The notes under the pieces: model-generated | The model's input: the letters and a program-made list of their open reading frames with translations, nothing else | Database searches by the model: none | Told to the model about the DNA's origin: nothing | Program-made: the position numbers and the translations under genes | IMG/VR virus record: IMGVR_UViG_2778261088_000009 | Location: 1 to 9,712 of that record | Strand: one strand, 5' to 3' | Source: a virus | Lineage: Duplodnaviria > Heunggongvirae > Uroviricota > Caudoviricetes | DNA: 9,712 nucleotides | Part shown: positions 1-9,712 of the stretch, piece after piece | Layout of the letters: each line of letters starts with the position of its first letter | How positions within the stretch are numbered: the first letter of the stretch is position 1

Positions 1-1158
1 ATGCTCACCGTTAAGCAGATTGAAGCAGCAAAGCCGAAAGAAAAACCATACCGCCTACTCGATGGTAATGGCCTGTACCTTTATGTCCCTGTATCAGGGA
101 AAAAGGTATGGCAGCTTCGCTACAAGATTGACGGTAAGGAGAAAATCCTGACTGTCGGAAAATATCCGCTTATGACTTTGCAGGAAGCAAGGGATAAGGC
201 ATGGACTGCGAGGAAAGACATCTCGGTTGGCATCGATCCGGTAAAGGCGAAAAAGGCTTCGTCTAACAACAATTCCTTTAGTGCGATTTACAAGGAATGG
301 TACGAGCACAAGAAGCAAGTCTGGTCAGTAGGCTATGCAAACGAACTTGCCAAAATGTTTGACGACGACATTTTACCTATCATCGGCGGCCTTGAAATTC
401 AGGATATTGAGCCGATACAACTGCTGGAAGTAATCCGCAGATTTGAAGATCGCGGTGCAATGGAGCGAGCCAACAAAGCACGTAGAAGATGCGGCGAGGT
501 TTTCCGTTACGCTATTGTCACCGGAAGGGCTAAATATAACCCGGCACCTGACCTTGCAGACGCCATGAAAGGATATCGCAAGAAGAACTTCCCGTTTTTA
601 CCTGCCGACCAGATCCCGGCATTCAACAAAGCACTGGCAACATTTTCAGGAAGTATCGTATCGCTCATTGCGACCAAAGTTTTACGCTACACAGCCCTCA
701 GAACAAAAGAGCTTCGTTCCATGCTATGGAAGAACGTCGATTTTGAAAACAGGATTATCACCATCGACGCCAATGTGATGAAGGGACGCAAGATTCATGT
801 GGTTCCGATGTCGGACCAGGTTATTGAACTTCTCACTACGCTAAGCTCAATCACTAAACCGGTATCAGAGTTTGTTTTTGCCGGACGCAACGATAAGAAG
901 AAGCCAATCTGCGAGAACGCGGTGCTACTTGTGATCAAACAAATCGGCTATGAGGGGCTGGAAAGCGGTCACGGATTCAGGCATGAATTCAGCACGATTA
1001 TGAACGAGCACGAATGGCCTGCCGACGCCATTGAAGTGCAACTGGCACATGCCAACGGCGGATCTGTGCGTGGGATTTACAACCATGCTCAGTATCTCGA
1101 TAAGCGCAGAGAAATGATGCAGTGGTGGGCTGACTGGATTGATGAAAAGGTGGAGTGA
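1..1158 (+). CDS. int: Phage integrase, tyrosine recombinase of the P4-like family (N-terminal arm-binding domain plus C-terminal catalytic domain)
   Basis: Complete 385-aa ORF starting at ATG at base 1. N-terminus (KPYRLLDGNGLYLYV...WQLRYKIDGKE) matches the P4-type integrase N-terminal domain. C-terminus HGFRHEFST...QLAHANGGSVRGIYNHAQYLDKRREMMQWWADWI carries the conserved R...H-x-x-R...Y tyrosine-recombinase signature. Length and sequence resemble enterobacterial argW-associated prophage integrases (IntS-like), from memory only. Confidence 0.93.
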   Translation: MLTVKQIEAAKPKEKPYRLLDGNGLYLYVPVSGKKVWQLRYKIDGKEKILTVGKYPLMTLQEARDKAWTARKDISVGIDPVKAKKASSNNNSFSAIYKEWYEHKKQVWSVGYANELAKMFDDDILPIIGGLEIQDIEPIQLLEVIRRFEDRGAMERANKARRRCGEVFRYAIVTGRAKYNPAPDLADAMKGYRKKNFPFLPADQIPAFNKALATFSGSIVSLIATKVLRYTALRTKELRSMLWKNVDFENRIITIDANVMKGRKIHVVPMSDQVIELLTTLSSITKPVSEFVFAGRNDKKKPICENAVLLVIKQIGYEGLESGHGFRHEFSTIMNEHEWPADAIEVQLAHANGGSVRGIYNHAQYLDKRREMMQWWADWIDEKVE

Positions 1159-1182
1159 TCCACCTTAACAACTATCGAAGAG

Positions 1183-1233
1183 CACAAAGCCTTGCAATCC
1201 AGTGCAAAGCTTTGTGTGTCTCAGTTTTGTTTC
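1183..1233 (+). terminator. Candidate rho-independent terminator downstream of int
   Basis: Hairpin at 1183-1216: 14-bp stem with one mismatch (cacaaagccttgca / tgcaaagctttgtg) and 6-nt loop, followed by a T-rich tract (tgtctcagttttgttt). Begins about 25 nt after the int stop codon. Confidence 0.5.
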
Positions 1234-1357
1234 ATCGGTAACAGCACGCCATAGAATGCTGACTTGCTTGATGTGTCTGCGGATCGCGATCCTTCAGTGC
1301 CCACTTAGTAGACAAGCGTTTGCAATCTTAGTGTTCAAACAAAGACAATATGTGGTA

Positions 1358-1432
1358 TTGTACCAATTGCAGTTTTATCTATTAACATGAAGCTATATTT
1401 ACAAGAATTTAGTAATTATCTATAGGTATAAC
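1358..1432 (+). promoter_or_regulatory. Candidate sigma70-like promoter(s) for the acetyltransferase gene
   Basis: AT-rich region with TTGTAC (1358-1363), 16-bp spacer, TATTAA (1380-1385); alternatively TTTACA (1398-1403), 17-bp spacer, TATAGG (1421-1426). Hexamers in AT-rich DNA are weak evidence. Confidence 0.3.
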
Positions 1433-1433
1433 A

Positions 1434-2078
1434 ATGAATTTTCCTGGCCCAGCATCAACTGCTTCTTATTTAAGATCTAATTACAGCAGAGATTTCTTGA
1501 CTATTCAGTGTGGTGAATACACATACGGAAAACCAAGAATTGAGATTGGGATGCATGACGACAAGCGAATTCTTTCAATTGGTGAATATTGCTCTATAGC
1601 TTTCGACGTTGTGATTTTTGTTGGAAGACAAGGTCGTCATGCGACAAATACATTAACAAGTTACCCGCTAAATATGGTTGTAGATCCTGAGTTAAGAAAT
1701 GGATTTAACCCTACAGGACATATATGGCAGGCGAGCTCTGACATATTTGGGAAAGATCTTGATGTTATCATAGGGCATGATGTATGGATTGGTTCTAGAT
1801 GTACAATTTTAGCAGGGGTTAATATTGGAACTGGTGCCATCATTGCCGCAGGCTCTGTTGTTACTAAAGATGTACCGCCATATGCAATTGTAGGAGGAGT
1901 ACCAGCTAAGGTTATTAGATACAGACATCCTCCAGAAATAATTGATAGATTATTAAAGACTGAATGGTGGAAGTTAAAACCTAATGAGCTGTGGAATTTG
2001 ATTGGTTCATCTTTCGGGACGTCTAATATTGAAATCCCATTAAAAATATTAGAAAACAGAAGCGCTTCAGAAAAATAA
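1434..2078 (+). CDS. Hexapeptide-repeat (left-handed beta-helix) acetyltransferase of the XAT class (Vat / CatB-like xenobiotic acetyltransferase)
   Basis: 214-aa ORF. Shows the motifs I associate with streptogramin A (Vat) and CatB-type acetyltransferases: N-terminal GEYTYG, the H-A-T-N-T...SYPL segment with the presumed catalytic His, hexapeptide repeats (IIGHDVWIGSRCTILAGVNIGTGAIIAAGSVVTKDVPPYAIVGGVPAKVIR) and a C-terminal LL-x-x-EWW motif. The gene and its flanks are visibly AT-rich compared with int and the tailspike 5' half. Confidence 0.85.
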   Translation: MNFPGPASTASYLRSNYSRDFLTIQCGEYTYGKPRIEIGMHDDKRILSIGEYCSIAFDVVIFVGRQGRHATNTLTSYPLNMVVDPELRNGFNPTGHIWQASSDIFGKDLDVIIGHDVWIGSRCTILAGVNIGTGAIIAAGSVVTKDVPPYAIVGGVPAKVIRYRHPPEIIDRLLKTEWWKLKPNELWNLIGSSFGTSNIEIPLKILENRSASEK

Positions 2079-2092
2079 AATAATATTTATTA

Positions 2093-2122
2093 AGGCCATG
2101 CTCCCCACTGAAAGCATGGCCT
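2093..2122. terminator. Bidirectional rho-independent terminator between the convergent acetyltransferase and tailspike genes
   Basis: Perfect 10-bp inverted repeat aggccatgct / agcatggcct (2093-2102 and 2113-2122) with a 10-nt loop, flanked by A/T-rich tracts on both sides. Lies between the two convergent stop codons (2078 and 2173). Confidence 0.6.
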
Positions 2123-2172
2123 ATTGTATTAAATATTTATACCTTTGATAATTTTTACTTTATTAAAGCATG

Positions 2173-4608
2173 TTATATATTTTCTCTCATTTCTATCATT
2201 TCAATTCTAGATAATGCTTTTTGGTAATTCCTGCGTTGTAATGCAGCTTCAAGGACTAAAGCCTCTTCATAACGGATACCATAACGTGAGCCTGCAGGAG
2301 TGACCAGAATATCTTCATATTCTGGATCTGCCTCTTCTTCATACTCTTCTTCGACTTCTTGAAACTCTGTCTCGATGTACTCCTCTTCTACATCTTCAAC
2401 TACAGGGACGCTCACGAATGGATTTTGCGCAAAAGGTGAACCATCTTCATTAAGAACAGGTATCATTTCCATTTTTGGAGTCTGATACTCTTCATTCACT
2501 ACTCGTTTAATCCGTGTTCCGTCTTCCAGTACCTCATCCTTTAATACCTGACGACTCTCAGTAACCATCACTGGTTTGCTTACAATTCGAGTTTTAGTAA
2601 CCTGCACTGGAACTGTTGTTATGCGAGTTTTAGTAACCATTACACCTTCGTTTGTCTGAACCTTAGTATATTGATCATCCCACTCGTCAAAGCAAAAGAA
2701 TCCAAATCGGTGCGCATCAAGTCCATGACGCTCAAACGCCTCTTTCGCACGCTGAGCGATCACACCAAAATGCCAGCGCGCCCCGTCCTCACCTTTTTCT
2801 TCCACCCTGTCGAGATACTGGAACTGCACAAAATCTACCTCCGACCAGGCATCCAGAATCGCATCAGCAAAAGATGGTTGCATCAATCGTTCGTCTGATG
2901 TGACAACAAAATCAAGCACCCCACGGGCGAGGATCGGAGGGTTTTTCGTTTTGTGATTCTCATCTGACGTTACGGTGAAGGCTGTCTGTGTGGCCCCGCC
3001 AGCCCAAGCAAGAGCAGCCGTGCCGCAATTAATGGCATTTGTGGTGGTTGGCGTGAGCGCCTTATTTACTGTAACAGTGCCAGTGCCAAGTGCCTCCAGC
3101 GCAATTGAACAATTGCTGATACCTTCGGCACTGATCCTGATGCGAGGATCCGTGATGCTTGCAGTACGCAGGCGAACTGCTCCAGTATCACCGTCTGCAT
3201 AGGACAGGCGAAAGGCCCTCAGCCCATTTCCTTCTAAATCAAAGCTTCGGTCCCTAAATACAGCTCCCATACGCACAGCATTGTTGGACACGCGAGATTG
3301 TAAGTAGCTAAGGCTATTGCCCGCCCCGTCCTCCCAACCTATCCGGTGGGTATTTCGCATAACAATGGCTTTCTGGTATACATCTGTTAAGCCAGACTCA
3401 GTGAAGGTTCTCAAAGATCCGATAGGATATGCAATGCCTGCTCCCCACTTAGATCCATTGGAACTAATGGCTAACGCCTGTGTGCAATCCTCAGTTGTGC
3501 CATTGATTGTCGGGTCTGCACCTGCAACCAAAGATATACCAGTGGTCTTACCACGGTTATCTGCGCTATGCATGTCTACGTAGGTGCCGTGGTTAACTAT
3601 CGCCATCTCAGCACACCAGGTAGTGCCCTTTGCATTGGGGTAACGTTTTGCATCTAAGTATAACGCCCAAACGTTATTGGTTACACCTGATTCATTATCG
3701 TTAACTCCCACTCCAACCACGCCAATAGCGGCACCACCAGTAGGCATTTCTTTATTATGTGCCGCTCCAGCCATACCAATGGCCCCAGTTGAAGAATAGG
3801 ACGCAAAGGTGGCGTTTTTCTCGACCCATCCCAGATTTGGCTGAAGTGTCCCATTGGGGGCTACATAATCTTTCTTCCCCAGCCAGGTACTTTGATCTAC
3901 AGGCGCATCCTTTGCACCTGAATAATCAAAGGCGGCGTCCCCAACAAATAAACGCGGATACCTGGAGGAGTTAACTGGTGTTCCAGGCTCAGACCAAACA
4001 GGACGCCGCTTAAGCATCACGCCGCCAGTGCCTAAAAACTCGGCTTCACTGTCTACAATAAAATTACCTCTATGGAAGGAATTTAATAGATATTTCCCGG
4101 CAGGGACATAAACATCTCCAGCAAACAAGGCCGCAACTGCAAATGAACTGTCCGAGTTATTAGCGCCTGTTGAATCTGCTCCTCCAGCAAATCCACTCCA
4201 AGTAACAGGCTTTGCTAATCCTCCGACAAATCCAGCTCCACCAGGACCCTCCAGTTCAGATCGCAGTTGATCAGGGTCATACTTCAGCACATTAGGAAAA
4301 TAGAACTGCTGCGCACCATATGCATCATATACAGCCATAGAATGGCCTTGCACGGTTACGAATTTGGCAATCTGTCCGTTATATACTGGATACCCTGCGG
4401 CATTGATGACGATCGGCTGTGCAACAGGAACGTGAGAACCATCTTCGTTCTCAACATAGACCTGAATCTGGTTATCAGGATTTACCGGGTCAGTGTCAAT
4501 TTTACCGATATAAATTTTGCCATTAGCCACGGCTTTAAAAGAACGAGCCATAGTGAAGAGTTGCGAAGGCATACTCACTACAACATTGGCATTTATCGAA
4601 TCTGTCAT
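2173..4608 (-). CDS. Tailspike protein, mosaic: P22-type head-binding N-terminal domain, unrelated central (receptor-binding / depolymerase-like) body, C-terminal intramolecular-chaperone-like domain
   Basis: 811-aa ORF with a GGAG Shine-Dalgarno about 9 nt upstream of the ATG at 4606-4608. The first ~115 aa ([44 protein letters not shown]...[15 protein letters not shown]...NVLKYDPDQ) are near-identical in pattern to the P22 gp9 head-binding domain as I remember it. The central region is Gly/Ala/Thr/Asn-rich with no P22 similarity. The last ~240 aa (from [12 protein letters not shown]) resemble the auto-cleaving C-terminal chaperone domains of endosialidase and T5-pb1-type fibers and end in a highly acidic tail. 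Confidence 0.9.
2587..2638. repeat. Tandem direct repeat inside the tailspike 3' coding region
   Basis: 15-16-nt unit (t/g)cgagttttagtaacc at 2587-2602 and 2623-2638 (36-nt period), encoding the repeated peptide VTKTRI in the tailspike C-terminal domain. Confidence 0.7.
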
Positions 4609-4648
4609 TTAATTTGCTCCAGATACAAGGAATCGCCGCAGCATGGCT

Positions 4649-4771
4649 ACGGTGAATTTTTTTGTGATAAAACAACTTTTTAGGAAGTTATTTTGTTCGC
4701 TTTTTGCACTACACTTTTTGTGTAGTGCTCTCCTTCAAGCTCATTACCTAAGCGTGGACACGGTGAATTTT
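4649..4771. repeat. Pair of direct repeats (ACGGTGAATTTT) upstream of the tailspike start
   Basis: Exact 12-mer acggtgaatttt at 4649-4660 and 4760-4771, with extended similarity over about 19 nt (gcatggctacggtgaatttt vs gcgtggacacggtgaatttt). Candidate regulator binding sites; function unknown. Confidence 0.4.
4706..4728. promoter_or_regulatory. Perfect 9-bp inverted repeat (gcactacac-ttttt-gtgtagtgc), operator-like or RNA hairpin
   Basis: Perfect palindrome arms at 4706-4714 and 4720-4728 with a 5-nt loop, about 100 nt upstream of the tailspike ATG. Not followed by a U-tract on either strand, so not a canonical terminator. Confidence 0.3.
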
Positions 4772-4776
4772 GGGCA

Positions 4777-4801
4777 TAAAAAAACCCAGCCGAAGCTGGG
4801 T
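4777..4801 (-). terminator. Rho-independent terminator (first of a tandem pair) downstream of the 322-aa gene
   Basis: On the minus strand: stem acccagc / gctgggt (7 bp) with tetraloop, followed by a run of 6-7 U (plus-strand A-run 4778-4784). Confidence 0.6.
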
Positions 4802-4850
4802 CGTTGCGTTGGTTATCTGTCAGTAGTTATGTGCTGGCTGAAGGATTTGT

Positions 4851-4877
4851 ACAAAAAACCCACCTGAAGGTGGGTTT
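4851..4877 (-). terminator. Rho-independent terminator immediately after the stop codon of the 322-aa gene
   Basis: 9-bp stem (4856-4864 / 4869-4877) with tgaa loop, followed on the minus strand by a T-rich tract. Starts about 6 nt after the TAA at 4883-4885. Confidence 0.55.
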
Positions 4878-4882
4878 CATAA

Positions 4883-5851
4883 TTAGATTTCTGGTTTCAT
4901 TCTTCCGAAAACCTTTTCTATTCCTTTTTCGTATTCTTCTCTTGTCTCACTCATCGCTGCGACACCAAGAAGCTTACCGATATGCTGACGCAAAGCCTTG
5001 ACACCAATTTCAGAAAGGAACAGATGCAACTTATCAGATTGTTTTCCGTTCTCGTCTCGGCTGGCTCGAATCTGTTCAAGGATTTTACCTTTACTCTTTG
5101 CTAGCGGGGTGTATATCTGCATGTTGGTTAGCTGCCCAAAACGAATAGGCCGTCCTTTCTCTGGCCTATTCAGGCCGTACAGTCGATACCACTCCTCGTA
5201 TAGCTCATCTGGAAATTCCTTTTCATATTGACGAGCCTCTTCACGAACAAACGCTTTGAACTCGTCAATGACAGCCTGAACTTCTGGACGATAACCAGCA
5301 AGCGCATACGCAACCCCCTTAATTCCCGCCTTAGCGGAGGCATTAATAAGTCTCTGTGCTGCGGCGGCTGCCTTTAACCGTGATTGTGGTAGATCGTCAT
5401 TATCTTTGGCTTCTATTAGTGCCCTACCAATATCAACAATTGCTGTAATGTCATAACCTAACGCTTGATGAACGGTTTTAGACTTCGAAGTAAGTTGAAA
5501 TTTATAGGGATTTTCCATTTTTCGCTGCAATTCTAGATCTCGGTATTTGCTCATATACTGAGCGCCAAGCAGTTGATCTAAATCCCTGGCATGTTCACCA
5601 ATCCCTAGCAACTGAGATAATCCAGTTTTCGTAACAACGACAGTTTTCGACTCGTCATCCAGTACATAACATTCAGCATCAATGCCAAAATCATCTAAAA
5701 AGTTACCACGATGAGTTGCCCTGAGAATCTTACTTTTCCATCTTGCAGCAGCTGCTTTCTTTGCTATTTCAGAACGCTGCTCTTTAGTCAGCGACTTTGC
5801 GCGAGCGATCCCGCCCTTAGCTTTCCCTTCGCCACTTTTCTTTTCAGTCAT
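4883..5851 (-). CDS. Hypothetical protein (322 aa) with a basic N-terminal motif; occupies the position held by the antirepressor/immunity-I genes in P22
   Basis: Long minus-strand ORF. I place the start at the ATG at 5849-5851 (MTEKKSGEGKAKGG...) because AAAGGTG sits 9 nt upstream; the track's longer start at 5914 adds 21 implausible residues. The N-terminus GGIARAKSLTKEQRSEIAKKAAAARW looks like a basic nucleic-acid-binding motif. No family assigned with confidence. Confidence 0.8.
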   Translation of the reverse strand: MTEKKSGEGKAKGGIARAKSLTKEQRSEIAKKAAAARWKSKILRATHRGNFLDDFGIDAECYVLDDESKTVVVTKTGLSQLLGIGEHARDLDQLLGAQYMSKYRDLELQRKMENPYKFQLTSKSKTVHQALGYDITAIVDIGRALIEAKDNDDLPQSRLKAAAAAQRLINASAKAGIKGVAYALAGYRPEVQAVIDEFKAFVREEARQYEKEFPDELYEEWYRLYGLNRPEKGRPIRFGQLTNMQIYTPLAKSKGKILEQIRASRDENGKQSDKLHLFLSEIGVKALRQHIGKLLGVAAMSETREEYEKGIEKVFGRMKPEI

Positions 5852-5944
5852 AATGCAAGCACCTTTGTTGTGATGTATGCTTGCATTATATGCACTGTAC
5901 ACACATACAAGCAAGCATAAAACAAAAACAAAATGCTTGCATTA
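5850..5944. promoter_or_regulatory. Two operator-like palindromes built from four copies of the half-site TAATGCAAGCA in the divergent intergenic region
   Basis: Palindrome 1: 12-bp arms ataatgcaagca (5850-5861) and tgcttgcattat (5878-5889), 16-bp spacer, covering the -10 and the start codon of the 322-aa gene. Palindrome 2: arms gcaagcat (5911-5918) and atgcttgc (5933-5940, extending to atgcttgcatta), 14-bp spacer, overlapping the -35. Centres are about 56 bp apart. Confidence 0.55.
5885..5914 (-). promoter_or_regulatory. Candidate sigma70 promoter for the 322-aa gene
   Basis: On the minus strand: TTGCTT (5909-5914), 18-bp spacer, perfect TATAAT (5885-5890). Leaves a ~26-nt leader containing the AAAGGTG Shine-Dalgarno. 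Both hexamers overlap the palindromic half-sites in the next feature. Confidence 0.5.
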
Positions 5945-6007
5945 CAACCGCGCTACTCCAACTACACATTATCATCTGGTATCCTGCTCAAAACTAAGGA
6001 GGTTGGT

Positions 6008-6331
6008 GTGTATACAACAGTTATCGTGATAGCTATCGCACTCATTGTGGTTCAGTACCAACTGGCATCTTTAAAACAAAAGATATCTGACCTCAAGACT
6101 GAGAACGAAGCACTTAAAAACTCAATAAAAGATGAGAAGAACAAACTATCATTCACCATATCTGATGTTGAGCAATCCATTGAAATTATTGAGAATAATA
6201 TTAACAGGCTAAAAAAAGAAGATATTCATGAAATCAATGACAATATCAAGGATTTGAAATCTTGGCTTAGGAATGTAGGACAAATCGCCACATCAACACG
6301 AGATAAGCTCAATCCATCCATGGATGATTAA
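6008..6331 (+). CDS. Small bitopic membrane protein with coiled-coil domain (107 aa from GTG 6008; track ORF starts at 5933)
   Basis: Strong AAGGAGG Shine-Dalgarno at 5996-6002, 5 nt before an in-frame GTG at 6008. Product starts with a hydrophobic helix (YTTVIVIAIALIVVQY) followed by heptad-like Lys/Glu/Asn-rich sequence (LKQKISDLKTENEALKNSIKDEKNKL...). AT-rich codon usage unlike the neighbouring late genes. Confidence 0.6.
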   Translation: MYTTVIVIAIALIVVQYQLASLKQKISDLKTENEALKNSIKDEKNKLSFTISDVEQSIEIIENNINRLKKEDIHEINDNIKDLKSWLRNVGQIATSTRDKLNPSMDD

Positions 6332-6679
6332 TTACTCCTGTGCCATTCCGCTTAGCGACGCTACAATGCCAGCCCTCGCTAAGCGATTGAACTCTTCGTT
6401 TCCAACTGCATCACGTATTGCTTTTATGGCGACTTTATTTGCCATAAATCTGCGTTCCGCCGCCGCTAATGCTTCTTTGCTTCCACCTGCTCTTACTGCT
6501 TTGGTGGCTTCCTGAACAGCTTTCTCTATCGCATATCGACCACTACGTGTGGTGGCAATTTTAGATACAGCGCCTTTTAACCCGGCGCCAACTAAAGCAC
6601 CCGCGGCAGCGCCTGCAATGCCCCCTCCAGCGCCACCAACAATGGCACCTGATGTTGAGTTGGCAATTGCATTTAACAC
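6332..6679 (-). CDS. Hypothetical glycine-zipper protein (115 aa, GTG start)
   Basis: Minus-strand ORF beginning at a GTG that overlaps the upstream stop (GTGTTAA). N-terminal Gly/Ala-rich hydrophobic segment [28 protein letters not shown] is typical of glycine-zipper membrane-inserting helices. Could be a separate coupled gene or the 3' part of one frameshifted gene with the 149-aa ORF. Confidence 0.5.
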
Positions 6680-7122
6680 TGTTGATGTGACGTTGGATAC
6701 CCACCAATTGTTTCACCGGCTTGCGCGTAAGGGTCTGTCGGTCGATCGACTGGACGATAGACATCATCCAAAACCTTGGGTCCACCAAGCCCCTGACTGA
6801 TTGCATTAATCAGACTTGCGCCGCCCTGCAATACGTCAAATGGTATGTTTACCAGACCACGACCAGCCTGTTCTGCAATTTGCCCTGCACTTTGACCACC
6901 TGTGAGCCAATCATCAGCTTGTTGCATCAATGATGGTTCTTCTTTCTGCTGCTGAGGCGGAGGGTATGCTGCATAAAACTGATCTCTTGCTTCAGCCCAT
7001 TTGTCACCAGCCTTAGGGGCAACAACCTCATCAAAATATTGCGCTTGAGCCTGTGCTTTCTGTTCTTCAGTTAACGCCTGATACTGTGGAGAAGCGATAA
7101 CATCTTTCCATGCTTTAGCCAT
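6673..7122 (-). CDS. Hypothetical protein (149 aa), Gln/Ala/Pro-rich; possible virion internal or ejection-type protein
   Basis: Its ATG at 7120-7122 overlaps the TAA of the upstream 449-aa gene (TAATG), indicating translational coupling. Low-complexity Q/A/P-rich composition. No confident family assignment. Confidence 0.6.
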
Positions 7123-8471
7123 TAATCACCCCATAAAGACGAGAAACCGGACTTATTGCTGTCGCTTCCTGATTTTCGCTCACTAACATATGTGTCATAA
7201 CCTGATGAACTATATCCCATTGATTCAGCCTCCCTTGCTGCAACCTTTTGAAATACAGAATATTGCGATCGGATTTCAGATAACTGTTTTCTGACGACCT
7301 CTTCAGGCTGTGTTATATCGAGTTTCGCGATCAGGTTTTCCAGTTTTTGGCCTTCAGCATTGGAGAGGCTACCCATACCTCGCATAGTCTGCACGTTCTG
7401 GACAAACGCACCCGACTTTAATTCTTCTATCGCATTACGGTTTGCAAGCCCTTCAGCACTTGTGAAGCCATCTATATTTCTTCCTTCGAAGCGACCGATA
7501 CCTTCAAGCTCCTTCTTACCAAGCAAAGAATCAATTTTCTCTATCCCTCGCTCACCAGTAATCAACGCATTGTTGTAATTATTGTTGCCATCAAGCCATC
7601 TCTTAGCCTGAGACATTCTGGCTGACGTTGCAGCTTTACCGGTTAGAGGATCAATTCCCGTCGCTGCTATCTGTGAGTTAAGAGACAAAACATCCATATC
7701 CTGAAGTTGTCCTGCTCTTTCAAGGCCCGCCTGTGACTGCTTAAACACATACTTGTCGTGATTCAGTCTTGCCATTTGAGCCTTATAGGAAAGATCCTGC
7801 CCCCTAATAGCCCTCGCATTCGTCATGTCATTATTGCGAATGGTTTCGTTAATTCTTTGCTGCTCCTGCTGGCGACCAACCATCTTATCCTGAACAGCAA
7901 ACGCCTTTTCTGGCCCAAGTGCACCGAGAGACATAGTAGTCAGCATGTGTGATAGCTGCTCTGGATTCTGGATACCTGTCTGAATCATCCAGTCAGCATT
8001 CGCCCCCACGCGATTTAACCTGTCCTTGTTGTCAGTAATGAATTTACTGTAGGCTTCCGGCCCCTGAGAAAGAGCGACGTTAGCCCTCATGGCTAAATCG
8101 CCCATATCGTTGCGTTGCTGCTCATTAAGACCGGAAAATGCCTGTTGTGCCTGTGCAACAAACGCTGGATTTTCCTGGGCAAACTTAAATAGTCCCGATG
8201 GATCACCAGAAGCCCATGCATCAGCGTGAACCTTATTGAACGCACTAATAGCTTTCTGTTGCTGTTCCTGATTGTAAATATCAGCAACTCCAGCCAGACC
8301 ACGTAACGCGGTCAGACCAACGTTATTTGCACCTGAGCGAGCCAGTTCATTGTTTTCGCGGATCAGACCAAGCGTTGCGTTAATGTCGCTTGCCTTTGGC
8401 GCATTCTCATTTTGCGTACCGATGCCAGCCAGAAAACCACCAGAATTAATACCCTGTTGCCACGTAGCCAT
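7122..8471 (-). CDS. Hypothetical protein (449 aa), Gln/Asn/Ala-rich; possible virion internal or ejection-type protein
   Basis: Long ORF whose ATG (8469-8471) lies 2 nt after the stop of the gp4-like remnant, with AAGGGG Shine-Dalgarno. Its position after coat and gp4 in a P22-like late operon suggests a virion component. No similarity to P22 gp10 or gp26 as I remember them. Confidence 0.7.
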
Positions 8472-8473
8472 GA

Positions 8474-8719
8474 TTACCCCTTAAAACAACGAGCCAAGCA
8501 GACCAAGACCAGCACCGATAACGGCATGATGCCGTTTTCTGTATCCGCAAACTGATATCCAAGCTCGATACCTTTCGCCTGCCATGCTGCCATCATGTCT
8601 TCGAGGTCATTAATGGCATCTTCAATTGCCTGAGGGTCAGCATCTGTCAACGTGGCATTGGAATACAGCCCGGCTTTTCGTAAAGCCTTTAGAACGAGAT
8701 CACCCTTCGTTTTCGCCAT
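8474..8719 (-). pseudogene. N-terminal remnant of a gp4-like tail accessory (head completion) gene
   Basis: 81-aa ORF. The first ~66 aa ([62 protein letters not shown]) track the P22 gp4 N-terminus as I remember it. The ORF then ends after 18 unrelated residues ([18 protein letters not shown]), whereas P22 gp4 is about 166 aa. The break coincides with a 17-bp palindrome at 8520-8536. Confidence 0.55.
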
Positions 8720-8888
8720 CTTCTTCCGCCTTAGCCACTTTTTGCTTCGTTGCGGTTTCTTCAGGAGTTTTTACCCAACCTTTTTTCAGGTGAGATTTAA
8801 CTTCTTCGTCATCAACAATGATGTAATCGACAGCAAACTGACCACAGGTGATCATGTTGCCAGGCTTATAGAGCATTGTTCGTGCCAT
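8700..8888 (-). CDS. Small hypothetical protein (62 aa from the internal ATG at 8886-8888) between coat and the gp4-like gene
   Basis: ATG at 8886-8888 preceded by GGGAGAAG about 6 nt upstream and located just downstream of the coat terminator hairpin. The track's longer start at 8927 would overlap that hairpin. Codon usage resembles neighbouring genes. Its 3' end overlaps the gp4-like start by 20 nt. Confidence 0.45.
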
Positions 8889-8900
8889 TGTCTTCTCCCA

Positions 8901-8922
8901 ATAAAAATGGGGCCGAAGCCCC
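8901..8922 (-). terminator. Rho-independent (probably partial) terminator immediately after the coat gene
   Basis: On the minus strand: GGGGC-UUCG-GCCCC (5-bp GC stem with UUCG tetraloop; plus-strand 8909-8922) followed by AUUUUUAUU. Begins 8 nt after the coat TAA at 8930-8932. Confidence 0.55.
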
Positions 8923-8929
8923 GCCAAAA

Positions 8930-9712
8930 TTACTGCCCGGCAATAACGATGCCCGTATATTCAGGAACAAGTACAGAGCAACCATACAGAGTGGTGAAAC
9001 GAGCAGTGGTTACGCCTTTGATGTGGTCGAAGGCGTAAGACATGATCAGCGTAGCGCCCTGCTCGGTGGTTGCTGTCATTACCTGTGGACCCTGACCAGT
9101 CGGGAACGCCAGTTTGCCGTACATCAGCTCAACAGAACCATCAGCCCAGAACAGGTTAGCCGGTGCGGCATTTTTGTTGAGAATGGTAATTGCTGCACCA
9201 TTTGCCGCGTTAGCATCAACGTTTGCATATGGTCGGCTGGCGACATCCGCGTTGTCAGGCGGCAGAATTTTCGGGGAGATAGTTACTGTCGTTCCGCTTA
9301 CTGCCAGAACGCGGAATACCTGCGGCTGCCCGGTGGTGTCTTTGGTGATCTGGTGTACAGAATTCACGCCAGCAATGGTGAACGCATCGCCAACCTGCAA
9401 CCCAGATGCAGATACCGTAATAGTCCCCTGTCGGTTATCCACTGGCATATCGTTGGCATCTTTCGCTTCAACCTTGTGCGCAGGTTCAGCCGCCAGCGTC
9501 AGGGAAGTTGCTGTACCCTTCGGAACACGACCAGAAATATCCGTCTTGTAGCTATCGAAGGACGCAACCGGAGGGATCTGCGCTTTTTCGTATGCTGTCA
9601 GGGTTGCGCCCTGAGCATAGGCACGGTGACCAAGCTCGCCAGCAAGGTCTTTGTAGTTGAAGGGGTTCCAGAAAGAGCGGCGGTTGATACCCTGTGGTAT
9701 CGGCCTTGGCAC
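8930..9712 (-). CDS. Major capsid (coat) protein, P22 gp5-like, 5'-truncated by the window edge (C-terminal ~260 aa present)
   Basis: The ORF runs off the right edge; the leading 'M' in the track is a GTG at the window boundary, not a start. Translation aligns by eye with the C-terminal ~260 aa of P22 coat as I remember it (SFWNPFNYKDLAG vs SYFFNPQDYKKAG; RPYANVDANAANGAAITILNKNAAPANLFWADGS vs [34 protein letters not shown]). Confidence 0.9.
   Translation of the reverse strand: MPRPIPQGINRRSFWNPFNYKDLAGELGHRAYAQGATLTAYEKAQIPPVASFDSYKTDISGRVPKGTATSLTLAAEPAHKVEAKDANDMPVDNRQGTITVSASGLQVGDAFTIAGVNSVHQITKDTTGQPQVFRVLAVSGTTVTISPKILPPDNADVASRPYANVDANAANGAAITILNKNAAPANLFWADGSVELMYGKLAFPTGQGPQVMTATTEQGATLIMSYAFDHIKGVTTARFTTLYGCSVLVPEYTGIVIAGQ

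Follow-up and report, generated by a model that had tools for sequence, protein, structure and literature searches.

hkcB and a P63C-domain gene as independently assorting cassettes in the immunity-I hotspot of a decaying P22-type prophage

The 'ant moron', or immunity-I interval, of P22-like phages has been on record as a hotspot since 2008. In P22 itself, the immunity I region comprises mnt, arc, ant and sar. The sieA gene of P22 encodes an inner-membrane superinfection-exclusion protein, and mutations allowing phages to escape SieA affect gp16 and gp20 in their C-terminal regions (PMC10883804). A different mode of protection is represented by BstA of prophage BTP1, which acts by abortive infection and is associated with aba, a DNA element for self-immunity (PMC8585504). 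Close to the locus described here are also hkcB of HK620, gene 14 of epsilon34 and hkcB of CUS-3, each of which follows directly 3′ of gene 16 and is encoded on the other strand.

The window that we analysed is a stretch of 9,712 nucleotides (positions 1 to 9,712 of the IMG/VR record IMGVR_UViG_2778261088_000009) from a P22-like prophage. Between a gene 16 remnant and the tailspike gene, it contains an ORF for a protein of 322 residues and, divergently oriented, a small gene for a helical membrane protein. As detailed below, the former is a P63C-domain gene and the latter an hkcB gene. With moderate confidence, we read them as two unrelated cassettes that a decaying prophage carries in its 'ant moron', where hkcB would encode a SieA-like exclusion protein and P63C would be a DNA-binding protein that represses its own gene.

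The interval between gene 16 and the tailspike gene

We found the prophage to be defective, with a fusion of gene 4 and the 3′ end of gene 7 near position 8526 and a frameshifting deletion of 1366 bp in gene 16 at around 6696–6699. What remains beside this deletion joint is a fragment for the C-terminal part of the ejection protein gp16 (6332–6679, minus strand; positions 592–666 of phrog_770), which is convergent with hkcB. We conclude that the host element is a decaying CUS-3/HK620-like prophage of the P22 type without mnt-arc-ant. Both hkcB and the P63C gene are intact although the prophage has lost virion genes.

At its tailspike-proximal end, the interval has retained landmarks of immunity I. 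The P63C gene is separated from the tailspike gene by tandem intrinsic terminators on the minus strand, as the initial annotation had stated. The first of these (4850–4878; −14.9 kcal/mol, U6) is located just past the P63C stop codon, is 100% identical to the annotated terminator of epsilon34 and corresponds to the bidirectional terminator at the end of mnt in epsilon34 and HK620. The second (4776–4802; −14.1 kcal/mol, U7) is located upstream of the tailspike gene and matches tANT of HK620. The two are the counterparts of the terminators annotated as tMNT and tANT in HK620 and epsilon34. Furthermore, tblastn revealed the last nine codons of mnt at 4838–4864 on the plus strand, which mark the deletion of mnt-arc-ant, and the region around this remnant shares 95% identity over 126 bp with the degraded immI region of HK620. 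Apart from these nine codons, no Mnt, Arc or Ant gene was detected by tblastn in the window, and no gene for a ribbon-helix-helix repressor of the Mnt/Arc type was found in the interval. The antirepressor Ant of P22 (P22_AR_N/P22_AR_C) was rejected as a candidate identity for the 322-residue protein, with no Pfam match and an hhalign probability of 0.13. This was in agreement with the earlier proposals that the locus is equivalent to the P22 immunity-I hotspot, that Mnt, Arc and Ant resemble neither of the two proteins and that a small ribbon-helix-helix repressor gene is missing: the mnt and ant terminators and the mnt remnant have been kept, and the small gene takes the place of sieA. In contrast to P22, mnt, arc and ant are deleted in the window, and P63C is no homologue of Ant. 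In most related loci P63C coexists with immI, for which it is no replacement; the lack of immI in the window is a local deletion, as in HK620.

The P63C gene and its control region

The P63C gene (4883–5851, minus strand; ATG at 5849–5851) encodes a protein that matches PF10546 over residues 199–286 (E 6.8e-14; 52.7 bits against a gathering cutoff of 26.1) and phrog_2384 over its full length (residues 6–321; E 1.7e-104). These profiles assign it to the P63C family, which is named for p63 of the Myxococcus phage Mx8. We retrieved 1682 homologues, and 64 columns were invariant among 18 sequences with identities down to 48%. The basic N-terminal motif that had been pointed out before is present, with 14 K/R against 4 D/E in residues 1–45. 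It occupies residues 9–38 and is followed by a beta/alpha domain (residues ∼40–150) and by a helical C-terminal half that includes the Pfam P63C domain. An AlphaFold2 (AF2) model was obtained at pLDDT 68, and faint structural indications point to a DNA-binding or Bro-N-like domain. The initial annotation had regarded this gene and its small neighbour as an uncharacterized pair, but profile searches place both proteins in named families, PF10546/phrog_2384 and phrog_5962, respectively. Searches with P63C gave no match in PADLOC 2.0 at E values up to 10 and no specific match in NCBIfam. The searchable literature on 'P63C' consists mostly of papers on p63 or on space groups, with incidental mentions of the 'P63C domain'; we found in it no report of the operator layout, the N-terminal KGG..ARW motif or the IS1 carriage described below, nothing on L0095 of 933W, and nothing useful on IS1 passengers.

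Upstream of the gene, a putative promoter can be read on the minus strand, with a −10 TATAAT (5885–5890) and a −35 TTGCTT (5909–5914) that are separated by an 18-nt spacer. It is surrounded by four operator-like copies of the ATGCAAGCAT type, given here as on the P63C sense strand. O1 (TAATGCAAGCAT; 5933–5944) is located upstream of the promoter, O2 (ATGCTTGCTTG; 5908–5918) overlaps the −35, O3 (ATGCAAGCAT; 5877–5888) adjoins the −10 as a fusion and extends across the position where transcription is expected to start, and O4 (GTGCTTGCATTA; 5851–5862) overlaps the ribosome-binding site (RBS) and the start codon. This layout is conserved across phyla. In all P63C loci compared, O3 and the −10 form a fusion, as do O4 and the ATG; a TAnnAT hexamer immediately precedes GCAAGCA in loci from many phyla, and in distant loci the motif (rTGCTTGCATG) supplies the ATG with its final three bases. 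Two or more copies of the GCAAGCA core are present upstream of P63C in all 79 evaluable IMG/VR loci, and two or more within the 168 upstream nucleotides in 58 of 79 genome loci as compared with 1.3% of control windows. Within P63C subfamilies, changes in the motif are mirrored in every copy. Eight loci use GCAAGTA, and the sole protein column that discriminates them is K32A in the N-terminal motif, a correlation that stems from these 8 related loci. The same layout, with ACGTGCA repeats, is found at L0095 of 933W.

The control region moves together with the gene. The 160 bp upstream accompany P63C in Salmonella sieA loci, in non-P22 enterobacterial loci and in Q-to-lysis slots, and several moron hotspots of phages contain the cassette. 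An IS1-family transposon carries the P63C gene as a passenger in at least 23 distant genomes. Identical inverted repeats of 19–23 bp were found in 23 of these loci and perfect 8-bp target duplications in 20, while the transposases match DDE_Tnp_IS1/NF033558. With inverted repeats of the GGnnnTG type, a DDE transposase and 8-bp duplications, the 23 distant loci resemble the passenger-carrying elements of the IS1 family known as transporter IS, and in these elements O1 shares bases with the −35 of the divergent promoter that serves the transposase. The window copy differs in that it consists of the P63C gene and its operator/promoter block, with neither a transposase nor an IS end; indeed, a search for IS remnants in the window gave no inverted-repeat match and, by tblastn, no transposase. 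The P63C gene is an autonomous single-gene cassette, equipped with a promoter and a terminator of its own and with four operator-like repeats of 10 bp.

From the arrangement of these elements we infer that P63C is an autoregulated DNA-binding accessory protein. It would bind the ATGCAAGCAT sites through its N-terminal basic helical motif, possibly together with a Bro-N-like domain, and binding would repress its own promoter, with O2 covering the −35, O3 the −10 and +1, and O4 the RBS and ATG. Conceivably, the repeats could bind another factor instead of P63C. The effector role of the protein, exerted via the conserved C-terminal half, would most likely be a BstA-like DNA-directed defence or regulation.

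For the defence side of this alternative, we can only tentatively suggest that P63C is a DNA-binding sensor of the BstA kind, which would attack replicating DNA of foreign phages while the repeats act in cis as an aba-like element for self-immunity or titration. Like BstA, a protein of similar size (∼310 residues), P63C is encoded by a single-gene prophage moron, has a two-domain layout with a putative DNA-binding domain at the N-terminus, and is accompanied by a conserved DNA element across the gene start, as is the case for aba (PMC8585504). A distant homologue, ORF23 of ST104 (29% identity), is located between cI and gene 24, the slot of rexAB and bstA, a local motif of P63C matches where BstA's KilA-N-like domain begins, and weak matches of P63C in BFVD are enriched for Bro-N proteins. 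On the other hand, ORF23 is the only copy noted in this cI-N slot, the window copy resides in the ant moron and not beside a repressor gene, and the carriage of P63C by IS elements in non-phage contexts needs no defence role. Membership of P63C in the BstA family itself was rejected, as homology was not detectable: the hhalign probability was 4.7%, the BLASTP match to BstA was limited to this short motif (E 0.038), and PADLOC was silent, as mentioned above.

Alternatively, and with similar reserve, P63C may be purely a transcription regulator of the antirepressor type, drawn from the pool of shuffled Bro-N, KilA-N and Ant domains and free of any role in defence. It would then tune phage genes, either the slot gene or, through transcription running on into it, the tailspike gene, or would cross-talk with repressors. 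The autoregulatory layout, the immI region that adjoins P63C in most loci, the location of L0095 of 933W in the nin region, next to roi, and the weak similarity to Bro-N and small DNA-binding folds would all suit such a regulator. A protein of ∼320 residues that keeps 45–50% identity across phyla and is carried on IS elements with no phage nearby is, however, difficult to reconcile with a regulator of phage targets, and it has no similarity to P22 Ant.

A further possibility, which we regard as unlikely, is that the ATGCAAGCAT inverted repeats function mainly as RNA and are not protein operators. Insulation by a hairpin is known for the transposase mRNAs of IS10 and IS50. Similarly, O3 and O4 could form a hairpin (−16.4 kcal/mol, z −3.1) in which the P63C start codon is paired, burying the RBS and ATG in transcripts that read through from the late operon or from outside an IS and thereby insulating the P63C gene; the 5′ arm of this hairpin would be missing from transcripts that begin at the −10 belonging to the cassette. 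However, the repeat sequence itself is kept across phyla beyond mere complementarity, O1 and O2 are located upstream of the promoter, and the subfamily-specific changes appear in all copies of the repeat. An RNA hairpin and protein operators at O3/O4 can coexist.

HkcB in the sieA slot

The small gene was first called as an ORF of 132 codons (5933–6331, plus strand), and it is so annotated in some records. The phrog_5962 profile (E 2e-58) aligns to residues 26–132 only of this ORF, most hkcB homologues are 107 residues long, a strong RBS (AAGGAGG, 5996–6002) precedes a GTG at 6008, and this GTG is part of a conserved junction. We therefore assign to hkcB a product of 107 residues (6008–6331), with GTG 6008 as the most likely start, and rejected the ATG at 5933, which is in frame and probably unused. 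The earlier description of a small, divergent gene for a membrane-anchored protein was correct in that the gene is real, AT-rich (G+C content of 0.35–0.38 over 6001–6300 versus 0.45–0.53 in the flanks) and encodes a helical protein with one hydrophobic segment, whereas its start had to be moved from 5933 to 6008. A consensus scan upstream of 6008 yielded no convincing sigma-70 promoter, and inspection by eye provided only a TTGCAT inside O1 with a poor −10.

The product of this type 1 hkcB gene is 98% identical to gp14 of epsilon34, 96% to the CUS-3 hkcB product and 49–55% to HkcB of HK620, which together with phrog_5962, matched along the entire protein of 107–109 residues, identify it by homology as a member of the hkcB family. 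This family comprises only 21 clusters, all of them enterobacterial. While its position relative to gene 16 is the same as in these phages, hkcB in the window has P63C as its neighbour and not hkcC or gp15, and it resides in a defective prophage. Hydropathy analysis indicated a single hydrophobic segment at residues 1–24, and AF2 modelled one helix over residues 2–101 (pLDDT 79), suggesting an N-terminal anchor followed by a helical rod of ∼80 residues; the C-terminal region contains the conserved motif W..NVG.IA.STRDK.NPS. Heptads, counted in a crude way, did not fall into one register. Because of the single modelled helix and the coiled-coil noise in family searches, the rod is best termed helical, probably a coiled coil. 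In PADLOC 2.0, HkcB produced coiled-coil noise only, namely SMC-like models at E ≥ 5e-4, and NCBIfam yielded nothing specific for it. The charges flanking the hydrophobic segment are close to balance (K/R 4, D/E 3) and the rod could therefore be cytoplasmic.

The hkcB gene is placed exactly as sieA in P22: it runs on the strand opposite to gene 16, the two genes converge, and their stop codons abut. Breakpoints in blastn matches and upstream alignments delimit a conserved junction at 5977–6011, including the RBS and the GTG, at which the P63C cassette and the slot gene have been recombined. This junction recurs in loci with other slot genes, and some E. coli matches cover positions 1095–1128 of the query alone, that is, the junction. 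All slot genes seen encode envelope proteins: SieA, a lipoprotein, a protein with two transmembrane (TM) segments, or HkcB. When the C-terminal 100 residues of gp16 were compared in 13 loci, identity amounted to 97–99% within the hkcB type 1 loci, 94–100% within the hkcB type 2 loci and 99% among the sieA loci, as opposed to ∼20% between the hkcB and sieA groups. The slot gene type follows the C-terminal type of gp16 and not P63C, and the sieA slot is a cassette site at which a conserved RBS and GTG joint exchanges unrelated envelope proteins along with the C-terminus of gp16. Since the envelope proteins are swapped in step with gp16, new injection blockers may be sought directly among HkcB and its slot-mates. 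Physical linkage alone could also account for the co-variation of hkcB with gp16, as the two genes abut and the comparison covered 13 loci.

Together these observations make HkcB a candidate SieA-like exclusion protein by analogy. HkcB shares with SieA (PMC10883804) the slot, the orientation, the RBS and GTG junction, its nature as an envelope protein and the linkage to a matching C-terminal type of gp16. In contrast, the two have no sequence similarity: SieA has 3–4 TM helices and HkcB one TM helix and a rod, the same hydropathy scan detecting three hydrophobic segments in SieA and one in HkcB. The SieA motif FxRYPxEAxxFNK is absent from the HkcB alignment, HkcB has no match to the Pfam SieA family (PF26849), and no sieA was found in the window by tblastn. 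HkcB would be an inner-membrane-anchored helical rod, expressed from the prophage for superinfection exclusion and interfering in a SieA-like manner with incoming phages of the P22 type at their gp7/gp20/gp16 ejection conduit, with a specificity that fits the gp16 type with which it travels. For both hkcB and P63C, a role in exclusion or defence is suggested by position.

It seems improbable that HkcB is no exclusion protein but serves the phage's own cycle, as a spanin-like protein or an accessory of ejection or assembly, or is a neutral remnant. Such a role could draw on weak PHROG matches to Rz-like spanins (E of about 1e-3), on the tight linkage of hkcB to gene 16 and on the absence of a recognisable promoter. 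Nevertheless, hkcB is oriented against the late operon and lies outside the lysis cassette, many viable phages of the P22-like kind, P22 itself among them, do without it, and the copy described here is intact, at 98% identity, in a prophage from which virion genes have been lost. An identity as Rz-like i-spanin was rejected: the matches are compositional, and hkcB is located between gene 16 and P63C with no ORF for an o-spanin partner.

Assortment of the two genes

The initial annotation had combined the two genes into one candidate module. In IMG/VR, P63C accompanies 13 of 63 hkcB loci and hkcB accompanies 8 of the 27 P22-like P63C loci, while 53 of 80 close P63C loci do not belong to a P22 late region. 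One and the same P63C protein (WP_000136767) has as its neighbour hkcB of type 1 or type 2, a 75-residue protein with two TM segments, a 122-residue protein, SieA, a lipoprotein or nothing at all. The hkcB gene, for its part, is found elsewhere with hkcC (HK620), the lipoprotein gp15 (epsilon34) or other genes (CUS-3). As to the co-occurrence for which the initial annotation suggested a test, the arrangement recurs, being already present in GenBank, in 13 IMG/VR loci and in 13 complete E. coli genomes with coverage of at least 80% among 289 that match part of the pair; mostly, however, the genes are apart. This shows that hkcB and P63C are two unrelated accessory ('moron') cassettes that assort independently. 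That they would nonetheless form a two-component exclusion or abortive-infection module, with HkcB as membrane effector and P63C as cytoplasmic sensor or regulator, is very improbable despite the divergent orientation around a common 156-bp control region, the placement of O1 on its hkcB side and the recurrence of the pair, for instance in phage vB_EcoP-611R6, as each gene is far commoner without the other, P63C spans phyla that lack the enterobacterial hkcB, and the conserved recombination joint divides the two.

The idea of a new two-gene defence module does not stand, and the locus represents ordinary mosaic cargo in a known hotspot, with neither family being new. What the P63C family gains is a set of concrete handles, namely a putative site of binding along with a promoter and a candidate for the reading head, and it is now tied to a cis-regulatory layout conserved across phyla and to passenger status in an active IS1-family transposon. 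A more far-reaching view, which we consider unlikely, is that P63C genes are widespread, unrecognised single-gene cassettes for DNA-sensing defence or addiction, BstA-like in action, which bind the 10-bp motif and use the repeats as self-recognition DNA. If so, P63C would shut its own promoter, and in the IS1-type transposons also the transposase promoter, and would guard the prophage, the transposon or the host against incoming phage, while HkcB would add a second type of SieA-like blocker of injection, new in structure and matched to gp16 of the CUS-3/HK620 type.

Gene content and decay of the prophage

Judged by Pfam, PHROG and BLAST matches, the window is the integrase-proximal end of a P22-like (Lederbergvirus) prophage with its late genes on the − strand: the C-terminal part of the coat protein (8930–9712), a small ORF, truncated gene 4 (8474–8719), gene 20 (7122–8471), gene 16 in two pieces (6673–7122 and 6332–6679) and, beyond the interval with the P63C gene and hkcB, the tailspike gene (2173–4608; Head_binding and Peptidase_S74). 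A hexapeptide O-acetyltransferase gene (1434–2078, +) and the IntS gene (1–1158) complete the set. The prophage is defective. Identity to CUS-3 is 98% over 6696–8526; past 8526, codon 64 of gene 4 is fused to the terminal 55 nt of gene 7, so that genes 10, 26, 14 and most of gene 7 are gone. In addition, gene 16 carries a frameshifting deletion of 1366 bp, with the joint at ~6696–6699. Still intact are hkcB and the genes for P63C, the tailspike, the acetyltransferase and the integrase (int). Similar decay of gp4 and gp16 was seen in E. coli NRZ100214 (L094).

In the tailspike protein (811 aa), the head-binding domain is of the P22 type, a Peptidase_S74 intramolecular-chaperone domain spans residues 582–630, and the C-terminal tail is acidic, repeat-like and unusually long. 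The AT-rich acetyltransferase gene (G+C 0.35–0.39) lies between the tailspike gene and int, where O-antigen conversion genes sit in P22-like phages; its product resembles CatB/Vat xenobiotic acetyltransferases, with scores well under those cutoffs. Between the tANT terminator and the tailspike start, the stretch 4640–4771 contains a 90-bp insert (4661–4750) between 21-bp direct repeats (AGCATGGCTACGGTGAATTTT / AGCGTGGACACGGTGAATTTT), with a hairpin of 9-bp stem at 4706–4728; this insert is missing from HK620, epsilon34 and 611R6.

Two independent genes between gene 16 and the tailspike gene

The initial annotation described a 322-aa ORF with a basic N-terminus and tandem terminators, in an interval whose genes do not resemble Mnt, Arc or Ant, and this description was borne out. 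The ORF (4883–5851, −) encodes 14 K/R against 4 D/E in residues 1–45, and is followed by two good intrinsic − strand terminators, each with a U run, at 4850–4878 (−14.9 kcal/mol) and 4776–4802 (−14.1 kcal/mol), which are those annotated at the mnt and ant ends in epsilon34 and HK620. Nine terminal mnt codons are kept at 4838–4864, while Arc and Ant are missing from the window; its immunity-I region is therefore degraded as in HK620.

By profile, the 322-aa product is a P63C-domain protein (PF10546, 52.7 bits in Pfam; phrog_2384, E 1.7e-104 in PHROG), without a match in PADLOC or NCBIfam. It belongs to a strongly conserved full-length family with 1682 matches, shows no similarity to P22 Ant, and no solved structure was related to it by sequence or by fold. 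The AF2 model, of medium quality (pLDDT 68), comprises two N-terminal helices, a beta/alpha domain at ~40–150 and a helical C-terminal half. Many Bro-N proteins were among its weak fold matches in BFVD, a direction that we regard as a lead only.

The divergent small gene is indeed present and AT-rich (G+C 0.35–0.38), and its product has the single N-terminal hydrophobic segment of a membrane-anchored protein, but its start at ATG 5933 needs correction. The PHROG profile matches only residues 26–132 of that reading, homologues are mostly 107 aa long, and AAGGAGG at 5996–6002 precedes GTG 6008; these features favour GTG 6008 over ATG 5933, and most probably a 107-aa product from 6008–6331 (+). 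AF2 predicts one helix over residues 2–101 (pLDDT 79). Sequence identity to epsilon34 gp14 (98%) and CUS-3 hkcB (96%) identifies the gene as hkcB, a second type of which occurs in HK620 and vB_EcoP-611R6 (49–55% identity). The family is tiny, with 21 clusters, enterobacterial throughout, among 5.8 billion proteins. Villafane et al. 2008 (PMC2629481) described the 'ant moron' and entered hkcB as of unknown function.

The proposal that both genes form one module had to be abandoned, since each was found with other neighbours in E. coli, Salmonella, phages and IMG/VR. An identical P63C protein, WP_000136767, adjoins differing slot genes across E. coli prophages and, in Salmonella, SieA, a lipoprotein or nothing, while hkcB neighbours hkcC, gp15 or other genes in HK620, epsilon34 and CUS-3. 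In IMG/VR, P63C is present at 13 of 63 hkcB loci; the P22-like late region holds only 27 of the 80 closest P63C loci, and 8 of these 27 have hkcB. Some part of the pair has a match in 289 of 5426 complete E. coli genomes, and 80% or more of it in 13. Nor is P63C an immunity-I substitute, because most P63C loci also carry mnt, arc and ant. We therefore consider it very probable that P63C and hkcB are cargo cassettes independent of each other, carried at a known hotspot by a prophage in decay.

The sieA slot and the C-terminus of gp16

P22 has sieA where hkcB lies here, immediately 3′ of gene 16 on the other strand, the two stop codons abutting. Related loci carry in this slot SieA, a 161-aa lipoprotein, a 75-aa protein with two hydrophobic segments, a 122-aa protein, HkcB of type 1 or 2, or nothing. 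Slot genes of all types begin at a conserved junction (5977–6011), the source of the RBS and GTG. P63C cassettes in ant morons of the P22 type are bordered at this position by AGTTTTGAGCAGGATACCA (P63C strand). Stx phage 933W (L098) has this boundary sequence too, in its nin region upstream of the distant homologue L0095, which suggests a common cassette end.

The type of slot gene follows the last 100 residues of gp16, which are 97–99% identical among hkcB-1 loci, 94–100% among hkcB-2 loci and 99% among SieA loci, as against ~20% between the hkcB and SieA groups. Leavitt et al. (PMC10883804) mapped SieA escape mutations to the C-terminal parts of gp16 and gp20. From its position, its place in the envelope and the gp16 linkage we infer that HkcB is a candidate SieA-like exclusion protein; that it blocks DNA delivery by P22-like phages is possible, but falls somewhat short of probable. 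The linkage could instead reflect mere adjacency of the slot gene to gene 16. Membership of the SieA family was rejected: whereas P22 SieA has several TM segments and its own motif, HkcB has one TM segment, lacks the motif and gives no sequence match. Its flanking charges give no topology call.

Operator-like repeats and mobility of the P63C cassette

The upstream 160 bp accompanies the P63C gene in every context looked at, and contains four operator-like repeats, read on the P63C strand in the order O1, O2, −10/O3, O4. O1 (5933–5944; ATGCAAGCAT) is followed after ~15 nt by O2 (5908–5918; ATGCTTGCwT), which includes the −35 hexamer. After a further 17–18 nt, the −10 hexamer TAnnAT (5885–5890) is fused to O3 (5877–5888; (AT)GCAAGCAT), and 14–17 nt with the Shine-Dalgarno sequence lead to O4 (5851–5862; rTGCTTGCATG), whose final three bases are the start codon. 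At least two copies of the GCAAGCA core were present in the upstream 168 nt at 58 of 79 loci on one-genome-per-species contigs, which cover Proteobacteria, Acidobacteriota, Myxococcota and Firmicutes, compared to 1.3% of control windows, and likewise at 79/79 evaluable IMG/VR loci. GCAAGTA replaces GCAAGCA at 8 loci, and K32A, inside the N-terminal basic motif, is the only protein column that splits these 8 from 57 GCAAGCA loci. Furthermore, 933W L0095 (27% identity) keeps the layout with ACGTGCA as motif, and ST104 ORF23 (29% identity) keeps ATGCAAGCA. The operator-like motif thus co-varies with the P63C protein.

The P63C protein alone accompanies these sites throughout; it would therefore be expected to bind the repeats and repress its own promoter, and we favour, with some reserve, P63C being a sequence-specific DNA-binding autorepressor. 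O3 and O4 can also pair into a hairpin (−16.4 kcal/mol). Transcription from the cassette's own −10 begins within O3, so only read-through RNAs could fold into this hairpin, which would sequester the start codon; this may be a second role of the repeats, compatible with that of operators. As for an effector function, a BstA-like defence role, suggested only by position, seems unlikely, and that P63C is purely regulatory is about as likely. In the Salmonella locus L085 (5898–6000), the stretch between O1 and O3 is lost, apparently by recombination between motif copies; the P63C gene is kept and the −35 and −10 hexamers are gone.

In at least 20 IMG/VR loci, a Q-like antiterminator gene lies on one side of the P63C cassette and the holin-endolysin-Rz genes on the other; cassettes at L130–L150 in this slot, the stx position of Stx phages, are 78% identical. 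ST104 ORF23 occupies the rexAB/bstA slot between cI and gene 24, and 933W L0095 adjoins roi. In distant bacteria, the P63C gene has as neighbours a divergent IS1-like DDE transposase gene and, downstream and inside the transposon, a convergent 80–95-aa ORF, the C-terminus of which repeats the P63C N-terminal motif KGG.ARA..L..E.R..IAKKAA..RW. This ORF (L011 10971–11246, L016 10980–11231 and 29 other loci) has no Pfam or NCBIfam match and is not in the window. The whole unit of 2.5–4.7 kb, with transposase, P63C and small ORF, is bracketed by identical 19–23-bp inverted repeats (GGTAGTGGGTCAGTTTGAAAT) in 23 loci, 20 of them with perfect 8-bp target-site duplications; as read from sequence, O1 overlaps the −35 of the transposase promoter there. 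Such transposons, within L010–L081 (e.g. L016 9036–11560, L057 8672–11305), carry the transposase, the P63C gene and the small ORF, and occur in several phyla, in MAGs as well as genomes. The window was searched, and its P63C copy has neither transposase nor IS end.

The literature or databases already cover the hotspot, hkcB and the P63C domain, and the same gene order is deposited in ON470589 and several RefSeq E. coli genomes. In the searchable papers we found no description of the sieA-slot cassette junction or its linkage to the gp16 C-terminus, of the operator architecture of P63C genes, or of an IS1-family transposon that carries them. These points, the slot junction, gp16 linkage, operators and IS1 carriage, belong to the families rather than to the window.

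What the first reader, a model, noticed from the sequence alone, without database searches (positions are those of the whole stretch)
5850..5944. Four copies of a TAATGCAAGCA half-site forming two palindromic operators over the divergent promoter
Two inverted repeats about 56 bp apart share the same half-site. One spans the perfect TATAAT -10 and the start codon of the 322-aa gene; the other overlaps its -35 and lies just upstream of the membrane-protein gene. This layout is expected for a dimeric repressor controlling a divergent promoter pair, as Mnt and Arc do in P22 immunity-I, yet no small repressor gene is visible here. The regulator may be encoded elsewhere in the prophage, or the 322-aa protein may autoregulate through its basic N-terminus.
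Basis: seen in the sequence. Interest (0 to 1): 0.45.

Follow-up and report, generated by a model that had tools for sequence, protein, structure and literature searches.

The report
Conserved self-operator of mobile P63C gene
The four repeats are real and sit on the promoter of the 322-aa P63C-domain gene. The same repeat-plus-gene unit occurs in phages and in IS1-type transposons of many bacterial phyla, which points to self-regulation by that protein rather than to a missing Mnt/Arc-like phage repressor.

Summary
The repeats exist. There are three exact TAATGCAAGCA copies (0.01 expected by chance) and a fourth that keeps only the core GCAAGCA(T). They alternate in orientation over 5851-5944.

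The same layout precedes P63C-family genes in about 100 of 127 related loci: GCAAGCA, N14-17, TGCTTGC, N24-27, GCAAGCA, N14-17, TGCTTGC. These loci span enterobacterial phages, Acidobacteriota, Myxococcota, Burkholderiales and Oscillospiraceae, where the proteins are only 45-50% identical.

A -35-like TTGC(A/T)(T/A) lies in site 2. A TAnnAT -10 abuts site 3. The ribosome-binding site lies between sites 3 and 4, and the ATG follows site 4. The core arms never show compensatory changes, so the DNA sequence is what is conserved, not a hairpin.

P63C is the only gene shared by all contexts. Six homologue loci that lack the basic N-terminal motif also lack the sites.

In at least eight loci the unit sits inside a 2.7-3.9 kb IS1-family transposon with terminal inverted repeats and 8-bp target duplications, facing the transposase.

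Best reading (inferred, not shown): the P63C protein represses its own promoter. mnt, arc and ant are deleted in this defective prophage, and their operators are unrelated. Enterobacterial copies also carry a LexA-like box in the promoter spacer.

The parts
5934..5944 (-). Site 1 (distal): TAATGCAAGCA on the gene strand, core 5934-5940
   Evidence: Exact copy. The equivalent site is present in about 100 related loci; consensus AATGCAAGCAT.
5907..5918 (+). Site 2: degenerate outer flank, intact core GCAAGCA 5911-5917 plus T5918. Overlaps the -35-like hexamer.
   Evidence: Core invariant in the alignment A3.
5878..5888 (-). Site 3: TAATGCAAGCA on the gene strand, core 5878-5884. Abuts and overlaps the -10; the predicted transcription start falls at its 3' end (about 5878).
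5851..5861 (+). Site 4 (proximal): TAATGCAAGCA on the + strand, i.e. TGCTTGCATTA on the gene strand. Lies between the ribosome-binding site and the start codon; its last base is the A of the ATG.
5909..5914 (-). -35-like hexamer TTGCTT, 18 nt upstream of the -10
   Evidence: Read. TTGC(A/T)(T/A) sits at the same place in 33 of 33 diverse loci, with a 16-19 nt spacer. Below the threshold of the consensus scan.
5885..5890 (-). -10 hexamer TATAAT, flush against the core of site 3
   Evidence: A hexamer with A2 and T6 sits at this position in 28 of 33 diverse loci.
5862..5866 (-). Shine-Dalgarno-like AAAGG in the spacer between sites 3 and 4
   Evidence: A purine-rich GGAG/AAGG/GAGG at the 3' end of this spacer is seen across loci.
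4883..5851 (-). 322-aa P63C-domain gene (PF10546, phrog_2384): the only gene that always accompanies the sites
5738..5815 (-). Codons 13-38: near-invariant basic motif GGIARAKSLTKEQRSEIAKKAAAARW, the candidate DNA-reading module
   Evidence: Invariant G13 G14 A16 R17 A30 R37 W38. The motif and the sites are present or absent together. Predicted as two helices at low confidence.
5894..5909 (.). LexA-like box: CTGT-N8-ACAA on the + strand, TTGTATGTGTGTACAG on the gene strand. Lies between -35 and -10.
   Evidence: (C/T)TG(T/A)-N8-ACAG at the same position in 12 of 28 enterobacterial cassettes and 0 of 26 others.
4775..4802 (-). Terminator-like hairpin with T run, 80 bp after the P63C stop. It is phage backbone (it follows ant in relatives), brought next to P63C by the mnt-arc-ant deletion.
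6008..6331 (+). Neighbour only, not part of the unit: 107-aa transmembrane/coiled-coil hkcB-like gene (phrog_5962)

Best explanation
The 94-bp region is the promoter-operator of a self-contained, horizontally mobile single-gene unit. Four 11-bp sites (consensus AATGCAAGCAT) alternate in orientation, with core-to-core spacings of 22-23, 32-33 and 22-23 bp. They bracket a sigma-70-type promoter: site 2 covers the -35, site 3 abuts the -10 and the predicted transcription start, and site 4 lies between the ribosome-binding site and the ATG.

The protein encoded immediately downstream is the 322-aa P63C-family protein. It most likely binds these sites itself, probably through its near-invariant basic N-terminal motif (GG-ARA-L(S/T)-E-R-IA-KAA-ARW), as a dimer of dimers or higher oligomer, and represses its own transcription.

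In the ancestral setting the same operator lies between this gene and a divergently transcribed IS1-family transposase inside a transposon, and would control both genes. In this prophage only the P63C-directed promoter is intact.

Shown: the sites, their layout on promoter-like elements, their cross-phylum conservation, their exclusive linkage to P63C genes, and the transposon context.

Inferred: that P63C is the binding protein, that the N-terminal motif reads the DNA, and that the effect is repression.
For: (1) The sites are non-random: 3 exact 11-mers against 0.01 expected.

(2) The same four-site layout precedes P63C homologues in 101 of 127 loci, including Acidobacteriota, Myxococcota, Syntrophaceae, Oscillospiraceae, Burkholderiales and Alphaproteobacteria at 45-50% protein identity. 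The spacers are free to vary.

(3) A reverse search with the DNA pattern alone found 119 viral loci. Of these, 115 have a P63C gene adjacent, 3 are cut by a locus or contig end (in one of them, L170, the only P63C-like ORF in the locus lies about 7 kb away and is frameshifted), and 1 is a low-complexity chance hit.

(4) P63C is the only gene shared across contexts: the late/immI region here and in 611R6, between gene 24 and cI in ST104, and inside IS1-family transposons.

(5) Promoter geometry is conserved: TTGC(A/T)(T/A) in site 2 in 33 of 33 loci, a 16-19 nt spacer, TAnnAT flush with site 3 in 28 of 33, and the ATG 0-3 nt after site 4.

(6) In the 14 core 'pairs' there are 0 compensatory changes. 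Variants mostly break pairing (15 broken cells, 5 single-side changes that keep a standard pair). The central AA/TT orientation never flips. This is sequence readout, not structure.

(7) Motif and sites go together. All homologues with sites carry the N-terminal motif. Six loci whose protein lacks it (L033, L038, L041, L042, L251, L252) have no sites. Divergent subfamilies have variant sites: TACTTGC/GCAAGTA in L013/L015/L024, GCAGGCAT/ATGCCTGC in L257.

(8) In a complete 46-kb relative the 9-mer occurs only in this operator, so the circuit is local.

(9) The cassette, with all four sites, is intact in a prophage that has lost parts of genes 4-7 and 16 and all of mnt-arc-ant.
Against: There is no binding or expression data.

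The motif/site co-absence is weaker than it looks. The motif's codons lie within about 130 bp of the sites, so one 5'-end replacement removes both, and the loci are not phylogenetically independent.

Part of the site conservation could reflect promoter function: the TTG of the -35, the AT of the -10 and the AT of the ATG all lie within sites or their flanks.

The -35 is weak, and the consensus scan calls no promoter.
Confidence: 0.6

Rival explanations
1. A trans-acting repressor encoded elsewhere binds the sites. It could be a phage Mnt/Arc-like dimer or a host factor. The P63C gene would then be merely the regulated cargo.
For: The layout is that of a classical operator over a promoter. The window holds no recognised regulator gene. 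The closest phage relative has mnt and arc right next to the cassette.
Against: The unit is found in hosts from at least five phyla and in three unrelated genomic contexts, with no second shared gene. A host factor with invariant 11-bp specificity across those phyla is unlikely. The motif is absent from the rest of a complete relative, including the mnt-arc intergenic region. No Mnt, Arc or Ant homologue is in the window. The sites are retained in a decayed prophage.
Confidence: 0.1
2. The palindromes act as nucleic-acid structure. One option is an RNA hairpin that holds the ribosome-binding site and AUG, giving translational control or processing of read-through late transcripts. The other is a DNA cruciform.
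For: The fully transcribed region folds to -49 kcal/mol, z = -6.7. The ribosome-binding site lies in the loop and the AUG at the base of the proximal hairpin. In P22-like phages, late transcription crosses this region to reach the tailspike gene (established knowledge).
Against: There are no compensatory changes in 14 core pairs over 54 diverse sequences; changes mostly break pairing. The cores are invariant in sequence rather than only in complementarity. With the conserved -10 flush against site 3, the cassette's own mRNA would start at the end of site 3 and lack the 5' arms. No Rfam family matches. The element is conserved in non-phage settings that have no read-through operon.
Confidence: 0.12
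3. The sites are binding sites for the IS1-family transposase, or another transposition function, of the ancestral transposon. In this prophage they would be a relic that survives because it also supplies promoter elements.
For: In at least eight loci the sites lie between the transposase and P63C genes of a bounded transposon. A mirror -10 faces the transposase in 7 of 9 such loci.
Against: Transposase-less phage cassettes keep sites 1 and 4, which have no promoter role, over 57-100% protein identity. The transposon termini (GGTAGTGGGTCAGTTTGAAA) are unrelated to the sites, and no extra sites lie near the ends. What decays in phage copies is the mirror -10, not the sites.
Confidence: 0.08
4. 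Host LexA is the main repressor in enterobacterial copies, acting at the CTGT-N8-ACAG-like box in the promoter spacer. The four repeats would be secondary.
For: The box sits at a fixed position in 12 of 28 enterobacterial cassettes, with TGT and ACAG kept while the 8-bp centre varies. One copy, L104, is a perfect CTGT-N8-ACAG. LexA control of prophage accessory genes is well known (established knowledge).
Against: The window's box has TTG instead of the critical CTG. The box is absent from 16 of 28 enterobacterial and all 26 other cassettes, which still keep the four sites. It cannot explain the repeats themselves, so it is better seen as an added layer.
Confidence: 0.1

Closest known systems
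P22 immunity-I region: Mnt and Arc operators at Pant/Pmnt
   Same: Same genomic neighbourhood in P22-like phages, between the ejection-protein genes and the tailspike gene. Palindromic operators overlie promoter hexamers of a compact control region.
   Different: Mnt and Arc are ribbon-helix-helix repressors that bind single 17-21-bp operators of unrelated sequence. Here there are four 11-bp sites with 22-23 and 32-33 bp spacing and no ribbon-helix-helix gene. mnt, arc and ant are deleted in the window. In 611R6 they coexist with the cassette but without the motif.
Phage morons (autonomous promoter-gene-terminator insertions in lambdoid phages)
   Same: A single accessory gene with its own promoter, inserted between backbone genes. 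The slot holds other cargo in relatives (epsilon34 gene 15), and the cassette sits elsewhere in ST104.
   Different: The promoter carries a four-site operator conserved across phyla. The terminator now used is backbone-derived. The cassette has a transposon counterpart.
IS1 family insertion sequences and InsA autoregulation
   Same: The relatives of the cassette lie in elements with an IS1-family DDE transposase (PF03400), GGT-starting terminal inverted repeats and 8-bp target duplications. IS1 also represses its own promoter with an element-encoded DNA-binding protein (established knowledge).
   Different: InsA binds the terminal repeats. Here the operator is internal, unrelated to the termini, and linked to a separate 320-aa P63C gene. 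I found no description of P63C-carrying IS1-family elements in the searchable literature. The window itself has no transposase, terminal repeats or target duplication.
Regulator/operator pairs conserved across phyla (HrcA-CIRCE, NrdR boxes, ParB-parS)
   Same: A near-invariant DNA word co-inherited with a near-invariant protein segment over very wide taxonomic distances.
   Different: Those are chromosomal housekeeping systems with many or essential targets. This is a one-target loop on a mobile gene, and binding has not been shown. The comparison rests on my own knowledge of those systems.
Bro-N / KilA-N-type phage DNA-binding proteins with C-terminal P63C domains (Iyer, Koonin and Aravind 2002; from memory)
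   Different: Pfam Bro-N and KilA-N models do not hit the protein. The structural match is too weak to assign the fold.

Membership tests
P22 immI Mnt/Arc-operator system | Ribbon-helix-helix repressor genes mnt and arc flanking the operators | tested here: not met
   tblastn of 611R6 Mnt and Arc against the window gives nothing below E = 1. The window lacks the 1.7-kb mnt-arc-ant segment of 611R6.
P22 immI Mnt/Arc-operator system | The regulated gene is ant (antirepressor) | tested here: not met
   The downstream gene is a P63C-domain protein (PF10546, 6.8e-14). There is no Ant similarity.
P22 immI Mnt/Arc-operator system | Operator sequence shared with the mnt-arc control region | tested here: not met
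   In 611R6, which has mnt and arc, ATGCAAGCA (up to 1 mismatch) occurs only in the P63C upstream region and not between mnt and arc.
P63C-domain protein family (PF10546 / phrog_2384) | Profile match above the curated threshold | tested here: met
   52.7 bits against a cutoff of 26.1. phrog_2384 at 1.7e-104 over the full length. 1682 homologues. 3262 50%-cluster representatives.
Four-site P63C operator (defined here) | GCAAGCA-N13-18-TGCTTGC-N22-28-GCAAGCA-N13-18-TGCTTGC ending 0-3 nt before the start codon of a P63C gene | tested here: met
   Window spacings are 23/33/23, with the ATG 3 nt after the core of site 4.
P63C-carrying IS1-family transposon (defined here from L009, L013, L016, L019, L025, L034, L039, L043) | Divergent IS1-family DDE transposase gene next to site 1 | tested here: not met
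   The divergent neighbour is an hkcB-like 107-aa gene. None of the window ORFs that were scanned or inspected is a transposase.
P63C-carrying IS1-family transposon (defined here from L009, L013, L016, L019, L025, L034, L039, L043) | Terminal inverted repeats GGTAGTG... about 270-340 bp beyond the P63C stop, and 8-bp target duplications | tested here: not met
   No correctly placed and oriented match in the window, even with 2 mismatches. The sequence after the stop is phage backbone.
Sigma-70 promoter | -35 and -10 hexamers with a 16-18 nt spacer | tested here: inconclusive
   Perfect TATAAT, TTGCTT (3 of 6), 18-nt spacer. The consensus scan's threshold is not reached. The same geometry is conserved in 28-33 of 33 loci. 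No transcription-start data.
LexA (SOS) box, E. coli type | CTGT-N8-ACAG with an AT-rich centre overlapping a promoter | tested here: inconclusive
   The window has TTGT-ATGTGTGT-ACAG, with one mismatch in the critical CTG. The position is conserved in 12 of 28 enterobacterial cassettes, and one copy is perfect. Binding not testable here.
Known structured RNA (Rfam 15) | Match reaching a family's gathering score | tested here: not met
   Only miRNA-precursor-like hits at 12-29 bits against thresholds of 40-195.
Phage moron | Own promoter, accessory gene between backbone genes, variable presence or position among relatives | tested here: met
   Absent from epsilon34, CUS-3 and P22 at this slot. 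Present between gene 24 and cI in ST104. A terminator-like hairpin follows, but it is backbone-derived.

The most novel reading that the evidence does not exclude
P63C-family proteins, so far a domain of unknown function, are sequence-specific DNA-binding autoregulators. Their N-terminal GG-ARA...ARW motif reads an 11-bp word (AATGCAAGCAT) that has stayed invariant across bacterial phyla. Together with an IS1-family transposase they form a previously undescribed two-gene transposon in which one four-site operator controls both genes. Temperate enterobacterial phages have captured the P63C half as a moron and, in many cases, placed it under additional LexA (SOS) control.
Probability: 0.35. Interest if true: 0.75.

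Novelty: new variant of a known kind. Interest (0 to 1): 0.6.

Why it matters
An operator laid over a promoter is a familiar design. This one is unusual in three ways:
- Its sequence and geometry are almost invariant from E. coli prophages to Acidobacteriota and Firmicutes.
- It is tied to a widespread protein family with no assigned function (3262 cluster representatives).
- It links a common prophage accessory gene to an IS1-family transposon group for which I found no description.

If P63C binds it, the family gains a first molecular activity, a defined DNA target and a simple assay. IS1-type elements would gain a new accessory regulator. The SOS-box variant would suggest that these prophage genes are damage-induced.

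For annotation, the four-site pattern is a nearly specific marker: 115 of 119 viral hits lie next to a P63C gene. It also fixes the true start codon of those genes.

Tried and rejected
- **Mismatch-tolerant motif count.** The window count at up to 2 mismatches was uninformative (7 found, 4.9 expected). I replaced it with exact counts.
- **Consensus promoter scan.** It found nothing because the -35 is 3 of 6. I relied on cross-locus conservation instead.
- **Rfam at permissive E-values.** Only hairpin noise.
- **Defence-system and NCBIfam libraries.** Nothing for the 322-aa protein.
- **PDB by sequence, whole protein and N-terminal peptide.** Nothing.
- **Pfam on N-terminal peptides at E up to 10.** Nothing.
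- **Literature.** Searches for 'P63C', 'P63C domain', the 10-mer, IS1 passenger genes and ISMhu11 gave nothing relevant.
- **Sites at transposon ends.** I considered whether the sites mark the ends. Rejected: the termini are GGTAGTG... and there are no extra sites near them.
- **hkcB-like gene as part of the unit.** Rejected: it occurs without the cassette in epsilon34, CUS-3 and SEN22, and homology begins only at 5955-5977.
- **Conserved second gene.** Only the transposase recurs (11 of 42 loci). Small ORFs in the 3' tail recur in 4 loci and were not pursued.
- **L077-type two-site copies next to a tRNA gene.** ARAGORN finds no tRNA there.
Full report

Reading 5700-6100 shows ATAATGCAAGCA-N16-TGCTTGCATTAT at 5850-5889 and AAGCAAGCAT-N14-ATGCTTGCATTA at 5909-5944. 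The exact 11-mer TAATGCAAGCA occurs three times (5851+, 5878-, 5934-). That compares with 0.01 expected, and 0 of 200 shuffles reached three.

The fourth copy keeps only the 7-bp core plus one base (5911-5918). Four of the five GCAAGCA/TGCTTGC cores in the window are in this stretch. The repeat finder confirms a perfect 12-nt and a perfect 8-nt inverted repeat and the 56-bp offset. It also shows that 5851-5944 as a whole is a 34-nt-arm palindrome.

TTGCTT (5914->5909, 18-nt spacer) overlaps site 2. The -35 is weak, so the consensus scan calls no promoter.

**2. Genomic setting**

The window is the right end of a P22-like (Lederbergvirus) prophage. Its features are:
- integrase, 1-1158
- hexapeptide acetyltransferase, 1434-2078
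- tailspike with P22 head-binding and S74 chaperone domains, 2173-4608 (-)
- the 322-aa P63C-domain gene, 4883-5851 (-)
- a divergent hkcB-like 107-aa membrane/coiled-coil gene
- remnants of gene 16
- gene 20
- a truncated gene 4

Compared with Escherichia phage 611R6, the prophage carries three deletions: mnt-arc-orf-ant, about 1.5 kb inside gene 16, and the stretch from mid gene 4 to gene 7. In the closest relative those genes are adjacent but have their own control region.

The membrane gene starts at GTG 6008, as annotated for epsilon34 gene 14. Homology to phages that lack the P63C gene begins at window 5955-5977. That places the right border of the cassette just outside site 1.

**3. The element travels with the P63C gene**

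In ST104 and about 20 other Salmonella phages, an 83-bp match covers exactly the repeats and the first codons. There the cassette sits between gene 24 and cI. The four cores are kept while the spacers differ.

I then collected 45 genomic and 80 viral loci encoding relatives of the protein. In 101 of 127 loci the arrangement GCAAGCA-N14-17-TGCTTGC-N24-27-GCAAGCA-N14-17-TGCTTGC lies immediately 5' of the gene. These include Acidobacteriota, Myxococcota, Syntrophaceae, Oscillospiraceae, Magnetospirillum, Burkholderia and Mesorhizobium loci, where the protein is only 45-50% identical.

The consensus site is AATGCAAGCAT. Core-to-core distances are 21-24, 31-34 and 21-24 bp.

The reverse test searched viral contigs with the DNA pattern alone and returned 119 loci. 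Of these, 104 have a P63C gene directly downstream and 11 have it on the other side of the pattern. Three are cut by the end of the locus or contig; in one of these, L170, the only P63C-like ORF in the locus lies about 7 kb from the pattern and is frameshifted. One is a low-complexity chance match.

In the complete 46-kb 611R6 genome the 9-mer occurs only in this operator, and near-matches are at or below chance.

**4. Anatomy relative to expression signals**

Across 33 diverse loci (alignment):
- TTGC(A/T)(T/A) is always inside site 2.
- A hexamer with A2 and T6 lies 16-19 nt downstream, flush against the core of site 3, in 28 of 33.
- A purine-rich ribosome-binding site ends the spacer between sites 3 and 4.
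- The ATG follows site 4 by 0-3 nt.

With this promoter the transcript would begin at about 5878, at the end of site 3. Sites 1-3 would therefore not be in the cassette's own mRNA.

**5. DNA word or hairpin?**

If the whole region is transcribed, it folds to -49 kcal/mol (z = -6.7). That follows automatically from the palindrome.

On 54 distinct sequences, the 14 core pairs show no change on both sides. The variants seen (TGCTTAC, TACTTGC, GCATGCA, TCCTTGC and others) mostly break pairing: 15 cells are unpaired and 5 are single-side changes that keep a standard pair. Only the AT-rich outer flanks show swaps, close to the shuffled expectation.

The non-palindromic centre (AA versus TT) never flips in any site. 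Rfam has no matching family. This pattern fits sequence-specific protein recognition.

**6. Who binds?**

P63C is the only gene common to all contexts.

Its N-terminus carries a near-invariant basic motif: G13 G14 A16 R17 ... A30 ... R37 W38 in 54 sequences. AlphaFold models this as two helices at low confidence, ahead of a confident beta/alpha domain (43-135) and a helical P63C domain.

Every locus with sites encodes a version of the motif. Six loci whose protein starts after the motif (L033, L038, L041, L042, L251, L252) have no sites. Divergent subfamilies have variant words: TACTTGC/GCAAGTA in L013, L015 and L024; ATGCTTGACA in L029; GCAGGCAT/ATGCCTGC in L257.

Caveats:
- The motif's codons and the sites are physically adjacent, so a single 5' replacement can remove both.
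- The loci are not phylogenetically independent.
- No known DNA-binding family is detected.
- Fold searches are not significant.

Binding by P63C is therefore an inference. I put it at about 0.6.

**7. Transposon context**

In 11 of 42 diverse genomic loci the divergent neighbour is an IS1-family DDE transposase (PF03400). Its start lies about 30-40 nt beyond site 1.

In L009, L013, L016, L019, L025, L034, L039 and L043, the block [transposase | four sites | P63C | 270-340-bp tail] has two hallmarks of transposition. It is bounded by about 20-bp terminal inverted repeats (GGTAGTGGGTCAGTTTGAAA and variants). It is flanked by perfect 8-bp direct repeats. These are genuine transposition products, 2.7-3.9 kb long, in hosts from several phyla.

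In these loci the sequence after site 2 forms a mirror -10 facing the transposase (7 of 9). In all seven enterobacterial copies tested it is decayed (ATACAA in the window).

The sites are not at the transposon ends, and extra copies are essentially absent. The window has no transposase and no terminal repeats. It holds a transposase-less derivative, or relative, of that module, used as a phage moron.

**8. An added layer in enterobacteria**

Immediately after the core of site 2, 12 of 28 non-redundant enterobacterial cassettes have (C/T)TG(T/A)-N8-ACAG, against 0 of 26 others. The 8-bp centre is variable and AT-rich.

The window reads TTGTATGTGTGTACAG (+ strand 5894-5909). L104 has a perfect CTGT-N8-ACAG. 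This resembles an E. coli LexA box sitting in the promoter spacer, but the window's copy has T in place of the critical C. I treat it as a lead.

**9. Comparison with known systems and novelty**

The design, palindromic operators over promoter hexamers, is classical and resembles P22 immI only in layout. All three membership features tested for immI fail.

IS1 InsA is a functional analogue in that an element-encoded repressor controls the element's promoter. However, InsA acts at the terminal repeats.

I found nothing in the searchable literature on the function of P63C proteins, on this DNA word, or on P63C-carrying IS1 elements. PHROGs, NCBIfam and PADLOC give no function. The family has 3262 representatives at 50% clustering.

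I class the finding as a new variant of a known kind: an autogenous promoter-operator. Two features would surprise a specialist: the cross-phylum invariance of the site layout and the transposon link.

**10. Verdict**

- Interest is 0.6.

Noticed in passing
window 5894-5909: LexA-like box (gene strand TTGTATGTGTGTACAG) between the -35 and -10 of the P63C promoter. The same position holds (C/T)TG(T/A)-N8-ACAG in 12 of 28 enterobacterial cassettes and in none of 26 others. This suggests SOS control was added in enteric phages.
   Followed up: partly
L009 1045-4276; L019 1592-4277; L013 1223-4053; L016 777-3534; L025 432-4264; L034 856-4202; L039 164-3224; L043 401-4336: IS1-family transposons of 2.7-3.9 kb carrying a P63C gene divergent from the transposase. 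They have terminal inverted repeats of about 20 bp (GGTAGTGGGTCAGTTTGAAA) and perfect 8-bp target-site duplications. Some carry a third large ORF. I found no description of such elements.
   Followed up: partly
window 6332-7122, 8474-8719 and about 4836-4853: The prophage is defective relative to phage 611R6. Gene 16 is split, with about 1.5 kb missing. Gene 4 is truncated and joined near the end of gene 7, so genes 10, 26 and 14 are gone. mnt-arc-orf-ant is deleted. The P63C cassette is intact.
   Followed up: yes
The hkcB-like gene starts at GTG 6008 after AAGGAGG, as annotated in epsilon34. The first 25 codons of the long ORF lie in cassette DNA.
   Followed up: yes
L077-L083, L086, L121, L123, L124, L126 (upstream of the P63C gene): Two-site versions of the operator. 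Sites 2 and 3 and the promoter between them are missing, as if recombination had occurred between repeats, and a TTGACT lies just upstream. They sit next to a sequence with a tRNA T-arm-like motif, but ARAGORN finds no tRNA in L077.
   Followed up: partly
L013, L015, L024; L029; L257; L249: Divergent P63C subfamilies with altered operators: TATACTTGC...GCAAGTATA (two or three sites), ATGCTTGACA/TGTCAAGCAT, AGCAGGCAT-N10-ATGCCTGCT, or only two canonical sites. This is possible protein-operator co-variation.
   Followed up: partly
window 4775-4802 (- strand): Terminator-like hairpin GACCCAGC-TTCG-GCTGGGTT plus a T run, 80 bp after the P63C stop. It corresponds to the terminator that follows ant in 611R6 and epsilon34, and now sits behind P63C because of the immI deletion.
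   Followed up: yes
window 1434-2078 and 2173-4608: A hexapeptide-repeat acetyltransferase lies between the integrase and the tailspike, possibly for O-antigen modification. The tailspike combines a P22 head-binding domain with a C-terminal S74 intramolecular-chaperone domain.
   Followed up: no
L004 1794-2642 (- strand): In Leminorella, the divergent neighbour of the P63C cassette is a Bro-N domain protein rather than a transposase.
   Followed up: no
L025 1652-1660: A single extra exact TGCTTGCAT inside the third ORF of the L025 transposon, 1.25 kb from the operator. No such extra copy exists in the other eight transposon loci.
   Followed up: no

What the first reader, a model, noticed from the sequence alone, without database searches (positions are those of the whole stretch)
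6320..6340. Convergent genes abut with zero intergenic space at a TAATTA back-to-back stop
The plus-strand membrane-protein gene ends at TAA 6329-6331 and the minus-strand glycine-zipper ORF ends at TTA 6332-6334, with no terminator between them. The plus-strand gene is AT-rich and the minus-strand gene is not. This sharp composition switch with no spacer looks like the edge of an inserted cassette that may have clipped the 3' end of the late operon.
Basis: seen in the sequence. Interest (0 to 1): 0.35.

Follow-up and report, generated by a model that had tools for sequence, protein, structure and literature searches.

The report
Conserved hkcB / gene 16 gene border
The back-to-back stop codons are real, but they are the normal, widely conserved border between the P22-type DNA-ejection gene 16 (here broken by an internal deletion) and a small prophage accessory gene, hkcB, so this is an ordinary and already annotated arrangement.

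Summary
The + strand gene ends at TAA 6329-6331, the - strand ORF ends at TTA 6332-6334, and GC steps from 34% to 51%. The window is a 9.7-kb remnant of a P22-like prophage.

The + gene is hkcB (107 aa, real start GTG 6008). It lies in the known variable "ant moron" between gene 16 and the tailspike gene, in the slot that holds sieA in P22.

The 115-aa "glycine-zipper ORF" is not a gene. It is the C-terminal fragment of ejection-protein gene 16, split by a 1369-bp internal deletion at 6696-6699.

The zero-spacer junction is identical in the functional phages HK620, CUS-3, epsilon34 and 611R6. It also occurs in homologues only 52-60% identical, in every readable hkcB locus (25 viral contigs), and in 154 complete E. 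coli genomes.

Gene 16 keeps its natural end, so nothing was clipped. Moron-less phages end ...SGMNE* against ...SGMAQE* here.

GC3 is equal on both sides (0.36), so the GC step reflects amino-acid content, not foreign origin. No terminator is expected, because late transcripts must read through to the tailspike gene.

Verdict: already known, low interest. Side result: the slot holds at least 12 unrelated cassettes between conserved flanks.

The parts
6329..6334 (.). TAATTA: stop codon of hkcB (TAA, + strand) abutting the stop codon of gene 16 (TTA = TAA on the - strand), with 0-nt spacer
   Evidence: The junction is identical in four functional phages and reads TAA|TTA or TAA|CTA in diverged homologues.
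6008..6331 (+). hkcB homologue, 107 aa, GTG start 5 nt after AAGGAGG. It has an N-terminal hydrophobic segment followed by one long helix (coiled coil). The ORF finder's ATG at 5933 is probably not the start.
   Evidence: phrog_5962 E=2e-58, matching residues 26-132 of the long ORF. It is 96-98% identical to epsilon34 gp14 and CUS-3 HkcB, which are annotated as 107 aa. Family alignment A1. AlphaFold model has helix 2-101, pLDDT 92. Kyte-Doolittle hydropathy is 2.2 over residues 4-22.
5977..6010 (+). Leader, ribosome-binding site and GTG start shared with P22 sieA and with many unrelated genes. This is the 5' flank of the cassette slot.
   Evidence: 97% identical to the sequence just upstream of P22 sieA. 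The 22-nt core precedes 12 unrelated ORF families in at least 119 viral contigs.
6314..6323 (.). CCATCCATGG, the conserved 3' boundary element of the slot, here inside the last codons of hkcB (..N-P-S-M-D-D*). With its flanks (6312-6325) it can form a 5-bp, 4-nt-loop hairpin.
   Evidence: CCNTCCNTGG lies within 30 nt of the slot ORF's stop in 78 of 117 loci, against a background of 2e-4 per 60 nt. It sits at offset -18 in all hkcB genes and at 0 to +6 in the other families. The centroid fold shows the hairpin.
6332..7122 (-). Gene 16 (P22-type DNA-transfer/ejection protein) pseudogene: 791 bp left of about 2160 bp
   Evidence: phrog_770 positions 2-141 match the 149-aa ORF and positions 592-666 match the 115-aa ORF. 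BLAST against CUS-3, HK620 and epsilon34.
6696..6699 (.). Junction of the 1369-bp internal deletion in gene 16 (GATA microhomology). It causes a frameshift.
   Evidence: Window 6680-6699 corresponds to CUS-3 9275-9294, and window 6696-6716 to CUS-3 10660 onward.
6332..6679 (-). The 115-aa 'glycine-zipper ORF': the C-terminal fragment of gp16 with its natural stop. GTG 6679 is an internal codon, not a start.
   Evidence: tblastn gives 97.4% identity over all 115 aa to the end of CUS-3 gp16. C-terminus comparison.
6673..7122 (-). 149-aa ORF: the N-terminal ~142 aa of gp16 followed by a short out-of-frame tail
   Evidence: The identical product is found on 4 public contigs.
7122..8471 (-). Gene 20 (ejection protein), intact, 449 aa
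   Evidence: PF16928 E=2e-109. 98% DNA identity to CUS-3 and HK620.
8481..8719 (-). A 40-bp 3' stub of gene 7 joined to the first ~67 codons of gene 4. This is the junction (8519-8520, TA) of a 3502-bp deletion that removed genes 7, 14, 26, 10 and the 3' part of gene 4.
   Evidence: PF11650 matches only profile positions 4-66 of 159.
4883..5851 (-). P63C-domain gene (322 aa from ATG 5851), the other gene of this ant moron. It is divergent from hkcB.
   Evidence: PF10546 and phrog_2384. Same gene pair as in phage 611R6.
5850..5944 (.). Operator-like inverted and direct repeats (ATGCTTGCATTA twice; 34-nt arms) in the 156-bp divergent control region
4773..4802 (-). Intrinsic terminator homologous to tANT of P22/HK620, upstream of the tailspike gene. 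It is the first terminator-like site the late transcript meets after gene 16.
   Evidence: Homology to the HK620 tANT region.
2173..4608 (-). Tailspike gene (P22 head-binding domain plus S74 chaperone domain), the last gene of the late operon, downstream of the moron

Best explanation
The junction is the inherited gene border between the 3' end of P22-type ejection-protein gene 16 and hkcB. hkcB is a small accessory gene read in the opposite direction. It occupies the slot of the 'ant moron' that holds the superinfection-exclusion gene sieA in P22.

The slot is a single-gene cassette site with two conserved flanks. The 5' flank is a conserved leader, ribosome-binding site and GTG start. The 3' flank is a short element, CCNTCCNTGG, that sits a few bases from the stop codon of gene 16. 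In most cassette families the ORF stops just before that element, leaving 8-45 nt of spacer. The hkcB reading frame instead runs through the element and ends exactly where gene 16 ends, which gives zero spacer.

No terminator lies there. In the intact phage, antiterminated late transcription has to pass antisense through hkcB and onward to the tailspike gene. hkcB transcripts simply run into gene 16 antisense and are presumably ended by Rho.

The GC step comes from protein composition, not from foreign origin.

In this particular window the phage is dead. Gene 16 lost 1369 bp internally, which created the 115-aa ORF. Genes 7 to 4 lost 3502 bp. Everything beyond the coat gene is gone.

Shown: anatomy, conservation, deletions, shared flanks. 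Inferred: expression of hkcB from the prophage, Rho termination, and a membrane-located, SieA-like role for HkcB.
For: Junction and ORFs. Family assignments: hkcB = phrog_5962; gp16 fragments = phrog_770 N- and C-termini; gp20 = PF16928.

Same 0-nt junction in the annotated functional phages HK620, CUS-3, epsilon34 and 611R6. Also in 52-60% identical homologues, in 25 viral contigs, and in 154 E. coli genomes.

Natural gp16 C-terminus. Deletion mapping.

sieA leader homology. Twelve unrelated cassette families behind the same leader, each with its own fixed spacer of -4 to 45 nt. Boundary element in 78 of 117 loci against a background of 2e-4.

GC3 equal on both sides. No terminator at the junction. 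The nearby hairpin is not conserved.

[quoted passage not shown] P22 gene 16 and sieA are likewise convergent, 22 bp apart.
Against: No promoter passing the consensus scan was found upstream of hkcB in this window. There is only a TATCAT aligned with the annotated P22 sieA promoter region, so expression is inferred.

No functional data exist for HkcB, and it shows no sequence similarity to SieA.

The role of the CCNTCCNTGG element (recombination linker or RNA hairpin) is untested. Three cassette families lack it.
Confidence: 0.9

Rival explanations
1. One reading: an AT-rich cassette was inserted here and cut off the 3' end of the last late gene, leaving a truncated 115-aa ORF.
For: The region is variable among relatives, and moron-less phages exist. 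The last 2-3 codons of gene 16 differ between hkcB-bearing and moron-less phages (AQE* against NE*), so a recombination end point may lie in the last codons. Total GC steps sharply at the junction.
Against: The gp16 C-terminus is full length, in fact one residue longer than in moron-less phages, and identical to that of plaque-forming phages. The ORF is short because of a 1369-bp deletion 365 bp upstream of the junction. GC3 is equal on both sides. The late operon continues to the tailspike gene.
Confidence: 0.04
2. The abutting stops hide a functional bidirectional RNA element. Candidates are the 10-bp hairpin 6349-6385 inside gene 16 and the small hairpin 6312-6325 inside hkcB. Such an element would terminate or stabilise the convergent transcripts in place of an intergenic terminator.
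For: A perfect 10-bp inverted repeat lies at 6349-6358/6376-6385. The + strand fold has z = -2.3. The CCNTCCNTGG element can form a 4-5-bp hairpin and is conserved across unrelated cassettes.
Against: The 10-bp stem is broken in HK620, 611R6 and Huey, which have the same junction. No U-run follows either hairpin. The - strand fold is not unusual, z = -1.1. Variation at the stem position of the small element is not compensated. There are no Rfam matches.
Confidence: 0.06
3. hkcB is not a real gene, and the zero spacer is an accident of ORF calling in AT-rich antisense sequence downstream of gene 16.
For: No function is known. All family matches other than phrog_5962 are coiled-coil noise.
Against: The ORF is kept at 107-109 aa down to 52% identity, with 25 invariant columns and a strongly conserved C-terminal third. 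It has a strong AAGGAGG site 5 nt before the GTG start, shared with the experimentally studied sieA gene.
Confidence: 0.02

Closest known systems
hkcB / gene 16 border of coliphage HK620 (NC_002730), CUS-3 (CP000711) and Salmonella phage epsilon34 (NC_011976)
   Same: Same two genes, same orientation, same 0-nt back-to-back stops. The junction sequence is identical or nearly so. hkcB is 96-98% identical to the CUS-3 and epsilon34 versions.
   Different: In those phages gene 16 is intact (708-722 aa) and the phage is viable. Here gene 16 carries a 1369-bp frameshifting deletion and the prophage is a remnant.
sieA / gene 16 border of phage P22 (immI / 'ant moron' region)
   Same: A prophage-expressed small inner-membrane-protein gene, convergent with gene 16, with almost no spacer (22 bp) and no annotated terminator between them. 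The same leader, ribosome-binding site and GTG start. The same CCNTCCNTGG-type element after the stop.
   Different: HkcB (one hydrophobic segment plus coiled coil, 107 aa) has no detectable similarity to SieA (164 aa, multi-pass). SieA's function is shown: it blocks DNA entry, and escape mutations map to the C-terminal parts of gp16 and gp20 (PMC10883804). HkcB's function is unknown.
The 'ant moron' of P22-like phages (Villafane et al. 2008, PMC2629481)
   Same: A variable, non-morphogenetic block between gene 16 and the tailspike gene. Here it contains hkcB, a P63C gene, and remnants of the mnt and ant terminators.
   Different: This version lacks ant, arc and mnt. It resembles that of phage 611R6 for the P63C-hkcB pair.
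Morons of lambdoid phages in the classical sense (own promoter, own terminator, deviant base composition)
   Same: Present or absent among relatives. Opposite orientation to the surrounding operon. Lower total GC.
   Different: No terminator of its own. Synonymous-site GC is the same as in the neighbouring phage gene.

Membership tests
HkcB family (phrog_5962) | Full-length sequence match to the family profile and to named members | tested here: met
   E=2e-58 over profile positions 3-109 of 109. 98%, 96% and 55% identity to epsilon34 gp14, CUS-3 HkcB and HK620 HkcB.
HkcB family (phrog_5962) | Position: convergent with, and abutting, gene 16 of a P22-like phage | tested here: met
P22 gp16 ejection protein (PF26808 / phrog_770) | Sequence match | tested here: met
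   The two ORFs match profile positions 2-141 and 592-666 of 668. PF26808 is recorded on both products.
P22 gp16 ejection protein (PF26808 / phrog_770) | Intact reading frame of about 600-720 codons | tested here: not met
   A 1369-bp deletion with frameshift leaves 791 bp.
SieA superinfection-exclusion proteins (types A-C) | Sequence similarity, including the FxRYPxEAxxFNK motif (PMC10883804) | tested here: not met
   BLASTP gives E=0.048 over 18 residues only. The motif is absent from alignment A1.
SieA superinfection-exclusion proteins (types A-C) | Genomic slot between genes 16 and 9, behind the sieA leader | tested here: met
SieA superinfection-exclusion proteins (types A-C) | Blocks DNA entry of P22-like phages | not testable with these tools
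   Needs plating and K+ efflux assays.
Moron (classical definition) | Present in some and absent from other closely related phages | tested here: met
   Huey, Louie and Bas106 lack it. Literature: PMC2629481.
Moron (classical definition) | Own promoter | tested here: inconclusive
   The consensus scan finds none upstream of hkcB. The leader is homologous to that of P22 sieA, whose promoter is annotated, and HK620 hkcB carries the whole sieA promoter region.
Moron (classical definition) | Own terminator | tested here: not met
   Zero spacer, and no terminator-like site on the + strand downstream.
Moron (classical definition) | Base composition unlike the surrounding phage genes | tested here: inconclusive
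   Total GC is 34% against 51%, but GC3 is 0.361 against 0.362.

The most novel reading that the evidence does not exclude
The sieA slot of P22-like phages is a hotspot of interchangeable single-gene cassettes. At least 12 unrelated families, mostly small envelope proteins, sit between a conserved leader/GTG start and a CCNTCCNTGG linker next to gene 16. HkcB, the commonest E. coli cassette, would be an uncharacterised superinfection-exclusion protein. Like SieA, it would act on the membrane-proximal C-terminal parts of the incoming ejection proteins gp16 and gp20. Its invariable linkage to one gp16 C-terminal type would reflect that interplay.
Probability: 0.3. Interest if true: 0.5.

Novelty: already known. 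Interest (0 to 1): 0.12.

Why it matters
For the finding itself it matters little. The junction has been visible in GenBank annotations since HK620 (2001), and the variable region was described as the 'ant moron' in 2008.

It is useful as a caution in three ways. A total-GC step can be pure amino-acid composition. An ORF that looks like a small gene can be the tail of a deleted one. A missing terminator is expected where a late operon must read through an insert.

The side result could guide a search for new superinfection-exclusion proteins. That result is a cassette slot with conserved flanks that holds many unrelated small membrane proteins, right next to the gene whose product SieA targets.

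Tried and rejected
- **hkcB function by profile libraries.** Pfam, NCBIfam, PADLOC and a PDB profile search returned only sub-threshold coiled-coil noise such as SMC, Rad50, JetC, LmuB and designed coiled coils. These were rejected as uninformative.
- **Structure.** The AlphaFold model is a single 100-residue helix. A fold search was not run because any coiled coil would match.
- **Hairpin 6349-6385 as a hidden terminator.** Rejected because it is not conserved in HK620, 611R6 or Huey and has no U-run.
- **RNA genes.** Rfam and tRNA scans of the window found nothing.
- **Tandem repeats.** None were found in the acetyltransferase gene, unlike the neuO heptanucleotide array of CUS-3.
- **Deletion junction in other genomes.** An exact search of 185,579 species-representative genomes found nothing. 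No complete E. coli genome covers at least 80% of 5800-7200. The allele was found only through the exact fusion protein, on 4 contigs.
- **Literature.** A full-text search for 'hkcB' alone was swamped by unrelated abbreviations.

Full report
**1. Observation**

The window reads ...ATGGATGATTAA|TTACTCCT... at 6320-6339. The ORF table gives a + strand ORF ending at 6331 and a - strand ORF of 115 aa at 6332-6679. The two stop codons therefore touch.

No terminator-like site lies at or near the junction. hkcB has 34.3% GC and the - strand fragment has 51.1%. With 300-nt windows the largest GC step in the whole window falls at 6334.

**2. What the window is**

Family searches and BLAST against annotated phages identify a P22-like (Lederbergvirus) prophage. 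Its layout is:

| Coordinates | Strand | Feature |
|---|---|---|
| 1-1158 | + | IntS-type integrase |
| 1434-2078 | + | CatB-related acetyltransferase |
| 2173-4608 | - | Tailspike |
| 4883-5851 | - | P63C-domain gene |
| 6008-6331 | + | hkcB |
| 6332-7122 | - | Gene 16 remnant |
| 7122-8471 | - | Gene 20 |
| ~8481-8520 | - | 40-bp stub of gene 7 |
| 8519-8719 | - | First ~67 codons of gene 4 |
| 8700-8927 | - | Small ORF |
| 8930-9712 | - | Truncated coat gene |

The exact 149-aa product of 6673-7122 occurs on four public contigs. On the longest of these (NNXM01000001.1) the coat fragment lies 16 bp from a GntP-permease gene. The integrase lies next to Form_Nir_trans and MlaA genes. The window is therefore the whole remnant. 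It has no early region, no late promoter, and no lysis, terminase or portal genes.

**3. The 115-aa ORF**

This ORF is not a gene. PHROG 770 (DNA transfer protein, 668 positions) matches the 149-aa ORF at positions 2-141 and the 115-aa ORF at positions 592-666.

Against CUS-3, window 5992-6699 aligns to 8587-9294 and window 6696-8526 aligns to 10660-12491. This means 1369 bp are missing, with a 4-bp GATA microhomology at 6696-6699. Because 1369 is not a multiple of three, the frame breaks.

The GTG at 6679 is an internal codon. The Gly/Ala-rich stretch is part of the C-terminal region of gp16.

A second deletion of 3502 bp (junction 8519-8520, TA) removed genes 7, 14, 26, 10 and the 3' part of gene 4.

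**4. The + strand gene**

phrog_5962 matches residues 26-132 of the long ORF (E=2e-58). The homologues in epsilon34 (gene 14) and CUS-3 (hkcB) are annotated as 107 aa. A strong AAGGAGG sits 5 nt before GTG 6008. The gene is therefore 6008-6331.

The family is small and confined to Enterobacteriaceae (21 clusters). Its length is fixed at 107-109 aa. It has 25 invariant columns and a highly conserved C-terminal third.

The protein has an N-terminal hydrophobic segment (Kyte-Doolittle 2.2 over residues 4-22). It is predicted to be one long helix. No library gives it a function.

**5. The junction is ancestral**

hkcB ends at base N and gene 16 begins at N+1 in each of these:

- HK620 (2258/2259), CUS-3 (3840/3841), epsilon34 (3855/3856) and 611R6 (4238/4239), with TAA|TTA in all four.
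- Homologues only 52-60% identical, from Leclercia, Salmonella and a metagenome, with TAA|TTA or TAA|CTA.
- All 25 hkcB-bearing viral contigs where the convergent ORF could be read.

In addition, 154 of 5426 complete E. coli genomes contain an ungapped match across the junction.

**6. Nothing was clipped**

gp16 ends ...SLSGMAQE* here and in every hkcB-bearing phage. Phages with the same gp16 C-terminal type but no moron (Huey, Louie, Bas106) end ...SLSGMNE*, one residue shorter. They reach the tailspike gene 128 bp later. DNA homology to them stops at window 6344.

**7. The composition step**

GC at codon positions 1, 2 and 3 is 0.43/0.24/0.36 for hkcB and 0.61/0.56/0.36 for the gene 16 fragment. 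CUS-3 and HK620 show the same pattern.

The step is therefore due to an I/K/L/N-rich coiled coil lying next to an A/G-rich segment. It does not reflect a different mutational history.

**8. Why there is no terminator**

[quoted passage not shown] It lies inside the late operon but is mostly not expressed from it. Late transcripts read through it to reach the tailspike gene (PMC2629481, PMC8022706).

The first terminator-like site downstream on the late strand is at 4802-4773 and is homologous to tANT. In P22 itself, gene 16 and the convergent sieA gene are 22 bp apart with no terminator annotated between them.

The 10-bp inverted repeat at 6349-6385 is not conserved in HK620, 611R6 or Huey.

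**9. hkcB sits in the sieA slot**

Window 5977-6011 is 97% identical to the 35 nt that end at the sieA start codon in P22. HK620 hkcB carries the whole sieA promoter region.

The ORF starting at that GTG falls into 12 unrelated families. Each family has its own fixed distance to the gene 16 stop:

| Cassette family | Members found | Spacer to gene 16 stop (nt) |
|---|---|---|
| hkcB | 26 | 0 |
| 129-aa family | 24 | 24 |
| 62-aa family (same length and slot as 'orf62' of phage L) | 12 | 17 |
| SieA | 9 | 22 |
| 75-aa family | 9 | -4 |
| Other families | 2-8 each | 8-45 |

Nine of the twelve families have a hydrophobic segment.

**10. A 3' boundary element explains the zero spacer**

CCNTCCNTGG occurs within 30 nt of the slot ORF's stop in 78 of 117 loci, covering 9 of 12 families. 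The background rate is 2e-4 per 60 nt.

The element follows the stop codon directly in most families, typically as TAG CCATCCATGGC. In hkcB it lies 18 nt inside the ORF (window 6314-6323), where it encodes P-S-M-D. The 140-aa family keeps the last 24 nt of hkcB as its spacer.

So hkcB simply reads through the conserved flank and terminates where gene 16 terminates. Whether the element serves as a recombination linker or as a small RNA hairpin is open.

**11. Function of HkcB**

Its function is unknown, and it has no similarity to SieA.

[quoted passage not shown] Escape mutations lie in the C-terminal parts of gp16 and gp20 (PMC10883804). HkcB shares the slot and leader, is predicted to be membrane-anchored, and lies next to the 3' end of gene 16. 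A SieA-like exclusion role is therefore the best guess. I put it at roughly 30%, as inference only.

**12. Verdict**

The 'cassette edge' idea is right in the general sense of a known moron. The 'clipped late operon' idea is wrong. The arrangement is already annotated in several phages and is of low interest. The cassette-slot architecture is a modest side result worth a note.

Noticed in passing
window 6696-6699 and 8519-8520: Two deletions flanked by microhomology inactivate virion genes. One is 1369 bp inside gene 16 (GATA). The other is 3502 bp from gene 7 to gene 4 (TA). Both junctions read ...GATA.
   Followed up: yes
window 9699-9712; L015 7394-7411: The coat gene is cut at its 5' end and lies 16 bp from a GntP-permease gene. 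The window is therefore the whole 9.7-kb prophage remnant, lacking all early, lysis, terminase and portal genes. The same allele is on 4 public contigs, but on none of 5426 complete E. coli genomes and none of the species-representative genomes.
   Followed up: partly
window 5977-6010; loci L017-L096 and later: The sieA-type leader and GTG start precede at least 12 unrelated ORF families in P22-like viral contigs. Most have a hydrophobic N-terminal segment. Each family has its own fixed spacer (-4 to 45 nt) to the gene 16 stop.
   Followed up: partly
window 6314-6323; same loci: CCNTCCNTGG is a conserved element at the 3' edge of the slot (78 of 117 loci, background 2e-4 per 60 nt). It lies outside the ORF in most cassettes and inside the last codons of hkcB. 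It could be a recombination linker or a 4-5-bp hairpin.
   Followed up: partly
window 5850-5944: The 156-bp region between the divergent P63C gene and hkcB holds two exact copies of ATGCTTGCATTA, a perfect 12-nt inverted repeat and 34-nt imperfect arms. These look like operators for an unidentified regulator. The same region occurs in phage 611R6.
   Followed up: no
window 1434-2078: A CatB/Vat-related hexapeptide O-acetyltransferase with very low GC (37.7%, GC3 0.26) lies between int and the tailspike gene. This is the position of neuO in CUS-3, but it lacks neuO's heptanucleotide repeat array. It is probably a surface-polysaccharide O-acetylase (lysogenic conversion).
   Followed up: partly
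window 2173-4608: The tailspike has a P22 head-binding N-terminus and an S74 intramolecular-chaperone domain followed by an acidic tail. It is 98% identical, together with int and the acetyltransferase, to a full-length prophage at tRNA-Arg in E. coli NCCP 13717. That prophage carries a different ant moron and a P22-type gene 16.
   Followed up: partly
window 4773-4876: Remnants of the P22 immI region: a tANT-like terminator (4802-4773, - strand) and the 3' end and terminator of mnt (4837-4876). There are no ant, arc or mnt genes, as in HK620.
   Followed up: partly
window 6349-6385: A perfect 10-bp inverted repeat (CGCTTAGCGA/TCGCTAAGCG) lies inside the last 50 nt of gene 16. It is not conserved in HK620, 611R6 or Huey, so it is probably incidental.
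   Followed up: yes

Follow-up and report, generated by a model that had tools for sequence, protein, structure and literature searches.

Predicted P22-like ejection genes 20 and 16 behind an apparent three-gene operon in a decayed Escherichia coli prophage

We analysed a stretch of 9,712 nucleotides from a tailed-phage record (IMG/VR IMGVR_UViG_2778261088_000009, positions 1 to 9,712), hereafter the window. An earlier note, made from the letters alone, had drawn attention to three open reading frames (ORFs) of 449, 149 and 115 aa, chained by overlapping stop and start codons, and had read them as a translationally coupled operon of low-complexity proteins. Using the program-made ORF list together with the minus-strand sequence of the window, we found all three ORFs, each on the minus strand (Table 1), and both of the overlaps that had been described: TAATG at 7124-7120 and GTGTTAA at 6679-6673 of the minus-strand sequence. 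Since the three ORFs are 97-98% identical to annotated proteins of phage CUS-3, they are not chance ORFs.

Megablast of positions 6200-8600 against phage records matched CUS-3 (97.8% identity) and HK620 (95.8%). In both phages the match fell into two pieces, such that ~3.69 kb of phage DNA correspond to 2.3 kb of window, and it involved genes 7, 20, 16 and hkcB. The reference proteins were CUS-3 gp20 (ABQ88391.1) and gp16 (ABQ88390.1) and their HK620 homologues (AAK28901.1 and AAK28902.1); in CUS-3, gp7, gp20 and gp16 are 230, 449 and 719 aa long, respectively (PMC8954989). The window shares with CUS-3 and HK620 a nucleotide identity of 97-98% to these proteins' genes, the gene order 7-20-16 with a convergent hkcB, the TAATG overlap and a gp20 of 449 aa, and of their gp16 it keeps the N-terminal 142 and the C-terminal 115-122 residues, including a glycine zipper. 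However, 1,369 internal bp are missing from its gene 16, which is frameshifted, its gene 7 is reduced to the last ~40 nt, and the whole element is a ~9.9-kb remnant, whereas the phages measure 38-40 kb.

Table 1. Positions in the window of the genes, gene fragments, overlaps and deletion junctions discussed in the text.
Feature	Position	Strand	Remarks
hkcB homologue	6008..6331	plus	Convergent, downstream of gene 16; in the place of sieA in P22
115-aa ORF	6332-6679	minus	GTG start; predicted gp16 residues 605-719
Gene 16 3' fragment (predicted)	6332..6695	minus	gp16 codons ~599-719 and stop
Glycine zipper	~6587-6649	minus	Residues 615-635 of the 719-aa gp16
149-aa ORF	6673-7122	minus	Predicted gp16 residues 1-142 and 7 out-of-frame residues
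Out-of-frame tail of the 149-aa ORF	6673..6695	minus	PTSHQQC and TAA, after Tyr142
Deletion junction 1	6696..6699		1,369 bp of gene 16 gone (CUS-3 record 9295-10663)
Gene 16 5' fragment (predicted)	6700..7122	minus	gp16 codons 1-141; the Tyr142 codon lies across the GATA microhomology
TAATG overlap, genes 20/16	7120-7124	minus	Native junction of P22-like phages
449-aa ORF	7122-8471	minus	Predicted gene 20
Chimeric 81-aa ORF	8474..8719	minus	gp4 residues 1 to ~67 and the gene 7 end, out of frame
Gene 7 end (ejection protein gp7)	8481..8519	minus	Last ~40 nt; native TAA 8483-8481
Deletion junction 2	8519..8520		~3,500 bp gone (CUS-3 12486-15985), TA microhomology
Coat gene (gene 5) 3' part	8930..9699	minus	260-aa ORF; 5' end lost to deletion 3
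Deletion junction 3	9698..9712		TA at 9698-9699, then host dsdX sequence

On the alignments obtained, the 449-aa ORF is an intact, full-length gene 20, predicted to encode the ejection or DNA transfer protein gp20. It aligned colinearly and gap-free with CUS-3 gp20 over 449 of 449 residues, 441 of which are identical (98%), and it was 85% identical to residues 1-232 of P22 gp20. It also matched profile positions 1-217 of the 218 of Pfam PF16928 (Inj_translocase, described as "DNA/protein translocase of phage P22 injectosome") with 364.6 bits and an E-value of 2.3e-109, the curated cut-off of this family being 29.7 bits, while phrog_2534 covered residues 1-448 (E 7e-177). The exact 449-aa sequence is on record as WP_097337138.1, 'DNA transfer protein [Escherichia coli]'. 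With the end of gene 7 on one side and the start of gene 16 on the other, the ORF occupies the syntenic position of gene 20. A search of PDB sequences returned nothing for gp20.

The two smaller ORFs are the two ends of one gene 16, which is very probably now a pseudogene. Of residues 1-142 of CUS-3 gp16, 139 are identical in the 149-aa ORF (98%), and residues 53-131 of P22 gp16 are 95% identical to it. The 115-aa ORF corresponds to CUS-3 gp16 residues 605-719 (112/115 identical, 97%), its initial methionine being aligned to Val605. Consistently, in the profile phrog_770 ('DNA transfer protein', 668 positions) the 149-aa ORF covers positions 2-141 (E 1e-60) and the 115-aa ORF positions 592-666 (E 5e-17), and both carry precomputed PF26808 (Phage_P22_gp16) annotations. 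A local Pfam search gave no match for the 149-aa and 115-aa ORFs or even for full-length CUS-3 gp16; NCBIfam likewise matched none of the proteins, full-length CUS-3 gp16 included, and the PDB sequence search with gp16 returned only a spurious match of 20 bits. The suggestion in the earlier note that the ORFs are ejection (internal virion) proteins was therefore borne out, since they correspond to gp20 and the ends of gp16. Its view that they are of an unfamiliar type, with no match to P22 gp7, gp20 or gp16, was mistaken, given the 85% and 95% identities to P22 gp20 and gp16 and the 98% identity to CUS-3.

The breakpoint inside gene 16 was located by blastn: positions 5992-6699 of the window align to CUS-3 8587-9294 (96.9% identity) and positions 6696-8520 to CUS-3 10660-12485, and the tetranucleotide GATA is common to both sides, as a 4-bp microhomology. 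Comparison with HK620 as well as with CUS-3 gives the same deletions of 1,369 bp here and ~3,500 bp further on. The missing 1,369 bp (3x456+1) remove gp16 residues ~143-598 and shift the reading frame, so that bases 6673-6695, which in the native frame encode residues 599 to ~606, are read in the 149-aa ORF as an out-of-frame tail. The C-terminal 122 codons of gp16 keep their native frame but lie behind a TGA, and the 115-aa ORF was reported by the ORF finder because the GTG of Val605 is the first start-like codon past this TGA; no Shine-Dalgarno-like sequence was found ahead of that GTG (cacatcaacaGTG). A P22-type gp16 is a single complete frame of ~600-720 aa, and deletion and frameshift have left none in the window: the gp16 pieces are fragments of a family member, not a functional member. 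A frameshift within a single gene of ~260 aa had been considered in the earlier note for the 149/115 junction; the frameshift was rightly suspected, but the ancestral gene was one of 719 aa.

The two overlaps differ in origin. The 1-nt overlap of genes 20 and 16 is likewise annotated in CUS-3 (11086), HK620 (L002 5291) and P22 (L004 3485). The GTGTTAA overlap arose by accident with the frameshift, exists only through the deletion and occurs in 0 of 5,426 complete E. coli genomes. The ORFs and the overlaps of the proposed three-gene operon are real, and the 20/16 overlap is a native one that would allow coupling, but the 149-aa and 115-aa ORFs are one gene broken by a deletion and not two.

The 115-aa ORF begins with a Gly/Ala-rich hydrophobic stretch with five consecutive GxxxG spacings (G615-G619-G623-G627-G631-G635 in gp16 numbering) and a maximal Kyte-Doolittle 19-mer mean of 1.63. 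The motif that had been described as the N-terminal glycine zipper of a small protein is real, but it is an internal segment of gp16. Indeed, it is native to the intact phages, at G615-G635 in CUS-3 gp16 and G614-G634 in HK620 gp16; a simple scan of P22 gp16 (609 aa) found no GxxxGxxxG run and no strongly hydrophobic 19-mer. Glycine-zipper and bacteriocin family profiles of Pfam gave no match to the 115-aa ORF at E<=0.01, and at E<=5 only sub-threshold noise appeared (Bacteriocin_IIc with 10.2 bits for a cut-off of 27.1, C19orf12 and YidB). Because no family matched and intact gp16 itself carries the segment, a novel glycine-zipper toxin or bacteriocin was rejected. Insertion of P22 gp16 into liposomes is reported in a review that cites Perez et al. 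2009 (PMC8954989), and the C-terminal zipper segment of CUS-3/HK620-type gp16 is plausibly a candidate inner-membrane-inserting element. In the searchable literature we found no paper linking gp16 and a glycine zipper.

Two further deletions delimit the neighbouring genes. Position 8520 of the window aligns to CUS-3 12485, within CUS-3 gene 7 (12446-13138), and beyond this point deletion 2 takes the remainder of gene 7, genes 14, 26 and 10, and 261 nt from the 3' end of gene 4. The junction directly adjoins a palindrome at 8520-8536, which is native to gene 4. The resulting chimeric 81-aa ORF matches Pfam PF11650 (P22_Tail-4) at profile positions 4-66 of 159 only and phrog_637 at positions 2-65 of 156, gp4 being a tail accessory protein or head-tail adaptor. 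The 260-aa ORF matches PF11651 (P22_CoatProtein) at profile positions 160-423 of 423 only, and the alignment to the CUS-3 coat gene stops at window position 9699. Deletion 3, defined by its junction sequence and by comparison with prophage-free E. coli, took away the 5' part of the coat gene together with all that remained of the prophage, attR, dsdC and 206 nt at the start of dsdX. The hkcB homologue downstream of gene 16 matches phrog_5962 (E 2e-58) and corresponds to CUS-3 hkcB (8603-8926).

The whole window is 100% identical to contig NNXM01000001.1 of the E. coli draft assembly GCA_002486265.1. From the left, the locus reads yfdC, tRNA-Arg(CCT), int, an acetyltransferase gene, the tailspike gene, a P63C gene, hkcB and the gene 16 fragments, and onward gene 20, the gp4'-'gp7 chimera, a small ORF, the truncated coat gene, 5'-truncated dsdX, dsdA, emrYK and evgAS. 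No neuO-like heptanucleotide tandem array was found near the acetyltransferase gene. The element, of ~9.9 kb and located at argW, carries no portal, terminase, scaffold, lysis, late-regulation, replication or immunity genes. It is a heavily deleted, dead P22-like prophage remnant in E. coli, and without portal, terminase, scaffold and tail genes it cannot produce virions. E. coli K-12 carries a cryptic prophage at argW, CPS-53/KpLE1, with the integrase gene intS. The element resembles CPS-53/KpLE1 in its IntS-type integrase by tRNA-Arg(CCT), in its position between yfdC and the dsd locus and in the small number of surviving phage genes, the homologous integrase being annotated 'prophage integrase IntS' in RefSeq; it differs in what has survived, namely the tailspike, O-acetyltransferase and P63C genes, hkcB, gene 20 and gene fragments.

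The age of the damage can be approached from the surviving coding sequence. Nei-Gojobori dN/dS values against CUS-3 and HK620 range from 0.05 to 0.17; the substitutions therefore date from a time when the phage genes were functional, and the damage is recent and due to deletions alone. The earlier note had held that untranslated remnants with disrupted codon periodicity would speak against its reading. Gene 16 is indeed disrupted, within a dead prophage, but codon periodicity is undisrupted, because identity to functional phage genes still stands at 97-98% in the remnants.

The window and P22 have the same gp20 and gp16 families in the same operon position; however, the relation is mosaic, the C-terminal halves of gp20 and gp16 have diverged, and P22 gp16 has 609 aa. 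The P22 virion packages ~12 copies of gp7, ~12 of gp16 and ~30 of gp20, which are ejected and form a trans-periplasmic DNA conduit (PMC8402733; PMC8954989), and the E-proteins of CUS-3 and HK620 can stand in for those of P22 in hybrids (PMC10461980). A review pairs gp20 with T7 gp15 and P22-type gp16 with T7 gp16 (PMC8954989). The T7 gp15/gp16 ejectosome, a functional analogue, is alike in that ejected internal virion proteins form a periplasmic tunnel with an inner-membrane element, but the searches that were run detected no sequence similarity between the T7 proteins and gp20 or gp16.

From the observed identities, breakpoints and genomic context, we consider it very probable (roughly 94%) that the region holds P22-like late-operon ejection genes in a decayed prophage, with a gene 20 that is intact but functionless and a gene 16 that is a pseudogene. 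According to this scenario, a P22-like temperate phage (genus Lederbergvirus, CUS-3/HK620 type) would have integrated at tRNA-Arg (argW) of E. coli, and the prophage would then have been gutted by three microhomology-mediated deletions. Deletion and frameshift in gene 16 would have left an N-terminal stub of 149 aa and, orphaned but still in frame, a C-terminal piece. The ancestral phage would have packaged gp7, gp20 and gp16 in the head and ejected them at infection to form a trans-envelope DNA conduit. At this locus the genes are orphaned: partners and capsid are missing, the region of the late promoter and antiterminator has been deleted, and a search of the coding strand between 6200 and 9712 gave no consensus sigma-70-like promoter, which is weak evidence. 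The region is thus presumably silent, although read-through or a non-consensus promoter could transcribe it, and we infer that the ejection genes most likely do nothing here.

Might the three ORFs instead be a real coupled operon, made of gp20 and two domesticated gp16 fragments that serve, for example, as a membrane-active zipper peptide or a superinfection decoy? The overlapping stop and start signals exist, and so does a strong membrane-type motif, the glycine zipper; SieA-type superinfection exclusion acts through gp16 and gp20 (PMC10461980), so that ejection proteins are an established target of exclusion. Gene 20, moreover, lies undamaged between two deletions, a possible hint of retention; however, the survival of a 1.35-kb ORF in a recently deleted prophage is what chance would give. 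Termination-reinitiation at the GTG, 4 nt ahead of the TAA of the 149-aa ORF, is physically possible, but this GTG is an internal valine codon without a Shine-Dalgarno sequence, and the native late promoter region is gone. With PADLOC, none of the three ORFs matched a defence-system profile, and the matches of hkcB were coiled-coil noise. Nor is there any sign of spread or conservation, because neither junction 1 nor junction 2, searched by megablast with 161-bp probes, occurs in any of the 5,426 complete E. coli genomes, which gave half-matches only. An exact-match scan with a 34-mer of the gene 16 junction found 0 occurrences in GTDB species representatives and 0 in IMG/VR, and the junction-specific 149-aa and 81-aa proteins occur in 2 contig records each among ~15 billion proteins. 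We thus regard a domesticated operon as very improbable. A more specific variant deserves even less credence, namely that gp20 and the gp16 stubs, expressed from a fortuitous promoter and with the zipper fragment made by reinitiation, poison the DNA channel of incoming P22-like phages or yield a membrane-depolarising peptide. If true, channel poisoning would be a new route of superinfection exclusion, by dominant-negative ejection-protein fragments.

It is similarly hard to credit that gene 16 appears split only through an artefact of sequencing or assembly, either a collapsed assembly or an indel error in a gene otherwise intact or in frame. The sequence is carried by a draft assembly, and an indel at 6670-6680, to be sought in the reads, had been suggested in the earlier note. 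However, what is missing is not one or two bases but 1,369 bp, at a clean junction with microhomology, and a single-base sequencing indel was rejected on this ground. In addition, the separately assembled Logan contig of SRR3993873 is identical to the window over 8.6 kb, and the 9.7 kb contain two further deletions of this style, one of which has joined the prophage to a host gene; this fits genuine prophage decay. The deletions are supported by the identity of two assemblies, whose source may be a single strain or even a single set of data.

The least credible proposal, to which we assign a negligible chance, is programmed ribosomal frameshifting that would make one functional mini-gp16 of ~264 aa from the two fragments: the frames do overlap by ~25 nt, from the junction to the TAA, but a -1 shift would be required and, on direct reading, the overlap (GGGTATCCAACGTCACATCAACAGTGTTAA) has no X XXY YYZ slippery heptamer, so that this candidate was rejected, and moreover the arrangement was born of a deletion, is found in no other known genome and lacks 456 residues that are conserved in functional phages.

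The reading as ejection genes of a decayed prophage makes the finding an ordinary one, as the ejection proteins and their biology are already known. Its main value is a correct annotation: what seemed an operon of odd low-complexity proteins corresponds to genes 20 and 16, and for WP_244580953.1, the 115-aa "hypothetical protein", the proper annotation is a C-terminal fragment of gp16, a pseudogene piece. Beyond annotation, the locus offers a clean example of stepwise prophage decay through deletions at microhomologies of 2-4 bp, and the five-fold GxxxG zipper of CUS-3/HK620-type gp16 is a candidate that may be of use to researchers studying the ejectosome.

The C-terminal gene 16 fragment carries a five-fold GxxxG glycine zipper, at residues 615-635 of the CUS-3-type gp16 (window ~6587-6649). 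The motif is conserved in HK620-type gp16 at residues 614-634; it was not found in P22 gp16 by a simple motif and hydropathy scan, and no mention of it in connection with gp16 was found in the searchable literature. In a MAFFT alignment, CUS-3 gp16 (8927-11086 of the CUS-3 record) and HK620 gp16 (3123-5291 of the HK620 record) are colinear and 78% identical. The text of PMC10461980 gives only 26% identity for these two proteins; this mismatch may reflect the use of another comparison in that paper.

A second deletion, of ~3.5 kb, removed genes 14, 26 and 10 together with most of gene 7 and the 3' portion of gene 4, leaving an out-of-frame fusion with a TA microhomology at its breakpoint (see table). 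This breakpoint adjoins a perfect palindrome with a 7-bp stem (window 8520-8536, AACGGCATGATGCCGTT) that is native to gene 4. The small conserved ORF between gene 4 and the coat gene has a homologue in CUS-3, a hypothetical ORF of 62 aa in the same location (16167-16355). At the far end of the window, the truncated coat gene runs into host dsdX. The remainder of the prophage has been deleted here along with attR and dsdC, and dsdX itself lacks its first 206 nt. In the strain with this fusion, regulated uptake and catabolism of D-serine have probably been lost, despite an intact dsdA.

Features of the remnant and their coordinates
Feature	Window positions	Strand	Remarks
CatB-related hexapeptide O-acetyltransferase	1434-2078	+	adjoins tailspike
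Tailspike, 811 aa	2173-4608	-	P22-type head-binding domain, residues 4-114; Peptidase_S74, residues 582-630
P63C-domain protein, 343 aa	4883-5914	-	phrog_2384; ant/immI region, between gene 16 and tailspike
hkcB homologue	6008-6331 (ORF list: 5933-6331)	+	phrog_5962
Fusion at second deletion	8474-8719; junction 8519-8520		first ~67 codons of gene 4 and last ~40 nt of gene 7, out of frame
Small conserved ORF	8700-8927	-	phrog_1175; lies between gene 4 and coat gene; length called in source assembly, 62 aa
Truncated coat gene joined to host dsdX	9698-9712; 6294-7426 of record L005		TA microhomology at fusion

Convergent with gene 16 lies the hkcB homologue, a small protein in which a hydrophobic helix (VYTTVIVIAIALIVV) precedes a coiled coil, at the map position held in P22 by the superinfection-exclusion gene sieA. 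Its PADLOC matches are only coiled-coil noise. The adjacent P63C/ant-immI stretch is mosaic: the phages and prophages that it matches differ from those matching the rest of the window.

The tailspike and O-acetyltransferase genes are both intact. In the tailspike, the Peptidase_S74 domain, an intramolecular-chaperone domain, is followed by ~180 acidic, repeat-like residues. The O-acetyltransferase occupies the site where CUS-3 carries neuO, and a heptanucleotide repeat array of the CUS-3 neuO type is absent from it. The int-acetyltransferase-tailspike module is found at 98-99.6% identity in several complete E. coli genomes, and the tailspike and acetyltransferase genes might be the selectively retained portion of the remnant.

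Follow-up and report, generated by a model that had tools for sequence, protein, structure and literature searches.

An 81-residue gp4-like reading frame is very probably a deletion scar in a decayed P22-like prophage at argW

The window, by which we mean the whole stretch of 9,712 nucleotides analysed here, matches the E. coli assembly GCA_002486265.1 at 100% (NNXM01000001.1, 316 kb, the longest of four contigs that carry the 81-aa reading frame discussed below). It leads from an integrase gene through an acetyltransferase, a tailspike and a P63C-domain gene to an hkcB homologue and a series of whole or fragmentary P22-like late genes, and ends in the first bases of the host gene dsdX (Table 1). 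In the source contig, the yfdC-argW-intS flank is 97.8% identical to K-12. At the opposite end, the coat fragment adjoins host dsdX-dsdA-emrYK-evgAS, and this flank is 99.99% identical to K-12 from dsdX nt 207 onward. Beyond the coat fragment the contig holds no phage gene, and the window is essentially the entire remnant.

Table 1. Genes, breakpoints and aligned segments of the remnant (window positions; CUS-3 locus positions are given where a comparison was made).
Feature	Position	Strand	Remarks
IntS-type integrase	1..1158	+	forms the attL end; argW/yfdC adjacent in the source contig
Hexapeptide (CatB-related) O-acetyltransferase, intact, 214 aa	1434..2078	+	Pfam
Tailspike, intact, 811 aa	2173..4608	-	P22 head-binding domain, receptor-binding part, S74 chaperone domain
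P63C-domain gene	4883..5914	-	343 or 322 aa, depending on the start chosen
hkcB homologue	5933..6331	+	97% to CUS-3 hkcB over 107 aa; normal gp16 neighbour
gp16 C-terminal fragment	6332..6700	-	residues 598-719
149-aa ORF	6673..7122	-	gp16 residues 1-142 (97.9%) plus 7 out-of-frame codons
Junction 2	6696..6699	-	TATC microhomology; frameshifting 1,369-bp deletion in gp16, CUS-3 locus 7827-9195
gp20 ejection protein, full length, 449 aa	7122..8471	-	PF16928; 98.2% to CUS-3 gp20
Chimeric 81-aa ORF	8474..8719	-	gp4 (tail adaptor) codons 1-67 plus 14 codons of the gene 7 3' end, +1 frame
Last 45 nt of ejection gene 7 (gp7)	8474..8518	-	sole remainder of gene 7
Junction 1	8519..8520	-	2-nt microhomology TA (phage sense); CUS-3 locus 2500 (gp4) joined to 6003 (gene 7)
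17-bp palindrome AACGGCATCATGCCGTT	8520..8536	.	8-nt arms, 1-nt centre; encodes N-G-I-M-P-L in Sf6/CUS-3-type gp4
62-aa conserved small ORF between coat and gp4	8703..8888	-	100% to Sf101 hypothetical protein
Coat gene, 3' part	8930..9699	-	codons 162-417; 99.6% aa to Sf101 coat; 5' part deleted
Junction 3 and first bases of host dsdX	9698..9712	.	coat codon 162 joined to dsdX nt 207 (K-12 numbering); TA at 9698-9699
Segment: coat, orf62, first 201 nt of gp4 (codons 1-67)	9699-8519		CUS-3 locus 1320-2500; 99.2% nt to Sf101
Segment: gene 7 end, gp20, gp16 codons 1-142	8526-6696		CUS-3 locus 5995-7826; 98.1% nt to CUS-3
Segment: gp16 end, hkcB	6699-5992		CUS-3 locus 9192-9899; 96.9% nt

The tailspike carries a P22/Sf6 head-binding domain (residues 1-119) and an S74 intramolecular-chaperone domain around residues 567-662, followed by a long acidic C-terminal extension; its central part gave only weak sequence matches in the PDB (9vvr tail spike and the K5 lyase 2x3h). 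The acetyltransferase gene lies between int and the tailspike, where CUS-3 has the phase-variable neuO, and is likely a surface-polysaccharide conversion gene. The same gene is present in the intact prophages of NCCP 13717 and HCM-25C-3. An identification as NeuO was considered and rejected: the match to the CUS-3 neuO region was 47% over 53 aa, on the opposite strand and without the heptanucleotide repeats. Where CUS-3 has ant, mnt and two hypothetical genes, the window has the P63C-domain gene, and all that is shared with CUS-3 at this position beside the tailspike is about 90 nt of boundary sequence. The P63C-domain gene and the hkcB-like gene diverge from an intergenic region with nested inverted repeats (window positions 5850-5944), which have 12-nt arms that pair perfectly (ATAATGCAAGCA/TGCTTGCATTAT) and 34-nt arms with a complementarity of 79%. 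These repeats resemble the operators of an immI-like control region from which the mnt, arc and ant of CUS-3 are missing.

The late operon shared by CUS-3, HK620 and Sf101 has the order coat - orf62 - gp4 - gp10 - gp26 - gp14 - gp7 - gp20 - gp16 - hkcB. At the gp4 position, where the sequence-only reading had recognised a gp4-like N-terminus, the window has the 81-aa frame on the minus strand. Its product matches the Pfam profile P22_Tail-4 (PF11650) with 88.4 bits (E 7e-25, cut-off 21), and by this sequence-profile measure it groups with the gp4 / Sf6 gp7 tail adaptors. Over residues 1-67 the product does not differ from gp4 of Sf101 and CUS-3 (153 aa, 100% identity), and the likeness stops after ...GIMPL67, in agreement with the loss of similarity first placed at about 66 residues. 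The stop codon follows 14 codons past residue 67, not 18 as had been counted, and overlaps the gp20 start. Residues 68-81 come from gene 7, translated out of frame, and differ from gp7's own C-terminus.

Because the 81-aa protein exceeds the Pfam gathering score for PF11650, it could be taken for a whole protein from a gp4-like family that is short by nature, an alternative that the sequence-only reading itself had raised. We regard this as wrong with near certainty. The match spans only positions 4-66 of the 159 in the profile, a full-length gp4 being a protein of about 150-166 aa that covers all of it, and the final 14 residues are the out-of-frame gene 7 DNA. The named full-length members of the gp4 cluster have 153 aa, and no short gp4 family is indicated, since all solved homologues (Sf6 gene 7 protein, P22 gp4) have 132-166 aa. 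The setting of the frame is atypical as well: gp4 would be expected directly upstream of gp10 in a complete head-completion module, and its neighbour here is gp20.

A megablast search against phage genomes split the region exactly at window position 8519. The coat-to-gp4 side is 97-99% identical to Sf101, JEP4, Kapi1 and others, and the other side is about 97-98% identical to genes 7, 20, 16 and hkcB of CUS-3 and HK620, as named in the HK620 annotation under the match. BLAST of the window against the CUS-3 and Sf101 loci resolved this into the three segments listed in Table 1, with which the protein identities agree. At the base level, junction 1 reads ...AACGGCATCATGCCGT[TA]TCGGTGCTGG..., the TA being common to both parents, and no new DNA is present at the joint. 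Relative to CUS-3, 3,502 bp are deleted (CUS-3 locus 2501-6002), an interval that contains the C-terminal part of gp4, gp10 (PF11134, 472 aa), the 233-aa protein at the gp26 position (labelled "phage tail protein" in relatives), gp14 (DUF2824) and nearly all of gp7 (PF25688). Searched by tblastn, CUS-3 gp10, gp26, gp14 and gp7 had no match in the window or within 10 kb on either side of it in the source contig. The absence of gp10 and gp26 noted from the sequence is thereby borne out and extends to gp14 and gp7, and the proposed deletion or illegitimate-recombination junction takes concrete form as a 3,502-bp loss at a TA microhomology. We conclude that the 81-aa gene is very probably a deletion scar in a decayed P22-like prophage.

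The sequence-only reading had also allowed that the tail-completion module was swapped for unrelated genes, in which case the prophage would use another tail hub and needle. What spoke for this was the impression that the 449-, 149- and 115-aa proteins are unlike gp10 and gp26. The first of them is full-length gp20 (364.6 bits with PF16928, the P22 injectosome translocase gp20), and the other two are the two ends of gp16: the listed 115-aa GTG frame corresponds to gp16 residues 605-719 (98.3%) and is the open stretch of the frame of the C-terminal fragment. These proteins stand in the canonical order gp7-gp20-gp16-hkcB, with gp16 disrupted and gp7 reduced to 45 nt. The segment map, the joint without new DNA and the gp20 and gp16 identities refute a replacement, and head, packaging and lysis genes are gone too, leaving the swap with a negligible probability. 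Ejection-protein homologs in conserved order were part of what the sequence-only reading had named as grounds for its own refutation, and such homologs are indeed there.

Two observations concern the genes on this side of the junction. As called, the hkcB homologue is 25 aa longer at its N-terminus than CUS-3 hkcB (132 against 107 aa) and looks like a small membrane and coiled-coil protein, the Pfam coiled-coil matches being weak and sub-threshold. Otherwise intact P22-like prophages at argW, namely those of WCHEC050613 (locus L008, 10441-11673) and HCM-25C-3 (locus L003, 15683-16807), likewise have a gp16 gene that is annotated as partial or as a pseudogene, and gp16 may be a frequent early casualty of decay.

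Intact prophages at the argW site with the full gp4-gp10-gp26-gp14-gp7 block are found in NCCP 13717, HCM-25C-3 and WCHEC050613. In WCHEC050613, the sequences to either side of junction 1 occur at 96.9% and 97.5% identity to the remnant, exactly 3,502 bp further apart, which makes an intramolecular deletion in one mosaic prophage the simplest account. A single intact parent that matches both flanks at 98% or more did not turn up. The flanks do differ in their affinities, the left one being 99.2% identical to Sf101 against 92.8% to CUS-3, and the right one 98.1% identical to CUS-3 against about 70% to Sf101. This pattern could point to illegitimate recombination between two P22-like genomes, one Sf101-like and one CUS-3-like, co-resident or infecting. 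We consider such an exchange unlikely: P22-like phages are mosaic, and in intact prophages at argW the two flank types occur together, at about 97% identity and with the normal 3,502-bp spacing. Two more deletions in the same element suggest general decay, and the outcome would be equal in both cases: five genes lost at a non-homologous join.

The junction also had to be weighed as an assembly artefact, for instance a collapse at the palindrome. Palindromes can cause mis-assembly, and the junction is missing from complete genomes, GTDB representatives and metagenome contigs: the exact 31-nt junction 1 sequence had 0 matches in GTDB representative genomes and 0 in JGI metagenome contigs, and none of 5,426 complete E. 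coli genomes spans any of the three junction regions or shows an intermediate. The identical 81-aa product is, however, called on four contigs, 10 kb to 316 kb long, which come from NCBI and from independently built Logan assemblies, and a 66-aa "partial" gp4 with the same end residue, 66, occurs on three further NCBI contigs, where it is probably the same scar. The joined sequences share 2 nt only, so that there is no repeat to collapse. An artefact is thus highly improbable. The absence of the junctions from complete E. coli genomes, GTDB representatives and metagenome contigs indicates that the scars are confined to a small lineage.

The 17-bp palindrome at the breakpoint was present as the sequence-only reading had described it. 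The palindrome (aacggcatgatgccgtt) lies wholly within the gp4-derived part of the frame, and the full 17-mer is unchanged in the intact gp4 of CUS-3, Sf101 and NCCP 13717. It is therefore native to gp4 and was not made by the junction, of which it had been thought a feature; the breakpoint TA falls at its outer 3' edge, not inside it. The 17-mer is missing from the divergent P22-type gp4 of HCM-25C-3, which argues against a conserved functional element. A terminator-like match on the antisense strand is at the level of shuffled sequence (3 matches, with 3.3 expected).

The palindrome is directly followed in intact gp4 by another inverted repeat (TACCTGACGATGATTCAGGTA, CUS-3 locus 2499-2519), and the breakpoint TA (CUS-3 locus 2499-2500) lies exactly between the two. 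As single-stranded DNA, the 51-nt stretch has a folding energy of -11.3 kcal/mol (z = -5.0 relative to shuffled sequence); the gene 7 sequence at the partner endpoint is unstructured (z = +0.8). When arms of 8 nt or more and a loop no longer than 10 nt are required, the 15.6-kb CUS-3 locus contains 4 perfect inverted repeats, and 0.12% of its positions lie within 1 nt of the outer edge of such a repeat. One of the six deletion endpoints falls no more than 1 nt from the edge of a palindrome with 8-nt arms; the other five have no comparable inverted repeat. The chance figure over six endpoints is about 0.7%, calculated post hoc.

Hairpins are known to favour the endpoints of illegitimate deletions, and SbcCD cleaves hairpins. 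Studies by Albertini in 1982 and by Glickman and Ripley in 1984 reportedly described short-homology illegitimate recombination, or palindrome- and hairpin-associated deletion, in E. coli. The left endpoint of the first deletion, at the 3' base of a stable palindrome hairpin and directly before a second hairpin, may accordingly have been favoured by DNA secondary structure: replication could have stalled or slipped there, or a nuclease could have cut the hairpin, with microhomology joining to follow. This can be offered only tentatively, for a single event whose palindrome was spotted post hoc. The remnant resembles the E. coli cases in its 2-4-nt microhomologies and in having one endpoint at the base of a stable hairpin. 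It differs from the classical deletions in that its microhomologies are shorter than their 5-10-nt direct repeats, and from hairpin-associated deletion in being a single natural event with an unstructured partner endpoint. The likeness of E. coli illegitimate recombination to microhomology-mediated end joining has been treated in a general context (PMC11372144).

At the third junction, the fusion of coat codon 162 to dsdX nt 207 implies that a third deletion took the 5' part of the coat gene, the other phage genes, attR, dsdC and the 5' end of dsdX. Missing from the remnant are the portal, terminase, scaffold, lysis, replication and immunity genes, and the element does not have the virion gene set of a functional, inducible P22-like prophage. 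It corresponds to a cryptic prophage remnant at argW, the CPS-53-like site, with its attR side deleted. The sequence-only reading had proposed a tail-defective prophage; tail genes are indeed lost, but that description is too mild for an element whose coat gene is cut and whose packaging, head, lysis and immunity genes are gone. On the host side, the losses are dsdC and nt 1-206 of dsdX, which encodes the D-serine transporter; dsdA is intact (locus L005, 7891-9022). The host strain probably has altered D-serine uptake or regulation.

Taken together, these junctions make the following history very probable. A P22-like prophage (Lederbergvirus; CUS-3/HK620/Sf101-type) would have integrated at the tRNA-Arg gene argW and then lost DNA by illegitimate recombination at microhomologies of 2-4 nt, in three or more independent events. 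One event would have excised the 3,502 bp between gp4 codon 67 and the last 45 nt of gene 7, at the cost of the C-terminal half of gp4, gp10 (the tail hub), gp26 (the needle), gp14 and gp7, and left the 81-aa gp4'-'gp7 out-of-frame fusion. A second event would have taken 1,369 bp within gp16, and a third would have extended leftward from coat codon 161, across the remaining phage genes and attR, into dsdC and dsdX. Judged by its gene content, the remnant would be unable to build heads, tails or the ejection machinery and is predicted to be non-inducible and cryptic. It still carries intact int, acetyltransferase, tailspike and gp20 genes. No sigma-70-like promoter that could drive the fusion frame was found on the minus strand between positions 6200 and 9712, and the native late promoter is deleted; expression of the gp4'-'gp7 fusion is therefore unlikely.

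Compared with CUS-3, HK620 and Sf101, the remnant keeps the gene order, the integrase type and the int-proximal layout of a conversion gene and a tailspike, with 93-99% nucleotide identity in every retained segment. It differs from them in lacking the 3,502 bp from the gp4 C-terminus to gp7 and the 1,369 bp of gp16, in a coat gene cut at codon 162 with everything upstream gone, and in having a P63C-domain gene in place of ant/mnt in the immI region and an acetyltransferase in place of neuO. A second likeness is to the K-12 cryptic prophage CPS-53 (KplE1), which occupies the same argW site, with yfdC-argW-intS on one side and dsdC/dsdX on the other, and is likewise a non-inducible remnant of about 10 kb that keeps int and surface-polysaccharide-modification genes. 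Unlike the remnant, CPS-53 retains attR, with torI beside it, and intact dsdC and dsdX. Its cargo consists of the gtr-type yfdGHI and tail-fibre fragments, whereas the remnant, its right end deleted into dsdX, carries a tailspike, gp20, gp16 fragments, gp4' and coat'. A literature search for P22-like, argW and defective remnants returned no description of this one. The phenomenon itself is ordinary prophage decay and no surprise to a specialist.

A more consequential reading can be formulated, in which the twin-hairpin site of Sf6/CUS-3-type gp4 is a recurrent deletion hotspot, the gp4(1-67) fragment is an expressed dominant-negative decoy, or both; we judge it very unlikely. As a hotspot, the site would repeatedly inactivate Sf6/CUS-3-type prophages. 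As a decoy, gp4(1-67) with its new hydrophobic tail would bind the portal and block tail attachment of superinfecting P22-like phages, and the remnant would be kept as a defence and conversion cassette instead of neutral debris.

For the deletion-scar reading, the consequences begin with annotation. The 81-, 149-, 115- and 260-aa frames appear to be pseudogene fragments and would be annotated as gp4', gp16', gp16'' and coat' and not as novel small proteins, and the locus as a non-inducible remnant of 9.7 kb. It offers a base-resolved natural case of what would be stepwise prophage decay by microhomology joins, one of them at a hairpin and one into dsdC and dsdX. Recombination of lambdoid phages with defective prophages has been shown experimentally (PMC3945230), and the intact tailspike, acetyltransferase and gp20 would be available for recombination with incoming P22-like phages. 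More speculatively, int, the acetyltransferase and the tailspike may have been retained as conversion genes or as recombination stock for such phages.
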